Source of the DNA: Candidatus Parcubacteria bacterium | GTDB lineage: Bacteria > Patescibacteriota > Minisyncoccia > Phycocordibacterales > JAKAEA01 | Length of the DNA: 64,000 nt | Assembly (NCBI GenBank): GCA_019661945.1 | Contig: JAIFWI010000003.1 | Span: 1,126 to 65,125, forward strand | Direction of reading: 5' to 3' | Shown here: positions 1 through 64,000 of the stretch, piece after piece | Numbering within the stretch: the first letter of the stretch is position 1 | Layout: the number at the start of each line of letters is the position of its first letter | Position numbers and translations under genes: made by a program | Notes under the pieces: generated by a model | Databases searched by the model: none | What the model was told of the DNA's origin: nothing | Seen by the model: only the letters and a program-made list of their open reading frames with translations

Positions 1-2
1 GA

Positions 3-866
3 GGGCCAGCATTTTTTGGCGAAGACAGATTTGAAAAAGTTACAGCCACAGGGAAGCATACAATATCTGCTATTGGAGACAGCAGCTCGGAAAAAAAGAA
101 AGTTTTAAAAATACCTGTAAAGCTTCCACGTTCAGGGTATGGAGATGCTTTGTATATTGAATATCGAACACCAATTGGGCTTGATAAGCCTGCAGCAGGG
201 TATGATATCGGGCGGGTAGCTTGGATAACTAAGGCATACCAAGGTCTGGGTTTTAAAGTGAGGCGGGATTTTCTGACGACCTTACCAGGTGACAAAGAAG
301 AAATAACAGATAGAGACGACCCCAATGTTCCAAATGCTCCATCAGCTGTATTTATCAAGTCTCTTGATGTATCAGATGTGTTTCTTGATAGCGTAAATGA
401 TATCAGAATAAAGCGTGTGCCCACTGATCCCCCTAATGAAAAAGAGGCGACATTTTGTGTGACATTTAAAGCAAGCGAAAACAAAGAAGACTGTCCAGAT
501 CCATCACCGAGTCCGTATTATAGTCCTACTCCCACTCCGTATGTTTATCCACCACCAGTAACAAAACCTCCTGTCTGGCCTGAGCCGCCGCCAATAACCA
601 AACCACCACAGCAACCCAATCCACCACCAGTTACCCAACCGCCAGGGGGATCGTATCCTACTCCTAGACCAAGTCCAACATATGCTCCTTCGCCAAGCTC
701 AGTATCTACACCTGCTGCCTCACCAACATCACAGCCTTCACCATCTCCGAGCTCAAGTGGAAGTCCACAATCAACATCTGCTGCCATACCCAAGAGTCAA
801 ATTGGCAATACATTGCCAGCCGCCCAATCCTTTTTTGAGCGTCTCTTACATTTATTCGGATTCTAA
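3..866 (+). CDS. C-terminal part of a secreted/surface protein with a Pro/Ser/Thr-rich low-complexity tail (5' end lies outside the window)
   Basis: The reading frame is open from nt 3 with no stop before the listed TTG at 150. The C-terminus carries PPPVTKPP/PPPITKPP/PPPVTQPP repeats and a run of S/P/T. It is coding-like and AT-rich. Confidence 0.55.
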   Translation, partial: GPAFFGEDRFEKVTATGKHTISAIGDSSSEKKKVLKIPVKLPRSGYGDALYIEYRTPIGLDKPAAGYDIGRVAWITKAYQGLGFKVRRDFLTTLPGDKEEITDRDDPNVPNAPSAVFIKSLDVSDVFLDSVNDIRIKRVPTDPPNEKEATFCVTFKASENKEDCPDPSPSPYYSPTPTPYVYPPPVTKPPVWPEPPPITKPPQQPNPPPVTQPPGGSYPTPRPSPTYAPSPSSVSTPAASPTSQPSPSPSSSGSPQSTSAAIPKSQIGNTLPAAQSFFERLLHLFGF

Positions 867-875
867 CTTTCAGTA

Positions 876-2095
876 ATGAAAAAGACACATTGGTATATTT
901 TCATACTTTTACTTCTGAGTGTCGGCACACATTTTTCATATTTTGGTTATCCAGAACAGGTGGTGTTTGATGAAGTGTACTTTGGTAGATTTGTGAGATT
1001 GTATCAACATGGTCAATATTATTTTGACCAGCACCCACCGCTTGGAAAATTAATTATTGCCAGGCACCAAAATCACCGAGCCATTTGAAAAAATAAGCGA
1101 GCCTGCCTCGAGCCGCAGTCTTTCTGTCATGAGATTTCTACCAATGCTCGCCGGCACACTTTTACCCCTTATTATTTTCGGTATTTGTCGTTACCTCAAA
1201 TTCGGAAACACAGCCTCACTTCTAGCTGGGTTAATGGTTATTTTCGAAAACTCATTGCTTGTGCAATCGCGTTTCATTTTGATTGATCCATTTCTGCTTT
1301 TATTTGGTTTCAGTAGTTTATTGACATACCTGGCCTATCGAGAAAAAAGGAATTGGAAATTGTTTTTGCTGGCAGCTATTTGCGCTGCACTTACTATAAA
1401 TATAAAGTGGACAGGCTTAACATTTCCATTTCTTATAGTTCTGATGGAATTGTATCGAGTCTGGAAAAATAAAAGTGAATGGAAGGGATTTATTAAGCGC
1501 GGCCTTATATTTACCTGCATAACTGCTGTTATCTATATTGGATCATTTGCTATTCACTTTGCGCTTTTGTCGAATCCTGGCCCAGGCGATGCGTTTATGA
1601 AGTCATCGTTTCAGTCTGAGCCTTTTTTTCAAAAATTTACTGAACTTAATACTGAAATGTTTCAGGCGAATAGGAGACTCACTGCCGAGCATAGTTATGG
1701 CAGTAAATGGTATACCTGGCCGGTAATGTACCGCGGCGTTTATTATTGGCAGCATTCTACAGAAAATGAAGAAGCTCGGATTTATTTTCTTGGCAATCCA
1801 ATACAGAGGTGTTTTACTTTTCATTATCGTTGGCTATGGTGTAAATTTCCTGCCGTTTATTCTTATCGGTCGGGTAATGTTTTTGTATCATTATATGGTT
1901 GCTCTCATTTTTGCCATTATAGCGTTAGCATTCATGATCGATCAGATTTCCCACACCAAATTCAAAAGGATTGCAGCCGGTGGTTTGATTATTATCTGTG
2001 CTCTATCATTTCTCTATTTTGCCCCCTTAAGCTATGGTTTATCACTGAAGAAGGGCCAATTGGATCATAAATTTTGGATCTCGACCTGGGAGTAG
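876..2095 (+). pseudogene. PMT-family (GT39-like) dolichyl/polyprenyl-phosphate-mannose protein O-mannosyltransferase homolog, broken by two +1 frameshifts
   Basis: Three consecutive ORFs in frames 0, +1 and +2 (876-1088, 1057-2070, 1766-2095) together give the PMT signature. It runs from the N-terminal DEVYFGRF...FDQHPPLGKL motif through MRF..LAGTLLPL to the C-terminal NFLPFILIGRVMFLYHY. The frame switches fall near 1058 and 1800. Confidence 0.65.
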
Positions 2096-2098
2096 GGG

Positions 2099-2127
2099 TT
2101 GACTTCGTGTATTTATTATGCTATTAT
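2099..2127 (+). promoter_or_regulatory. sigma70-like promoter (TTGACT-17-TATTAT) for a small GC-rich two-ORF module
   Basis: The -35 element is TTGACT at 2099-2104 and the -10 element is TATTAT at 2122-2127, with a 17-nt spacer. Confidence 0.35.
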
Positions 2128-2172
2128 ACATGAGGATCGCCGATACTCGTGCTCGTGAAAGGAGTACACCGA

Positions 2173-2268
2173 ATGAGCAAGAAGCTCTATGTTAGGTTCG
2201 ATCGTTGGAGTCTGGGACTCGTCATTGGACTCGTTGCCGCTCTGGTAGCGTGTTACCTCGCATCCTGA
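2173..2268 (+). CDS. 31-aa hydrophobic peptide (MSKKLYVRFDRWSLGLVIGLVAALVACYLAS)
   Basis: A Shine-Dalgarno site AAAGGAG lies 6 nt upstream of the ATG. The peptide has one predicted TM helix. The ORF is GC-rich compared with its flanks. It is too short to appear in the ORF track. Confidence 0.25.
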   Translation: MSKKLYVRFDRWSLGLVIGLVAALVACYLAS

Positions 2269-2280
2269 CACCGAGGACCA

Positions 2281-2439
2281 ATGACGAGATCAGAGACGGA
2301 AGACTTTCGTCACGACAAAGTCAATGAGATGAGAGCAAAAATCGCAGCCGGGACGGCCGAAATGCCGTTCAAGCTCGATCAAGCTCTCAATCGGCTTACT
2401 GCCGAACTCATGGATGAGTCCGAAGAAGAGCTCGGGTGA
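2281..2439 (+). CDS. 52-aa acidic protein with a weak resemblance to the FlgM anti-sigma C-terminal motif (KIAAGT...KLDQALNRL)
   Basis: A Shine-Dalgarno site GAGGA precedes the ATG. The gene is GC-rich. A hairpin (AAGCCG...CGGCTT) plus a T-run follows the stop codon. Confidence 0.3.
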   Translation: MTRSETEDFRHDKVNEMRAKIAAGTAEMPFKLDQALNRLTAELMDESEEELG

Positions 2440-2500
2440 TAGTTCAAACGAAGCCGTGTTCCTGGAGGACCGCGGCTTTCATTTTGCTATAATGTAGAGC

Positions 2501-4195
2501 ATGAATCGTAAAAATATTGCAGTCTGGGTAAGTCTTGCCGCTCTTATCATTGTTCACCTGATTCTTCTTTCAAAAACATTTTATATTGACCCGGATGGCA
2601 GCATTCGTACAGCAGGCGCCGGGTATGGCGATATCCCATACCATTTAACTGAGATTACTAAATTTGCATTCTCTCCTTTTGATTTAAATGAGCCTATTTT
2701 TTACGGCACGAAACTACATTATCCATTTGTTATAAATTTAATCAGCGGTCTATTGTTGGGGCTGACTGGTTTATGGACGTTTTCAGTTATGGCTCCTGCA
2801 TATCTTTGTGCCATTGCCAGTGTCTTTTTGATATTTTTTATCTTCAAAAGATGTTTTAACCATCGTGGTTGGGCTATAGCTGCCATAATGATGTTTTATC
2901 TAGGAGGAGGGATGTCGGGAACAACATATATCATAGAAAACACATTTTATAAAAAAGATCCACCGAGAAGCTCAGAGACGATTCTTCTCGGTGCAAAATA
3001 TCCCGAACAAAACATTACTTATGGAGCACCACTTGTTCAGTTTTTCCTTCATCAGCGGACATTTATTATAGGTTTTTTTGCTTTTCTTTGTACGGTAAGT
3101 CTTTTCATTTTAACGTTCGAAAGAAAGCGTTGGAAATATGCTATTGCTGGAGGTGTTGCTCTTGGAATCATGCCACTTATTCATACCCATAGTTTCGTGG
3201 CAGCCTCATGTTTACTTGGATGTATTTTGCTGTATGCCATTCTAAAAAGAAATACCCTTGCCCTCAAGCAGTTTGGTTTACTTCTGGGTATTGCCGTCGT
3301 TATTGCATTACCCCAGATGGTGTATCTTTTAGGACAGAAGTCATTTTCAGAAGAAAATACCTTCAGTCTTTTCCGGCTTGGTTGGATGATATTGCCGGCA
3401 TTTGGCTCAGTTCAATTTCCTTCCGGTGTAGAACCAACGGCATTTTCTGTGGAATTTCTGAAGTTTCTATGGATGAATTTCGGTTTTTTTATACCGTTGT
3501 TTATCGCTGCTGTAATTTTAATTATCAAGCAGTATAAACAAAAAGATGCGGCAGGTGGCTATATTGTGCTATCTCTTTTTGCATCAGGCATTCTTTTTTT
3601 TGCAGCAAATATAATTCGTTTTCAGCCATGGGATTACGACAATAATAAGATTATGGCCTATGCAGTTTTTTTTGCCATACCGCCAATAATCTATACATGT
3701 AGATATTGGATAGATAAAAAGAAAATAATTGGAATCCCTATTACAATTATCTCAATTGCTATAATTGTAAGTGCCGGGATTATTGACATCACTCCGCGTC
3801 TTACAACACCATATCAAAAATTACTAGTTATTTTTAATACGTCAGATAGGGATGTGGCCGAATACATCATTGCTGCTGTTCCCGAACAGGATCTGATATT
3901 AACAGGCGACTATCATCTCAATCCTGTTGTTTCGCTTGCCGGCCGGCCGGTATTGGTAGGCTATCCTGGCTGGATTTGGACTCATGGTATAGCATATGGT
4001 GAACGGCTCGATGAAATTAAAAAATTCTATCATTCACCCAACGATAATCTCAATTTTTTGGAGAAATATCCAATTCGATATGTTATGCAGACAAATCAAA
4101 CACGGAATGATTATAAAGCCGATGTTGATTTTTTTGAGAGGACATATGAGAAGGTATATAACTCCGGTCAATACACGCTCTATAAGATTAAATAG
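2501..4195 (+). CDS. 564-aa polytopic integral membrane protein, possibly a GT-C-fold glycosyltransferase; function uncertain
   Basis: It is a long ORF with many hydrophobic segments and it sits next to the PMT pseudogene. No firm family-level motif was recognised. Confidence 0.7.
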   Translation: MNRKNIAVWVSLAALIIVHLILLSKTFYIDPDGSIRTAGAGYGDIPYHLTEITKFAFSPFDLNEPIFYGTKLHYPFVINLISGLLLGLTGLWTFSVMAPAYLCAIASVFLIFFIFKRCFNHRGWAIAAIMMFYLGGGMSGTTYIIENTFYKKDPPRSSETILLGAKYPEQNITYGAPLVQFFLHQRTFIIGFFAFLCTVSLFILTFERKRWKYAIAGGVALGIMPLIHTHSFVAASCLLGCILLYAILKRNTLALKQFGLLLGIAVVIALPQMVYLLGQKSFSEENTFSLFRLGWMILPAFGSVQFPSGVEPTAFSVEFLKFLWMNFGFFIPLFIAAVILIIKQYKQKDAAGGYIVLSLFASGILFFAANIIRFQPWDYDNNKIMAYAVFFAIPPIIYTCRYWIDKKKIIGIPITIISIAIIVSAGIIDITPRLTTPYQKLLVIFNTSDRDVAEYIIAAVPEQDLILTGDYHLNPVVSLAGRPVLVGYPGWIWTHGIAYGERLDEIKKFYHSPNDNLNFLEKYPIRYVMQTNQTRNDYKADVDFFERTYEKVYNSGQYTLYKIK

Positions 4196-4253
4196 CCTTG
4201 TTTAAATGCTGATTTTCTGGTATGTTTTCAATACATTTTATAGGATACATTAT

Positions 4254-4321
4254 GCGAGTATAGCTCAGGGAGCGGGGCAGGAGTTGCGGATCTCCTCCTG
4301 CCCCTAATAATGACGAGGTCC
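4254..4321 (+). pseudogene. truncated tRNA-Ile copy with an embedded perfect hairpin
   Basis: The copy contains the tRNA 5' half (GCGAGTATAGCTCAGG) and a partial 3' part of the anticodon arm (ATAATGACGAGGTCC). Between them sits a perfect 10-bp inverted repeat, GGGGCAGGAG..CTCCTGCCCC (4274-4304). There is no T-arm or 3' acceptor strand. The intact tRNA follows immediately. Confidence 0.6.
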
Positions 4322-4329
4322 GCACATAC

Positions 4330-4403
4330 GCGAGTATAGCTCAGGTGGTTAGAGCGCGTCACTGATAATGACGAGGTCCCAGGTTCGAGTCCTGGTACTC
4401 GCA
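4330..4403 (+). tRNA. tRNA-Ile (anticodon GAT)
   Basis: Manual cloverleaf: acceptor GCGAGTA/TACTCGC, D-arm GCTC-AGGTGGTTA-GAGC, anticodon stem CGTCA/TGACG with loop CTGATAA, and T-arm CCAGG-TTCGAGT-CCTGG. The discriminator is A and no CCA is encoded. Confidence 0.85.
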
Positions 4404-4557
4404 CCGTTGACATAATGGCCTCAAGTTGTATTATTACCTCGGAGTGTGACCGATAGTCTTTCAAGGAGGTGACCTATCACCCAATAGTCTGAGTCCGTCC
4501 AGAAAGATCGGAGCGTCCGGTCTTGCGATAAAGGAGTACGCATCTCTCGAGGATCTC

Positions 4558-4890
4558 ATGTCTAGCAGGAAGCATCTTTCCGAGGCCTCAGTGTTGTTTT
4601 CGTCGGGGACCTTTCTCAACCCGGACGTCAGGCGATGCCAGGCGCGTAACGAACCTCCGCCCAAGCGGAAGAACGTCTCGCCGGAACTCCGAAACTTCGT
4701 CAACCTCTCCGGGGATCTCGAAGGGTTGTACGGCGATGCCTCAGGGCTGCTCGGGGTCGCCTCCGGTTGCATCGGTGACTGCACCGGCAAGCGGGGCGAC
4801 GTAACTCACTACGGCGGCAGAATCGAAAACATGCCGCCGGATCGAATCGCTCGTGTCGTCTCATCAAGGGCGATGCGACAGGCAAGCTAG
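4558..4890 (+). CDS. hypothetical 110-aa protein in a GC-rich (~60%) island
   Basis: A Shine-Dalgarno site GAGGA lies 5 nt upstream of the ATG. GC3 is strongly elevated in this frame. A strong hairpin terminator follows on the same strand. The antisense ORFs share the wobble position and are less well supported. Confidence 0.35.
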   Translation: MSSRKHLSEASVLFSSGTFLNPDVRRCQARNEPPPKRKNVSPELRNFVNLSGDLEGLYGDASGLLGVASGCIGDCTGKRGDVTHYGGRIENMPPDRIARVVSSRAMRQAS

Positions 4891-4920
4891 GGGCCACATA
4901 CAAGGAGTGCTCTTCAGAAC

Positions 4921-4955
4921 GAAGCGCCGACACCACCGTCGGCGCTTCTCTCATT
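4921..4955 (+). terminator. rho-independent-type terminator hairpin (GAAGCGCCGAC-ACCACC-GTCGGCGCTTC)
   Basis: The stem is a perfect 11 bp, followed by a pyrimidine/T-rich tail. It lies at the 3' edge of the GC-rich island. Confidence 0.5.
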
Positions 4956-5025
4956 GTCATATTTGCTTTAGAGAAAAAAATCAGTATGATGGTTAAACAT
5001 ATTACTCAATAAATTAGTTATAAAC

Positions 5026-6456
5026 GTGGTTAATAAGAAAACAAAGATAGTAGCAACGATTGGTCCGGCAACACAGTCAGAAGAAAAACTGACAGAACTT
5101 TTACATGCAGGATTTAATGTCATGCGTATGAATTTTTCGCATGGTGATTTTGCCGAGCATCAGGTGAAGGTTGATAATTTGAAAAAAGCTATTAAAAAAA
5201 CCGGTATTCCAGCAGCCATCATGCAGGACTTGGCTGGACCAAAAATCCGTATTGGTGATTTTAAAAATGGTTCAATTACCTTAAAGGAAGGTCAAACATT
5301 TACCATTACTACTGATGAAGTTGAGGGGGATGAAACGCGTGTATCTGTTAATTACAAACCGCTTCCAAAAGAAGTAAAAGTGGGCGGCTTCATTATGGTC
5401 CATGATGGCCGTAAAAAATTAGAGATTACTCAGATTAACGGTAATGATGTTGTTACTAAAGTTCTTATAGGTGGCGAGATTAAAGGCCGCCGTGGTGTGA
5501 ATCTTCCTGGAGCATATCTTTCTATTTCATCACTGACTGAGAAAGATAAAAAGGATATTGAGTTTGGCATTAAAAATAATGTGGACTTTTTTGCTTTTTC
5601 ATTTGTGCGCCGACCGTCTGATGTTAAAGAATTGCGAGACATTTTAAATAAACAAAAATCAGAGGCCCTTATTATTGCAAAAATTGAAGATCAGGAAGCC
5701 ATTGAAAATATTGATAAGCTTATTGCCCTGGTTGATGGGGTCATGATTGGGCGAGGAGATTTAGCTATTGAAATTGGCGCTGAAAATATGCCTTTGGTTC
5801 AAAAAATGATTACAGCAAAATGTAATGCTGCTGGTAAGCCCGTCATCACCGCTACTCAAATTCTTGAATCAATGATAAAAAATCCGGTGCCAACTCGAGC
5901 TGAGGTTTCAGACATTGCCAATGCTATCTTTGAAGGCACTGACGCTATTATGCTTTCAGAAGAGACAACACTCGGTGATTTTCCTGTTAAAGCAGTTGAG
6001 ACCATGAGTCTTGTTTCAAAGACTGTTGAAATGGGAGACTTGTATCAGCAACATATTCTGGATATGCAGAAATTGAAGCATGAGCTTATCAGTGAGCGAG
6101 TGGCTGATGCGGTCACGAATGAAGTCGTAGACATTGCAAATGCGGTTAAAGCCAAGGCTATTGTTGCTTTCACCGATTCAGGATTTACGGCTCGAATGAT
6201 TTCTCGTTACAAACCTCTCCAGCCATTAATTGCTTTTACACCAAACGAAAAAACACACAATCAATTATTGTTAAGTTTTGGCGTTACTCCAATTCTCATT
6301 GATAAAACTACTATGCTTAACGATGTTATGAAGCACGCAAAAGATTACTGTTTGAAAAATAACATTGGCAAGAAGGGCGATAAAATAGTCCTGGCCCTTG
6401 GCATGCCTTTCGGCAAGAAAGTAGATACCAATATGCTCTTGGTGGAGACAATCTAG
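5026..6456 (+). CDS. pyk: pyruvate kinase
   Basis: The N-terminus KKTKIVATIGPA...MRMNFSHG and the motifs MVARGDLGIE-like (MIGRGDLAIEIG) match Pyk over 476 aa. The start codon is GTG. Confidence 0.9.
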   Translation: MVNKKTKIVATIGPATQSEEKLTELLHAGFNVMRMNFSHGDFAEHQVKVDNLKKAIKKTGIPAAIMQDLAGPKIRIGDFKNGSITLKEGQTFTITTDEVEGDETRVSVNYKPLPKEVKVGGFIMVHDGRKKLEITQINGNDVVTKVLIGGEIKGRRGVNLPGAYLSISSLTEKDKKDIEFGIKNNVDFFAFSFVRRPSDVKELRDILNKQKSEALIIAKIEDQEAIENIDKLIALVDGVMIGRGDLAIEIGAENMPLVQKMITAKCNAAGKPVITATQILESMIKNPVPTRAEVSDIANAIFEGTDAIMLSEETTLGDFPVKAVETMSLVSKTVEMGDLYQQHILDMQKLKHELISERVADAVTNEVVDIANAVKAKAIVAFTDSGFTARMISRYKPLQPLIAFTPNEKTHNQLLLSFGVTPILIDKTTMLNDVMKHAKDYCLKNNIGKKGDKIVLALGMPFGKKVDTNMLLVETI

Positions 6457-6523
6457 TTAAATAAGATCTTTACATTTTAGCAAATTGTGTTAATTTTGCT
6501 ACGGACCTAACAGGAGAACCACT

Positions 6524-7036
6524 ATGCCTCAAGAAGTTCTTAGTTCCAAGGAACACACAGATCTGGTTGAACACATTGTGGAGTATCTGAAAGAGAAGGG
6601 CAAATTCGATCCTGAGAAGCGGATGCGGATTACTGCAGAGGTTATAGGTACCACCGTAGAAGAGGTTAAAGTTCTCTCCTTGAGTTTAAAAAGGAAAGGA
6701 CCAGCTGGTGCACTAACCGAGAAGACGGATGAACCGATGAATGATGAGCGATGGGAAGAGATCCTTTCTGCTGGGTTACCAAAAGGCTGGAAAACAGAGT
6801 TGGTAAAAGAACTGCGAGCTCGCAACAATTCTGTATGGGAGAAAGATCTGCCCGAAAGATGTAAGGATGTCTATTATCCTCTTGGTGGAGGAGTTAAAAG
6901 TACCTTTGTAGCATACGGCAACTTTTATGGCTCCATGAAACATTGTGGACTGAGAGAGAAGTACAGGCTCATTCAACAGTGGGATCGTGCTCGAAGAGAT
7001 AGTTTGATAAAGATGGTTGTGTTGAAACCAAAGTAA
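6524..7036 (+). CDS. hypothetical protein (170 aa), moderately GC-enriched
   Basis: A Shine-Dalgarno site AGGAGA lies 6 nt upstream. A terminator follows. No domain was recognised. Confidence 0.6.
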   Translation: MPQEVLSSKEHTDLVEHIVEYLKEKGKFDPEKRMRITAEVIGTTVEEVKVLSLSLKRKGPAGALTEKTDEPMNDERWEEILSAGLPKGWKTELVKELRARNNSVWEKDLPERCKDVYYPLGGGVKSTFVAYGNFYGSMKHCGLREKYRLIQQWDRARRDSLIKMVVLKPK

Positions 7037-7066
7037 GGCAGCAACGGCTGGCCTTTTTTCTTTTTA
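7037..7066 (+). terminator. intrinsic terminator (AGGCAGC-AACG-GCTGGCCT followed by TTTTTTCTTTTT)
   Basis: Stem-loop with one bulge, followed by a T-tract. Confidence 0.55.
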
Positions 7067-7071
7067 AAATT

Positions 7072-7104
7072 CTTTACTCTTATATAAAATAGCCTATAGT
7101 AAAG
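7072..7104 (+). promoter_or_regulatory. promoter-like element (TTTACT-16/17-TATAGT), copy 1 of a 33-nt direct repeat; drives tRNA-Leu
   Basis: CTTTACTCTTATATAAAATAGCCTATAGTAAAG. The tRNA begins 9 nt after the -10 box. The sequence is 31/33 identical to 9746-9778. Confidence 0.5.
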
Positions 7105-7108
7105 GCAC

Positions 7109-7190
7109 GGGCACGTGGCGGAACTGGCATACGCGTACGTCTCAGAAGCGTATCCCGCAAGGGTTGAGGGTTCGACTCCCTCCGTGCCCA
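7109..7190 (+). tRNA. tRNA-Leu (anticodon CAG), type II with long variable arm
   Basis: Manual cloverleaf: acceptor GGGCACG/CGTGCCC, 3-bp D-stem with GG in the loop, anticodon stem TACGT/GCGTA with loop CTCAGAA, variable arm CCC-GCAA-GGG, and T-arm GAGGG-TTCGACT-CCCTC. Length is 82 nt without CCA. Confidence 0.8.
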
Positions 7191-7240
7191 CTCGAGAAGG
7201 CACAATTGAGATATGGTTCATTCTAGGCTAGAATATAGTA

Positions 7241-7894
7241 ATGGAAGGAATGAAAAATTGGGATATATCCCCTGAAGAACCTAAAAAACCAGAAGGTAAG
7301 CTCAAGAAATGGGCTATGGCCACAGCCATCGGCCTTTCGACATTAGCAGGTACTGCAAAAGAGGCTGATGCGGTTGAGAGACCTTCTAAAAATACTGACG
7401 CCAAACAAGTAGAGAAGAAGGAAGAAAAAGAATCTGTCCAGAAGAAAGTTGAAAAGATAAACAAACGGCTCAATGAATTGAGACATGGTATGCCTGAAGA
7501 ATTTAAAGAAAAATACGATATCACGGCATTTCATCGCTTATCTGATAGTAAAGGTCAAACAGAATTTTACATAAAATATAAGGATGAATATTACGCAATT
7601 TCTGATAGTCAGGCAGAAGAAATTTTAACTCGGTACGAAGTTGGAACTAGAGCAATTCAGTTTTATCTTGATGGTATAAAAGATATAGATAAAGAGATGA
7701 CCGAGTATTCAAAAAAGCAGGGCATAGAGGACCATATTAGAAAATCACGAAATGAAGCATTCGAAAGTGATAAGGAGAGATTTAATGTTCAAGCCGAGCA
7801 AGCACGAGAAAAGAGAAATAAGGAAGTTGAAGAAAAAACTGAAACTGATTTGAAGATAGCTACAAAAGTGAAAGGAGATCCATTATTTAAATAA
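7241..7894 (+). CDS. hypothetical protein (217 aa) with N-terminal hydrophobic/signal-like segment and K/E-rich region
   Basis: Long ORF with host-like AT-rich codon usage. No domain was recognised. Confidence 0.6.
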   Translation: MEGMKNWDISPEEPKKPEGKLKKWAMATAIGLSTLAGTAKEADAVERPSKNTDAKQVEKKEEKESVQKKVEKINKRLNELRHGMPEEFKEKYDITAFHRLSDSKGQTEFYIKYKDEYYAISDSQAEEILTRYEVGTRAIQFYLDGIKDIDKEMTEYSKKQGIEDHIRKSRNEAFESDKERFNVQAEQAREKRNKEVEEKTETDLKIATKVKGDPLFK

Positions 7895-7897
7895 AAC

Positions 7898-9103
7898 ATG
7901 AGCGAAGAAATACCTCAGTCACAACCATCGGAGCAGGCAATAGAAACTGGCGAGTCAAAGATCGAAAGAATGCGTCGAATGAGAGATGAAATTCTCGAAA
8001 AAGTTCGGACTACAGTTAGGGAGCGTTTCGAAAAGGAGCATTTTCATAACCCCGAGCATCCAATGAATGTCGATATAGCTTCAAGTGAAGTGTTTGCTGT
8101 ATTTAAAAAACACGATGGTCATAGAGTGACTGAGGAGGCAGATATTATCAGAAAAATTATTACCGAGAGTCATGATTTGGTGGTGCGCTATGTCCTCGAT
8201 GTTAAGACAGGAACTCGAATTCGCCAGCGAGGTACTCGATTTGGTGAGATACCGGCTAAAGCTAAAACTCTTGATCAAACGGATGACCAGGGAAATGAAC
8301 AGGCAAGTATCAAGGAGCTCATTGAGATCATTAAGGAAGTTGATCCAACAGGCGAAATATTTACTCCGGAAATATATCAAATCATTACTGAAGGTATTAA
8401 TGCGACATATCCTGAAGGCAGAAAAGATGGTAAGTTAGACGAGCTTAGTGAAGAAGAACTTAAAAAGATTACTGATCCAGAGACAGGACAACCGTTGGAC
8501 TTCAGTAAATTCAGAGATGCAGAAGGTAAGTTTTTGAATTATAACCTCGAACAGCCGTATCTAAAAGGTGCACAGTATCTTTCAACTGTTGCAACGGCGA
8601 TTGGAGATTTAAGTTATGTTGGCCGAGTATCTTTTGAAAAGTTTAAAAAGTTTGGTGATGCTGAATATCGTGAAACTCGAGAAAAGACAACATATGAACT
8701 TACGGAAAAAGATAAAGATTTACCTATAGAGAAAAGAATACAAGCGCTCAGTCCTGAACGAAAAGCGGAAATTGCAAAAGATATGATCTATGAATGGGTT
8801 AAGTTACAGCCTGGATTTGCTATCAGCCAAAAGATTCGCTTTAAAGACATTGTTGTTAATGAAAATGACCATACTGTTATTGATGATGTGGTGGAAGATG
8901 CAGAAAAAAGCAAGAAAATTAAAGATGAATTAGATAGCATTTATAATGAATTTGATCCAAATATTATCGGGGCGACTAAGCGTTTTGAAAGGCTTGAGGC
9001 AGCTTACTCCTCGCTCATTCAAGTTGAAAGTTTTGTAAAAAATCCTGACGAAAGTAATAAGCTCTTTATCGATCTTGCCCGCGATATGGGGTATAGTTTT
9101 TAG
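7898..9103 (+). CDS. hypothetical acidic protein (401 aa)
   Basis: Long ORF starting 4 nt after the previous stop, suggesting an operon. No domain was recognised. Confidence 0.65.
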   Translation: MSEEIPQSQPSEQAIETGESKIERMRRMRDEILEKVRTTVRERFEKEHFHNPEHPMNVDIASSEVFAVFKKHDGHRVTEEADIIRKIITESHDLVVRYVLDVKTGTRIRQRGTRFGEIPAKAKTLDQTDDQGNEQASIKELIEIIKEVDPTGEIFTPEIYQIITEGINATYPEGRKDGKLDELSEEELKKITDPETGQPLDFSKFRDAEGKFLNYNLEQPYLKGAQYLSTVATAIGDLSYVGRVSFEKFKKFGDAEYRETREKTTYELTEKDKDLPIEKRIQALSPERKAEIAKDMIYEWVKLQPGFAISQKIRFKDIVVNENDHTVIDDVVEDAEKSKKIKDELDSIYNEFDPNIIGATKRFERLEAAYSSLIQVESFVKNPDESNKLFIDLARDMGYSF

Positions 9104-9174
9104 CTCAGCATATTGACTTTTTAATAAAAAGATGTTAGTATAGAAAAAGTTTAACAAAGAAGGGAGGCCAGACA

Positions 9175-9678
9175 ATGGCCCAAGAAACGACGACCCCACC
9201 GGTACCGGTGGCAGCAGCGCCAAAGCAGGGAGCCGCGGTGCTCCTGCGCTACGGCAACGACATGCTCCTGATGCTCCGGGACGATAAGCCCGGGCTTCCG
9301 AGCGCTCTTCAGTGGTCGGTCTTCGCCGGCGGCATCGAAGAGGGCGAGACGGCCGAGATAACCATCGGTCGCGAGCTCCGCGAAGAGCTCGGCGGTCAGG
9401 TCCAGGTTGAGAGGCTCGGCAAGACGCCGGCCAATACCTGGTTCACTGCTTCGATCACTGGCCAGCATGCGGCTAACCTCAAGCGAGGAGAGGGCTGTGG
9501 TCACGGCTTCTTCTCATTCGATGCCCTTGTCTGGATGAGCAAGATCGACGGTAAATTGGGACTCGGCGGCGCGATCAAGAAGTTCATGGAGCGCGCGCCT
9601 GAGGAAATCCGGATATTCCTCCAAAGTGGCCGGAATCCCAACCTCTCGGTACTCACCGGCATCATCGTCGAGCCGTAG
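9175..9678 (+). CDS. NUDIX hydrolase (GC-rich, ~63% GC)
   Basis: The Nudix box GGIEEGETAEITIGRELREELG matches GX5EX7REUXEEXGU. A Shine-Dalgarno site GGGAGG lies 6 nt upstream. Composition is strongly atypical for this genome. Confidence 0.8.
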   Translation: MAQETTTPPVPVAAAPKQGAAVLLRYGNDMLLMLRDDKPGLPSALQWSVFAGGIEEGETAEITIGRELREELGGQVQVERLGKTPANTWFTASITGQHAANLKRGEGCGHGFFSFDALVWMSKIDGKLGLGGAIKKFMERAPEEIRIFLQSGRNPNLSVLTGIIVEP

Positions 9679-9715
9679 CGCCTGAAGTACCTTCCGTTCC
9701 TGCGACACATGTCGC

Positions 9716-9741
9716 GCAGCGTCCCACACCCGGGACGCTGC
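9716..9741 (+). terminator. intrinsic terminator (GCAGCGTCCC-ACACCC-GGGACGCTGC, then TTTACTTTACT)
   Basis: Perfect 10-bp GC-rich stem downstream of the NUDIX gene. Confidence 0.6.
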
Positions 9742-9745
9742 TTTA

Positions 9746-9778
9746 CTTTACTCTTATACAAAATGGCCTATAGTAAAG
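9746..9778 (+). promoter_or_regulatory. promoter-like element, copy 2 of the 33-nt direct repeat (TTTACT-17-TATAGT); near-leaderless start of pgeF-like gene
   Basis: CTTTACTCTTATACAAAATGGCCTATAGTAAAG. The ATG at 9783 lies 9 nt after the -10 box and has no Shine-Dalgarno site. Confidence 0.5.
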
Positions 9779-9782
9779 CCAT

Positions 9783-10577
9783 ATGCTTTTTAAGCCGTAT
9801 AAACACTTTTTACTTACCGACAGACTTCAGGTCTATATTTACGGTAAGCCCCATAATTGGAGTATGCATAATCAGAAATCATGGAAAAATGTAGCAATGC
9901 TTGCTGATACATTAAACGTGACAAAGATATATTCGCCATTTCCCGAAGAATTCAATACCCGAATTTGTCAGCAAGAAGATTTCATTGAATATGATCCCGG
10001 TATTTCAAAAACAGTTAAAATATTTCGAACACCAAAAGGTAATCCAGCAGAAGGTGCCCTTATTCCTCAAGGAGCTGCCTTTTGGACAACATCAGCTGAT
10101 TGTCCCATGATTTTAATATACGATGACAAGCAAGCGGTTGCCACACATAGCGGGCGTGATTCACTCGTTACCTATGATCCATATCAGAGTAAGATTCGAC
10201 CAAATGAAAGTGTGATTGACGGGATGATTAAGTTATTTCCGGAGTCAAAACATTCTCAACTCAAAGTATTTTTTGTTAATCGAATTGCACCAGAACATTT
10301 TGCAAATCCAATTAATGATCCCAAAAATGGAGAGCGCAATAAAAAAATTATTAATGCTGTAATTAAAAAATGGGGCAAAGAATGTATAGTCGGTAATCTA
10401 AATGAAGGACATATTTCATTAGCAACACTCATTCTTAAGCAATGCGAATTCTATGGTATCCTAAGCAAGAATATCATAGATGGTGGACTCGATACGTTTT
10501 CCGACTCACATCTTTGGAGTCACCGTCAAGGCAATATGGAGCGTAATAGAATTCTTGTAATACATCACGTAAAGTAA
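9783..10577 (+). CDS. pgeF: YfiH/PgeF-family (DUF152, laccase-domain) protein, peptidoglycan editing factor-like
   Basis: Motifs SADCPMIL, ATHSGRDSL and SHRQG...NRIL resemble the ADC..., HAGWRG and SYRR boxes. It lies immediately upstream of murD-murC. Confidence 0.55.
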   Translation: MLFKPYKHFLLTDRLQVYIYGKPHNWSMHNQKSWKNVAMLADTLNVTKIYSPFPEEFNTRICQQEDFIEYDPGISKTVKIFRTPKGNPAEGALIPQGAAFWTTSADCPMILIYDDKQAVATHSGRDSLVTYDPYQSKIRPNESVIDGMIKLFPESKHSQLKVFFVNRIAPEHFANPINDPKNGERNKKIINAVIKKWGKECIVGNLNEGHISLATLILKQCEFYGILSKNIIDGGLDTFSDSHLWSHRQGNMERNRILVIHHVK

Positions 10578-10585
10578 TACAAATC

Positions 10586-11923
10586 ATGTATACATTAGGA
10601 TATTTTAAGGGTAAAAAGATTACGGTCATGGGACTTGGCCTCCTTGGACGTGGGGTGGGGGATATTAAGTTTCTGGCTGAAGAGGGTGCAGAGCTTATTG
10701 TCACTGATTTAAAGTCTCAAAAAGAATTACAGGCCAGTGTAGATGCCCTTAAAGATTTCCCTAAGATTACGTATGTTCTTGGCGAACATCGGCTGGAAGA
10801 TTTTAGAAATAGGGATTTTATTCTAAAAGCTGCAGGTGTGGCACTGGATTCACCTTTTATTGAAGAAGCGCAAAAAAATAATGTGCCAATTGAAATGAGT
10901 ACATCTCTTTTTGCGAAATTGAGTCCTGCTACAATTGTTGGTATTACCGGAACGCGGGGAAAATCTACAGTGACGCATTTGTTGTATGAAATCCTTCGAC
11001 AGGCTCAGGACAAAAACACCCAGGTGTTTTTGGGTGGAAATATTAGAGGAGTTTCTACCCTACAATTTTTACCCCAAGCAAAAAAAGGAGACATTGCTGT
11101 CCTTGAGTTAGATTCATGGCAATTGCAGGGTTTCGGAGAATCAAAACTTAGTCCGCATATTTCGATTTTTACCACGTTTCTGCCGGATCATCTCAACTAT
11201 TACCGGGGCGATATACATAAGTATTTTCAAGATAAGGCTCATATTTTTGCGTTTCATACCGAAAATGATTATTTGATATTAGGTAAGGACGTAGAAGAGA
11301 CTGTAAAACAACAGTATAAAGAGGAAATAAAAAGCAAGATAATAATTGCTGATCCAGAAAAAGTTCAAGGCTGGAATATTGCCATGCCCGGAGAACATAA
11401 TGCCTATAATGTTTCGGTAGTTCTTGAGGCGGCCAAAGTTTTGGGTGTCCCGGAAGATGTGGTTAAGAAAGTAGCGGCAGAATTTAAAGGCGTGCCCGGC
11501 CGTCTTGAACTCATTCGAGAATTTAATGGTATTAAAATATACAACGACACTACAGCGACGACACCTGACGCTACTCTGGCGGGACTCAAGGCTCTTGGAA
11601 GCCTGGCTTCCAAACACACTATTCTTATTATCGGTGGCGCTGATAAAAATTTAGATATGTCAAAACTTGTTACGGCCATTCCTGAGTATTGTAAAACAGT
11701 AATTTTGTTATCAGGCACGGGAACAGAAAGAATAAAAAATACAATTGCCGGAGTGACAAAAGTTGAAACTAAAAATCTAGCTGAGGCAGTAGCCAAAGCC
11801 CTTGAACACGCTTCATCAGGCGATGCTATCCTCATGAGCCCTGCCTTTGCCTCCTTTGGCATGTTTATAAATGAATTTGATCGGGGAGAGCAGTTTAACG
11901 AAATTGTGAAAAATCTAGAATAA
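10586..11923 (+). CDS. murD: UDP-N-acetylmuramoyl-L-alanine--D-glutamate ligase
   Basis: N-terminus GKKITVMGLGLLGRG, the Mur ligase P-loop GITGTRGKST, and overall MurD architecture over 445 aa. Confidence 0.9.
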   Translation: MYTLGYFKGKKITVMGLGLLGRGVGDIKFLAEEGAELIVTDLKSQKELQASVDALKDFPKITYVLGEHRLEDFRNRDFILKAAGVALDSPFIEEAQKNNVPIEMSTSLFAKLSPATIVGITGTRGKSTVTHLLYEILRQAQDKNTQVFLGGNIRGVSTLQFLPQAKKGDIAVLELDSWQLQGFGESKLSPHISIFTTFLPDHLNYYRGDIHKYFQDKAHIFAFHTENDYLILGKDVEETVKQQYKEEIKSKIIIADPEKVQGWNIAMPGEHNAYNVSVVLEAAKVLGVPEDVVKKVAAEFKGVPGRLELIREFNGIKIYNDTTATTPDATLAGLKALGSLASKHTILIIGGADKNLDMSKLVTAIPEYCKTVILLSGTGTERIKNTIAGVTKVETKNLAEAVAKALEHASSGDAILMSPAFASFGMFINEFDRGEQFNEIVKNLE

Positions 11924-11940
11924 CCATATACTAAAGGCAT

Positions 11941-12129
11941 ATGGCCTTAGATTATACTTTTATGGATGCTCCACAGTGGGAGCCGAGTATTAAGAAAATT
12001 CTTTGGGCAGTTCTTATTCTTTTGGTTATGACCTCGAGCGTTATTGTCGCTCTATTTGCGATCAAAGTGCCTCAATATCAGGCCCAAGTTGATCAAACAG
12101 CGTATGAATATAGATCTTCAAAAAATTAA
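11941..12129 (+). CDS. small single-pass membrane protein (62 aa)
   Basis: A promoter-like TTGTGA-17-TATACT lies just upstream. The protein has one TM helix. It overlaps the murC start by 26 nt. Confidence 0.4.
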   Translation: MALDYTFMDAPQWEPSIKKILWAVLILLVMTSSVIVALFAIKVPQYQAQVDQTAYEYRSSKN

Positions 12130-13402
12130 AAAAGTTCATTTTATTGGTATTGGTGGAGTTGGCATTTCTGCTCTCGCCCGATTAATGCTCCACCAAGGAA
12201 AAAATATTTCGGGTACAAATGACAGTACCAGTCCTGAAACACTTGATGGTCTAAGAAAAAAAGGAGTTTTAATTTCTCTGGATCAAGAACCGAAAAAATT
12301 ACCCAAGGCAGATATGTATGTATATAGTGATGCCTGGCTGACCAATAATCCTGGAATTTTAGAAGCAGCCAAAGTAACCGGTATGCCGGTCATTTCATAT
12401 GCTGAAGCTCTTGGTCTTGTAGCCAATGATTACTACGTCATTGCAGTATCGGGTGCGCATGGTAAAACAACCACAACAGCCATGCTGGCCAAAGTACTCA
12501 TTGACGCTGGCTTTGATCCAACCGTGATTGTCGGCAGTATGCTGAAAGATGTGAAGTCTAACTTTATCGGAGGTAAAAGCAACTATTTTATAGTTGAAGC
12601 TGATGAGTATCGTCGGCATTTTATGTATCTCAAACCATCTATTCTTATCATTACCAATATCGATGATGATCACCTCGATTATTATAAAGATATTAACGAC
12701 ATAAAATCGGCGTTCATAGAATTAGTAGAAAAGATTAGTCCAGATGGATATGTAGTATGTGATTTGGAGCAGCCGCATATTGCTGACATTGTCGCAAAAG
12801 CCAAATGTAAAATAGTTGATTATGAATTATTTGGTGATCAGAATTTAACATTAAAAGTTCCAGGCGAACATAATTTAAATAATGCCGCGGCAAGTTTAGC
12901 TGTGGCTGATATTTTGGAGATTAATCGAAAAAAAGCTGAAAAGTCGCTTCAAGATTTCGGCGGCACTTGGCGGCGTTTCGAATATAAGGGTAAAACAACA
13001 TGGGGTGCGGAGGTTTACGACGACTATGGTCATCATCCAACAGAGGTAAAAGCAACACTCAAGGGTACACGCGAGGTATTTCCCCATAAAAAGATTACTG
13101 TTATTTTTCAGCCGCATCTTTATAGTCGGACTAAACAACATCTACGTGAATTCGGTAAAGCTTTTGGTGATGTGGATAGTGTTGTACTTACCCCAATTTT
13201 TGCTGCCCGAGAGTCGCATGATTCATCTATTTCTTCAGATATGCTCGCCAAAGAAATAAACGAAAATCATGTTTCAGCCGTGTCCTTTCCTAGCATTGAA
13301 GCTGTAGAAAACCATATTCGCAGTAATACGAGCAAAGATGAAGTAATTATTACCATGGGCGCGGGGGATGTGTATAAACTAGCCGAGAGACTTGTGATAT
13401 AG
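12104..13402 (+). CDS. murC: UDP-N-acetylmuramate--L-alanine ligase
   Basis: MNIDLQKIKKVHFIGIGGVGISALA matches the MurC N-terminus. The chosen start is the internal ATG at 12104, not the upstream in-frame ATG at 12044. The Mur ligase motif GAHGKTTTT is present. Confidence 0.88.
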   Translation: MNIDLQKIKKVHFIGIGGVGISALARLMLHQGKNISGTNDSTSPETLDGLRKKGVLISLDQEPKKLPKADMYVYSDAWLTNNPGILEAAKVTGMPVISYAEALGLVANDYYVIAVSGAHGKTTTTAMLAKVLIDAGFDPTVIVGSMLKDVKSNFIGGKSNYFIVEADEYRRHFMYLKPSILIITNIDDDHLDYYKDINDIKSAFIELVEKISPDGYVVCDLEQPHIADIVAKAKCKIVDYELFGDQNLTLKVPGEHNLNNAAASLAVADILEINRKKAEKSLQDFGGTWRRFEYKGKTTWGAEVYDDYGHHPTEVKATLKGTREVFPHKKITVIFQPHLYSRTKQHLREFGKAFGDVDSVVLTPIFAARESHDSSISSDMLAKEINENHVSAVSFPSIEAVENHIRSNTSKDEVIITMGAGDVYKLAERLVI

Positions 13403-13409
13403 TAGAGAC

Positions 13410-13613
13410 ATGTCTTTTAACAAAATCCATTTTATTCTTGGATTCTTACTGATTATCCTGCCGTTTATCGGTATTCCTTCAATAGGAGAGACATCATTTC
13501 TTATCGTTATTGGGGCAGTACTTGTCATTTTAGCAATACTAGAGCGTATAATGCCCAGGCATCGTATATCAGAACCACGCGACGAAGCGCGGGGGTATGT
13601 AGAAAATAAGTAG
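13410..13613 (+). CDS. small hydrophobic membrane protein (67 aa)
   Basis: Two predicted TM segments, tightly packed between murC and the next gene. Confidence 0.4.
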   Translation: MSFNKIHFILGFLLIILPFIGIPSIGETSFLIVIGAVLVILAILERIMPRHRISEPRDEARGYVENK

Positions 13614-13614
13614 T

Positions 13615-14847
13615 ATGAAGCTCGAGCAGAAAGCATTAATCGGATTGAGCATTTTATTGGTCGCAACCTGCTTGAGTGTGTATGGTCTTATACCTTTTCT
13701 TGGGCATGATACCTATGTTCCTGATATTCAGGCTAAAGAGCAAAATATTCTTGCTTCGGTTTCAACGAGCACGCCTATTCCTCAGGTGCGGCATATGCCT
13801 GTACCTGCCCAAGTTAAATCACTCTATATGACAAGCTGTGTTGCTGGCACAAAGCAATTTAGAGCAGATCTTGTCGCTATCCTTGATACAACCGAACTTA
13901 ATTCGATCGTTATTGATATAAAAGATTTTACCGGCTTTTTATCATTCCGGCCCGAGGATCCAGCTCTTAAGGGTTTTTTGTCATCGCGCTGTTATGCTCC
14001 AGACATGAAAGAGTTTATTGCCTTGCTTCACGAGAAGGGTGTCTATGTTATCGGAAGAATTACGGTGTTTCAAGATCCGGCTTTCGTAAAACAATATCCT
14101 GAATTTGCTGTCCGACGAGCAAGTGACGGTGGTATCTGGGCTGATCGAAAAGGTATTAACTATCTCGATCCCGGAGCTAAAGGTGTCTGGGACCATATCG
14201 TCGCTATTTCAAAAGAATCCTATGCTATTGGTTTTGATGAATTAAATTTTGATTACATTCGTTTTCCTTCCGACGGTAATATGAGCGATATTGCTTTTCC
14301 TCATAGCCTTGGCCGTTCAAAGCAGGAGGTTTTAGAAGGTTTTTTCTCGTATTTAAATAGCCAGCTGAAACCTATTGGAGTAATGATGTCAGCTGATCTT
14401 TTTGGAATGACGGCTACAAATTATGATGATTTAAATATTGGCCAAGTCCTTGAACGCGCTTTACCGTATTTTGATTTCGTAGCGCCGATGGTTTACCCTT
14501 CACATTATCCGCCAAATTTTAATGGCTGGCCAAATCCAAATCTCGTACCATATGAGATTATAAAATATTCAATGGATAGAGCTGTAGCTCGAACAATTGC
14601 TACCACTACTCGTATTAAAACTTTTGGTTCCACACCAATTGCTTCTACATCACCACAACTCTATTCGAAGCCTGCTTTCAGTCAGTATAAATTGCGCACT
14701 TGGATTCAGGATTTTGACTATGGTGGCAATTATGACATACCTGAGGTTAAAGCTCAGATCCAGGCGACTTACGACGCAGGACTTAACTCTTGGATGCTGT
14801 GGGCACCTTCAAATCGCTATACACTCGGTGCACTTAACAAAGAATAG
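13615..14847 (+). CDS. putative glycoside-hydrolase-like TIM-barrel protein (GHL/DUF4015-type) with N-terminal signal/TM
   Basis: 410 aa with an N-terminal hydrophobic segment. The motif GFDELNFDYIRFP is typical of putative glycosyl-hydrolase-like families. Assignment is tentative. Confidence 0.5.
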   Translation: MKLEQKALIGLSILLVATCLSVYGLIPFLGHDTYVPDIQAKEQNILASVSTSTPIPQVRHMPVPAQVKSLYMTSCVAGTKQFRADLVAILDTTELNSIVIDIKDFTGFLSFRPEDPALKGFLSSRCYAPDMKEFIALLHEKGVYVIGRITVFQDPAFVKQYPEFAVRRASDGGIWADRKGINYLDPGAKGVWDHIVAISKESYAIGFDELNFDYIRFPSDGNMSDIAFPHSLGRSKQEVLEGFFSYLNSQLKPIGVMMSADLFGMTATNYDDLNIGQVLERALPYFDFVAPMVYPSHYPPNFNGWPNPNLVPYEIIKYSMDRAVARTIATTTRIKTFGSTPIASTSPQLYSKPAFSQYKLRTWIQDFDYGGNYDIPEVKAQIQATYDAGLNSWMLWAPSNRYTLGALNKE

Positions 14848-14903
14848 CTCATCGGTTACAATATAATCTGATCCTGTTCCGCGGGTTCAACCACGGAGGA
14901 GTC

Positions 14904-15116
14904 ATGGTCAACATGAATGCTATAGTGGACTTTGGTGAATCTTTGCCAGAGGAATTCCGACGAAAGGTTTTTTCTGGCCGAACTACAGACGAAATCAAGG
15001 AAAATGTAGTGAAGCATGTCGATAACCTGAAGCAGAAGGGAATCGATCTCAAGTTGCCTTACGATGATCAGGTAACCTATATTGCACACAGTCCTGCAAA
15101 AGTTAGCGCCGTCTGA
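14904..15116 (+). CDS. hypothetical 70-aa protein, moderately GC-enriched
   Basis: A strong Shine-Dalgarno site GGAGGAG lies 5 nt upstream. An intrinsic terminator overlaps the stop codon. Confidence 0.5.
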   Translation: MVNMNAIVDFGESLPEEFRRKVFSGRTTDEIKENVVKHVDNLKQKGIDLKLPYDDQVTYIAHSPAKVSAV

Positions 15117-15145
15117 ATGATAAAGACGGGCTTTTTTCTTTGATT
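15108..15145 (+). terminator. intrinsic terminator (CCGTCT-loop-AGACGG, then TTTTTTCTTTGATTTTTTT)
   Basis: Hairpin followed by a long T-tract. Confidence 0.6.
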
Positions 15146-15166
15146 TTTTTGAGAAAATGCTATAAT
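15139..15166 (+). promoter_or_regulatory. sigma70-like promoter (TTTGAT-16-TGcTATAAT) upstream of the glycan locus
   Basis: The -10 element TATAAT has an extended TG. The next ATG is at 15188 with no Shine-Dalgarno site. Confidence 0.45.
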
Positions 15167-15187
15167 TACCTGTGAATTCACTCCTCT

Positions 15188-16912
15188 ATGGCAGCACAAA
15201 ACGATCCAATTACATATTTTGCTGAAACTGACTCACGAAATAAACGGGTGCCTTTTGGTATTAAAGCCAGCGACCGAACTCGACATGTGTATGTTATTGG
15301 AAAAACAGGTATGGGAAAATCGACCTTGCTCGAAAATATGGCTGTTCAGGATATTAAAAATGGCGAGGGTCTAGCCTTTATTGATCCTCACGGCAAGACT
15401 GCGGATCTTTTGCTCGAGTATGTACCGCAGGAGCGTATTAAAGATGTCATTTATTTTGCGCCGTTTGATCTTGAGCATCCTATTTCTTTTAATGTTATGG
15501 AAGATGTTGGGTATGAACGCCGACACTTGGTAGCATCGGGTCTCATGAGCGCCTTCAAAAAGATTTGGGTTGACGCTTGGTCAGCTCGTATGGAATATAT
15601 TTTGAATAATATTCTTTTGGCTTTACTTGAATATCCCGACTCAACCCTTATTGGTGTGAATCGCATGCTCAGTGACAAAGATTACAGAAATAAGGTGGTA
15701 GAAAATATTTCTGATCCCTCGGTTAAAGCTTTTTGGACGGATGAATTTGCAAAATATGGAGATCGCTATATGCAGGAAGCTGGTGCCGCAATTCAGAACA
15801 AAATCGGTCAGTTCGTTTCTAATCCCTTGGTCCGAAATATCATCGGCCAGCCGAAATCTACCTTCGACATTCGAAAAATAATGGATGAGAAAAAGATTCT
15901 CATCATAAACCTTTCAAAAGGCCGGGTAGGTGAAGCTAATGCCAATCTGTTGGGTAGCATGCTTATTACCAAGATTTATCTCGGCGCATTATCACGTGCA
16001 GATGTATCCGAAACAGTCTTGAAAAAACAGCTGCCTAATTTCTATCTGTATGTTGATGAATTCCAATCATTTGCCAATGAATCATTTGCCGATATTCTTT
16101 CTGAAGCTCGAAAATATAAACTAAACTTAACCATTGCCCATCAGTATATTGAACAGATGAGTGAAGAAGTCCGGTTCGCGGTTTTCGGCAACGTCGGCAC
16201 AATGGTTGTCTTTCGAGTCGGTGCCTATGATGCTGAATTTCTGGAGAAAGAATTTTTCCCGACCTTCACTAAAGAAGATTTAGTCAGTCTTGGTTTTGTA
16301 CAGACATACTTGAAGCTGATGATTGATGGTGTGACCTCGCCTCCATTTTCGGCCACAACCTTGCCGCCGATTGAAAAGCCGCTCATCTCATTTAAAGAAG
16401 ATATTATTAAAAACTCCCGAGAGGTATACACTCGTCCGCAGATGGAGGTGCAAGATGAAATTAAAAAATGGCATGAGCCCATTAGAATTGAAGGCCGAGA
16501 TGATAAAAGGAGAATTAGCCAGCCGTCGCCAAGGAATACCGAGCAGAGAAATCCTGAACCGATGCGTCCGATGGTAAGTTCAATGCCGAAGCCTACTGTA
16601 CCTAAGCGTGAAGCCCAGGAAATGGATTTGCGTAAAGCAATTGCTGAAAGTTATAAAAAAAATGTTCCAGAAAGAAAGGATCTGACAACCCAACCTAAAA
16701 AAGATAAGGGACCAACACCGCAAAATATGAGTGCCTTGCGATCTGTTTTGGCGCAGGTGATTAAGGAGGAAAAGCCAAAAGAACCTACTCCCCAAGTCCC
16801 AAAACCTTCAGTACAGCGGGAATCTCGTCCAGAGCCCAAACAAGAAGCCAAAGCAAAACCCAATGAAGTACCGGAGGAAGTGTTGAGGAAGATATTGGAA
16901 ATTGAACAATGA
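15188..16912 (+). CDS. TraG/TraD/VirD4-family (type IV coupling-protein-like) P-loop ATPase, cytoplasmic, with Pro/Lys-rich C-terminal tail
   Basis: Walker A VIGKTGMGKST, FIDPHGK, a YLYVDEFQSF Walker B-like motif, and an R..Y.....AHQ...Q TraG-D_C-like motif. There is no TM segment. The last ~150 aa are low complexity. Confidence 0.5.
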   Translation: MAAQNDPITYFAETDSRNKRVPFGIKASDRTRHVYVIGKTGMGKSTLLENMAVQDIKNGEGLAFIDPHGKTADLLLEYVPQERIKDVIYFAPFDLEHPISFNVMEDVGYERRHLVASGLMSAFKKIWVDAWSARMEYILNNILLALLEYPDSTLIGVNRMLSDKDYRNKVVENISDPSVKAFWTDEFAKYGDRYMQEAGAAIQNKIGQFVSNPLVRNIIGQPKSTFDIRKIMDEKKILIINLSKGRVGEANANLLGSMLITKIYLGALSRADVSETVLKKQLPNFYLYVDEFQSFANESFADILSEARKYKLNLTIAHQYIEQMSEEVRFAVFGNVGTMVVFRVGAYDAEFLEKEFFPTFTKEDLVSLGFVQTYLKLMIDGVTSPPFSATTLPPIEKPLISFKEDIIKNSREVYTRPQMEVQDEIKKWHEPIRIEGRDDKRRISQPSPRNTEQRNPEPMRPMVSSMPKPTVPKREAQEMDLRKAIAESYKKNVPERKDLTTQPKKDKGPTPQNMSALRSVLAQVIKEEKPKEPTPQVPKPSVQRESRPEPKQEAKAKPNEVPEEVLRKILEIEQ

Positions 16913-18066
16913 AACGAATTTTAATTTTCTCCGTGGCCTATCATCCTTTTGTAGCAGGAGCGGAGGTTGCTGTCAAAGAAATTACCGACCGGCTTTCGCA
17001 TAAAGCTTCAGCTGGCGCAGTCGAACTTGAGTTTGACATGATTACCCTTAATCTCGATGGGAAACAAAAGTCTGAGGAGAAAATAGGTAATGTCATGGTT
17101 TACAGAATAGGCGGGAAGGGAAGAATTCATAAACTCCTTTTCCCTTTTACTGCATATTTCAAAGCTTCTAAATTGCATAAAAAGCTCACGTATGATGCGA
17201 TTTGGAGTATCATGGCTAGTTTTAGTGGTTTTGCTGCAGTCTTTTTTAAGATGAGTAATCCTAAAGTTTTTTTTATCTTAACTCTTCAAGAAGGTGATCC
17301 CATTTCCTATATTAAGAGACAAGTCTGGTTCGTATATCCATTATTTAGGCGAATATTTTGGAAGGCAGATCTTGTTCAAGCCATTTCAAACTATTTAGCA
17401 GATTTTGCTCGGAGTATGGGAACTCAGGCAAGGGTTGAGGTTATTCCCAATGGAGTTGATCTCAAGATATTTTTAATGAAAAACGATCATATTGAGGTAA
17501 AAAGTATTCGACAGGAGCTTGGTATTCAACCAGATGATAAAGTTCTCATAACCACTTCTCGATTGGAAGTAAAAAATGGAGTGAGAGATATTATTGAGAG
17601 TTTGAAATTTCTTCCTACGAACGTCAAATTAATTATTGTTGGCATTGGAACACTTGAGAGAAAATTAAAAGCCCAAGTAAAAACACTTGGTATTCAAGAC
17701 CGAGTAGTATTTCTTGGATTTAAAAATAATTCAGACTTGCCTAAATATCTTCATGCTGCTGATGTGTTTATCCGCCCATCACTTTCTGAGGGAATGGGTA
17801 TCTCCTTTATTGAAGCTATGGCTGCTGGCGTGCCGGTGGTAGCTACACCTGTCGGTGGTATTCCTGATTTTCTCAAAGATTGGCAAACCGGACTTTTCTG
17901 CGCGGTTGATGATCCGGAAAGCATTGCCGATCGTGTCAATATATTTCTTAAAGACTCAAAAGCTCGAACCGAAATCGTCCGCATTGCCCATACCCTCGTC
18001 ACTCAAAAATACGATTGGAGCCGCATTGCCGATGAGATGCGTAATAAAGTATTCTCCAAGATATAG
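16909..18066 (+). CDS. glycosyltransferase, GT4 family (GT-B fold)
   Basis: C-terminal EGMGISFIEAMAAGVPVVATPVGG matches the GT4 E-x7-E region. Confidence 0.8.
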   Translation: MKRILIFSVAYHPFVAGAEVAVKEITDRLSHKASAGAVELEFDMITLNLDGKQKSEEKIGNVMVYRIGGKGRIHKLLFPFTAYFKASKLHKKLTYDAIWSIMASFSGFAAVFFKMSNPKVFFILTLQEGDPISYIKRQVWFVYPLFRRIFWKADLVQAISNYLADFARSMGTQARVEVIPNGVDLKIFLMKNDHIEVKSIRQELGIQPDDKVLITTSRLEVKNGVRDIIESLKFLPTNVKLIIVGIGTLERKLKAQVKTLGIQDRVVFLGFKNNSDLPKYLHAADVFIRPSLSEGMGISFIEAMAAGVPVVATPVGGIPDFLKDWQTGLFCAVDDPESIADRVNIFLKDSKARTEIVRIAHTLVTQKYDWSRIADEMRNKVFSKI

Positions 18067-18087
18067 ATGATGTATAATTAAATTACT

Positions 18088-18447
18088 ATGAAAATTTCAA
18101 TCGCATTTATTGGTGCATTACTTGGATTACTCATTGGTATTTTAGTCAATGTTTTTGTACTTCTTCCTCTCATCGCATTTGGTGTTTTACCTTTTTCACA
18201 AATTTTCGAAAATGGAAATGCAATAATTGGTGGATTTATTGGTGTCGTGGCAGTTTTTATAGTGCTTGGTTTTTTTATCGGTTCGAGAATTGATAAAAGG
18301 AGAAGTGGAAATCAATCGGGTACTTCTTTAGTAACAGAAAGTAGTGGTTCCCATTTGGTCCGGATAATCATTACACTTATAATTATCGCTGCGCTTATGT
18401 ACCTTGTTCTTATGTGGTCTGTGGGCAATTCATCCATATATAGGTAA
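18088..18447 (+). CDS. hypothetical membrane protein (119 aa)
   Basis: Several hydrophobic helices. It lies within the GT operon. Confidence 0.45.
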   Translation: MKISIAFIGALLGLLIGILVNVFVLLPLIAFGVLPFSQIFENGNAIIGGFIGVVAVFIVLGFFIGSRIDKRRSGNQSGTSLVTESSGSHLVRIIITLIIIAALMYLVLMWSVGNSSIYR

Positions 18448-18498
18448 TTGGTAAAAAAGGTTCTTTATTATTCCTCCAACCTACGATATGCTTAGCAC

Positions 18499-19644
18499 AT
18501 GAGAATTCTCATAGCTACCGGCATATTCAAGCCCGAACCTGGTGGGCCGGCGACGTATTCGGCTGAGTTGGCCAAGCGGCTCCATACCTCAGGGCACAAT
18601 GTTGCTCTGATTACCTATTCCAATATTGCCTGGCATGAGCTCGATATGGGCTATCAGTTCCATATTACCCGAATTGTTCGAAGCGGCGGCAAATTACGAA
18701 ATTATTTCAACTATTTTCGGGAAGTTTATCGTCAGATGAAAGATAAAGATGTCATTTATACACTCGATTGGTTTTCAGCAGGATTGCCAGTGATGATTGC
18801 AGCTTGGCTCGGCAAGAAAAAATATATTGTCAGAGTTGGCGGCGGTTATATTTGGGAAAAATATTTAGCGCAGGGCAGACCGCCAATTACTCTGACAGAA
18901 TTCTACGAAAGAAAAAAGTATCGAAGATATTGGATTATGTTTGTGCTTATCCGGATGGTCTTACATCGCGCTGCTCATGTCGTTTTCAACTCCGATGAAC
19001 AGCGTGAGCTTTATGAGAAGTATTATAAACTTCCTCCATCAAAGACATCTACGATTTTCAATCCGGTGCCAGAAAGTAAATTAGGCACATTAGTCAAAAC
19101 ATATAAAAACGATTATACAAACCGCGATAAAGAAATTGTGTTTGTCGGCCGATTCATTAAAATGAAAAATGTCGAATCGGCCGTTAAGGCATTTGCCAAA
19201 CTGACTGATCCAACGTTCAAACTTGTGCTCATCGGCGAAGGTCCAACTGAACCGATTCTAAGAAACCTTGTCAGGGAATTGAGGCTTGAAGATCGGGTGG
19301 AATTTATACCGACCATGGCTCAAAAAGATCTGTATCGCAGAATTGCCAATTGCTCGTACTTTATTTTGCCAAGTTGGACTGATATTTCACCAAATCAAAT
19401 TTACGAATGTATGGCTTTCGGTATTCCATTTCTTTTGACCCAAGAAAATTATTTGAGCATCAATAAGTATAATTTCTTAAAGATAGATCCGAAATCTGTT
19501 GATGATATTGCTGAGAAAATGAACCGGCTGCTCGATCCAAAACAATACGCTGCTTTTGTCGAGTCTCTGTCGCATATATCAGTGACCAATTCCTGGAGCC
19601 ATGTTGTCCTTGAACATTTAAAACTTTTCCATGAATATTCTTAG
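18499..19644 (+). CDS. glycosyltransferase, GT4 family
   Basis: The N-terminus has a GGP-type motif (KPEPGGPATY). The C-terminal domain is GT-B-like. Confidence 0.75.
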   Translation: MRILIATGIFKPEPGGPATYSAELAKRLHTSGHNVALITYSNIAWHELDMGYQFHITRIVRSGGKLRNYFNYFREVYRQMKDKDVIYTLDWFSAGLPVMIAAWLGKKKYIVRVGGGYIWEKYLAQGRPPITLTEFYERKKYRRYWIMFVLIRMVLHRAAHVVFNSDEQRELYEKYYKLPPSKTSTIFNPVPESKLGTLVKTYKNDYTNRDKEIVFVGRFIKMKNVESAVKAFAKLTDPTFKLVLIGEGPTEPILRNLVRELRLEDRVEFIPTMAQKDLYRRIANCSYFILPSWTDISPNQIYECMAFGIPFLLTQENYLSINKYNFLKIDPKSVDDIAEKMNRLLDPKQYAAFVESLSHISVTNSWSHVVLEHLKLFHEYS

Positions 19645-20776
19645 CATTGGCACTGATCGAAAATTATTTGTAGATGGAAGCGCTGTCCGGGAACGCACAG
19701 CGGAGTACGGCAGGCTTTTTGATGAATTGCACATTATCGTTTTTGCTAAACGCTCACTGCATCTCGAGCCTTTTTTGATTGCACCAAATATCTGGGTGTA
19801 TCCGACTAATTCTAGTTCAAGATTTTTATACATGCGTGATGCCCGAAGAATTGCGAAGCATATAGCAGCAGAGCGGAAATATACCCAAGCAAACACTGTC
19901 ATAACCGTTCAGGATCCATTTGAAACAGGCAAGGTTGGGCTTTATTTGAAAAAGACATTGGGCTTGTCGCTTCAGGTTCAAATTCATACCGATCTCTACA
20001 GCTCCTATTTTAAGAAAGGGGCACTCTTAAATCGTTTACGTCTCTACTGGGCACAAAAGATTTTGCCTCAGGCTGACGAAATTCGAGTTGTCTCTAAGCG
20101 CATTAAGGAATCATTGCTAAAGCGAGGTATAGCTCCGGATAAAATTGATGTGCTGCCTATTTACACAGCTGTGCCTGTTTCCCAAGCTCAATCTGATGCT
20201 CCCTCAAAATATCCTCAGTTTAATTTTAGAATACTGATGGTTGGTCGATTAACTCAAGAAAAGAATATTGCTTTTGCGTTAGCTGTGTTTAAGGATCTTC
20301 TTAAGAAATATCCTAAAGCAGGTCTCATTATCGTCGGCGAAGGTCCTGAAAAACAGACATTAATGTATCTGGCTCAAAAGCTCAATATAGCTTCATCAGT
20401 TGTCTTCGAGCCATGGCAGCAAGATCTTTCTTCTTTTTATAATTCATCTGAGATTTTCCTACATACCTCACTATATGAAGGATATGGCTTGGTATTAATT
20501 GAGGCCGGACTTGCCGGCATGCCAATCGTTACTTCAGATGTCGGTATCGCTGATGAAATATTAAAAGACGGTATTAATGCTCTGATATATCCTGTTAATG
20601 ATAAGAACAGCTGTCTTCGAAAAATTATGAGGATTCTTGAGAATAACCACATTCGTCATCAATTTAAAATGCGTCTTAGCGAAGATTTACCCAAGGTACT
20701 TCTTAGAGATAAAGAGCAGTATGTGAAGCACTACAGTCAGCTTTTAGAAAAAGCCCATAAGCAGTATCATCAATAA
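19631..20776 (+). CDS. glycosyltransferase, GT4 family
   Basis: EGYGLVLIEAGLAGMPIVTSDVG GT4 motif. It overlaps its neighbours by a few nt, indicating an operon. Confidence 0.8.
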   Translation: MNILSIGTDRKLFVDGSAVRERTAEYGRLFDELHIIVFAKRSLHLEPFLIAPNIWVYPTNSSSRFLYMRDARRIAKHIAAERKYTQANTVITVQDPFETGKVGLYLKKTLGLSLQVQIHTDLYSSYFKKGALLNRLRLYWAQKILPQADEIRVVSKRIKESLLKRGIAPDKIDVLPIYTAVPVSQAQSDAPSKYPQFNFRILMVGRLTQEKNIAFALAVFKDLLKKYPKAGLIIVGEGPEKQTLMYLAQKLNIASSVVFEPWQQDLSSFYNSSEIFLHTSLYEGYGLVLIEAGLAGMPIVTSDVGIADEILKDGINALIYPVNDKNSCLRKIMRILENNHIRHQFKMRLSEDLPKVLLRDKEQYVKHYSQLLEKAHKQYHQ

Positions 20777-20777
20777 T

Positions 20778-21818
20778 ATGCATGTATTAGTTATTACTCA
20801 GAAAGTTGATAGAAATGACTCAAACCTAGGATTTTTTCACCGTTGGCTTGAAGAATTCTCACGACAGGCTGATATGGTCACTGTCATCTGTCTCGAAGAA
20901 GGCCAGCATGAATTTAGTCATCGGGTACGAGTACTTTCATTAGGCAAAGAGCATGGCCAATCACGGTTCAAATATCTTTGGCGATTCTACCGATATATCT
21001 GGAAAGAAAGAAAAATGTATGATGCCGTGTTTGTTCACATGAATCCCGAATATATTGTATTGGGTGGACTATTGTGGAGAATGATGGGTAAGAAAATCGT
21101 ATTATGGTACACACATAAAAGCGTCGACCTTAAACTTAGAATTGCAGAGAAACTTTCCAATAAAATATTTTCTTCATCGAAAGAAAGTTTTCGGATCGCA
21201 AGCCCAAAGGTTTCATTTTTAGGCCATGGCATTACTACGCATGATTTCCCATTTAAAGCAAAAACTCCACATGATGTATGTACTATCCTTCACGTTGGTA
21301 GAATTAGTCACATTAAAAACTGTGAAATACTTATTGAGGCAGCACACATACTTACAAAGTCTCTTAACAAAAAAATAAAAGTCATCTTTATTGGTGAGCC
21401 TATAAAAACTGAGGACAAGATCTACAAGGAAAATCTGCTGAAGCTTATTGAAAAGTATAATCTTAATGATATTGTTCACTTTGCTGGCTCTGTGCCAAAT
21501 AGAGATATTAAAAATCACTATTACAAGGCTGATGTTACAGTCAATCTTTCACCGACAGGGGGTATGGATAAGGCTGTCCTTGAATCGTGGGCAACAGGTA
21601 CACCGGTGGTGCTCTTTAATGAAGCTTTTAATACATTTCTCGGCACCTACAAAAAGGATGTACTGTGTCACTATCAGGATTCTGCAGATGTAGCTCAAAA
21701 AATAACACACATCGCTCTACATCCTAATTCTGGGATGGTACATGAATTGAGTAAAAAGGTCGCACAAGAATTCTCACTTGAAAAACTTATTACGACCCTA
21801 TGTCAGGCGCTTCAATAA
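20778..21818 (+). CDS. glycosyltransferase, GT4-like
   Basis: GT-B architecture. GGMDKAVLESWATGTPVV resembles the GT4 C-terminal motif. Confidence 0.7.
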   Translation: MHVLVITQKVDRNDSNLGFFHRWLEEFSRQADMVTVICLEEGQHEFSHRVRVLSLGKEHGQSRFKYLWRFYRYIWKERKMYDAVFVHMNPEYIVLGGLLWRMMGKKIVLWYTHKSVDLKLRIAEKLSNKIFSSSKESFRIASPKVSFLGHGITTHDFPFKAKTPHDVCTILHVGRISHIKNCEILIEAAHILTKSLNKKIKVIFIGEPIKTEDKIYKENLLKLIEKYNLNDIVHFAGSVPNRDIKNHYYKADVTVNLSPTGGMDKAVLESWATGTPVVLFNEAFNTFLGTYKKDVLCHYQDSADVAQKITHIALHPNSGMVHELSKKVAQEFSLEKLITTLCQALQ

Positions 21819-22879
21819 AAACCATTTGCTTTTTTGGTATTTATGACAAAGACTATTCTCGAAATCGAGTTTTAGCCCGAGGTTTTGGTGAAAATGGTAT
21901 TGAGGTTATTCATTGTTCCGTAAATCCACGCGAAGTTCGAGGCATAAGAAAATATTGGAAATTGTTCAGGGAAGCCAGAAACATTAAAAGGAGATCATGT
22001 GATGCAATCTTAGTAGCATATCCAGGGCATACCGTTGTCTGGCTAGCAAGAATTATTTTCCCGCGCCAGCTCATTATTTTTGATGCATTTTTGTCTCTGT
22101 ATGATTCAAATGTATTTGATCGACAGGTGTATAAGCCATGGAGCCTCCGAGCGCGCAGAGATTATTTCTTAGATTGGTATAGTGTTCGATTGGCACATCA
22201 TGTACTTCTTGATACCCATGAGCATATCGCATATTTCATCGCGCATTATGGAGGCAATTCAGGTAAATATATTCGTGTTCCAATCGGAGCCGATGAAACC
22301 GTTTTTTACCCGCGGCAGCGCAGATCGCCCCAAGTAGGTCTGACCGTGCATTTTCACGGAAATTTTATTCCACTTCAGGGTGTAAAATATATAATCGAAG
22401 CCGCTCAGTTTTTGGAGGATGAGCATGTTATCTTTTCGCTTATTGGCTCCGGTCAGGATTTCAAAGAAATTCAAAAGATAATTCACGAAAAGCAGCTTGA
22501 GCGTACAGTTATCCTTCATGGTAAAAAATCACTTGAGGAGATACCCCAATTTATTTCGAATGCTGATATTTGTCTCGGTATTTTCGGAAATACTGAGAAA
22601 ACCCAGAGAGTTATACCTAATAAGGTTTATGAATATATGGCTATGGAAAAGCCTATTATTACCGCAGATACTGCCTCGATTCGAGAGCTTTTAACAGACG
22701 GGAAGAATGTGGTATTGTGTAAGGCAGCTGATCCTGAAGACTTGGCCCGTAAAATCATACTGCTCAAGGGGAATACTCTTCTTGCTCATACGATCGCAAC
22801 CGCAAGTCATCATTTGTTTAAGACATATCTGACATCAGCCGAAATTACTAAATCATTACTTCAGGAACTTCGTATATGA
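21800..22879 (+). CDS. glycosyltransferase, GT-B fold (GT4/GT1-like)
   Basis: C-terminal nucleotide-sugar-binding-like region (EKPIITADTASIRELL). The family assignment is weaker. Confidence 0.6.
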   Translation: MSGASIKTICFFGIYDKDYSRNRVLARGFGENGIEVIHCSVNPREVRGIRKYWKLFREARNIKRRSCDAILVAYPGHTVVWLARIIFPRQLIIFDAFLSLYDSNVFDRQVYKPWSLRARRDYFLDWYSVRLAHHVLLDTHEHIAYFIAHYGGNSGKYIRVPIGADETVFYPRQRRSPQVGLTVHFHGNFIPLQGVKYIIEAAQFLEDEHVIFSLIGSGQDFKEIQKIIHEKQLERTVILHGKKSLEEIPQFISNADICLGIFGNTEKTQRVIPNKVYEYMAMEKPIITADTASIRELLTDGKNVVLCKAADPEDLARKIILLKGNTLLAHTIATASHHLFKTYLTSAEITKSLLQELRI

Positions 22880-23874
22880 AAAAGCATACTATTCTGGTCA
22901 CTGGCGGAGCTGGTTTTATCGGTTCGCATGTAGTAGATGAACTTATAAAAAGCGGGCATCGTGTTGTTGTTCTCGATGATCTTTCGGGAGGATACAAGGA
23001 AAATGTTAATCTTAAAGCTCAATTTGTGAAAGGCCGTATTACCGATAATCGACTTATTAATAAGCTATTCAAGAAACATTCTTTTGAATACGTTTTTCAT
23101 ATAGCGGCATATGCTGCAGAGGGATTAAGTCACTTTATTCGAAAGTTTAATTATGAAAATAACCTCATCGGCAGTATAAACATCATTAACGCATCGATAA
23201 ATCATAAAGTTCGATGTCTGGTATTTACATCATCAATTGCAGTCTATGGAGCAAATCAGTTACCGATGCATGAAGATATGACACCAACTCCAGAAGATCC
23301 CTATGGAATTGCAAAACTGACGGTTGAACAGGATCTTAAGGCAGCCCATGAAATGTTCGGTCTTAATTCTATAGTATTTCGTCCCCACAATGTCTATGGT
23401 GAACGCCAAAACATTGCTGACCGGTATAGAAATGTCTTGGGTATTTTTATGAATCAAATAAGACATCGTAAGCCACTCAGCATATTTGGTGATGGTAAGC
23501 AGCAAAGAGCTTTCACTCATATTGCCGATTTGGCACCAGTTATTGCAGAATCAATTTTCAAACCTAAAGCCTTCAATCAAGTATTTAACATTGGCGCCGA
23601 CAAGCCCCATACAATTAATGAGCTTATTACTATTATTGGCAAAGCGTTTGGAATAGCTTCACCTAAGGTAAAATATTTTCCTGCCCGAAATGAGGTGAGA
23701 CAAGCATATGCTGATCACTCAAAAGCAAAAAAAATTCTTGGATATAAAGATGCAATCAGTTTAGAAGATGGAGTAACCCGTATGGCTGCATGGGTTAGGC
23801 AACAAGGTGTACCCATGAGCAAAAAATTCAAAAATATAGAGATTCAAGAAAATCTTCCTTCAGCTTGGAAATAA
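22876..23874 (+). CDS. NAD-dependent epimerase/dehydratase (extended SDR; UDP-sugar 4-epimerase-like)
   Basis: TGGAGFIGSH Rossmann motif, with a catalytic YxxxK-like region further along. Confidence 0.8.
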   Translation: MKKHTILVTGGAGFIGSHVVDELIKSGHRVVVLDDLSGGYKENVNLKAQFVKGRITDNRLINKLFKKHSFEYVFHIAAYAAEGLSHFIRKFNYENNLIGSINIINASINHKVRCLVFTSSIAVYGANQLPMHEDMTPTPEDPYGIAKLTVEQDLKAAHEMFGLNSIVFRPHNVYGERQNIADRYRNVLGIFMNQIRHRKPLSIFGDGKQQRAFTHIADLAPVIAESIFKPKAFNQVFNIGADKPHTINELITIIGKAFGIASPKVKYFPARNEVRQAYADHSKAKKILGYKDAISLEDGVTRMAAWVRQQGVPMSKKFKNIEIQENLPSAWK

Positions 23875-23875
23875 T

Positions 23876-24556
23876 ATGTTTTACTTTTCAAATTCAGGTA
23901 AGCGTGGATTTACCAATATTACCGCTGTTGATTATGATGCATATTGGAAAGAACGAGGTTTCAAAATAAATGAAAAGCTTAAGGAGCGGGAAGTCATCAT
24001 TCTAAATGAAATTCCGGCACATGCAAAAGTCTTAGATATTGGTTGCGGCAACTCTCTCTTGCCTGTAAGGCTCAAAGAAAAAGGATGTGATGTAACTGTT
24101 GCAGATATTTCGACAGTAGTTCTTAATGAATATAAAAAGATAGGGTTCAAGACATTACATATCCATCTTGAAGATACGGCTCATCTCCAATTTGCTTCAC
24201 CATTTGATTACATTATTATGAGTGAAGTTCTTGAGCACACTCGAAATCCTGAAGAGATCTTAACTGCTTTGAGACCCTATACTCGAACATTCGTCCTGAC
24301 TATTCCAAATAGTGCATTTTATCGATACCGATTTCACCTCATGTTTACCGGCACATTTATTCGTCAGTGGGTTCATCATCCTGGAGAGCATTTGAGATAT
24401 TGGTCGCATACTGATTTTCTAGCATGGCTCAATGCTTTTAATTTTAACGTTAAAAAAGCTGTCGCTTCCAATGGTTTTGATAGTATGGGTATCCCTTTTT
24501 ATACCTATTTCCCAAATCTTTTTGGGCACCAAATATGTTACTTTGTAGAAACATAA
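23876..24556 (+). CDS. class I SAM-dependent methyltransferase
   Basis: VLDIGCGNS motif I. Confidence 0.7.
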   Translation: MFYFSNSGKRGFTNITAVDYDAYWKERGFKINEKLKEREVIILNEIPAHAKVLDIGCGNSLLPVRLKEKGCDVTVADISTVVLNEYKKIGFKTLHIHLEDTAHLQFASPFDYIIMSEVLEHTRNPEEILTALRPYTRTFVLTIPNSAFYRYRFHLMFTGTFIRQWVHHPGEHLRYWSHTDFLAWLNAFNFNVKKAVASNGFDSMGIPFYTYFPNLFGHQICYFVET

Positions 24557-24565
24557 AAATCCGCT

Positions 24566-25690
24566 ATGAATATTTCCTACATTGCACATATTAGACTTCC
24601 AACGGAGAAGGCTCATGGTATTCAAACTATGAATACTTGTTATAGTTTGGGAACTAAAGGTGCTCATGTCGAATTGGCTATTCCTACTCGACGGAATACG
24701 ATTGATGAAGATCCCTTTACGTATTATGGTCTTAAAAAGAATTTCAAAATCAGGAGACTTTTTTCACCTGATTTGATCCGTTTAGGCATGTGGGGCTATC
24801 GCTTACAGCATGCCTTGTTTATTTTTTCTGCGATAGTATATGGGTTAAGAACTCGATCTGATATATATTATTCACGCGATGAAGTTATCCTCTTATTTCT
24901 CCGGTTTACCGGTAAACGTGTTGTCTGGGAAACCCATGAAGGGCGGTATACATTCCTTAGCCGAATTATTCTTAAGTACATAACGGGTGTGGTGTGTATT
25001 AGTAAGGGTTTACAGCAGTTTTATCAAGAAAAAGGAGTACCTGCCTCGAAGATATGTGTCGCCCATGACGCTGTCGATATAGCTAAATTTAATCTTTCGA
25101 TACGACAGCAGGAAGCTCGTGAGAAAGTTAATCTGCCAACTTATAAGAAAATAGTCACCTATACCGGGAGTCTCTATCTATACAAATGGAAGGGAGTAAA
25201 TGTATTACTTGATGCTGCAAAAAAATTGAATGATGATTATATCACCGTCTTGGTTGGAGGTAGTAAAAAAGAGATTGCCGCAATTAAAGAAAAATATCCT
25301 AGCAATACTATCATCTGTACTGGTCATCGGCCGCATAATGATATTCCATACTATCTTAAAGCTTCTGATGTCTTAGTTATTCCAAATCAGAAAGGTGATA
25401 TTATATCTGAACGTTTTACGTCCCCAATGAAATTGTTTGAATATATGGCCAGTGGCGTACCTATCGTTGCTTCACAGCTGCCTTCTCTCGAGGAAATTCT
25501 CTCATCGCATAATTCGGTATTAGTTCAATCTGATAATGTCCAAGCCTTGGCCGATGCTATCAAGCATATAACAACGGATCCCTTATTTGCGGAGGATATT
25601 CAAAGACAGGCGCTTCGAGATGTACACCAATATACCTGGGATCATCGAGCTGATGTTATATATTCTTTTCTGAAAACATGTATTTCATAA
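24566..25690 (+). CDS. glycosyltransferase, GT4 family
   Basis: GT-B architecture. The C-terminal motif EYMASGVPIVAS is GT4-like. Confidence 0.75.
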   Translation: MNISYIAHIRLPTEKAHGIQTMNTCYSLGTKGAHVELAIPTRRNTIDEDPFTYYGLKKNFKIRRLFSPDLIRLGMWGYRLQHALFIFSAIVYGLRTRSDIYYSRDEVILLFLRFTGKRVVWETHEGRYTFLSRIILKYITGVVCISKGLQQFYQEKGVPASKICVAHDAVDIAKFNLSIRQQEAREKVNLPTYKKIVTYTGSLYLYKWKGVNVLLDAAKKLNDDYITVLVGGSKKEIAAIKEKYPSNTIICTGHRPHNDIPYYLKASDVLVIPNQKGDIISERFTSPMKLFEYMASGVPIVASQLPSLEEILSSHNSVLVQSDNVQALADAIKHITTDPLFAEDIQRQALRDVHQYTWDHRADVIYSFLKTCIS

Positions 25691-26472
25691 AAAAATTGTA
25701 TTCCGATATAGTGTTTGCATTGCTCTATGGAGCGACATTTTTCTCTAAAGTAAAAATAGTAGCAGCCTCATTTCTATTTCCATTTAAAAGAATATTTAAA
25801 CTCACTAAGCCCAAAGCAATTCTGGTTACCCTGAAGGTCCTCGGAAAAGTCTTTCACTTTTACATTACAGATAGTTCTGATCTTGCTGTCTTAAAAGAAG
25901 TCTTTCTTTACAAAGAATATGTAGTTCCAGAAAAAGATCAACCTCACATTATTTTTGATATAGGAAGTCATGTCGGCGTAGCTGCATTATATTTCCATCT
26001 CATCTACCCTCAAGCAAAAATATTTGCCTTTGAACCTGATCCACAAACGTTTCGTAAGTTAGAGCAGAATACTAAACAGTTTCCGGAAATTCAGCCATTC
26101 AACATGGCTTTGAGTAACAAGGAGGGAATAAGTAAGTTCTTCATCTATCCCGGTAGTACTATTTCATCATCACTTATAAAAAGACAAGATAATCAAAAAA
26201 GTATTATGGTGCCGATTAGAACTTTAGAATCTGTCATGAAGCAAAACACGGTATCATCCATTGATCTTATAAAGTTTGACGTTGAAGGTTCTGAGTATGA
26301 ACTGCTTAGGGATTTTATTGGAAAATATAAGCCCAAAATGCTTATCGGTGAGGTACATCTGGACCTCATGTCTGTACCCGAGCAGAGATTTATTGATATG
26401 TTTAACGGATATACTATTATAAAGAAACCGATTAATAAGTATCGATACATTATTAATGTAACTCAATCATGA
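25678..26472 (+). CDS. FkbM-family methyltransferase
   Basis: IIFDIGSHVGVAALYF...FAFEPDPQTF is typical of FkbM-type SAM methyltransferases. Confidence 0.7.
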   Translation: MYFIKKLYSDIVFALLYGATFFSKVKIVAASFLFPFKRIFKLTKPKAILVTLKVLGKVFHFYITDSSDLAVLKEVFLYKEYVVPEKDQPHIIFDIGSHVGVAALYFHLIYPQAKIFAFEPDPQTFRKLEQNTKQFPEIQPFNMALSNKEGISKFFIYPGSTISSSLIKRQDNQKSIMVPIRTLESVMKQNTVSSIDLIKFDVEGSEYELLRDFIGKYKPKMLIGEVHLDLMSVPEQRFIDMFNGYTIIKKPINKYRYIINVTQS

Positions 26473-27197
26473 ATATTAAAGATACTAATTTTTTCAATAA
26501 AGAAAGCTTGATATATTCAGAAAAAAGATATCCGGCCATTGCTAAGAGCTACACCCAATTTTTCTTTAAGGAACGTCTGAGGCTTACCCTTAGTATTTTG
26601 AAAAGGATAACAATAGAAAAAAAAGATCTTTCTCTTTTAGAGATTGGTTGCGCCGACGGTGTTGTTTTAAAAGAAATACAGGCTACACTTCCTGGCACAT
26701 TCTCTAGTTCGATTGGTATCGACATTTCACCTGAAATGATTAGAACTGCAGAGGAGAAATACGGCAGTACAGGCATTGTGTTTAAGGACAGGGCAATATA
26801 TTCGGATACTACCAGGAAAGATTGTATTATTGAAATTGGGGTTATTAATTATGCCTCATTGAATGAAGAGCTTGATTACATATTTTCACATCTTGATAAT
26901 AACGGTATTGCCATAATTTCTTTAGCCGGCACCGGTTCGTTGTGGGATAGAAGAAGAAAGACTGCCGCAGGATTTAAGACATTCCTATCATACCAAGAGT
27001 ATGAAAAGGCTATTACGCAGAAATTTACTATAGTCCAGAGCCTTCCTGTTGGTTTGCCCATACCGCTTATCTGGAAAGCTCCGTTTGTAGGACGTATTAT
27101 CGAGTCTAGTGTAGAAAAAATAGCACGGCCACTTGTACCCAGCCTTTTTCACGAAAAGATTTACATTCTTAAACTCGCACCCAAGAATCAGGAATAA
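26469..27197 (+). CDS. class I SAM-dependent methyltransferase
   Basis: LLEIGCADGVV motif I. Confidence 0.65.
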   Translation: MNIKDTNFFNKESLIYSEKRYPAIAKSYTQFFFKERLRLTLSILKRITIEKKDLSLLEIGCADGVVLKEIQATLPGTFSSSIGIDISPEMIRTAEEKYGSTGIVFKDRAIYSDTTRKDCIIEIGVINYASLNEELDYIFSHLDNNGIAIISLAGTGSLWDRRRKTAAGFKTFLSYQEYEKAITQKFTIVQSLPVGLPIPLIWKAPFVGRIIESSVEKIARPLVPSLFHEKIYILKLAPKNQE

Positions 27198-28074
27198 GAT
27201 CTTTAGTGTTAATATCTGCGCCGAACCATCTTTGAGGGGCGATAACTATTTTTTGCTTATTTTGATTAAGCCAGGCTCCCCACCATGAAAAAGAACTATT
27301 TGCTACGATATTGTGTTTGCACATGCTCATGAGGAGGAGTTCTTCAGGACCAGGAATATTATTTTTTGATACATAGGTTACATTCCCAGGAATAGCGAGT
27401 TCCGATTCCACCCAAGCAATATCGTCTGAAAAAACAAAAAAATGAGGGGTGCTGATGTGGGAGCATATATATGTAATAGCTTTTTGGTAATATTCAGGTG
27501 AACAGGTACCATGTTTCTGGTTGGTATTCGAATTGCTGACATAATCTCCGCGCCGGACATGAATTGAAATTGCCTGCGTTTTACGTATGATTTCTTGTAC
27601 AAGCTTAGCAGGAGCCGAAAATTCATGTTTGAGACTGAATTCATTCCTGATAATTTCTTCGATTGACTGGAAATATTTTTCGCTCTGCCATATTCCTGAA
27701 ATATAGCTGTTATCACGTATCGCCTCAGTCATTTCTTTCTGGAAAGTGAAAGATGGCTCAAGAATAATTTTCCTTAGATTGAGAGGTTTGTGTGCATCGA
27801 TTATTCTATATATCCTCCGCAAAGAGATCTGTAAAAAGCTTTTATCATACATTTTATTGAAACCAAGATTCTTTTTATCTTGAGTTGAAGCTTCTGCTAG
27901 AGATATCTTGAATTTGTGTAACTCAAAAGTGCGTTTAGCTTCACCAGACCCAATATTAGTGTAATAGTCGGTATCAAGCCTAACTTCAAGGCCGGTTTTC
28001 TCTTTAATTGCTCGGGCAAAGGCATATTGAAACATTTGGTTGCCTAGTCCGCCTGAAATTCTGACAATGATCAT
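27169..28074 (-). CDS. alpha-1,2-fucosyltransferase, GT11 family
   Basis: GT11 hallmarks are present: GGLGNQMFQYA, IHVRRGDY and SSFSWWGAWLN. Confidence 0.85.
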   Translation of the reverse strand: MIIVRISGGLGNQMFQYAFARAIKEKTGLEVRLDTDYYTNIGSGEAKRTFELHKFKISLAEASTQDKKNLGFNKMYDKSFLQISLRRIYRIIDAHKPLNLRKIILEPSFTFQKEMTEAIRDNSYISGIWQSEKYFQSIEEIIRNEFSLKHEFSAPAKLVQEIIRKTQAISIHVRRGDYVSNSNTNQKHGTCSPEYYQKAITYICSHISTPHFFVFSDDIAWVESELAIPGNVTYVSKNNIPGPEELLLMSMCKHNIVANSSFSWWGAWLNQNKQKIVIAPQRWFGADINTKDLIPDSWVRV

Positions 28075-28075
28075 A

Positions 28076-30763
28076 TTATTTGAAGTATGTACTATATTTC
28101 TCTTTGTTTTCTAAGATATATTTAGGCAGATCGCTTTCATCAGTCCAAAATGTAAATGTTTTTCTGCCGATAAAGTCCTGATTGTTCATGATTTTGTTCT
28201 CAATATCTGATTTTATGTCTGTTGTATTATATTCCTGATGACCATATGATTCGAGCTTTTTTCTTATTTGATCTGCTCCGCCCATATTCGTGAAATGCCA
28301 TCCGCCGTTTTGTAAGTATATGTATTTGGTTTTACGTGCAGTTCTGAGGTGATTGAGGCAGGCATCTTTAATATTTTTATACTGAGTAACCAATGTTCCT
28401 GCCCAAGGTTCATTTGAGCGATTATTAAAGTAGTAGGCATATACTTTTTGACGTAACTTAAATATATCATTTTTACTGTAATCTATGAGCAGCTGTGGGT
28501 TCCATATTTCATCAACATCACCCACGAAGCATATGTCATTTTCGTTTAAACCAACCAAAGCTTTTTTAATGGACTCTTTTTGGTAAAACTCTTTGAACCA
28601 ATGAATTGCCCCCTTTGCTATGTTATTACTCGTCAGTGAATCGTTGATGATTTGTTTATCTAAAGCACTCATGTTGGGATTGTGCTTCAATCTGTCTCTC
28701 AATTCGTCTTGATTTTTGGGCACATCACGAGTGACATGGTGAATGATTTTATGCTGCCACTTTTTAAATCGATCTTTATTTTCTTCAAAATACAGTGGCT
28801 TAGGCTTTCCAGAAAATGTTTCCGTTGCTTCTACGATTACGAAATAATCTACATAGGGGTCAAGGATTTGCATTCGAAGTTCAAGTAAATCAAATTCATT
28901 TAAAAATGTAACAACATCATATATCTTAATGTTTTTTCTATACTGAGCCATTTCCTGCGGAGATAGCCAAGATTTTTTTGCCTTATATTCATTGATATAT
29001 TCCCGAGCTGTCTTTATTTTTTTCTTAAAGAAATAAGATATATGTGAAAATTTCCTGGCTTTCTTTAAGGCAGTGCGTATTAATGGTTTCATCGATGGTG
29101 GAATTCTTTTCCGAATAGAGACCGGAACTTTTTCCTTAAATAAGGTAATGGCATCAGGCGGCTTAATCATGGTCATATCTGGATCAATCGGGCGTAGCAT
29201 AGTGGCTGATGGTTCAAAACTTGAAGCCCATATGGTATGAAGTGCTCTTTCGACAATATATGCTTCACCCGGAAAAAAGACATAGGAAACAATTACTCTT
29301 AAATTCTCATAAAAAACCTTAGGAAATTTGAGAATATGGGCTTTAGGTACGATATACATTGCTCCCGGAGCAAATCGGGTATATCTAGGCAAAATTGGGT
29401 GTCTAAAGCAGAATTCAAGAAAATCATTATAGCTGTCAAAATATTTTAAAGGATGACCGGGAGCTTTGAGGTATAAACTATTATTGATTTCACAAAAACC
29501 GCCATCGGCAGAGAAGAAACCTTTGGGCCATTGTGGATTATGCATCTTAATATCTTCAAGTGACGTAAAGTACTCATTATTCATTACTCTCTCAAAATAC
29601 TCTCGTCGGACGTGCCGTGGAAACATATTGCCTTTGCCGAAAATAGTCGTCTCTGGCAAGGCATCATAATTATCTATAATAAATGTCAGATAGTCGCTGA
29701 TATTATGCCCGGTGTGTTTGCTTCGTATTACCTTGCTTATATCAATAGTTTTTGGGTATTCACTTTTCTCGCTTTGATCATAAATTACATAGGTATCGGT
29801 GAGGTCTGGAATCCAGCGTATATCATTATTGTAATGTGAGACAACAAGAAAATTCTTATGGATCCTGGGAAAAAAGTATTCCTTATGAGTGTTAATGTAC
29901 TCATCAAGTTCTTTTCGGCATGATTCTGCATTTTGCAAGCTTCCGTTTCTATCCTGATACATCCAGCCTGAAATGATATTATAGCTGCAGCCCCAATAGC
30001 CGTCTGAGGTATTGTACTGAGACCAATATTTAGGCGCAATACAATATCGCAGATCTTTATTAAGCCAAGCAGGCAGGCAGGCAAAGCTCGAATTCGAAAG
30101 AATGAGATATTTAGCATTTTTAACGATAACGTAATCTTTTGAAATACTGAAGTGAAAAACGTCATAATTGGGAAAAAACTTCTTAGCAGTTGCCACATCA
30201 TCGGTAATAACCACAAATGTTAAGTTTTTATTTACCTTGAGTGTGTTTTTAATAGCATCGTCCCAATATTTCTGGGGAAGGAACACTCTTTTATTTTGAA
30301 CGTACTCATTACCGCGAAAATTAATGACACAGATGTTTTCATCTGCGTAGTCATAACATTCATGCTCTTCTTTTACTTTGAGCCATTCTCGGATTTCGCC
30401 TTTTCGGTGCAGGATATACTGTTCATCCTGCATGACCCCGTCTATTTGAGTATTATCCGGAATATCGACAAGATGCTTGTCGAACGTTCGAATATCAACC
30501 CCATTTTCGGGATGAACAATTTTCCGCTCAACATAGTAGTTTTTTATACCTTCTGGCAAGGAAGTCGGTGGTCCACCCTCGGGACCTTTTCCGCCGATAA
30601 CTACTCTACCAAAATCGAGATTGAAAAAATCAGCTCCTTTAAATTTCTCAGGAGATTTGATGCCAAATTCATAACCTTTGTCCTTAGCAATAACCCGTGT
30701 GGTGACGTAACACCACAGCTGATTTCCAAGCCCCTGGCCATTGTATAGTTCCGTAACGATCAT
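28076..30763 (-). CDS. multidomain glycosyltransferase: N-terminal GT11-like domain, uncharacterised middle domain, and C-terminal GT17-like (bisecting-GlcNAc-transferase-like) domain
   Basis: N-terminal GT11 motifs: GQGLGNQLWCYV, NFRGNEY and NSSFACLPAWLN. C-terminal GT17 motifs: NEFDLLELRMQILDPYVDYFVIVEATETFSGKPKPLYF, GDVDEIW and GGWHF. The protein is 895 aa. Confidence 0.75.
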   Translation of the reverse strand: MIVTELYNGQGLGNQLWCYVTTRVIAKDKGYEFGIKSPEKFKGADFFNLDFGRVVIGGKGPEGGPPTSLPEGIKNYYVERKIVHPENGVDIRTFDKHLVDIPDNTQIDGVMQDEQYILHRKGEIREWLKVKEEHECYDYADENICVINFRGNEYVQNKRVFLPQKYWDDAIKNTLKVNKNLTFVVITDDVATAKKFFPNYDVFHFSISKDYVIVKNAKYLILSNSSFACLPAWLNKDLRYCIAPKYWSQYNTSDGYWGCSYNIISGWMYQDRNGSLQNAESCRKELDEYINTHKEYFFPRIHKNFLVVSHYNNDIRWIPDLTDTYVIYDQSEKSEYPKTIDISKVIRSKHTGHNISDYLTFIIDNYDALPETTIFGKGNMFPRHVRREYFERVMNNEYFTSLEDIKMHNPQWPKGFFSADGGFCEINNSLYLKAPGHPLKYFDSYNDFLEFCFRHPILPRYTRFAPGAMYIVPKAHILKFPKVFYENLRVIVSYVFFPGEAYIVERALHTIWASSFEPSATMLRPIDPDMTMIKPPDAITLFKEKVPVSIRKRIPPSMKPLIRTALKKARKFSHISYFFKKKIKTAREYINEYKAKKSWLSPQEMAQYRKNIKIYDVVTFLNEFDLLELRMQILDPYVDYFVIVEATETFSGKPKPLYFEENKDRFKKWQHKIIHHVTRDVPKNQDELRDRLKHNPNMSALDKQIINDSLTSNNIAKGAIHWFKEFYQKESIKKALVGLNENDICFVGDVDEIWNPQLLIDYSKNDIFKLRQKVYAYYFNNRSNEPWAGTLVTQYKNIKDACLNHLRTARKTKYIYLQNGGWHFTNMGGADQIRKKLESYGHQEYNTTDIKSDIENKIMNNQDFIGRKTFTFWTDESDLPKYILENKEKYSTYFK

Positions 30764-32166
30764 ATCCTTCCAAGCAATTTCTTAATTCGAAATTTCAGCA
30801 TAAAGAACCGAGGCATGACTTTTTTATTGTCGTGAAAACCAAAGGGTTCTAGGTCGGAATCCTCTAGACTTTTTTCACAACTAAATTTTGCTGCCACGGA
30901 TACCGGCGCAAATTTTATACCAGCATCTTCCAACTGCTTTCGATAATAGACACACATAATCCCGTCCTCATTGTAGAAACCGGTGCCATTGTCAGTAAAG
31001 GGCAGATTCATATCATGAAGTATTCGGAGCATTCTTTTGCTTCTCAATGAGAATCCGCCGTTTCCAACCCGGACATTGACGCCTTCATTGGTAAAATGGA
31101 CATTTTTTGGCCAAGGCGCACCAATATAGTCATACTTTAAAAATTCATAATCCCATTTATGTGGTCGGAGAATATAGGCGTTATTATGGACGATGATGAT
31201 ATAGTCGCTATCAATATATTCCCATAGATGATAGGCCATAAACTTACTGTAGTCATTTTTGTTTTTTGGATCTTTGCTTTGAAGTTGACCGGGCTTACAC
31301 TGTTTAAATGTGATTTTAGGATTCAAATTCTCTGGTTTTGTGTGTGAAATGAGTACGACATCATGAAAGCGCATACCCTGCATTGAAATCTCAAGGGCTT
31401 TCATACCGCTTGTTGGATCAATGCCGGATACCGCTACGAGGGTTACATCTCTGGTTGTCTTCTCATTAAACTTTTTACCGACATAGTCGAGCTCGTGATT
31501 AACTAATTCATTCGTTATTTCTGTTTGCGAAGTTTGATGACGGCCTATTCTATTCACGACACTAATAGTATTAACAATTTTTGGTTCTCCGAATTTGTCA
31601 TAGCAGCGCTTATAGTAATCGACATCCATGTACCACTTGAGGTTTACATCAAAGAGCAAAGGATTTTGATTCTTAATGGTTAAGACCGAAGGGGAACTGA
31701 TAGTATTTCTGCCGAGGTGAATCTTTTGATTGTATTTTGGATAAAACGGTCTAAAGAATTTCCAGCCGTTTTTAGTATGAATACAGGCAGTGACGAGCCA
31801 GGTATCTTTATTAAGATCAAAGTTTTTAGCAATAACCGCTAGAGCATCCTTGCCATATAGAAAATCGTCGAGACAAAGAAGTTTGAGAATTTTTCCTGTA
31901 CCATGTTTGATAACATTATTAAAGTTTCGGCACATTCCAATGATCGGATCATTGTTTTTATGATACTCAATACTGAGTTTATCTTTATAGGCATTGCAGA
32001 CATCCCTGATGGCACTGTCTTTGGAATAATCAGATATAACTACATTAAAGTCTGTAAACGTCTGCTTGAGCAGAATATCAAAATTATACTTCAAAAACTT
32101 CGCTCCTAATCCGTGCATCTCATATGTCGGAATACACACGCTTATCAATGGATTTTTTTTACTCAT
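30760..32166 (-). CDS. GT2-family glycosyltransferase fused to a C-terminal uncharacterised domain (possibly DUF5672-like)
   Basis: ISVCIPTYE... D.S GT-A motifs are present at the N-terminus. The C-terminal ~200 aa carry a GNGGFSLRS motif. Confidence 0.7.
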   Translation of the reverse strand: MSKKNPLISVCIPTYEMHGLGAKFLKYNFDILLKQTFTDFNVVISDYSKDSAIRDVCNAYKDKLSIEYHKNNDPIIGMCRNFNNVIKHGTGKILKLLCLDDFLYGKDALAVIAKNFDLNKDTWLVTACIHTKNGWKFFRPFYPKYNQKIHLGRNTISSPSVLTIKNQNPLLFDVNLKWYMDVDYYKRCYDKFGEPKIVNTISVVNRIGRHQTSQTEITNELVNHELDYVGKKFNEKTTRDVTLVAVSGIDPTSGMKALEISMQGMRFHDVVLISHTKPENLNPKITFKQCKPGQLQSKDPKNKNDYSKFMAYHLWEYIDSDYIIIVHNNAYILRPHKWDYEFLKYDYIGAPWPKNVHFTNEGVNVRVGNGGFSLRSKRMLRILHDMNLPFTDNGTGFYNEDGIMCVYYRKQLEDAGIKFAPVSVAAKFSCEKSLEDSDLEPFGFHDNKKVMPRFFMLKFRIKKLLGRI

Positions 32167-33043
32167 ATAATTTTTTGATACCTTCTTTTATTGAGACTAA
32201 TGGTTTCCATCCCGGAATTTTCTGGCCCTTACTCCACGGTATCATAACTTCTCGCGGTCGGTAGTCTTTCTTGCTCCAATTAATGTTGAGTTTAAATCCG
32301 GTAGTCTGTTCGAACAGTTCAGCCAGTTTCTTTAATGACATCCGCTCATTCGATGTGATGGCAAATGATTTTCCTTTAAGCTTTTTCTCACTGTCTTTAT
32401 TCAGAAGTTCGATCATTGTGGCGTATCCCTCGATAACATTATCAACAAAACTCATATCAAGGATTTGTTCACCAGGTGACATATCAAGTGGCTCCTTGGA
32501 TTTGCTTATCTTAAGCCAGAGATTAAATATCTTTGATCGGGTATCATTTGGTCCGAAAGTATCACTGAGCTTAATAGTTACAAAATTAAGCGCTGAAGTT
32601 TCAGTATAATACTTTGCAATATCCTCAAATGCTTGTTTCGTTGCGGCATAGAGGTTAACCGGTGAATACTCCGCATCATTATAGTGCTGCCAGAATGTGC
32701 CGGTATTTATAAACCAAGGAATTGAACTTTTAACCGAGGCTTCGAGTACAGCCGTAGAAAAATAGACATTAGAATCAATCAAGTTCTTAATATCTTCAGA
32801 TTTGTGCTGGGCCAGAAAGAGGGAAGCTAAATGGATAACCCCGTCAAAATGTTCTGTCTGCATATGTGAAATCAAATCAGTGACACTGTCGTTAAAGACA
32901 TGGAGCGTAACGTTTTCTTTTTTTAAAGTATCTGTGTTAGTGCTTGGCCGGACTAGGACATGTACAGAGTGATTGTCTGTAACTAATCTTTTAATCAGAT
33001 GACTGCCAATGAATCCGGTTGCACCTGTGACTAATAGTTTCAT
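32159..33043 (-). CDS. NAD(P)-dependent sugar epimerase/reductase (SDR), candidate CDP-dideoxyhexose reductase/synthase
   Basis: LVTGATGFIGSH Rossmann motif. It is co-operonic with the rfbF/rfbG/RmlC-like genes. Confidence 0.7.
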   Translation of the reverse strand: MKLLVTGATGFIGSHLIKRLVTDNHSVHVLVRPSTNTDTLKKENVTLHVFNDSVTDLISHMQTEHFDGVIHLASLFLAQHKSEDIKNLIDSNVYFSTAVLEASVKSSIPWFINTGTFWQHYNDAEYSPVNLYAATKQAFEDIAKYYTETSALNFVTIKLSDTFGPNDTRSKIFNLWLKISKSKEPLDMSPGEQILDMSFVDNVIEGYATMIELLNKDSEKKLKGKSFAITSNERMSLKKLAELFEQTTGFKLNINWSKKDYRPREVMIPWSKGQKIPGWKPLVSIKEGIKKLYE

Positions 33044-33046
33044 ACG

Positions 33047-33595
33047 TTAGGCTTTATAAATAAAAGGGGATTTAAATTCAGCCAAGCTTGGAAATTCCTG
33101 GTCACGTTTTGAAACTATAGGGTGGGCTACAGGCCAGTTAAAACCAAAAGAATCAAATCTAATACCACCTTCATGTTCGGCGCTGCGCATGGTCGACTGT
33201 AAATATGTTGTGCATGAATTATCCTTGAGAGCTAGAAATCCGTGGGCAAATCCAGAAGGAATGTAAATCATCCGGTGATTTTCACTTGATAATTCAACCG
33301 TCTCATACTGTCCATATGTTGGTGATCCTGTACGTAGATCAACAACAGCATCGAGAATTGCGCCAGAGGGCACATATACGAGCTTGGCATGATCTTGGTT
33401 TGGAATTTGAAAATGCATGCCGCGGATGACATTCTTTTTAGAAATGGAAAAAAAGCTTTCTTCAAATATCGAAACAAGGCCATGTTCCACAAACGTATTT
33501 TTGTGGAAAGGTTTTGTGAGCAGGCCGCGTTCGTCGCTGAAGACATCAGGTTCAATAATATATAAGTCTTTTAATTTTGTTGGTATGATCTTCAT
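33047..33595 (-). CDS. RmlC-like cupin sugar-nucleotide 3,5-epimerase
   Basis: dTDP-4-dehydrorhamnose 3,5-epimerase family motifs are present, including RGLHFQ-like (RGMHFQ) and YIPSGFAHGF. The protein is 182 aa. Confidence 0.8.
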   Translation of the reverse strand: MKIIPTKLKDLYIIEPDVFSDERGLLTKPFHKNTFVEHGLVSIFEESFFSISKKNVIRGMHFQIPNQDHAKLVYVPSGAILDAVVDLRTGSPTYGQYETVELSSENHRMIYIPSGFAHGFLALKDNSCTTYLQSTMRSAEHEGGIRFDSFGFNWPVAHPIVSKRDQEFPSLAEFKSPFIYKA

Positions 33596-34692
33596 TGTGT
33601 AGCCCAGGCAACACGTGCCCGTTTTGCGTTATTAATATACTCCTCAAGATCCTGTTCAGTTACCAGTTCTTTTTGAACATAAAATTTATTATACCAAGTC
33701 ACCGTTCTCTCGAAGGTCTTGTGGCTGTTCCAAATACTTTTCCATTTAAGTTTTGTGCGGGCTTTCTTTGAATCAAGCATCAGAAAGCGGTCCTCATGAA
33801 ACGCGTGAGGATCTTCCTTTATTTCATACATAAAAGAATCCCAATGTGTTTTTGCATGTTCAATAACTTTGTATACGGGAATGGCATGTTCATTTGTTGG
33901 CCCAAAGTTCCAGTTATCAGCAAATTCTTTATGACCCTGCAGTAATTTTGAACCAATATGTAAATACCCGCTCAATGCTTCAAGGACATGCTGCCATGGC
34001 CGAGTTGCTCGGGGAAATCGAATGGTAACAGTACGGCCTTTACTAGCTGCCTTCATAAGATCCGGAATCAATCGGTCAGCAGCCCAATCACCACCGCCGA
34101 TGACATTACCAGCACGAACATTGGCGATAAGCGTAGTATGCTTTTTACCGTAGTCATCCGGATTAAAATAAGAATGTCTGAAAGCATGAGAGACAAGTTC
34201 AGCGGCACCCTTTGATGCACTATATGGATCATTGCCGCCCATTGGATCAGTCTCAATATAGCTTTGAGCTTTCCCAGTATTGCGGTAACACTTATCGCTT
34301 GTAATATTAACAATAGCTTTGATATTTCCAACCTTGCGAGCGCTTTCGAGAATATTTACAACTCCCATAATATTTGTTTCAAACGTGTTCACCGGGTCAA
34401 CATATGACAAGCGGACAATAGGCTGGGCGGCCATGTGAAAGATGATATCGGGCTTATATTTTTTTATTGTAGACAGGAGTTTCTTTTTATCGAGGACATC
34501 ACCGGTAATAGATTTGATTGGGAGTTTGAGAAGTTCAAAATGGCTTGGTGTTGTTGGAGTATTTTTTGAATATCCAATTACTTCCGCACCAAGTTTTGTG
34601 AGCCATAACGCCAGCCATGAACCTTTAAATCCAGTGTGGCCGGTAATCAAAATTTTCTTTCCTTTATATACGTTGTTGAATAATCCTTTCAT
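33592..34692 (-). CDS. rfbG: CDP-glucose 4,6-dehydratase
   Basis: ILITGHTGFKGSW..L and overall RfbG/DdhB-like SDR features over 366 aa. Confidence 0.8.
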   Translation of the reverse strand: MKGLFNNVYKGKKILITGHTGFKGSWLALWLTKLGAEVIGYSKNTPTTPSHFELLKLPIKSITGDVLDKKKLLSTIKKYKPDIIFHMAAQPIVRLSYVDPVNTFETNIMGVVNILESARKVGNIKAIVNITSDKCYRNTGKAQSYIETDPMGGNDPYSASKGAAELVSHAFRHSYFNPDDYGKKHTTLIANVRAGNVIGGGDWAADRLIPDLMKAASKGRTVTIRFPRATRPWQHVLEALSGYLHIGSKLLQGHKEFADNWNFGPTNEHAIPVYKVIEHAKTHWDSFMYEIKEDPHAFHEDRFLMLDSKKARTKLKWKSIWNSHKTFERTVTWYNKFYVQKELVTEQDLEEYINNAKRARVAWATQ

Positions 34693-34707
34693 GCAGTAAG
34701 ATACATA

Positions 34708-35484
34708 TTATTTCCAAGTTTTCCAAAACGCTTTGCCTTCATTCCATAATTTATTGAGATATTTGAGATCTCGTTCTGTATCGACACATTCCCAATTTTT
34801 TAAGTGCTTATATACCATGATTTCTCCGGCGGCGGCCGCTTTCTCGAAAACATCATATTCCAAGTCGCAACTTTCGTCATCAGTTGCATACTGCAACAAC
34901 TTTTTATTGAAGACAAAGAAGCCACCATTGATGAGCCCGGTGGTTGTCTGAGGTTTTTCTTTGAATGAAACCACTCGAGAATCTTTTTCAATAATTTCTC
35001 CGAAACGTGATGAAGGACGCACTCCAGTAATGGTCAGCATTTTGCCATGTCCCTTATGAAATTTAATGAGATCCTTAATGTCTATATCAGCAATACCATC
35101 ACCGTAGGTTAGGAGATTGATGTCATCATCAAGGTATTTTTCTATTTTTTTAAGCCGTCCGCCTTTTAGGGTATTGAGGCCAGTATCAACAAGCGATACT
35201 TTCCAATCCATTTCATCATGATCATTAAGAATTTTTGTCTTCTTTGTGCCAAGGTCAATCGTATAATCTGAAGCATGAACATGGTAATTATGGAAGTAGT
35301 TTTTTATGACTTCTTGCTTGTATCCGAGACATATAATGAAGTCTTTGAAATTGTAGTGTGAGTATATCTTCATGATATGCCAAAGAATCGGCTTATCGCC
35401 AATTCGGACCATGGGTTTAGGTATTTCTCCGGTTATGCTTCCGAGGCGCGTTCCATAGCCGCCAGCCAAGATAATCACTTTCAT
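34708..35484 (-). CDS. rfbF: glucose-1-phosphate cytidylyltransferase
   Basis: The N-terminus MKVIILAGGYGTRL..EIPKPMV matches RfbF/DdhA. A TTGCAA-16-TAGTAT promoter lies just upstream and there is no Shine-Dalgarno site. Confidence 0.85.
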   Translation of the reverse strand: MKVIILAGGYGTRLGSITGEIPKPMVRIGDKPILWHIMKIYSHYNFKDFIICLGYKQEVIKNYFHNYHVHASDYTIDLGTKKTKILNDHDEMDWKVSLVDTGLNTLKGGRLKKIEKYLDDDINLLTYGDGIADIDIKDLIKFHKGHGKMLTITGVRPSSRFGEIIEKDSRVVSFKEKPQTTTGLINGGFFVFNKKLLQYATDDESCDLEYDVFEKAAAAGEIMVYKHLKNWECVDTERDLKYLNKLWNEGKAFWKTWK

Positions 35485-35549
35485 AATAGGCCAATACTAC
35501 GATATTTGTAGCGGTTTGCAAAGAGTAGACTGTTCTTCATATAAAATAA

Positions 35550-35575
35550 AAACCCCGGCCTTTCGGTCGGGGATT
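35550..35575 (-). terminator. bidirectional intrinsic terminator (CCCCGGCC-TTTC-GGTCGGGG, flanked by A- and T-runs)
   Basis: The stem is 8 bp. On the minus strand it is followed by TTTTTATTTT. It sits just downstream of the DUF218 gene stop. Confidence 0.65.
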
Positions 35576-35577
35576 TT

Positions 35578-36240
35578 TTACAAATTATCGCGTTGGTGGT
35601 AGTAGGCAATGAGCTCATCGAGTGTAGCGTGCGGCATATACCCAGTACCTGATCGGTCTTTGTATTTCTCGACCCTCTGGTACTCAGCGGCGATCTGGGT
35701 GAAGAGATTGCCAGCGATCGTCGGGCCATTCATGACCATCTTTACTGCCGGAATGCCCCAGTTCACAATCTTGGGGGTTAGGGCATAGACTTTCAGCTGG
35801 ACATTTCGTACCTCCATGACGTACACGATTTGAAGCATGCACCGCAGGAGATGCTCGGGTTGGCTCATAATTGTCAGACTATCCCATTCCTGCTCTAGGG
35901 CCAGGGTAATGAGATTATCGCACTCTGTGCCCGTATGAACTGACGGTGGAATGAACAGAATGTCGCTTTCTTCAACACTCAAGCTACGGAGCCGGTCGAG
36001 CCATGCCTCATAACCCCCATAGGCAATGCCATGCTTTTTGCATTCTGCCGCGGTCATCTTGTTCAGGACAAGGCGTTTCGTCAGTCTGCCATGGAGCATG
36101 TTTCGCCCCAGCTTCAGCTCGATGTCATTTAGTTCAGTCTTCATCACCCCATGGATGAATAAGGCATCAGTCCGTGGCTGCTGGTCGGTAAGGATAAGGA
36201 GCATCGCTTGCATCATCGAAAGGGGACTCGATTGATTCAT
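35578..36240 (-). CDS. DUF218 (YdcF/ElyC-like) domain protein, GC-enriched
   Basis: Its architecture resembles DUF218, including TIMSQPEHLLRCML. A Shine-Dalgarno site GGAGG lies 6 nt upstream. GC content is well above the neighbouring genes. Confidence 0.55.
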   Translation of the reverse strand: MNQSSPLSMMQAMLLILTDQQPRTDALFIHGVMKTELNDIELKLGRNMLHGRLTKRLVLNKMTAAECKKHGIAYGGYEAWLDRLRSLSVEESDILFIPPSVHTGTECDNLITLALEQEWDSLTIMSQPEHLLRCMLQIVYVMEVRNVQLKVYALTPKIVNWGIPAVKMVMNGPTIAGNLFTQIAAEYQRVEKYKDRSGTGYMPHATLDELIAYYHQRDNL

Positions 36241-36293
36241 GACAGACCTCCAGTATGGATTTCTGCGGAACTCTTTCCTGACTGTATAACAGA

Positions 36294-37514
36294 TTAGTAT
36301 TTTGTCAAGAATTCCTCAAATGTTGCTTTGAGATAGGTAACTTGTTCTGAATTTAATCCATGGTGGCAGGCAATGACAAAGGCATTTTCCATGACGTTTT
36401 CAGTGTTTGGAAATTTATTTTGAGCCAACCGATGTGGAATTTTATTGAAACCGGGTTGCTTAGTTACATTACCGGTAAAAACTGGTCGAGTCTGGATATT
36501 ATTCGCTTCAAGGTGTGTCACTAGTTCTAGACGTGTAAACGGTGCATCTTTGGTGATTATAAGAGGAAAGGCCAACCAATTCGTCTCAGTCTTTGGCGTC
36601 TGAACAGCCAAAGTGAAATATTTATTATATTTTGTGAAAAATGCAGTCAGATCGGCAAAGTGTTTCTTCCGAGCCTTTGCAAATTTTGGAAGTTTTTTGA
36701 GTTGTTCTAAAGCAAATGCCGAAGAAAGCTCCAGCGGTAAAAAGTTATAGCCGATTTCACTGAAGATAAATTTATTGTCATACGGAATTCCGGCGAGTCT
36801 GGTTTTAAATCGGTTCTTCATCAGTTCCGAATTTTCCTTTTCGCCAAAGAGGGAAGATTGTCTACCCCAACCGCGTAACACCACTAATCGGTCTGCCCAA
36901 GCTGGATCATTAACCATAATCATTCCACCGCCGCCAGCACCGTTAATAATGTGTGAGCCGTAAAAACTTGTAGTTGTGATGTGAGAATAAGTGCCGGTTG
37001 GTTTGCCTTTATATTTTCCGCCAAGCGTATCACATGAGTCTTCAATAAACCAAAGCTTATGCTTCTTAGCTAGGGCTGCCAATGTATCCATCTGGGGAAT
37101 GTTTCCGATGAGCGAGGGGATCATTAAGGCTTTTGTCTTTGGTGTGATTGCTTTTTCAACCTCTTCAATATTTACAAGATAGGTTGCAGGATCAATGTCA
37201 ACAAAAACTGGTACTAGGCCCTTTTGAATAATCGGAGCGACAACGGTAGCGAATGTTAAAATAGGCGTAATAACCTCACTGCCAGGAGGTAATTGCAAGA
37301 GCTCAAATGCCAGTAAATTGGCTGAAGATCCGGAGTTGACCATGACGCCATATTTTTTGCCGAACATCTTAGAAATCTTTCCTTCAAACTCTTTAGTCAG
37401 GGCTCCTAAGGCAGTATTTCCCTTTAAAATTTTTACGACTGCATTGATTTCTTCCTTTCCGTGGGCCGAATGTGCATAAGGCACTCTGAGCTTCTTTCCT
37501 GTCTGTTTTTTCAT
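36294..37514 (-). CDS. rfbH: DegT/DnrJ/EryC1/StrS-family PMP/PLP-dependent sugar 3-dehydrase (RfbH/DdhC/ColD-like); the active-site Lys is replaced by His
   Basis: DegT-family fold. In SFYGSHIINGAGGGG, the position of the Schiff-base Lys is occupied by His, as in E1/ColD dehydrases. Confidence 0.7.
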   Translation of the reverse strand: MKKQTGKKLRVPYAHSAHGKEEINAVVKILKGNTALGALTKEFEGKISKMFGKKYGVMVNSGSSANLLAFELLQLPPGSEVITPILTFATVVAPIIQKGLVPVFVDIDPATYLVNIEEVEKAITPKTKALMIPSLIGNIPQMDTLAALAKKHKLWFIEDSCDTLGGKYKGKPTGTYSHITTTSFYGSHIINGAGGGGMIMVNDPAWADRLVVLRGWGRQSSLFGEKENSELMKNRFKTRLAGIPYDNKFIFSEIGYNFLPLELSSAFALEQLKKLPKFAKARKKHFADLTAFFTKYNKYFTLAVQTPKTETNWLAFPLIITKDAPFTRLELVTHLEANNIQTRPVFTGNVTKQPGFNKIPHRLAQNKFPNTENVMENAFVIACHHGLNSEQVTYLKATFEEFLTKY

Positions 37515-37515
37515 A

Positions 37516-38796
37516 TTATTTTTGATTAAAACGGTATCTTATCACATAATCGCAAACTGTCTCGTCTGGGTTAATTTTATAATCATAATTCTGAATATCT
37601 GTTTCAACGTTAAATTCTGCAGCATTTTTAATATAATCTTGACTCGTGCCTTGGCGCAGAAAATCAATGTGGACGATATATTTACCTCGGGTTAAATTAA
37701 GGACATCAGTCTCACAAATAATTTCACCTTCAGGCTTCAATGTTTCTCCCCACGTCTTAGCTGTAACATCACTATCGAGACGAAGGACTGTCTGTTGTGA
37801 GTGTGCACTGTCTACCGTAATAACGATTCGAATATCAGTCAGAGGTTCGTTGAAATTGCTGCCGTACTTCATGGCGATTCTCAATGTATCATCACTTTTA
37901 ATCACCGCTGATCCTTTTATATTAGATACTTTAATATCAGTAAATCTAATTTCACCGACATTTCGCTTGGTATTAAGCTCGATACTTGTGGCAGACACAT
38001 TGGCCGAATCAGATTTATTATGCAGGTATTGCTCGACAACTTCCTTGGTATTTCCCATGGCTTTGATTTTTCCGCCTTCCAGTAAAATTGTCCTGGTACA
38101 AAGTTTCTGTACTGTAATTAAATTATGGCTGACAAAGAGTACCGTCCGGCCCTCATTCTTTGTGACCTGCTCCATTTTACCCAAACATTTTTTCTGAAAT
38201 TCTGCATCTCCTACGGCTAGCACTTCATCGACAATGAGAATATCAGGCTCCATGTGAGCAGCTACAGAAAAAGCCAGCCGGACATACATACCAGAAGAAT
38301 AATATTTAACCGGAGTATCAAGGAATTTTTCCACACCGGAAAATTCTACGATGGCATCAAATTTCTGAGCCATCTCTCTTCGAGTCATCCCAAGAATGGC
38401 CCCATTCAAAAATATATTTTCACGGCCTGTAAGTTCAGGGTGAAAGCCTGTGCCGACTTCAAGCAGACTACCGACTCGGCCATAAATTTTCACTTCACCA
38501 GTTGCCGGCGGTGTAATCTGTGAAAGAATTTTAAGGAGGGTTGATTTACCAGCGCCGTTTAAGCCAATGATACCAAGCATCTCACCCTTATTAACAGTAA
38601 AGTTTACGTCCTTAAGTGCCCAAAATTCTTCTTTTGTTTGGATGCCGGCTATTTCTTTGGCTCTGTTCTTAATAAAAGCGAATGGGCTTTTGAAGACATT
38701 GGTAATTACATCTCGAAGGGCGATATAACCTCCTCGCTGATGGTTTATATCATATTTCTTCCCGAGATTCTTTACTTCAATAACTGGTTTTTCCAT
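37516..38796 (-). CDS. wzt: ABC transporter ATP-binding protein Wzt-like with C-terminal extension (polysaccharide export)
   Basis: Walker A GLNGAGKSTLLK, ABC signature LSGGM-like (YSSGM) and a Walker B motif. A ~170-aa C-terminal domain is typical of Wzt. Confidence 0.8.
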   Translation of the reverse strand: MEKPVIEVKNLGKKYDINHQRGGYIALRDVITNVFKSPFAFIKNRAKEIAGIQTKEEFWALKDVNFTVNKGEMLGIIGLNGAGKSTLLKILSQITPPATGEVKIYGRVGSLLEVGTGFHPELTGRENIFLNGAILGMTRREMAQKFDAIVEFSGVEKFLDTPVKYYSSGMYVRLAFSVAAHMEPDILIVDEVLAVGDAEFQKKCLGKMEQVTKNEGRTVLFVSHNLITVQKLCTRTILLEGGKIKAMGNTKEVVEQYLHNKSDSANVSATSIELNTKRNVGEIRFTDIKVSNIKGSAVIKSDDTLRIAMKYGSNFNEPLTDIRIVITVDSAHSQQTVLRLDSDVTAKTWGETLKPEGEIICETDVLNLTRGKYIVHIDFLRQGTSQDYIKNAAEFNVETDIQNYDYKINPDETVCDYVIRYRFNQK

Positions 38797-38802
38797 ATAT
38801 GG

Positions 38803-39645
38803 TTATACAATATCAGCAAAATATCTCTCAACTTTCTTAAATACATATACTCCTATACACAACAATATGAGGCAGGCCGCAAAAGAAATGCCGATTAATC
38901 CCCAATTAATTTCGGTTGTGCCAAGAAGTGTCGCTCGGGCGCTTTGAATAACACCGGTCATGGGATTAAGGGCAAGGAGCCATGAGTATTTCTGAGCAAT
39001 ACTTGCCGGATAGATGACAGGAGTTACGAAAAGGAGCATCTGAATAAAAAATGGCAGGACATAGCGTACATCACGATATTTCACATTTATAGCAGCTAAA
39101 ACCAGTCCCAATCCAACCGAAGCCATAAATGAAATAATGAGGACAAGGGGTATAACAATAATGCTTTCAAGTTTTGGTACAAATCCATAATAGAGCATCA
39201 GGACTACTAAAATACTTGCGGCAATAAAAAAATCTACAAGTTTTGTCAAAACAGACGATAGGGGGAGAATCAGTCTAGGAAAATAGACCTTTGTAATGAT
39301 TGATTGGTTTGCGATTAAACAGTTGCTGGTGTCACCTAGGGCAGATGAAAAAAATTGCCAAAAGAGTAAGCCTGAATAGACGAAGATCGGGTAAGGCACA
39401 TTGTCTGAGGGAATGCTCGCGAGCTTACTGAAGAAAACAGTAAAAATAACCATTGTCGCCAGAGGTTGAAATATGGCCCAGGCTACTCCAACAATTGTTT
39501 GCTTGTAGCGGACCTTGAGGTCTCTCCAGGTAAAAAAGTAGAGGAGTTCTTTATATCTCCATAGTTCAGTTATATCTCTCAATGAAAAAAGTTTCTTGGG
39601 TCTGATTATTGTTAGAGTTTGGCTTTCAGTCATGGGGTGTTTCAT
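38803..39645 (-). CDS. wzm: ABC-2 type transporter permease Wzm-like
   Basis: Six-TM ABC-2 permease pattern. It is adjacent to wzt. Confidence 0.8.
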   Translation of the reverse strand: MKHPMTESQTLTIIRPKKLFSLRDITELWRYKELLYFFTWRDLKVRYKQTIVGVAWAIFQPLATMVIFTVFFSKLASIPSDNVPYPIFVYSGLLFWQFFSSALGDTSNCLIANQSIITKVYFPRLILPLSSVLTKLVDFFIAASILVVLMLYYGFVPKLESIIVIPLVLIISFMASVGLGLVLAAINVKYRDVRYVLPFFIQMLLFVTPVIYPASIAQKYSWLLALNPMTGVIQSARATLLGTTEINWGLIGISFAACLILLCIGVYVFKKVERYFADIV

Positions 39646-39669
39646 TCACAGTAGCAGGGGTGTCACAAG

Positions 39670-39697
39670 TTGTCAAAAATATGCTACTCTATATACA
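39670..39697 (+). promoter_or_regulatory. candidate promoter (TTGTCA ... TATACA) in the divergent intergenic region
   Basis: Hexamers lie upstream of the ATG at 39713. Spacer assignment is ambiguous. Confidence 0.3.
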
Positions 39698-39712
39698 TTA
39701 TTTAATATTTAT

Positions 39713-41959
39713 ATGATGAGAACTTTACAAACATATCTCAAATATATCGTACTTACCGGTATATTTATTATTCCTTTTATCCATCTGATTGTTGCTAACT
39801 CTTATTTCTTTCCTTTTATTACAGGCAAGGGATTTGCCTTCAGGATTATTGTCGAAATTATTTTTGGAGCCTGGGCAATTCTAGCCTTAACGCATCCCCA
39901 CTATCGTCCTAAAAAATCCTGGATTATGTGGAGTATACTGGCTTTTATTGCCATTATTACTTTGGCTGATATCTTCGGCGCAAATCCATATAAAAGTATC
40001 TGGTCAAATTATGAGCGAATGGAAGGTTTGATTACCCTTCTTCATCTCGGTGCCTATTTTGTTATTGCGGCGACCGTTCTCTCAACCGAGCGATTATGGA
40101 ATTGGTTCTGGAACACCTCACTCGCAGCGAGTGTCATTATCATTTTCTATAGTTTTTTCCAAATTTTTGGCTTGATCACTATTAATCAAAGTAGTACACG
40201 TCTCGACGCTACATTCGGTAATGCCACATATCTTGCCGTCTATATGCTCTTTCATGTTTTTATTACGGCGTATCTCGTTATTTCAAAGCGCTATTTCCTG
40301 TTTATGCCGCATGTTAATAAACTCAAGAGTAAACTGATTGTGGGCATACCGCTTATTCTTCTGCAGGCTATTATTCTCTACAAGACAGCCACTCGAGGAG
40401 CTATGCTTGGTCTTATTGCCGGAATCTTGTGTGCTTCAGTACTTATAGTTATCTTCGAACGGCGCCGGCCACGATTGAAAAGGGTAGCTCTTGGTTTTAT
40501 CGGTGCTGTTCTTATTGTTATCGTTGGATTTTTGGCCGTTCGCCAAACATCATTTGTTCAGAATAGTCCGGTCCTGGTCCGTTTCGCTTCTATCTCAATT
40601 AATGACAAAACAACAATTTCTCGTTTCATTTTAGCCCGGATGGCCTTTGAGGGTTTCAAAGAGCGTCCAATACTCGGTTGGGGCCAGGAAAATTTCAACT
40701 ATGTCTTTAATAAATATTATGACCCAGGTCTCTATGGTCAGGAGCAATGGTTTGATCGAACTCACAATGTTATTACTGACTGGCTTATTGCCGGGGGTGC
40801 TCTTGGTTTATTGGCATATCTCAGTTTCTACGCTTCACTATTATGGGGTATTTGGCGCAAACACCGAGGAGAAGAGTATTTCACTATTCCTGAGAAGAGT
40901 ATTTTGACCGGACTCTTGCTTGCATATTTCATTCACAATCTTTTTGTGTTCGATAATCTCATCAGTTATATTCTTTTCTTGGGAGTTGCCGCCTATGTCT
41001 ATCGTCGCAGTATTGGTGAAGTAGAAATTCGAGCAGGAGAGCGACCACAGGTAAGTAATCGTTTTATTGCTCCTGTCGCTCTTATTGCGACCATCCTTCT
41101 TATATATACTGTTAATGCCAAACCAATTAAAGCCAATACGGCACTTATTCAAGCCTTGCAGACTCATGTGCCAGTAGATCAAAACAATCAAAGTTTAGTC
41201 TATGGCGGCGATGCTACCAAGAATCTGGAATTCTTCAAGAAAGTCATTGAATATAAGACCCTGGCTACTCCCGAGGCTCGAGAACAGCTTCTAACAGCAG
41301 CTGAGCGGGTAATTACATCCCAGCAGGCTATTACTTCTCGGGATGAATTGGTCCAGTATGCTGTGGGGCAAATGCAAGAGCAGATTAAAGAGACTCCTGA
41401 TGATGCCCGCTATTATGTTCTCTTTGGATCTTTCTTTAATCGTATTGGTCAGCCTCAATTGGCAATTCAGCAATTTACTGAAGCTCAAAAGTTATCTCCG
41501 GGTAAGCAGACGATTTTGTTTGAACTTGCATCAGCGTATGCAAACATGGAGCAATATACAGAAGCAGAGAAGTTCATGAAACAGGCCTTTGATCTTGAGC
41601 CGAATTATGAGCAGGCTCGAATGCTCTATGCTGCGAGCGCAATTTATGCCAAGCATGATGCTTTAGTTACAGAGATTCTAAAACCATTACCTCGAAAAAC
41701 TGTTGTTAATAGTGATCAGCTTATTCAAGCCTATTATCGAACCGGTCAAACTAAGAAAGTGATTGATCTGCTCAAAGAGCGGGTAGCGCTTAGTCCAAAT
41801 GATATCCAGAACCATATTTCTCTGGCGGCAGGCTATCTTCTAATTGAAGATCGAAAGAATGCCGTTGCTGAGCTCAATAAAGCAGCCGAAATTCAGCCGG
41901 CTTTTCGGGCTCAGGCAGATGAGTATATAAAAGAAATCGAAGCTGGCCGAAATCCATAA
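39713..41959 (+). CDS. O-antigen ligase-like (Wzy_C/WaaL-family) polytopic membrane protein with C-terminal TPR repeats
   Basis: It has many TM helices and a ligase-like periplasmic loop region. The last ~300 aa are TPR-like. The chosen start is the internal ATG at 39713, which avoids overlap with the divergent wzm. Confidence 0.7.
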   Translation: MMRTLQTYLKYIVLTGIFIIPFIHLIVANSYFFPFITGKGFAFRIIVEIIFGAWAILALTHPHYRPKKSWIMWSILAFIAIITLADIFGANPYKSIWSNYERMEGLITLLHLGAYFVIAATVLSTERLWNWFWNTSLAASVIIIFYSFFQIFGLITINQSSTRLDATFGNATYLAVYMLFHVFITAYLVISKRYFLFMPHVNKLKSKLIVGIPLILLQAIILYKTATRGAMLGLIAGILCASVLIVIFERRRPRLKRVALGFIGAVLIVIVGFLAVRQTSFVQNSPVLVRFASISINDKTTISRFILARMAFEGFKERPILGWGQENFNYVFNKYYDPGLYGQEQWFDRTHNVITDWLIAGGALGLLAYLSFYASLLWGIWRKHRGEEYFTIPEKSILTGLLLAYFIHNLFVFDNLISYILFLGVAAYVYRRSIGEVEIRAGERPQVSNRFIAPVALIATILLIYTVNAKPIKANTALIQALQTHVPVDQNNQSLVYGGDATKNLEFFKKVIEYKTLATPEAREQLLTAAERVITSQQAITSRDELVQYAVGQMQEQIKETPDDARYYVLFGSFFNRIGQPQLAIQQFTEAQKLSPGKQTILFELASAYANMEQYTEAEKFMKQAFDLEPNYEQARMLYAASAIYAKHDALVTEILKPLPRKTVVNSDQLIQAYYRTGQTKKVIDLLKERVALSPNDIQNHISLAAGYLLIEDRKNAVAELNKAAEIQPAFRAQADEYIKEIEAGRNP

Positions 41960-42078
41960 TCTTGACTCCTTACCAGAATTTGATATAATACATGAGTGAG
42001 TGCCAAAGGTGGCTCTAACAAATGTAAGCGCATTATCCGCCGTAAGGTGGATTTTGTGTTTTTGGACTTCAATACTTA

Positions 42079-42147
42079 TGGACATGACGGGAGTCGAACC
42101 CGCAAGCCTCAATTGGTAAGGTTGAGACTCCTAACCGTAGCATGCCC
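42079..42147 (-). other. tRNA-like element, atypical (9-nt anticodon loop, short D-region)
   Basis: Minus strand: acceptor GGGCATG/CATGTCC (one G-U pair), T-arm GCGGG-TTCGACT-CCCGT, anticodon-like stem CTCAA/TTGAG with loop CCTTACCAA. No canonical D-stem is present. Confidence 0.4.
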
Positions 42148-42294
42148 ATGATATGAAATTACCAATTCATACCAGTCCATAGCTTACCAACTCCAAGATA
42201 AAATTTCGCTCAAAAAAATCTAAAGAAATAATTAGTGTATACAAAAATGCCGGACACGATGCCCGGCAATCTTGAAAGTCTCAACCTTACCAAT
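42112..42294. repeat. 18-bp perfect inverted repeat pair (ATTGGTAAGGTTGAGACT at 42112-42129; AGTCTCAACCTTACCAAT at 42277-42294)
   Basis: Direct comparison. The left copy is the anticodon-arm region of the tRNA-like element. Confidence 0.7.
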
Positions 42295-42455
42295 GCATAT
42301 AGTATATACCTGAAGAAATATAGGTCAAGAAACACGATATTGAACATTTTGACTATATAATGTAGACTAGCTTCAGTTGTCTCTAGGCGTGGTTGATGGC
42401 CGCACTCACTTTTTACATTTGTTATATAGGAGCTCGCCCCATCAACCGCTCGTGG

Positions 42456-43484
42456 ATGCAACCTCAAGAACACATACTACTCAAAGATTTTACGACCTTT
42501 AGAATCGGGGGACCTGCCCGATATTTTGTTGCTGTGAAGAATACTGAAGAACTCAGAGAGGCAATTCAATTTGCCCATTCAAAACAGCTCCCGATATTTG
42601 TTTTAGGCGGAGGATCAAATGTCCTTATTTCCGATAAGGGTTTTCCCGGTCTTGTCATTAAAATAGAAATAAAGGGTATTGAATACAAAGAACGAGAAGG
42701 GGAAGACGTTGAAGTCATTGTTGGAGCGGGAGAGAACTGGGACGATGCTGTCGGGCACATAGTTTCTCGAGGATTATCTGGTCTAGAAAATCTCTCACTT
42801 ATTCCCGGCAGTGTTGGTGCCGCACCCGTTCAAAATATTGGAGCGTACGGCGCCGAAGTGAAAGATACTATTTCTTGGGTGGAAGTTTTTAATACAGAAA
42901 CATATACGCTGGAACAATGTTCAAAAGAACAATGTCAGTTTGATTATCGTGACAGCATATTTAAAAAACCAGAAGGTAAAAAGTATGTTATAACTCGGGT
43001 TGGATTTAAGCTTTCAAAAAAGCCGAATGTAAATATAACCTATAAAGATATTAGCAATTATATTTCTGAACATAAGGTGGAAGATCTTTCGATACAGAAA
43101 ATTCGTGACATTGTTATTGAAATCAGAACAAAAAAGCTGCCGAACTTAAAAGAATACGGCACTGCCGGTTCGTTCTTTAAGAATCCAGTTGTTTTAAAAG
43201 AGCAGTATGATGAACTCGTTAAAAAATATTCCGGTTTACCTGGCTTTACAGGGGCTTCTCATGGAGATGTAAAGATTCCCGCTGCCTGGATACTTGATAC
43301 TCTTTGTAATTTCAAAGGATATCGTGATGGTGATGCTGGTGTTTACAAAAATCAAGCATTAGTATTAGTAAATTTCGGCAGTGCAACGGCTGAAGATATT
43401 TCCTCTCTTTCAGAAAAAATGATTGCCTGTGTCAAAGAAAAAACATCTATTACTCTAGAAAAAGAAGTACAAATAATTTTTTAA
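42456..43484 (+). CDS. murB: UDP-N-acetylenolpyruvoylglucosamine reductase
   Basis: FTTFRIGGPA...LGGGSNVL and the MurB FAD-binding pattern. The chosen start is the internal ATG at 42456 (the frame is open from 42393). Confidence 0.85.
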   Translation: MQPQEHILLKDFTTFRIGGPARYFVAVKNTEELREAIQFAHSKQLPIFVLGGGSNVLISDKGFPGLVIKIEIKGIEYKEREGEDVEVIVGAGENWDDAVGHIVSRGLSGLENLSLIPGSVGAAPVQNIGAYGAEVKDTISWVEVFNTETYTLEQCSKEQCQFDYRDSIFKKPEGKKYVITRVGFKLSKKPNVNITYKDISNYISEHKVEDLSIQKIRDIVIEIRTKKLPNLKEYGTAGSFFKNPVVLKEQYDELVKKYSGLPGFTGASHGDVKIPAAWILDTLCNFKGYRDGDAGVYKNQALVLVNFGSATAEDISSLSEKMIACVKEKTSITLEKEVQIIF

Positions 43485-43577
43485 TGTAGTTTCAAAATAA
43501 ATTTAAAAAAGTTATCCACAAATTTTTTATAAAAATGATTGTGTTAATTTTTTTTGTGTATGATAATTATTAGTAAG

Positions 43578-43633
43578 CTCATTCGTCAATTATTAGGAGG
43601 TCGATAATTGAATGAGTGAAAGTATTTACTCAT
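43578..43633 (+). promoter_or_regulatory. structured 5' leader with two mutually exclusive hairpins around a strong SD (AGGAGG) and a micro-ORF start
   Basis: Hairpin 1: CTCATTC..CAATTAT-[tAGGAGGtcg]-ATAATTG..GAATGAG. Hairpin 2: ATGAGT-GAAAGTATTT-ACTCAT. The two share the ATGAG segment. Confidence 0.35.
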
Positions 43634-43649
43634 AAAACTTGTTACTACT

Positions 43650-43730
43650 ATGGCAAAGAAAAAGAAGGCTACAAAAAAGAAGGCAAAGAAAACAACAAAG
43701 AAGCGCAAGACTGCAAAGCGCCGAAGATAG
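43650..43730 (+). CDS. 26-aa lysine/arginine-rich micro-protein (MAKKKKATKKKAKKTTKKRKTAKRRR)
   Basis: It is the only one of three overlapping frames that stops before the downstream terminator hairpin. It has no Shine-Dalgarno site of its own. Confidence 0.3.
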   Translation: MAKKKKATKKKAKKTTKKRKTAKRRR

Positions 43731-43756
43731 TTTTCTCTCGTTTGAATCACATAAAC

Positions 43757-43800
43757 CCCGCTCGGTATCCGAAATGGTACAGGGCGGGGTTTTGTGTTAT
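43757..43800 (+). terminator. intrinsic terminator (CCCCGC...GCGGGG followed by TTTTGTGTT)
   Basis: GC stem with a T-tract, between the micro-ORF and secA. Confidence 0.5.
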
Positions 43801-43805
43801 CATAG

Positions 43806-46361
43806 GTGCCTATGTTTGGAATGGAAACCATTTTTGGAGATCAAAATTCAAAAACTATAAAAACGCTTGAGCCGATTGTCGAGAAGATTAATGCCTTAGA
43901 AAGCACTATTTCTGCTCTTACTAATGAAGGTTTACGAGATAAGACTACCGAGCTCAAGCAGAAGTTAGATCAAGGATCGACTTTTGATGATATCTTGCCT
44001 GAAGCTTTTGCTTTAGTGCGTGAGGCAGCTAAGCGGACACTTGGGCAGCGTCATTTCAATGTCCAGCTTATTGGCGGTATGATCATGCACCAAAGCGGTA
44101 TTGCCGAAATGAAAACCGGAGAAGGTAAGACCCTGGTAGCAACGTTGCCGGCCTATGTAAATGCCCTAACCGGAAAAGGTGTACACATTGTTACGGTAAA
44201 TGATTATCTCTCACGCCGTGACGCAGTTTGGATGGGACAAATATATTCATTGCTTGGATTAAGTGTTGGTGTTATTAATCACGACACATCGTTTGTGTAT
44301 GATCCGGCTCATAAGGAACTTGATGAGAAACGTGATGAGGTTGCTTCATTTAAGGTAATGTATGACTTTCTGCGTCCATCAACAAGACGTGAAGCTTATA
44401 ATGCCGATATTACCTATGGTACTAACAATGAATTCGGTTTTGATTATCTGCGCGATAATATTGAATACGATATTAATAATCTCCGCCAACGCGAATTTAA
44501 TTACGCTATTGTTGATGAAGTCGATTCAATTTTAATTGACGAAGCCCGCACGCCGCTTATTATTTCTGCTCCAACCGTTGAATCAGAAAACTTATATGTC
44601 ACTTTTGCCAAGATTGCTGACCAACTTCATGAAGGCAAAGATTATGAAGTCGATGAGAAGCTGCGAGCTATCAGCCTGACGGACGATGGTATCTCTAAAG
44701 CCGAGAAAATTCTCGGTGTCGAGAATATCTATACTGATAAAGGCATTAAATATGTTCATCATCTTGAGACTGCGGTGCGCGCCAAGGCACTTTTTAAAAA
44801 AGATAAAGAATATGTCGTTAAAGACGATGAAATTATTATCGTTGATGAGTTTACCGGTCGGATGATGCCAGGCCGACGTTGGTCTGAGGGACTTCATCAA
44901 GCTGTTGAAGCTAAGGAAAGCGTATCAATTCAGAGAGAAACCAGAACCTACGCTTCTATTACCTTCCAAAATTATTTCAGACTCTATAAAAAACTTGCAG
45001 GTATGACTGGTACAGCTTTGACCTCAAAAGAAGAATTTCGAAAGGTCTATGGACTTGAGACCGTATCAGTGCCGACAAATAAACCAATGGCCCGTCTTGA
45101 CCGAAATGATTTTATTTTTCAGACTGAAATGGGGAAATTCAAGGCCGTGGCTCGAAAAGTTAAAGAAGTCTATAAACGGGGTCAGCCAATTCTTGTTGGA
45201 ACGGTTTCAATTGAGAAAAATGAATTGCTCGGCCAATTTCTTCAAAGCGAAGGTGTGCCGCACCATATTTTAAATGCTAAAAACCATGAGAAAGAAGGTG
45301 AAATTATTGCTCAGGCCGGCCGCAAGGGCGCCGTTACTATTGCAACGAACATGGCCGGCCGAGGTGTGGATATTAAACTAGGCGGACCAGATGCGAGCGA
45401 TGCCGAGCGTGAAGAAATTAAAAAAGCCGGTGGTTTATTTGTCCTAGGTACTGAGCGTCATGAGGCACGCAGAATCGATAATCAGCTTCGAGGCCGTTCG
45501 GGACGACAAGGAGATCCGGGTGAAACTCAGTTTTTTGTCTCTATGGAAGATTCATTGATGCGGGTTTTCGCCTCAGATATGATGAAGGGACTTATGGGAC
45601 GCTTGGGAGTTAAAGAAGATGAGCCAATTGAAAATAGAATTATTACCCGAGCGCTCGAATCGGCCCAGACAAAAATTGAAGGATTTCACTTCGATTCTCG
45701 CAAGCATACCCTTGAATACGATGATGTTTTAAATACTCAACGAAAGAGCGTGTATGAACGCCGTCGAAAAGTATTGCTTGGAGAGGGTGAGGCTCTCAAG
45801 CAAATTTTAGAAGAAACACTTACCCTAGAACATGCAGATGAAGAAACAAAAAAGCTTATTGAGGAACGTAAAAAGGTTCTGGGGGAAGCTGAATTTTATA
45901 AAGTTGTACGTCGTTTGCTTTTGCAGACAATAGATACGCACTGGATTGATCATCTTGAACTTATGGAATATGCTCGATCTTCGGTAAATCTTCGAGCTTA
46001 CGGTCAGCGCGATCCCCTTGTGGAGTATAAAAAAGAAGGTTTGAGATTATTTAAAGAAATGCAGGAGAGTATTAATGCTCAGGTATTTTCATTGCTGCCC
46101 ACTATCGGCGCTGGAATGTTTCAAGAAGAAGAGCAGAAGCTCAAAAATGTGCAGCGCCAGGCCGAACTCCTCGGTGGCTCTGAAACAAGTACTGATGCCG
46201 GCGGCGCATCCGGAGTCCAATCTGCTGTAATGGTTTCAAGTGATGGCGAAAAAGTCGGCCGAAATGATAGAATTATCGTAACAAAAGGCAGTGAAGAAAA
46301 AGAAATTAAATTTAAAAAACTCGATCAGCATCTTAAAGACGGCTGGGTGGTAAAGAAATAA
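43806..46361 (+). CDS. secA: preprotein translocase ATPase SecA
   Basis: IFGD...KTL N-terminus, DEAD-like motifs (GEGKTLVATLP, VDEVDSIL) and overall 851-aa SecA architecture. The start is ambiguous among GTG 43806, ATG 43812 and ATG 43821. Confidence 0.9.
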   Translation: MPMFGMETIFGDQNSKTIKTLEPIVEKINALESTISALTNEGLRDKTTELKQKLDQGSTFDDILPEAFALVREAAKRTLGQRHFNVQLIGGMIMHQSGIAEMKTGEGKTLVATLPAYVNALTGKGVHIVTVNDYLSRRDAVWMGQIYSLLGLSVGVINHDTSFVYDPAHKELDEKRDEVASFKVMYDFLRPSTRREAYNADITYGTNNEFGFDYLRDNIEYDINNLRQREFNYAIVDEVDSILIDEARTPLIISAPTVESENLYVTFAKIADQLHEGKDYEVDEKLRAISLTDDGISKAEKILGVENIYTDKGIKYVHHLETAVRAKALFKKDKEYVVKDDEIIIVDEFTGRMMPGRRWSEGLHQAVEAKESVSIQRETRTYASITFQNYFRLYKKLAGMTGTALTSKEEFRKVYGLETVSVPTNKPMARLDRNDFIFQTEMGKFKAVARKVKEVYKRGQPILVGTVSIEKNELLGQFLQSEGVPHHILNAKNHEKEGEIIAQAGRKGAVTIATNMAGRGVDIKLGGPDASDAEREEIKKAGGLFVLGTERHEARRIDNQLRGRSGRQGDPGETQFFVSMEDSLMRVFASDMMKGLMGRLGVKEDEPIENRIITRALESAQTKIEGFHFDSRKHTLEYDDVLNTQRKSVYERRRKVLLGEGEALKQILEETLTLEHADEETKKLIEERKKVLGEAEFYKVVRRLLLQTIDTHWIDHLELMEYARSSVNLRAYGQRDPLVEYKKEGLRLFKEMQESINAQVFSLLPTIGAGMFQEEEQKLKNVQRQAELLGGSETSTDAGGASGVQSAVMVSSDGEKVGRNDRIIVTKGSEEKEIKFKKLDQHLKDGWVVKK

Positions 46362-46366
46362 CTGCC

Positions 46367-46993
46367 ATGAAACATCTAACAGACCTTTTTCATCTCTTGG
46401 AAGTAACCCGGAAGCAACCCCAGTATGGTTATGCTTTGTGGGGCGGAGATATGAGACTTGGTAATCTTGCAGAACATCACTATTTAGTTACTATAATTGC
46501 TTGGCAGCTAGCTTCTGCAGTAAATACAAAAGGTGCGAAAATAGATATTCAGAAAGTCTTGGAATTTTGCCTTATTCATGACCTCGGTGAATTATTTGGA
46601 GGAGATGTAGGAATGCTTTATGCTCGTGCAAATCCTAAGGCTCGTGAATATGCTAAAAAATTTGAAGCTGAAAATCATATATATATCGGAAAGTTTTTTG
46701 GTAATCAACGTAGGCATTTTTTAGAATTATCAGAGGAAATATTAAATGCTGACTCGGATGAATCTCGAATTGCAAAGATTGCAGATTATTTAGAAATCAC
46801 TCACTATAAATTTTTCATGGAGAAATTTACTCAAACGGACATTGATTTAGTAGCTAAAAAGCTTCCAAATATGATTGACGGTATGAAGGATATTCTTGCT
46901 AAGAGAGAATTAAATAAATTTGTCAAGGAATGGCAGAAATCTATGAGCTCTTCAAAATCATATCGAGATACTATCAGTAAGATAATTAGGTAA
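46367..46993 (+). CDS. HD-domain phosphohydrolase (YfbR-like 5'-deoxynucleotidase family)
   Basis: H...HDLGE HD motif over 208 aa. Confidence 0.65.
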   Translation: MKHLTDLFHLLEVTRKQPQYGYALWGGDMRLGNLAEHHYLVTIIAWQLASAVNTKGAKIDIQKVLEFCLIHDLGELFGGDVGMLYARANPKAREYAKKFEAENHIYIGKFFGNQRRHFLELSEEILNADSDESRIAKIADYLEITHYKFFMEKFTQTDIDLVAKKLPNMIDGMKDILAKRELNKFVKEWQKSMSSSKSYRDTISKIIR

Positions 46994-47105
46994 TTGCTCA
47001 TTTTAGCTTCAAATAATAGGGCGAGCTATCTAAGTTGCCTTTTAGACAGTTTTATATAGTATAGGACTAGATTTATAGGGGGATAGTTCTTAACGGAGGA
47101 TCGCT

Positions 47106-47948
47106 ATGATCATGTCAGTTGATTTGGCTGCGGCAGGGCTGATCAATATCAGCTACCCGCTTCAAATTCGAGACAAGGTTGAACAGACTGTTCAGTCATG
47201 GAAATGGTTCTGCGAGCTTCACTCGGACATCAAAAAGAGTTTCGCCTACGAGAACGAGGGTAATCTCGATGGAGCCGGTTATGAGCTCAAACTCGATAAG
47301 GGCTCGACGAAGGATCTCAAGGAGGACTTCCACTACAATGAAAAGTCCTTTGACCGCCTCAGGCGTACAGCTAATGATTCGAAGGAACCACATGCCTTCT
47401 CCTTTATCTTTGATGCCAAGGATTTGGTCCAGGCTCTTACCTCGTTTGTTAGTGATTTTGCAGATGGTCTTGAGGGACTTCTTGATTTGCGGGGGTTTCG
47501 CCAAGAAGTGATTGATAGCCGGCCAAACTGGATTCTGCGCTCTCTGCATTACTTCGGTGATCGGCAGCCGGGAGAAATGTTGGCTACGCCGCATGCAGAC
47601 AAAAGCGGCTTCACGCTTCATCTCTTTGAGAGCCACCTGGGTCTCGAGTATCTGGACATGGCTACTCGTGCATGGAGAGAAATGCCCATGGCCGAAGGTC
47701 AGACGGTGATCATCAGCAATCAGCAGCTCCAGTATAAAACACAGGGGCGGTTGAAGGGCTTATGTCATCGAGTGATAGCGACCGAAGAGACCGCCAAGGT
47801 CGGGCGCTATTCCATGGTGTTATTTGTGCCTCTTCTGCAGACGCCGAAGTTTGACACAAGGGGCAAAGGTCGCCAGCAGGATTTGCCGCCCGGCTGGAAC
47901 TACGACATTAGCCATGAGGAATTTTCACAGTACTTTGAACCGCTGTAG
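47106..47948 (+). CDS. 2-oxoglutarate/Fe(II)-dependent dioxygenase superfamily protein, GC-rich
   Basis: HxD (TPHADKSG) and distal His (LCHRV) motifs of the 2OG-FeII_Oxy fold. A Shine-Dalgarno site GGAGG is present. GC is ~55%. Confidence 0.6.
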   Translation: MIMSVDLAAAGLINISYPLQIRDKVEQTVQSWKWFCELHSDIKKSFAYENEGNLDGAGYELKLDKGSTKDLKEDFHYNEKSFDRLRRTANDSKEPHAFSFIFDAKDLVQALTSFVSDFADGLEGLLDLRGFRQEVIDSRPNWILRSLHYFGDRQPGEMLATPHADKSGFTLHLFESHLGLEYLDMATRAWREMPMAEGQTVIISNQQLQYKTQGRLKGLCHRVIATEETAKVGRYSMVLFVPLLQTPKFDTRGKGRQQDLPPGWNYDISHEEFSQYFEPL

Positions 47949-47989
47949 CGCCTGACGTCCGTCTAGCGCTTTTTTTATAAGTATATCAC

Positions 47990-48870
47990 ATAGACACTTA
48001 GTGTCCAAATTTAACTCTATTTTATTATTTATTTATAAAGTTTTTAAGTTCAATTATCTATAATTCGTTGGACACTTAGTGTCTCAACTTATGAGAAATA
48101 TCGAACTTTCAGTCGGCAGTTACTATCATTTATTTAACCGAGGTGTGGATAAAAGATTAGTCTTTCTCGATCAAGATGATATCGGCCGGTTCCTTTTAAG
48201 TATGAACCTATTTAATTCGACTATTCCTCTAGGTAGTATCTACCAAAGTAATTTAGTGAAAAAGAAGGAAGAACGTGGACACTTAGTGTCCAAACCAGTA
48301 GAAAGGCTGGTTGAGTTTATATGTTATTGTCTAAATCCTAATCATTATCATTTCCTCATTCAACAGCTTGCTGATAAGGGAATAGAGAAATTCATGCACA
48401 AGCTCGGAAATGGATATACAAAATATTTCAATCATAAATACAAACGCACAGGCTCTCTATTCGGAGGAAATTATAAATCAGTTTTAATAAAGTCAAATGA
48501 ACAACTTTTACATACAAGTGCATACATAAATCTGAACAATAGGATTAGTGAAAAGGGAAGTATATTTGATCTATCTAAATCAAGCTGGGGCGAGTATATC
48601 TCTAATCAAGACGGAATATGCAATAAAGATATAATCCTTGAACAGTTCACTGATAGTCAGGTCTATAAGTCTTTTGCTGAGAGTTCCTATATAGATATTC
48701 AAGAAAGAAAAATACTAAGAAAAGAGCTTGAAATATGGGGAGTGGACACTTAGTGTCTATAAGCTATACTAAAGTTGTAACAAATCCCAATCCTATCCAG
48801 TTATAACAGGTGTAAAGGTCGGCAAAATGAACTAGTGGACCGGGATGGGTAGGGAAAACCCATCCTGTAA
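47990..48870 (+). mobile_element. RAYT/IS200-like element: HuH-Y1 transposase gene with four REP-like palindromes and a terminal hairpin
   Basis: The GGACACTTAGTGTCC-type palindrome occurs at 47993-48005, 48071-48083, 48278-48290 and 48744-48756. A strong hairpin lies at 48841-48867. Confidence 0.6.
48091..48753 (+). CDS. REP-associated tyrosine transposase / IS200-family TnpA-like (Y1 HuH)
   Basis: YYHLFNRGV N-terminal motif, HuH motif PNHYHFLI, and a Tyr-bearing GGNYKSVLI...YINLN region. One palindrome copy lies inside the ORF and one overlaps the stop. Confidence 0.7.
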   Translation: MRNIELSVGSYYHLFNRGVDKRLVFLDQDDIGRFLLSMNLFNSTIPLGSIYQSNLVKKKEERGHLVSKPVERLVEFICYCLNPNHYHFLIQQLADKGIEKFMHKLGNGYTKYFNHKYKRTGSLFGGNYKSVLIKSNEQLLHTSAYINLNNRISEKGSIFDLSKSSWGEYISNQDGICNKDIILEQFTDSQVYKSFAESSYIDIQERKILRKELEIWGVDT

Positions 48871-48878
48871 CCATATCA

Positions 48879-49436
48879 ATGGAAACCCATAAAGAAAAAA
48901 GTGATAGCGAATTATTGGCCCTGTCGGTCAATCACCCATCTGCCTTTGGCATTTTGGTTGACCGCTATCAGAAGGAATTCCTACGTAAAGTAACATTCAT
49001 TTTAAAAAATAAGGAAGAAGCCGAAGACATAGTCCAGGATGCTTTTGTAAAAATCTACACGCACGCTTCGAAATTTAAGGTTCAGGAAGGAGCCACCTTT
49101 AAATCCTGGGGCTACAAAATTCTTTTAAATACCTGTTATACCTACTGCAAGAAGAAGAAACGTGAACAGCAGTTTCGAGAATATATTGAAATCGATGCGG
49201 ATCTCGTGTTTTCAGAAAATGAATTTGAGAAAAAATTTGATCTTGATCAGACCTTATCAATTATTTCAAAAATCCCTGTGGCTTTAGCTCGAATGCTGAC
49301 CCTGACCTTGCTTGAGGGAAAAACGTACGAAGATATTGCTGAAATAGAAAATCTTACACCAGGCGCAGTCCGGACCAGAATGCATCGAGCTAAACGAGAA
49401 TTTGAAAAAATTCAACAAGAATATGCAAAGCCATGA
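48879..49436 (+). CDS. ECF-type sigma-70 family RNA polymerase sigma factor
   Basis: Region 2 (DIVQDAFVKIY...) and region 4 (LTPGAVRTRMHRAKREF) signatures. Confidence 0.8.
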   Translation: METHKEKSDSELLALSVNHPSAFGILVDRYQKEFLRKVTFILKNKEEAEDIVQDAFVKIYTHASKFKVQEGATFKSWGYKILLNTCYTYCKKKKREQQFREYIEIDADLVFSENEFEKKFDLDQTLSIISKIPVALARMLTLTLLEGKTYEDIAEIENLTPGAVRTRMHRAKREFEKIQQEYAKP

Positions 49437-49749
49437 ATTAAAGCAAAATATTATGCGCCGAGTATATACAGTCTATCTATTAAAGACTGTTGCTCAGCCG
49501 CTCCTCTTTGAACTAGCGCTCATTGCGGCTTTTATTGGTGTAGCAGCTTTCTTTATATCACTCAAGAGTGTTTTAGTGAATGTGTACTCGATCCATGATA
49601 TTGAAGCTGTTGGGCAGTTTCTTTTTTCAGCATTTATTGAGACTCAGATTGTGGTCAAAACTATTGTCGTCGGTGTCTTTATGACGCTCGTCGTGTTTAT
49701 CTACGATTCGGTCAGACGTATCCGTCGGGCCTGGGCTTATCGAACATAA
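49423..49749 (+). CDS. putative membrane anti-sigma factor (two TM helices)
   Basis: It overlaps the sigma gene by 14 nt and has hydrophobic helices. Assignment is positional. Confidence 0.45.
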   Translation: MQSHELKQNIMRRVYTVYLLKTVAQPLLFELALIAAFIGVAAFFISLKSVLVNVYSIHDIEAVGQFLFSAFIETQIVVKTIVVGVFMTLVVFIYDSVRRIRRAWAYRT

Positions 49750-49762
49750 GACAAAACAAAAA

Positions 49763-49790
49763 AACCGAGATGACTCGGTTTTTTTGTTTG
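49763..49790. terminator. bidirectional intrinsic terminator (AACCGAG-ATGA-CTCGGTT with flanking A- and T-runs)
   Basis: It lies between convergent genes. Confidence 0.6.
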
Positions 49791-49794
49791 AGAA

Positions 49795-50031
49795 TTACAT
49801 GCTGATACGGCGAGCTTGTCCGCCCATTTTGCCGATACGAGCCATGTGATCACGATTTTGGCTGACTTTCTGTCCGCCTTTTCGTCCGGCTTCGCGAGCT
49901 TCTTCAGGAGTAAATTCATGGGCAGTACCTCTTTCGTGTGCTGCTTTTCCACCCCGTGAAGCAATCTCTTTCTGCCGCAATGGATCCATGCTTGCAAATC
50001 CTCTGTCTTCGGTTGCGTAATATATTGCCAT
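49795..50031 (-). CDS. KGG-repeat stress-induced protein (general stress protein YciG/GsiB-like)
   Basis: Repeated ...RGGKA.../...KGGQ.../...MGGQ... motifs. An alternative start at 49989 has a better Shine-Dalgarno site. Confidence 0.6.
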   Translation of the reverse strand: MAIYYATEDRGFASMDPLRQKEIASRGGKAAHERGTAHEFTPEEAREAGRKGGQKVSQNRDHMARIGKMGGQARRISM

Positions 50032-50130
50032 ATTTCTAAAAATTATCTACTGGAGTCCCATATTCATGAGACCTCTTACTAGAGGACGTATGAAAGCCCC
50101 AACACTTTCTTGTGCTATAGTACCAGTGTT

Positions 50131-51210
50131 ATGACGGATGTCGAGACCCAGTTTTATACTCGGACAAGAGATGCCTGGGATATCATGCTCCAGGATATTG
50201 ATCATGCTCAAAAGACTATTGATATCGAGCAATATATTTTTACCATAGATGTTATTGGAGAGCGATTTCTCGAGCTCTTACAGGAAAAAGCCCGTCAGGG
50301 AATACAAATACGACTTATGCTTGATATGGTTGGAAGCCTTGGATTTTATCGCTCACCTATGCCTGAATTATTGCGAAAAAACGGCATACAGGTACGATTT
50401 TTTAATCCAATTAGTTTGTGGCGAATAGCAACTCTTACTTTTACCTCAAACTTTTTTAGGGATCATCGAAAGATTATGGTTATTGACGGAAAAATTGGTC
50501 ACATTGGTGGTGTCGGTATTCAGGATGACATGGTCAATTGGCGCGATACCCACGTTCGGACAACTGGGCTTCTTGTTCAAGATATTGCTTCTAGTTTTGA
50601 AACAGTCTGGAAACAAAAAGGAAAAAATATGATGGGGAGTTTTAAACGTACGAAACAATTTGTAAAAAATTTCAATCTCCTGACCAATTCGCCTCGCCCT
50701 AGACAACGATACCTCTATCAAGCCCTTATCCTAAATATCCGTAATGCTAAGAAATACATCTATTTAACCACACCTTATTTTATTCCTGATATCAGACTCT
50801 TCCGGGTGTTACGTTTGGCTGCAAAGCGGGGTGTTGATGTCCAACTTCTTGTACCCGAAGTTGCTGATCATATTTTTATTAATCATGCTCGGGAGTCATA
50901 TTTTACGTTGGCTCTTAAAGCGGGAATTCGTATTTATGTATATAAAGGCTTAATGATGCACGCTAAAACTGGGGTTATTGATGATGAGTGGGCAACAGCA
51001 GGAAGTTTTAATTTAGATAACCTTAGTTTGTCTTTTAATTACGAAGCTAACATTTCGACGAGCGATAAACAATTCATTCAAGACGTTAAGACGCACTTTC
51101 TTGAAGATGTTCAGTCGTCCAGAGAAATAATCTTGGAGACATGGATCAGACGGCCATTGGGTAAAAAGATCCTTGAACTCCTGACCTGGCCGTTCCATGG
51201 GATTATGTGA
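50131..51210 (+). CDS. phospholipase D-family protein (cardiolipin synthase-like, two HKD motifs, no TM)
   Basis: HRKIMVIDG and MMHAKTGVIDD HKD motifs. The chosen start is the internal ATG at 50131. Confidence 0.75.
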   Translation: MTDVETQFYTRTRDAWDIMLQDIDHAQKTIDIEQYIFTIDVIGERFLELLQEKARQGIQIRLMLDMVGSLGFYRSPMPELLRKNGIQVRFFNPISLWRIATLTFTSNFFRDHRKIMVIDGKIGHIGGVGIQDDMVNWRDTHVRTTGLLVQDIASSFETVWKQKGKNMMGSFKRTKQFVKNFNLLTNSPRPRQRYLYQALILNIRNAKKYIYLTTPYFIPDIRLFRVLRLAAKRGVDVQLLVPEVADHIFINHARESYFTLALKAGIRIYVYKGLMMHAKTGVIDDEWATAGSFNLDNLSLSFNYEANISTSDKQFIQDVKTHFLEDVQSSREIILETWIRRPLGKKILELLTWPFHGIM

Positions 51211-51233
51211 TAGACTGCTCTTTGTCACATTAA

Positions 51234-53147
<1,914 letters not shown>

Positions 53148-53224
53148 GGGTTCTCCTTGTGTACGGTGCCGATGTAACACTATAAATTTTCCCAGAAAGA
53201 GTCAATATGCTACATTGAAAATAT

Positions 53225-54757
53225 ATGCACAAAGGTAAACAAGTCGTTCTTATAATCCTTGATGGTTGGGGATATCGCGAAGAGGTGACACATAATGCTA
53301 TTGCTCAGGCAAAGACGCCACATTTTAAAAGAATTTGGGATGAGTATCCACATACATTGCTTGAGGCTTCTGGCTTAGCTGTGGGTTTGCCAGAAGGTCA
53401 GATGGGAAATTCTGAAATTGGGCATACTACTATTGGTGCCGGGAAAGTCATTGATACAGATTTGGTGCGGATCGGTAAAGCAATTCGAGCTAATGAATTT
53501 ATTTCTAATCCAGCTTTCAAAAAACTCTTCGATCATGTTAAAAAACATAATTCGACGCTTCATATAAAAGGACTGCTCGGAAAAGGTGGAGTTCATGCTC
53601 ACTCTGATCACTTGCACGCATTCTTGCGTGCTGCAAAAGAAGCTGGAATTGAAAAAGTAGCCATTCATGCATTTACCGATGGTCGTGATACTCCGCCCCA
53701 AAGCGCTGCAGGATTTTTAGAAGAGTTAGAAAAAGTTATAGAAGATATGGGTATTGGTTTTATTGCAACGGCTACTGGCCGATTTTATGCCATGGATCGT
53801 GATAATAATTGGGATAGGGTAAAAAAAGCTGAAGATGCAGTGTTTGAAGGAAAAGGCAGAAATATTGAAAAGCCCCTCGATGGTACTCGGAGTAAACCAT
53901 CTCAGGTGATTGCTGAACTTTATAAAGAGGGGATTATTGATGAACATATAGAGCCGACAGTATTTCTTGATGATAATGGTAAAAGCTACAAAGTAGAAAA
54001 AAATGATGGAGTATTTTTTTTTAATTTTAGATCTGATCGAGCTCGTCAGCTTTCCAGAAAAATTGTTGAGAAAAAGGACAGTCACAATATTTGTTTTGTG
54101 ACACTTACGGAATATGATCCGGCTTTACGAGCTGATGTGGCTTTCACGCCAATCTCAATTGAAACTACTCTGGCGGCTGAAATTGCTCACGCTGGACTTA
54201 CTCAGGCTCATATTGCCGAGACAGAAAAATTTCCTCATGCCACCTATTTTTTAAATGGAGGAAAACAAAATCCGCATTCAGGGGAAGTTCATATTATGTT
54301 AGACAGCCGCAAAGATGTACAGACTCATGATCTAGCACCCAAGATGCGGGCTGAAGCTATTGCCGATAAGGCTGTAGAAGAGATTAACAAAGGTACGAAT
54401 TTTATTTTTATAAACTTCGCCAATCCAGATATGGTTGGTCATACCGCTAATGTCCCGGCCATTATTGAAGCAGTTCAGGAAGTTGATACTCAACTTGGCA
54501 AAGTCATATCTGCTCTAGAAAAAAATAGGGGAATAGCTTTTGTTACCGCTGATCACGGCAATGCTGAGGTGAATATTGATTCAAAAACAGGCGAAAAACA
54601 TACTGCGCACACCATTAATCTTGTTCCGGCTATTGTTACAAAAAAAGATATTGAACTTCGAATTAACGGCGGCTTAGCTGATATTGCCCCAACCATTCTT
54701 AATCTGTTAGATATTTCACAGCCTGTTTCTATGACCGGAAAAAATCTCATTGCATAA
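53225..54757 (+). CDS. gpmI: 2,3-bisphosphoglycerate-independent phosphoglycerate mutase
   Basis: VVLIILDGWGY N-terminus and overall 510-aa iPGM architecture. Confidence 0.9.
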   Translation: MHKGKQVVLIILDGWGYREEVTHNAIAQAKTPHFKRIWDEYPHTLLEASGLAVGLPEGQMGNSEIGHTTIGAGKVIDTDLVRIGKAIRANEFISNPAFKKLFDHVKKHNSTLHIKGLLGKGGVHAHSDHLHAFLRAAKEAGIEKVAIHAFTDGRDTPPQSAAGFLEELEKVIEDMGIGFIATATGRFYAMDRDNNWDRVKKAEDAVFEGKGRNIEKPLDGTRSKPSQVIAELYKEGIIDEHIEPTVFLDDNGKSYKVEKNDGVFFFNFRSDRARQLSRKIVEKKDSHNICFVTLTEYDPALRADVAFTPISIETTLAAEIAHAGLTQAHIAETEKFPHATYFLNGGKQNPHSGEVHIMLDSRKDVQTHDLAPKMRAEAIADKAVEEINKGTNFIFINFANPDMVGHTANVPAIIEAVQEVDTQLGKVISALEKNRGIAFVTADHGNAEVNIDSKTGEKHTAHTINLVPAIVTKKDIELRINGGLADIAPTILNLLDISQPVSMTGKNLIA

Positions 54758-54799
54758 AGTTTATGCTATAGTACAGGTATTATACGTTAATTAACTACT

Positions 54800-55225
54800 A
54801 TGCTTACATATTCAGTAAGTGTTTGGGGAGTGATTATTGCCGCTTTTGTAGCCATGGTCATTGGTATGATCTGGTACTCGCCATTTGCCTTTGGTAAAAA
54901 ATGGATGGCTTTAGTTGGCATGACGCCGGATATGATGGCAGGAGCAAAATCTGGAGCGCGCACGGCTTATAGTATAAGTGCAGTTGTATCGCTCATAATG
55001 ATGTACGTATTGGGCCTCTTTATTTCCAACATGTTCACACCAACTCTAGGTGAAGCGATAAGAGTTGGATTTTTAGCCTGGCTTGGTTTCGCGGCGACAA
55101 GCATGTCTGCAGAATATCTGTATTCAGTAAAACAAAAGCCATGGTCGCTCTATGTCATTAATGCCGGTTATCAGCTTGCTATCATGTTGGCAGGCTCTAT
55201 TATTCTGTATTTTTTTATGAGTTAA
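54800..55225 (+). CDS. small polytopic membrane protein (DUF1761-like)
   Basis: Four hydrophobic helices over 141 aa. Confidence 0.5.
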   Translation: MLTYSVSVWGVIIAAFVAMVIGMIWYSPFAFGKKWMALVGMTPDMMAGAKSGARTAYSISAVVSLIMMYVLGLFISNMFTPTLGEAIRVGFLAWLGFAATSMSAEYLYSVKQKPWSLYVINAGYQLAIMLAGSIILYFFMS

Positions 55226-55244
55226 ACATGTTGGTGAGTTTCGT

Positions 55245-56534
55245 ATGAAATGGCCGCTTCCATATCCTGAAGTATATTGGTATACATTAAAATCACCGAA
55301 AGTAATGAAGCTCGACGAAGATCTTGTTTTTGATGTGGTTATTATCGGTGGTGGCATGGCCGGGCTTATGTGTGCTCAGCGAATTAAGCGTTACAATAAA
55401 AATGTCCGAGTGGCGATCATTGAGTCATCAGTCTGCGGTGGTGGCGCCAGTGGTAAAAGCTCAGGTTTCATTACTCCAGATTCAGAACTAGAACTAACCG
55501 ATCTTGTCGAAGCTCACGGAGAAGTGGAAGGTAAACGAATATGGGAATTTGCCAAAAGTGGTGTGGAATCAATTCGAAAGACTATTGAACAGCGAAGTCT
55601 TAACTGTGATTATTCAGTCCAGGACTCGCTCTACATTGCTAACACCTTTGAGGATTATAAAGATATAGCTAAAGAATGGGCAATACAGAAAAAGCTAGGC
55701 TATGATGCATGGCTCTATCGACGAGAGACATTAGGTAGGGTTATTGGGTCAGCTGATTATCAGGGCGCAGTACGTTCGAAAGGCACTTTCGGTATTATTA
55801 GTTTCTTGTATTGCCAAGAGCTTAAAGAGTCGCTCATCCGTGACGGTATCCCGATTTATGAACACACACCAGTGCTCGAATTATCTGCGCCCTATATTCG
55901 AACCAATGACTATACAATTGAAGCTGAAAAAATTATTATTTGTACCGATAGATTCTTGCCGAAATTTCATATGGCTAAAGATGAGGTCTATCATGCCCAG
56001 ACATTTTTAGCAGTCTCAGCTCCACTGCCACGCGAAACAATTCAACGAATATTTCCCGGCGGACCGATGATGGTTTGGGATAGTGATCTTATTTATCAAT
56101 ACTATCGTATGGTCGAAGGCAATCGTCTCCTTATTGGCGCCTCGAGTCTTATATATACCTACGCCCGCCAAAAGAAAACGCTGTCGAAAAAGATTGTAAA
56201 AAAAATGTACAGCTATCTTGAAAAGAAATTTCCTGATATTCCCCTGAAGCTCGATTATTTCTGGCCGGGACTGATTGGTGTTTCAAAAGATTTCCTGCCG
56301 ATTATAGGTATGGATCCTGTCATGAAAAATGTCTACTTTACCGGTGCTGGTGCGGGTCTTCCGTGGGCGGCTGCTCTTGGAGAATATACCGCTGATAAAA
56401 TTTTTAACGGCCGAAGTGATTTTGATAAGGTTTTTAGTTATAAAAGGAAGTTTCCTATTGGCCATTCAGCCCAGGTTGTTTTATCAAAACCATTGTCATT
56501 TGCTCTCAGTCATGGTATAAAGAAGTATATTTAA
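55245..56534 (+). CDS. FAD-dependent oxidoreductase (DAO family)
   Basis: VVIIGGGMAGL dinucleotide-binding motif. Confidence 0.7.
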   Translation: MKWPLPYPEVYWYTLKSPKVMKLDEDLVFDVVIIGGGMAGLMCAQRIKRYNKNVRVAIIESSVCGGGASGKSSGFITPDSELELTDLVEAHGEVEGKRIWEFAKSGVESIRKTIEQRSLNCDYSVQDSLYIANTFEDYKDIAKEWAIQKKLGYDAWLYRRETLGRVIGSADYQGAVRSKGTFGIISFLYCQELKESLIRDGIPIYEHTPVLELSAPYIRTNDYTIEAEKIIICTDRFLPKFHMAKDEVYHAQTFLAVSAPLPRETIQRIFPGGPMMVWDSDLIYQYYRMVEGNRLLIGASSLIYTYARQKKTLSKKIVKKMYSYLEKKFPDIPLKLDYFWPGLIGVSKDFLPIIGMDPVMKNVYFTGAGAGLPWAAALGEYTADKIFNGRSDFDKVFSYKRKFPIGHSAQVVLSKPLSFALSHGIKKYI

Positions 56535-56538
56535 CTCC

Positions 56539-57567
56539 ATGGACACCTCTCATAACCACAAACTCCAGCACTATTTCTTCGCTATGCTGCTTCTGGCAGT
56601 TGGGGTGATTATGTTTCTTATTTTCAAGCCATTTATTGCTCCATTGGTATTGGGTATTTCATTTGCAGTAGTCTTTCAACCTCTCTATAACAACATTCTC
56701 ACTCGATATCCTGAAAAAAGAGGCTTAGCTGCATTGCTGACCATTCTGATTGTTATTTTACTTGTGGTTATACCACTTATTTTTATTGGCAGTCTTTTAT
56801 TTACTGAGGCTCGTGATTTATATGTCAGCTTAACCTCATCAAGTGGTAGCGTCGGAGCATTTACAACAGTCTTCCAAAATATAGAAGGTTATCTTCAGGG
56901 TTTTTTGCCGGAGATATCGATTAATGTTGCGGAATATTTGCAAAACGGTCTGCAATGGATTTTAGGAAATCTCGGTTCATTTTTCTCAGGATTTCTGACT
57001 GTCTCGCTTGATCTCTTTATTATGCTTGTTGCTCTCTTTTACTTACTTCGTGATGGTGAAAAGTTTAAAAGACATTATATTGCCTTGAGTCCTCTGAGTA
57101 ATACGTATGATGAACGAATTTTTGAAAAACTTAATCAAGCCATCAATTCAGTCATAAAAGGCTCACTTGTTATTGCTGCGGTTCAAGGATTACTTGCAGG
57201 TTTGGGAATGTGGATTTTCGGTATTCCCAACCCTATTATCTGGGGTGTAACTGCTATGATCGCCAGTCTCATTCCTGGAATCGGTACAGCTTTGGTTATC
57301 GGTCCGGCAGTTCTGTATCTTTTCTTTGTAGACCATGTTGGTATGGCTATTGGTTTAATCATTTGGGGTGTGGCCATTGTCGGTTTGGTTGATAATATGT
57401 TGGCGCCTAATCTTATTAATCGCGGCATAAAAATTCATCCACTGCTTATCCTTATTTCGGTTCTTGGCGGTATCCTCTTCTTTGGACCAATTGGATTTCT
57501 TCTGGGTCCACTTGTGCTTGCACTTTTCTTTGCTCTATTAGATATTTATCCTTTAATCCTGAAATAA
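56539..57567 (+). CDS. AI-2E family transporter (PerM/YhhT-like, UPF0118)
   Basis: Eight-TM pattern and length typical of the family. Confidence 0.65.
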   Translation: MDTSHNHKLQHYFFAMLLLAVGVIMFLIFKPFIAPLVLGISFAVVFQPLYNNILTRYPEKRGLAALLTILIVILLVVIPLIFIGSLLFTEARDLYVSLTSSSGSVGAFTTVFQNIEGYLQGFLPEISINVAEYLQNGLQWILGNLGSFFSGFLTVSLDLFIMLVALFYLLRDGEKFKRHYIALSPLSNTYDERIFEKLNQAINSVIKGSLVIAAVQGLLAGLGMWIFGIPNPIIWGVTAMIASLIPGIGTALVIGPAVLYLFFVDHVGMAIGLIIWGVAIVGLVDNMLAPNLINRGIKIHPLLILISVLGGILFFGPIGFLLGPLVLALFFALLDIYPLILK

Positions 57568-57573
57568 ACCAGA

Positions 57574-58545
57574 ATGGCATTTATAGATGAATTACGTTTC
57601 CGAGCTGTAGCCGGAAGGGGAGGTAATGGTGTTGTCCGATGGCGCCACGAAAAAGGCAAGGAGTTTTCTGGTGCCTCGGGTGGTAATGGCGGCAAAGGCG
57701 GCGACATATTTGTTCAGGCTGTTCGCGATATTCAACTTCTGGCAAAGTATAAACATAAGAAAGGATTTTTCGCAGGCCATGGTGATCCTGGTCAGCGTGA
57801 TAGCAAGCATGGCAAGAACGGTGAAGATACTATTATAGATCTGCCTATTGGTTCAATTATTACCAATCTTGATACAGGCAAAAAATACAATTTAATTAAA
57901 GAAGGCGAGAAAATCCAAGTGCTTAAAGGCGGTCGCGGAGGCCTCGGCAATGAACATTTTAAAGCTTCGACCAATACGACACCATATCAATCAACCCCTG
58001 GGGTCGAAGGTGAGCAGGCACATTTTTATATTGAACTTGAACTGGTGGCAGATGCCGGCCTTATCGGTCTACCAAATGCAGGTAAATCGAGTCTCCTAAA
58101 TGAATTAACAAATGCCAAATCAAAAGTGGCCAATTATGAATTTACCACACTTGATCCAGCTCTCGGAAATATGGAGGGTTTTATTGTCGCAGACATTCCC
58201 GGACTTATCGAAGGCGCTTCATCTGGAAAAGGTTTGGGTCACAAATTCTTGCGTCATGTGCGCAGAACTAAATTATTGCTTCACTGCATTTCACTTGAAC
58301 AAGAAGATTTGAAATCAGTCTACAAAGCCATTCGGGCAGAACTTAAAGCTTTCGATCCTGAGTTAACCAAAAAACAAGAAGTCATTATTTTAACAAAAAC
58401 AGATACAGCTTCAGTCAAAAAAATAGAAAAAGAAGTGAAGACATTTAAAAAACTTCAGGAGCATGTCTTTACCGTTACTATTTTAGATGACAAATCTGTT
58501 AAAGATCTGAAGGATAATTTAATTAAAATTTTAAGAAAAGTCTAA
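57574..58545 (+). CDS. obg: GTPase Obg (short form lacking C-terminal domain)
   Basis: N-terminal Gly-rich Obg fold and GTPase motifs GLPNAGKSSL, DIPG and TKTD. Confidence 0.88.
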   Translation: MAFIDELRFRAVAGRGGNGVVRWRHEKGKEFSGASGGNGGKGGDIFVQAVRDIQLLAKYKHKKGFFAGHGDPGQRDSKHGKNGEDTIIDLPIGSIITNLDTGKKYNLIKEGEKIQVLKGGRGGLGNEHFKASTNTTPYQSTPGVEGEQAHFYIELELVADAGLIGLPNAGKSSLLNELTNAKSKVANYEFTTLDPALGNMEGFIVADIPGLIEGASSGKGLGHKFLRHVRRTKLLLHCISLEQEDLKSVYKAIRAELKAFDPELTKKQEVIILTKTDTASVKKIEKEVKTFKKLQEHVFTVTILDDKSVKDLKDNLIKILRKV

Positions 58546-58567
58546 GAAATATGCTAGGATAGCCTTT

Positions 58568-60025
58568 ATGAAGGAATACTATACAACCATAGGCCTTGAA
58601 ATACATGCTGAATTGAAGACCAAGACCAAGATGTTTTGCAATTCCAAGAATGATCCGGATGAAAAACAGCCGAATGTGAATGTCTGTCCGATTTGTATGG
58701 GTCATCCGGGGACTTTGCCGGTTATTAATAAAGAAGCAGTTAAGCATGTCTTGAAAATGGGTGTAGCTTTGAATGGACAACTGGCAGATTTTACGGAATT
58801 CGATCGTAAGAATTATTTCTATCCAGATATTCCAAAAAGTTATCAGCTTTCGCAATATAAATATCCGCTAGTCTCCGGTGGGGAATTACATGGTATTAAA
58901 ATTACTCGTGTACATCTCGAAGAAGATACGGGCACCTCACAGCATGAAGGTGATCATAGTTTGGTCAATTATAATCGTGCGGGAGTGCCGCTTATGGAAC
59001 TTGTCACTGAGCCGGTGATTCATACCGCTGAAGATGCCGTTAACTTTGCTAAAGAATTACAACTCTTACTCCGCTACATTGGTGCAGGTGAAGCCAACAT
59101 GGAAAAAGGTGAAATGCGAGTTGAAGCGAATATTTCTGTCAGCGATGATCCGAAAAAATTTGGCACAAAGGTTGAAGTCAAAAATTTAAACTCTTTTCGG
59201 GCAGTCGAGCGGGCAATTGCTTATGAAGTCGAACGTCATACAGAGGCCTTAGAAAAGGGCGAGAAAATAGTTCAAGAAACTCGCGGTTGGAATGAAACAA
59301 AAGAGCAGACCTATTCCCAGCGTACTAAAGAAGACTCACACGACTACCGCTATTTTCCTGATCCAGATTTACCAAAGCTTTATATTAGTGAGATTCCGGA
59401 ATTTGAGAAAGATGTTTTAGAAAAAGAATTAGGAGAACTGCCGTGGGCTAAGCGAGAGCGGTACAAAAAAGAGTTTGAACTCAGAGATGAAGATGTTGAG
59501 ATTTATATTCAATCTCCAGAATGGGGACATTATTTTGAAGCTGTACTCCGAAATTTAGGAATTGAGTTCCTAAATCAATTTGGGAACTCAATTCCCAAGG
59601 ATAGGCAAATGGCTAAACTAGCTTCAAATTATATTAGTTCTGATTTATTGGGACTTGTAAAAAAAGAACCAGAATTTTGGCAGAAAAAGCCGATTGATGA
59701 TAAGCATTTTGCGGAATTAATAAAAATGCTTGGAGAAAATAAAGTTTCTTCACGCGGAGCAAAAGATATTTTAGCTTTGATGTATAAAGAGGGAGGAGAA
59801 CCGGCAAAAATTGCTCAAGAAAAAGGATTGTTACAAAAAAGTGACGAAGGGGAACTTAAAACTATTATCGAAAAAATTATTGCTGATAATCCAAAGGTTG
59901 TGGCGGATTATAAAGCAGGTAAAGAAGCTTCTCTTCAATTTCTCATCGGCCAAGGTATGAAAGCTACTAAGGGTTCAGCTAATCCTGAAGTTCTCAAGAA
60001 TTTATTCAAATCTACTTTAGGATAA
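58568..60025 (+). CDS. gatB: aspartyl/glutamyl-tRNA(Asn/Gln) amidotransferase subunit B
   Basis: YTTIGLEIHAEL N-terminus and the full GatB layout (485 aa). Confidence 0.9.
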   Translation: MKEYYTTIGLEIHAELKTKTKMFCNSKNDPDEKQPNVNVCPICMGHPGTLPVINKEAVKHVLKMGVALNGQLADFTEFDRKNYFYPDIPKSYQLSQYKYPLVSGGELHGIKITRVHLEEDTGTSQHEGDHSLVNYNRAGVPLMELVTEPVIHTAEDAVNFAKELQLLLRYIGAGEANMEKGEMRVEANISVSDDPKKFGTKVEVKNLNSFRAVERAIAYEVERHTEALEKGEKIVQETRGWNETKEQTYSQRTKEDSHDYRYFPDPDLPKLYISEIPEFEKDVLEKELGELPWAKRERYKKEFELRDEDVEIYIQSPEWGHYFEAVLRNLGIEFLNQFGNSIPKDRQMAKLASNYISSDLLGLVKKEPEFWQKKPIDDKHFAELIKMLGENKVSSRGAKDILALMYKEGGEPAKIAQEKGLLQKSDEGELKTIIEKIIADNPKVVADYKAGKEASLQFLIGQGMKATKGSANPEVLKNLFKSTLG

Positions 60026-60123
60026 TTCAACCAAACGAAAACCCCCATTGACTGCTGAACAAAAATCAATGGTGATTTTCGTTCCCCAGTTGGGGGTTGG
60101 GTCAGCTTACGCTGATGGTTGTA

Positions 60124-60705
60124 CTACTTGCAGAACATCAGAGCGATGATTTGGCGCCGCAAGATGACCTTCTCCATCATGCTGATGAACTCCTCGGGTT
60201 TGAGGTGAATGCCGTAGGTCGCGAATAGCACCTCGGGCTCCATCGTTATGGAGATCTTGGGGTCGAAGAACTCCGACGCCGAGATGCCGGACATCTCCAT
60301 GACGACGTTCGTCAATTGGCGGTTGATGTTGATCTCGACACTGCGGTCTCGATCCCATCCGGGGAAGGCCGCGGCCAGTTTGTCTTTGGCCCTGTCCCAT
60401 TTCTCCTCCATGCCGTCGTTGAAGCCGAGGCTGTAGTTCCCACCGACGGCGTCGCGGATTTTGTCGAAGAACACTTGGAGCGTCCCGCGGCACTCGCTGA
60501 TGGAGGGGACATGGAGTTCGTGCAGCTCGAGGCCGATCGCCTGTAGCTCTTGGACGTGTCGCACAATGGGGACAATGCGCCTGAACAGCTCCTCATTGTG
60601 TGCGAGGATCGCCCAGAAGTCCTTGTCAGCGCCTGCCTTCCGACCAGTGATGACCGCTTCCCAAACGACGCCCATGTCCTTGCCGAAATCGGATGATGAT
60701 GCCAT
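60124..60705 (-). CDS. hypothetical protein, GC-rich (~57%)
   Basis: A Shine-Dalgarno site AGGAGG lies 7 nt upstream of the ATG at 60705. No domain was recognised. Confidence 0.5.
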   Translation of the reverse strand: MASSSDFGKDMGVVWEAVITGRKAGADKDFWAILAHNEELFRRIVPIVRHVQELQAIGLELHELHVPSISECRGTLQVFFDKIRDAVGGNYSLGFNDGMEEKWDRAKDKLAAAFPGWDRDRSVEININRQLTNVVMEMSGISASEFFDPKISITMEPEVLFATYGIHLKPEEFISMMEKVILRRQIIALMFCK

Positions 60706-60817
60706 GAGGCACCTCCTTGAGTTGTGACACACCCCGTTGAGCAACACGCTCGTCAGGACGCACCATGGTTATCTATTTCAATTATATCACATATATCATA
60801 TAAGTCAAACGTGGTGA

Positions 60818-60846
60818 TTGCCTTGGGATTTATGTTGTGCTATAAT
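60818..60846 (+). promoter_or_regulatory. strong sigma70-like promoter for rnpB (TTGCCT-17-TATAAT)
   Basis: Perfect -10 element TATAAT at 60841-60846. The -35 element TTGCCT is at 60818-60823. Confidence 0.55.
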
Positions 60847-60852
60847 AGCAAC

Positions 60853-61302
60853 ACTTGCATTGGATAATTGCATTCGTTCTCGGAAGGGGACGATATGAGG
60901 AAAGTCCGAACACCGCCAATTTTGTCTGCCGTAGGCAGCTACAAAATTGAGCGTTCCGCGAAGCTTTAGCGGAGTGGAACAGGCCCCACTTCGTCAAAGA
61001 CTACGCGGGGCTCTCGATTTTGTAACCACCTGCGGTGGACAAAATCGGAGCAAGGTAGTGGGTAACGCCCATCACCACCTATATGTGGGTGGTCGAGTTG
61101 CGAACAGAAACGACCCGGTTTAGTCCGGCTGAAACGGCTAAATACTTACCCCGGTGCAAGGCCGAGCCCCGCGGAGTTCGAAAGAACGAAGTGGGGAGTG
61201 CTGCTTGAGCTTGTTGGTAACAACAGGCCTAGATAAATAATTATCTCGAGTCCAGCGCAAGCTGGACGAAGATACAGAATTCGGCTTATAGATGCAAGAC
61301 AT
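60853..61302 (+). ncRNA. rnpB: RNase P RNA (bacterial type A-like)
   Basis: Conserved blocks: GAGGAAAGTCCGAACAC (CR-I/P4 5' strand), GGGTAACGCCC, GCTGCTTGAGC (CR-V-like) and GATACAGAATTCGGCTTAT (P4 3' strand). A P3 hairpin with a GGAA loop is present. The ends are approximate. Confidence 0.75.
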
Positions 61303-61308
61303 ATCATA

Positions 61309-61333
61309 AACCGCGCCCTAAAGGCGCGGTTTA
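61309..61333 (+). terminator. intrinsic terminator after rnpB (ACCGCGCC-CTAAA-GGCGCGGT then TTTAT)
   Basis: 8-bp GC stem. Confidence 0.5.
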
Positions 61334-61414
61334 TGCGTGTGTATAAAAATTTATTGCTGAATTACTTCTCATCATCTATAATGAACTTTACATAAAAGCT
61401 TTATTATTTTTTCT

Positions 61415-63856
61415 ATGGAACCAGAACATACATCATTTAGTTCACCTGTGCGAGGAGATGAGTTGACTGCCGACAAGGTGGTAAAATGGAGTATCCTAGC
61501 GGTTGTATTGCTTATCCCACTCTTTTTCATTCCGACATCAATAGCCTCATTTCAATTTGCTAAAGTTCTATTACTCTATGCCGGTATCATTATTGCTTTC
61601 TGTGCCTGTATCATTGCTCGTCTTAAAGACGGTGTTCTTCGAGTAATGCCACACTATCTTTTTGCAGCACTTGCGGCTATTCCAGTTACTATGGCAATTT
61701 CTGCCGTGCTCTCTCGCTCAAAAGTCTCTTCTATCATCGGCCAAGGTTTTGAAGTGGGCACTCTAGCTTTTATGACTGCCTGTGCTGCCTTGGCATTTTT
61801 TGTGTCATATTTCTTTGCCACAAAGCGAACAGCAGTATACGCGTATCTGGCCTTCCTTATTCCTGTACCAATTGTTGCTTTGTATCAGCTCATTCGACTT
61901 TTTGCCGGAGGTAGTGCCTTGTCGTTCGGAGTCCTCACAAATCCAACATCAACCCTTATCGGTGGCTGGAATGATCTTGGAATTTATTTTGGTGTAGTGG
62001 CTCTCTTCTGTTTCATTAGTCTTGAATTGTTAAGTCTTGATCGACCATTAAAAATTGCCTTTGGTGTTGTGCTCGGCGTCTCATTGTTCTTTTTGAGTAT
62101 CGTTAACTTTACTATTGTCTGGTATATCTTGGCTGGGTTTGCTCTGATTTTCTTTGTCTACAATTTCTCATTTAATAAATCGCGGGCATATGAAGAGTTT
62201 TCGTCAGGGGATACCACTACGCGTCGGACAGTACCAGTTATTTCACTTGTCGTACTTCTTATATCTGTCATTTTCATTCTCCTTCGAGGCAATTTGTATA
62301 CCGCTACCGCTGATCTCTTTAATACTCCCGTACTTCAGCGGCTTGTTGTTTCAAATGTTGAAGTTAGGCCATCGTGGTCAAGTACCTATGATATAGCTAA
62401 GAATTCACTTCGACAGGATCCCATTTTTGGTGTTGGTCCGAATCGTTTTGTGAATGAATGGCTTGAGTCAAAACCACAACCAGTCAACAGCACAATTTTC
62501 TGGGGTACTGATTTCAATTACGGTATTGGTCTTATTCCAACATTCATCATTACGACCGGACTTTTGGGAACCTTAGCTTGGCTCGTATTCTTTGCCCTAT
62601 TCTTGTATATGGGTTTCAGAGCGCTTTTCACCAAAATGCAGGATCCATTTTCTAGCTATCTGACAGTGTCATCATTTATTCTAGCTTTGTATTTATGGGT
62701 CTTTACGGTTTTGTATGTGCCGTCAGCGCCGCTTTTGGTACTGACCTTCTTCTTTACTGGTATGTTTATGGCATCTCTTGTTGAAAATAAGCTTGTGCCA
62801 ATGCGCAGTATAAGTTTCCTCCGAGATCCACGAATGAGTTTTGCTTCGGTCCTTGTCTTTATCGTGCTTCTCCTTGGAATGTTAGTCACGAGTTATGCTA
62901 TTGGCCGACGATTTATTGCTTCGCTTTATTTCAATCGGGCTTTAGCTGAGGCTAATGTCAGCGGCAATCTTGAACGATCCGAGAGCTTCTTGCTTCGATC
63001 GGTACAATTGAGCAATCAGGATCAGTTTTATCGAACACTTTCAGAATTGAGCCTCATTCGCATTAATCAGCTTCTGTCTCAACAAAATATTTCTCAAACA
63101 GTTCTTGAAAATCAATTCCGAGCACTTTTGGCTACAGCCCAGAATGCTGCACAAGCGGCTGTTAATCTTGATGTTACAAATTATCAAAATTGGTTAGCTC
63201 TAGGGCGAGCATATGAATCAGTCGTACCGTTTAAAGTGCCGGGTGCTTATGAGAAAGCTTTAGAGTCATACAATGAAGCTCGTAAACTGAATCCACGCAG
63301 TCCGGCAATACCACTTGTCATGGCCCGTCTTGATGTTGCGAATAATAATATTCCAAAAGCCAAAGAACATATCGGAGAAGCCTTGCAGCTCAAGAATGAT
63401 TACACTGATGCAATTTTCTTCCTTTCACAAATTCAGGTTAATGAGGGTGATATAAAAAGTGCTATTCAATCAGTTGAAGCAGCGGCATTCTTGAATCCAA
63501 ATAACCCAGGAGTATATTTCCAGCTTGGACTACTACGATATCAAGATAAAAATTACACTGCTGCCGCTTCGGCATTTGAGCAGGCTGTTGTACTCGTCCC
63601 AGACTATGCTAACGCAAAATATTTTCTTGGACTTTCCTATGACAATATGAATCGAACTCAAGATGCGATTAAACAATTTGAAGAACTGAAGGCATCAAAT
63701 CCAGATAATGCCGAAGTAAATTTAATTCTGACCAATCTTAAAGCTGGCCGTGATGCATTTGCTAATGTTCGGCCGCCTCTTGATAACAAGCCCGAAAGCC
63801 GATCAAATCCGCCACTCAAGGAAACTAAGCCAGAATCAGAAACTGATGATCGGTAG
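61415..63856 (+). CDS. O-antigen ligase-like polytopic membrane protein with C-terminal TPR repeats (paralog of 39713-41959)
   Basis: Many TM helices. The C-terminal ~300 aa are TPR-like. Length is 813 aa. Confidence 0.7.
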   Translation: MEPEHTSFSSPVRGDELTADKVVKWSILAVVLLIPLFFIPTSIASFQFAKVLLLYAGIIIAFCACIIARLKDGVLRVMPHYLFAALAAIPVTMAISAVLSRSKVSSIIGQGFEVGTLAFMTACAALAFFVSYFFATKRTAVYAYLAFLIPVPIVALYQLIRLFAGGSALSFGVLTNPTSTLIGGWNDLGIYFGVVALFCFISLELLSLDRPLKIAFGVVLGVSLFFLSIVNFTIVWYILAGFALIFFVYNFSFNKSRAYEEFSSGDTTTRRTVPVISLVVLLISVIFILLRGNLYTATADLFNTPVLQRLVVSNVEVRPSWSSTYDIAKNSLRQDPIFGVGPNRFVNEWLESKPQPVNSTIFWGTDFNYGIGLIPTFIITTGLLGTLAWLVFFALFLYMGFRALFTKMQDPFSSYLTVSSFILALYLWVFTVLYVPSAPLLVLTFFFTGMFMASLVENKLVPMRSISFLRDPRMSFASVLVFIVLLLGMLVTSYAIGRRFIASLYFNRALAEANVSGNLERSESFLLRSVQLSNQDQFYRTLSELSLIRINQLLSQQNISQTVLENQFRALLATAQNAAQAAVNLDVTNYQNWLALGRAYESVVPFKVPGAYEKALESYNEARKLNPRSPAIPLVMARLDVANNNIPKAKEHIGEALQLKNDYTDAIFFLSQIQVNEGDIKSAIQSVEAAAFLNPNNPGVYFQLGLLRYQDKNYTAAASAFEQAVVLVPDYANAKYFLGLSYDNMNRTQDAIKQFEELKASNPDNAEVNLILTNLKAGRDAFANVRPPLDNKPESRSNPPLKETKPESETDDR

Positions 63857-63859
63857 TTC

Positions 63860-64000
63860 ATGGTTACGAAAGTCTTAAAGTTTATAAGTAGAGAAATAGG
63901 CGGCCTTCACGAGGCTGCCTATCTTCTTGGTTTTTTTGCTATTCTATCGCAGATTTTGGCACTGGTTCGAGATCGGCTTTTTGCCTATACCTTCGGCGCC
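63860..64000 (+). CDS. murJ: lipid II flippase MurJ/MviN, N-terminal fragment (continues beyond window)
   Basis: The ...ILSQILALVRDRLFAYTFGA segment matches the MurJ N-terminal signature. The full 47-aa fragment is MVTKVLKFISREIGGLHEAAYLLGFFAILSQILALVRDRLFAYTFGA. Confidence 0.55.
   Translation, partial: MVTKVLKFISREIGGLHEAAYLLGFFAILSQILALVRDRLFAYTFGA

Follow-up and report, generated by a model that had tools for sequence, protein, structure and literature searches.

The question raised by this locus is whether a transposase-like gene, with a short palindrome recurring around and inside it, is an insertion sequence, the source of a dispersed repeat or a resident of its chromosome. The window is the whole stretch of DNA that was analysed, 64,000 nucleotides of a Candidatus Parcubacteria contig. 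A first-pass annotation, made from the letters alone, had read the locus as a Y1 HuH transposase gene with REP-like palindromes, in an architecture of the REP/RAYT or IS200/IS605 type. The features on which the argument draws are the following:

47980..48007, minus strand: palindrome copy 1 with its extension (core 47993-48005; minus-strand reading TGGACACTAAGTGTCTAT..TATACT)
48068..48084, plus strand: copy 2, the upstream (U) hairpin TTGGACACTTAGTGTCT (-5.6 kcal/mol, z -4.3)
48091..48753, plus strand: Y1 HuH gene (TnpA_Y1 class-2-like), 220 aa, Pfam Y1_Tnp
48276..48292, plus strand: in-frame copy 3 at internal slot I1, TGGACACTTAGTGTCCA
48532..48576, plus strand: internal slot I2, the loop (residues 148-162) that follows the Tyr helix and is the lowest-pLDDT block
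48743..48770, plus strand: copy 4, the downstream (D) hairpin with its extension, TGGACACTTAGTGTCTAT..TATACT

The ATG of the open reading frame agrees with the N-termini of its homologs. The protein matches Pfam Y1_Tnp over residues 74-147 (29.2 bits against a cut-off of 23, E = 1.1e-6) and no other Pfam family. The HUH motif N84-H-Y-H87 (nt 48340-48351) and the predicted catalytic Tyr145 (nt 48523-48525) occupy invariant columns in both the 27- and the 95-sequence alignment. Tyr145 sits in helix 136-147 of the AF2 model (pLDDT 86). When this model was compared with the PDB using Foldseek, the best match was 4ER8 (TnpA_REP, E = 2.5e-4, probability 1.00), followed by the TnpA proteins of IS608, ISDra2 and IS200. 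The 4ER8 structure is that of E. coli TnpA_REP with a bound REP hairpin. A sequence-profile search of the PDB with the Y1 protein gave no match, and fold comparison alone succeeded. The transposase signature first read from the frame is borne out by the Y1_Tnp match, the invariant HUH and Tyr residues and the fold, which together place the protein, as a Y1 HuH enzyme, in the RAYT/IS200 superfamily.

The NCBIfam model REP_Tyr_transpos (NF047646) scores 20.8 bits, where the cut-off is 80. Pfam gave no match for a C-terminal HTH-like domain (Bac_DnaA_C, HTH_23 or HTH_28); the AF2 model is helical in its C-terminal part, which matches none of these families. The Tyr motif, Y145-I-N-L-N149-N150, has an invariant Asn and lacks Pro family-wide (consensus YVNLNN), while the sister CPR subfamilies carry YIHLNP.

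The gene does lie, as first described, between a GC-rich 2OG-Fe(II) oxygenase gene (GC 0.50-0.55) and a gene for an ECF-type sigma factor. No PADLOC defence-system model matched. A hairpin at 48841-48867, proposed earlier as a possible end of the element, is present (48843-48865) but does not mark that end, because it falls within a block conserved with the ECF-sigma leader of the ortholog and because the homology of relatives stops at the stop-codon hairpin.

An exact scan of the window finds GACACTTAGTGTC four times within 765 bp (starts 47993, 48071, 48278 and 48745); 0.07 copies are expected, and none of 100 shuffles reached four. Beyond these four the window holds no copy, even with one mismatch. 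The scan also recovers the two alternating flavours already noted, as copies 1 and 3 finish with GTGTCCAAA and copies 2 and 4 read GGACAC..GTGTCT, and it confirms the claimed placement of copies 1 and 2 upstream, copy 3 in the coding sequence and copy 4 across the stop codon.

Copy 1 comes directly after the oxygenase terminator, in a promoter-like region (TGGACA-16-TATACT) that points outward. At this position the ortholog, L095, keeps the right half alone (TCCAAATTTAA). The end of copy 2 is 6 nt from the ATG, where the family norm is 13 nt; the closer spacing belongs to the window's sub-lineage, and the ortholog has TTGGACACTAAGTGTCCAA 3 nt 5′ of its ATG. Copy 3 codes for residues 62-68, R62-G-H-L-V-S-K68 (RGHLVSK), which the AF2 model places in a low-confidence surface loop leading from helix 50-61 to strand 74-81. 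Copy 4 includes the TAG stop codon (48751-48753), and its region is promoter-like and points at the sigma gene. It extends, as does the reverse complement of copy 1, into an inverted pair of 28 nt with the Y1 gene between its arms, which lie at 47980-48007 and 48743-48770 and are 86% complementary.

Folding the palindromes as ssDNA hairpins had been proposed as a check. All four fold, but weakly, at -3 to -6 kcal/mol compared with -13.4 for a typical family member. At slot I2 no hairpin was found in the window gene or its ortholog; the best candidate in the window gene pairs 6/11. The window's member of the family is degenerate, with short stems and a second internal slot that holds no copy. 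Rfam returned nothing at the locus and only a sub-threshold DUF2693 match elsewhere. A scan of viral sequences with the 15-mer GGACACTTAGTGTCC gave 15 single scattered matches, as by chance, and was uninformative. Short, weakly folding copies would suit a chance or low-complexity repeat without function. The excess of four copies over 0.07 expected, the four positions that hold family-wide, and the ortholog, in which U, I1 and D still hold the same module at an overall nt identity of about 66%, refute this explanation, and its probability is close to nil.

The family-wide positions emerged from a comparison set of 79 related loci with 82 homologous genes, the 79 being the nearest relatives among at least 593 and thus a non-random sample. 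Across these 82 genes, strong hairpins concentrate at four sharp sites: about 40 nt 5′ of the ATG, two in-frame slots at about aa 62-68 (I1) and aa 150-160 (I2), and immediately 3′ of the stop. Hairpins of at least 9 bp number 57 at -60 to -21, 43 at aa 51-70, 40 at aa 151-160 and about 56 between -50 and +59 of the stop, against about 4 in the rest of the coding sequences. When pairing of at least 9/11 is demanded, U is occupied in 68/79, I1 in 52/82, I2 in 52/82 and D in 60/82, as opposed to 9/249 control windows. A single codon phase is used at I1 in 47 of the 52 occupied genes, and most D hairpins start 1-14 nt 3′ of the stop codon. The two internal slots are also the two lowest-pLDDT blocks of the model, which forms loops there.

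The outer stem ACTTGG/CCAAGT is conserved family-wide, with a foot of (C)CACTTGG...CCAAGTG(G). No GT[AG]G guide tetranucleotide is conserved 5′ of this foot, and no conserved cleavage or target motif was found in the family outside the hairpins. The loops follow no strand or orientation rule; same and inverted orientations are about equal and roughly random relative to the gene. Partial gene copies terminate at hairpins. In divergent CPR subfamilies the hairpins at U and D are unrelated to these, and three of the subfamilies have them at I1 as well. Judged from these alignments, the four-position layout is the rule for a large family. The internal copy of the window had been called unusual; it turns out to be ordinary, in-frame copies at fixed slots being usual in the homologs. 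No description of such a four-site gene-hairpin family was found in the searchable literature.

The family has more than 1,700 homologs, nearly all of those with a named source being Patescibacteria. The number of matching clusters at 50% identity is 179 for E <= 1e-30 and 3,094 for E <= 1e-10. Species-representative genomes contain at least 593 loci. No member was found on viral contigs. Whether the palindrome is a dispersed REP had been raised as a point to check. A classical REPtron would consist of a single-copy RAYT that spreads its REP genome-wide, with the gene-linked copies as a local cluster. The fold is nearest to TnpA_REP, in-frame REPs within a RAYT gene are known (PMC6006769), and there are orphan hairpins with the same outer stem, 14/19 of them intergenic and some 4-5 nt past ORF ends. 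The distribution speaks against dispersal in many copies, taken as more than about 100 per genome, though a low number of dispersed copies would still fit: the window has no extra copies, 8 cognate copies occur in the distant flanks of relatives' loci (848 kb), and of 168 generic hairpins in relatives 151 are no more than 200 nt away from a Y1 gene, the other 17 being spread over 1.1 Mb outside Y1 genes. The hairpin foot lacks a 5′ GTAG/GTGG guide, and the RAYT model score is as low as given above. We regard a classical REPtron as improbable.

Whether the gene and its hairpins move as a unit can be judged from relatives in different surroundings. L016 and L017 (87% aa identity) are similar from the U hairpin to the D hairpin, and their flanks are unrelated (HI0933-like/UDG in one case, fmt/def in the other). 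The same boundaries appear in the pairs L036/L081, L069/L081 and L017/L020. In these non-syntenic close relatives, homology is bounded by the outer edges of U and D. Because the outer hairpins limit the similarity on both sides in unrelated contexts, the unit appears to have moved over evolutionary time, and the comparison supports a discrete, formerly mobile segment in the relatives. The window copy has probably not moved recently, because it is syntenic with its ortholog. No identical units in different contexts and no excision junctions were found. The units P0044 (11 contigs) and P0064 (14 contigs) each have one context and are stable among strains; an apparent second downstream context for P0064 was a gene-calling difference, the DNA being the same. 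Y1 paralogs are 28-48% identical to the query and divergent within one genome. Synteny of secA with Y1 at five loci was considered as proof of vertical descent and set aside as ambiguous, those Y1 proteins not being mutual closest relatives. A conserved neighbour gene such as tnpB was likewise discarded, since the largest neighbour cluster covers 6/80 loci.

The architecture proposed at the outset therefore stands in part. A gene-linked, REP-like hairpin and a formerly mobile unit are there, but a typical IS200/IS605 element is not, because of the Y-x3-N motif, the lack of identical copies, the single context among strains and the syntenic ortholog. This same stability, together with the divergent paralogs within one genome, would fit a domesticated, immobile RAYT-like host gene whose palindromes are dsDNA operators for autoregulation, the main one over the promoter and the auxiliary ones, within and 3′ of the gene, acting via looping, with neither cleavage nor mobility. 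Such a gene would not account for homology between close relatives in unrelated contexts that stops at the hairpins, for an invariant HUH motif and Tyr, or for orphan hairpins in intergenic DNA.

The operator explanation gains from the overlap of the U palindrome with the core promoter that is inferred there. The commonest layout, seen in 23 genes, is CCAAGTG-nTAnAAT-N6-ATG, the consensus 3′ of U is GTG.tAtaAT, and a TAnnWT-type hexamer stands immediately 3′ of 38/68 U hairpins. The corresponding figure for D hairpins is 2/60, obtained with a test pattern similar but not identical to that for U. In most genes the U hairpin apparently contributes both the -35-like hexamer and the extended -10 of a promoter whose transcript would be leaderless. 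The U copy of the window lacks this layout.

Leaderless transcripts also bear on the possibility that the hairpins work in mRNA rather than in DNA, by affecting its stability or processing or by controlling translation. I1, I2 and possibly D are transcribed, and window copy 2 may be at the 5′ end of a transcript. In most genes, however, the U copy would be absent from the RNA because the inferred transcription start is at the ATG. Mismatches on the coding strand show no G.T excess (G.T 27 vs A.C 38, p = 0.21), loop orientation is about random with respect to the gene, T-runs follow 1/60 D hairpins, and Rfam has no match. With no G.U bias and a leaderless layout, an RNA-level function is disfavoured and seems very improbable.

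Pairing within the stems amounts to 93.4% compared with 73.1% in shuffles, a percentage that is partly circular because the covariation hairpins were picked for pairing; double-sided changes number 157 vs 46. Across the 29 distinct modules, Watson-Crick pairs make up 90.5% of the inner 4 bp, where shuffles give 40.6%. On this comparative evidence, hairpin pairing is under selection. A dimer that touches the outer half-sites alone needs no palindromic inner 11 bp, and the inner pairing of 91-97% over the 29 modules points to a folded hairpin. Stem mismatches without strand bias would again suit operators in dsDNA. Taken with the boundaries of homology and the invariant residues, these points leave the operator explanation rather unlikely.

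The inner 4 bp with the 3-nt loop, 11 nt in all, are specific to the gene, identical among its copies and hypervariable between genes. The median identity of hairpins is 100% within a gene and 63% between genes. Among 29 close pairs, divergence is 41.7% in the inner module, 26.7% in the rest of the coding sequence and 12.5% in the outer stem. The inner modules do not track the similarity of the proteins, and a gene may carry up to three of them, so that recognition of the inner stem by its sequence is unlikely. Minority modules are enriched within the same locus, on the strength of 4 matches only.

One tentative explanation, which we consider doubtful, is that the inner modules are mobile cassettes cut and pasted by the Y1 enzyme between slots defined by the outer stem, making the gene self-editing. 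Two of the cassette slots lie in the enzyme's own frame, so two surface loops would then be rewritten repeatedly while the recognition sites are homogenised. This would account for identity within genes alongside hypervariability between 83-87% identical proteins, and also for genes with two or three modules, hybrid-looking hairpins and intergenic orphans.

Our preferred reading, to which we give a probability of roughly 0.6, treats the locus as a resident, if somewhat decayed, member of a large CPR family whose compact units each combine a single Y1 HuH gene with hairpins of its own. The gene, about 210-220 codons long, would encode a putative ssDNA nuclease/ligase related to RAYT/TnpA; it is bounded by two hairpin copies and carries up to two more in frame, in surface-loop slots. 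The enzyme would bind, and presumably cleave, the folded hairpin in the ssDNA state and on either strand, recognising its shape and the outer stem ACTTGG/CCAAGT. The outer copies may delimit a segment that is occasionally relocated, as the ends of IS200/IS605 elements do, and the internal copies may be extra binding sites tolerated in protein loops. In most members of the family the U copy would double as the core promoter, its left arm serving as the -35 and the TG of its right arm belonging to the extended -10, and hairpin extrusion or enzyme binding there could shut the gene off as a form of autoregulation. A copying process, for which enzyme-mediated exchange and template switching are candidates, would keep the 11-nt modules alike within a gene and swap them fast between genes.

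Y1 HuH enzymes beyond the classical IS200 type are widespread and their biology is little known, and this large CPR family amounts to an unusually clean natural experiment. The presumed substrate is found at known positions in every gene, and the dozens of varied inner stems with an invariant outer stem should make the rules of hairpin recognition readable from sequence. The family is also a testable case of a promoter made from a transposase-type hairpin, and displays concerted evolution of very short repeats about 200 bp apart. Annotated "transposases" in streamlined CPR genomes may represent units of long residence rather than insertion sequences that are active, and the ACTTGG-N11-CCAAGT hairpin is a simple annotation marker for units and remnants.

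Among known systems, the REPtron, a RAYT (TnpA_REP) with flanking REPs such as E. coli YafM (Nunvar 2010, PMC2817692; Ton-Hoang 2012, PMC3333891; Messing 2012, PMC3479197), shares a low-copy Y1 HuH gene flanked by cognate palindromic hairpins, divergent paralogs that each have their own hairpin, and the best structural match. The CPR family differs in that its hairpins are nearly all gene-linked in the window and in relatives' flanks, and not dispersed in high copy. It also has no 5′ GT[AG]G guide, a YxNLN[ND] motif in place of Y-x3-NP, four fixed positions of which one is within the promoter, and an NCBIfam RAYT score far below the cut-off.

In TnpA_Y1 subclass 2.4, from Cyanobacteria and Bacteroidetes, the tnpA_REP gene contains in-frame REPs (Quentin et al. 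2018, PMC6006769). There too, cognate palindromes lie in the nuclease's own unbroken frame, in a peripheral loop. Those insertions fall between the HuH and Tyr motifs and vary in length and sequence (PMC6006769), whereas the two slots of the CPR family are fixed, one before HuH and the other after Tyr, and use one codon phase. Further differences are the taxon, the motifs of the protein and the type of hairpin, the CPR hairpins lacking the double-foot GTAG...CTAC.

The protein motifs closest to those of the CPR family belong to the TIRYT/TIRtron group, subclass 2.1 (Di Nocera 2013, PMC3733652; Quentin 2018). Shared features are NH[YF]H, FQ replacing WQ, Y[IV]xLN and a serine-containing tail ("SS" in Table 1 there, KSSW in the window protein). 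Window copies 1 and 4 likewise form a 28-nt terminal inverted pair, and flanking repeats are often non-dispersed. The proteins of subclass 2.1 are longer and carry an HTH-like domain at the C-terminus, and REP-like hairpins were not found near them (Quentin 2018), while the CPR family is defined by strong hairpins and has no conserved proline after LN.

IS200/IS605 elements (IS200, IS608, ISDra2) resemble the CPR unit in the TnpA fold, in hairpins at both ends of a compact single-gene unit of about 0.7 kb, and in homology between differently placed relatives that stops at the hairpins. IS200 itself is about 0.7 kb in size. Subclass 1.1 has D-H-[VI]-H and Y-x3-Q, in contrast to the class-2-like NHYH and Y-x3-N of the family. 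The family also has no multiple identical copies, no tnpB and no detected conserved target or cleavage tetranucleotide, its hairpins are terminal and not subterminal, and it carries extra in-frame internal copies.

A final parallel is offered by phiX174 gene A and pT181 repC, rolling-circle HuH Rep proteins whose nick site is inside their own gene, just as the presumed HuH recognition site is within the coding sequence here. These Rep proteins are replication initiators of circular replicons with a single origin, whereas the CPR genes are chromosomal, carry several copies at fixed slots and encode a protein with a Y1 transposase-type fold.

The Y1 HuH gene of the window appears to be a resident member of a family of the candidate phyla radiation (CPR), in which each unit combines such a gene with its own bounding and in-frame hairpins. 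A probability of roughly 60% is given to this reading, including the mechanism that we infer. The 13-mer GACACTTAGTGTC is present at 47993, 48071, 48278 and 48745 (copies 1 to 4), in the two flavours described in the first-pass annotation. The four copies are borne out, as approximately 0.07 matches are expected in 64 kb and four were reached in 0/100 shuffles. Copy 3 is in frame and codes for R62-K68 of the Y1 ORF (48091-48753), while the TAG stop codon of this ORF lies inside copy 4. As single-stranded DNA, each of the four is only a weak hairpin (-3 to -6 kcal/mol). Copy 4 and copy 1 (the latter as its reverse complement) match over a longer tract, which gives an inverted pair of 28 nt around the gene.

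The ORF scores above the gathering threshold of Pfam Y1_Tnp, through a match limited to residues 74-147, and far under the cut-off of the NCBI RAYT equivalog. The best fold match of its AlphaFold model (pLDDT 86) is E. coli TnpA_REP with the REP hairpin (4ER8), followed by the IS608, ISDra2 and IS200 transposases. The earlier interpretation stands in part, namely as a Y1 HuH protein with a likeness to RAYT and IS200; dispersed REPs and a hairpin marking the element end are not supported. The invariant columns of the alignment hold the HUH motif and Tyr145, and since all invariant residues are present, the window member is intact and probably functional. The same protein sequence has been recorded on an 80-kb contig of Candidatus Parcubacteria. 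There are more than 1,700 homologs, and those with a named source are nearly all from Patescibacteria.

Seventy-nine loci were fetched from species-representative genomes, where at least 593 exist. Aligned homologs differ in the peptide encoded at the internal palindrome, but the peptide recurs within the same protein (e.g., QLGSSTPKL twice, LGHRVSK twice), which points to a DNA palindrome that is specific to each gene and present at two places in its coding sequence. Strong hairpins form four sharp peaks among 82 homologous genes, with about four found elsewhere in the coding sequences. Only 9/249 control windows reach a pairing of at least 9/11.

Hairpin peaks in 82 homologous genes, with the number of genes whose hairpin is at least 9/11 paired
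U: centre 21-60 nt 5′ of the ATG; 68/79
I1: query residues 51-70; 52/82
I2: query residues 151-160; 52/82
D: around or just past the stop codon; 60/82

The hairpin consensus is (C)ACTTGG-NNNN-NNN-NNNN-CCAAGT(G), with the outer stem (ACTTGG/CCAAGT) conserved family-wide. The inner four pairs each use 2-4 Watson-Crick pair types and are 91-97% paired; with each distinct module represented by one hairpin, the inner positions are 90.5% paired, versus 40.6% in shuffled sequences. The structure count gives 93.4% paired against 73.1%, and slid controls give 24-47%; the percentage paired is partly circular, pairing having been the criterion by which hairpins were chosen. The double-sided changes (157 versus 46) and the positional peaks are free of this circularity. 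A single codon phase is used at the internal slots (47/52 and 51/52), which fall on the two blocks where model confidence is lowest, assigned as loops by DSSP. The window unit is atypical in its short stems, its lack of an I2 copy and its additional upstream copy; the ortholog (P0002, loci L095/L096) also lacks I2, and the left half of the extra copy is missing there.

The inner module, 11 nt comprising four bases, a 3-nt loop and four bases, is hypervariable. Hairpin copies within one gene have a median of full identity, and those of different genes are 63% identical. Across 29 gene pairs whose proteins are at least 68% identical, divergence in the inner 11 nt is 41.7%, higher than in the rest of the coding sequence (26.7%, p ~8e-19) and in the outer stem (12.5%, p ~6e-26). 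Modules show almost no coupling to protein similarity. In roughly 1/4 to 1/3 of genes, the sites hold two or more modules between them, and minority modules recur elsewhere in the same locus about 5 times more often than in other loci, a ratio based on only four hits. The identity within genes calls for a copying process, because identical copies some 200 bp apart share only 6-10 bp of flanking homology; enzyme-mediated exchange and replication template switching are candidates. At L095 1364-1395, the D hairpin is followed by GTATGAGAAAT, repeating the sequence after the U hairpin at the gene start (ATGAGAAAT), so that the repeated tract is longer than the palindrome.

By the counts, the palindrome is not a dispersed REP. 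With one mismatch allowed, GACACTTAGTGTC was not found elsewhere in the 64-kb window. In the relatives, 252 cognate copies were counted near their own genes, a further 15 up to about 1.5 kb away, and 8 in the 848 kb of flank lying farther out. Of the generic hairpins, recognised by the conserved outer stem, 151 are within 200 nt of a Y1 gene and 17 in the other 1.1 Mb. These orphans, mostly intergenic and in some cases 4-5 nt past the end of an ORF, form a sparse REP-like population of roughly one per 65 kb. Intergenic orphan doublets, 35-70 nt apart and with unlike inner modules, are seen at L035 7379 and 7449 and at L050 3913 and 3948; the module at L050 3948 is the one carried by the D hairpin of that locus's Y1 gene.

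Several observations are evidence for residence. The proteins P0044 and P0064 each occur in one context (11 and 14 contigs, respectively), paralogs sharing a locus are divergent, and no neighbour gene conserved family-wide was found. The ortholog is fully syntenic with the window (oxygenase, Y1, ECF sigma), and despite a DNA identity of about 66% the GGACAC/GTGTCC module is retained at U, I1 and D. Relocation on an evolutionary time scale is indicated by L016 and L017 (87% protein identity), between which DNA similarity starts at the U hairpin and stops at the D hairpin. The flanking genes are unrelated, one unit lying between an HI0933-like flavoprotein gene and UDG, the other between fmt and def, which are normally adjacent. 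The same boundaries are seen in L036/L081, L069/L081 and L017/L020. Together with residence, this bounded similarity indicates that the segment is a discrete unit that relocates rarely. Hairpins also terminate partial Y1 gene copies: one at L024 14728-14955 breaks off at an I1-type hairpin, the TGA of its loop being an in-frame stop, and one at L019 1213-1350 abuts the U hairpin of an intact gene.

A Y1 unit lies 3′ of secA in five loci (window 43806-46361, L018, L028, L041 and L066). The proteins concerned are not mutual closest relatives, and the linkage could reflect target preference or saturated divergence. In L023, a 258-nt direct repeat (8398-8655 and 9577-9834, 98% identity) brackets the unit; duplication, an insertion scar and an assembly artefact are possible origins. 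At L089 842-970, just 3′ of the Y1 unit, a sequence of about 43 nt is tandemly repeated. A segment of about 365 nt is present six or more times at L054 5052-9778 and occurs again at L089 1-364.

An action of the hairpins at the RNA level is argued against by several features. A.C mismatches are no less frequent than G.T mismatches at stem positions 2-9 of the coding strand (38 and 27, respectively; p = 0.21), loop orientation relative to the gene is approximately random, D hairpins lack T-runs and Rfam gave no match. The layout at U, in addition, resembles a promoter. The inner 11 bp are palindromic despite their free sequence, and this favours a folded hairpin or cruciform over a double-stranded operator recognised through two half-sites. 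The consensus 3′ of U hairpins is GTG.tAtaAT, and in the commonest layout (23 genes) exactly 13 nt separate hairpin and ATG (CCAAGTG-nTAnAAT-N6-ATG). We take TGnTAnAAT to be the extended -10 of a sigma-70 promoter; TTGGnn in the left arm, 17 bp upstream, is presumably at the -35 position. A -10 ending 6 nt 5′ of the ATG would imply a leaderless mRNA. Immediately 3′ of the hairpin, a TAnnWT-type hexamer occurs in 38/68 cases at U and in 2/60 at D, the pattern tested at D being similar, not identical, to that at U. From its sequence, the upstream hairpin looks like a promoter. The sub-lineage of the window differs from this layout: 6 nt separate the end of copy 2 from the ATG (3 nt in the ortholog), and a TATAAT hexamer (48059-48064) lies just 5′ of the copy.

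The 2OG-Fe(II) oxygenase gene (47106-47948) has a GC content of 0.50-0.55, against 0.33-0.43 around it. It is upstream of Y1 in the ortholog too, and any horizontal acquisition thus predates the split. The spacer from the Y1 stop to the ECF sigma ATG (48787-48878) shares the blocks TTGTAACA, GTTATA and GTGTAAAGGTCGG with the ortholog and is probably a promoter or leader of the sigma operon. The hairpin at 48843-48865, proposed earlier (as 48841-48867) to mark the element end, falls within a block conserved with the ortholog, 5′ of the sigma gene, and is not an element end. Its stem shows compensatory change, GGATGGG/CCCATCC in the window versus ACGATGGG/CCCATCGT in the ortholog.

In more divergent CPR subfamilies (YIHLNP motif; 28-44% identity), 5/7 of the paralogs examined have unrelated palindromes at U and D. 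A palindrome at the I1 slot is present in 3-4/7, indicating that this slot is old.

Divergent CPR Y1 genes with the YIHLNP motif, a PWSSY-type tail and their own palindromes upstream and at the stop
L046 2137-2859
L050 6390-7055; I1 copy
L062 451-1098; I1 copy
L035 11668-12081, minus strand
L086 from 100; I1 copy

No description of the CPR hairpin family was found in literature searches. REPs in frame within tnpA_REP, between the HuH and Tyr motifs, have been reported for subclass 2.4 (Quentin et al. 2018, PMC6006769). The motifs of the CPR family (NHYH, FQ, YxNLN and a serine-containing tail) are closest to subclass 2.1 of that study, in which REP-like hairpins were not found; this subclass is the TIRYT group (Di Nocera et al. 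2013, PMC3733652), from which the family differs in having no HTH tail. Unlike RAYTs, it has neither dispersed high-copy REPs nor a GTAG guide, and its RAYT model score is sub-threshold. Unlike IS200/IS605 elements, it lacks the Y-x3-Q motif and multiple identical copies. Departing in these defining features from each, the system works like a hybrid of RAYT and IS200.
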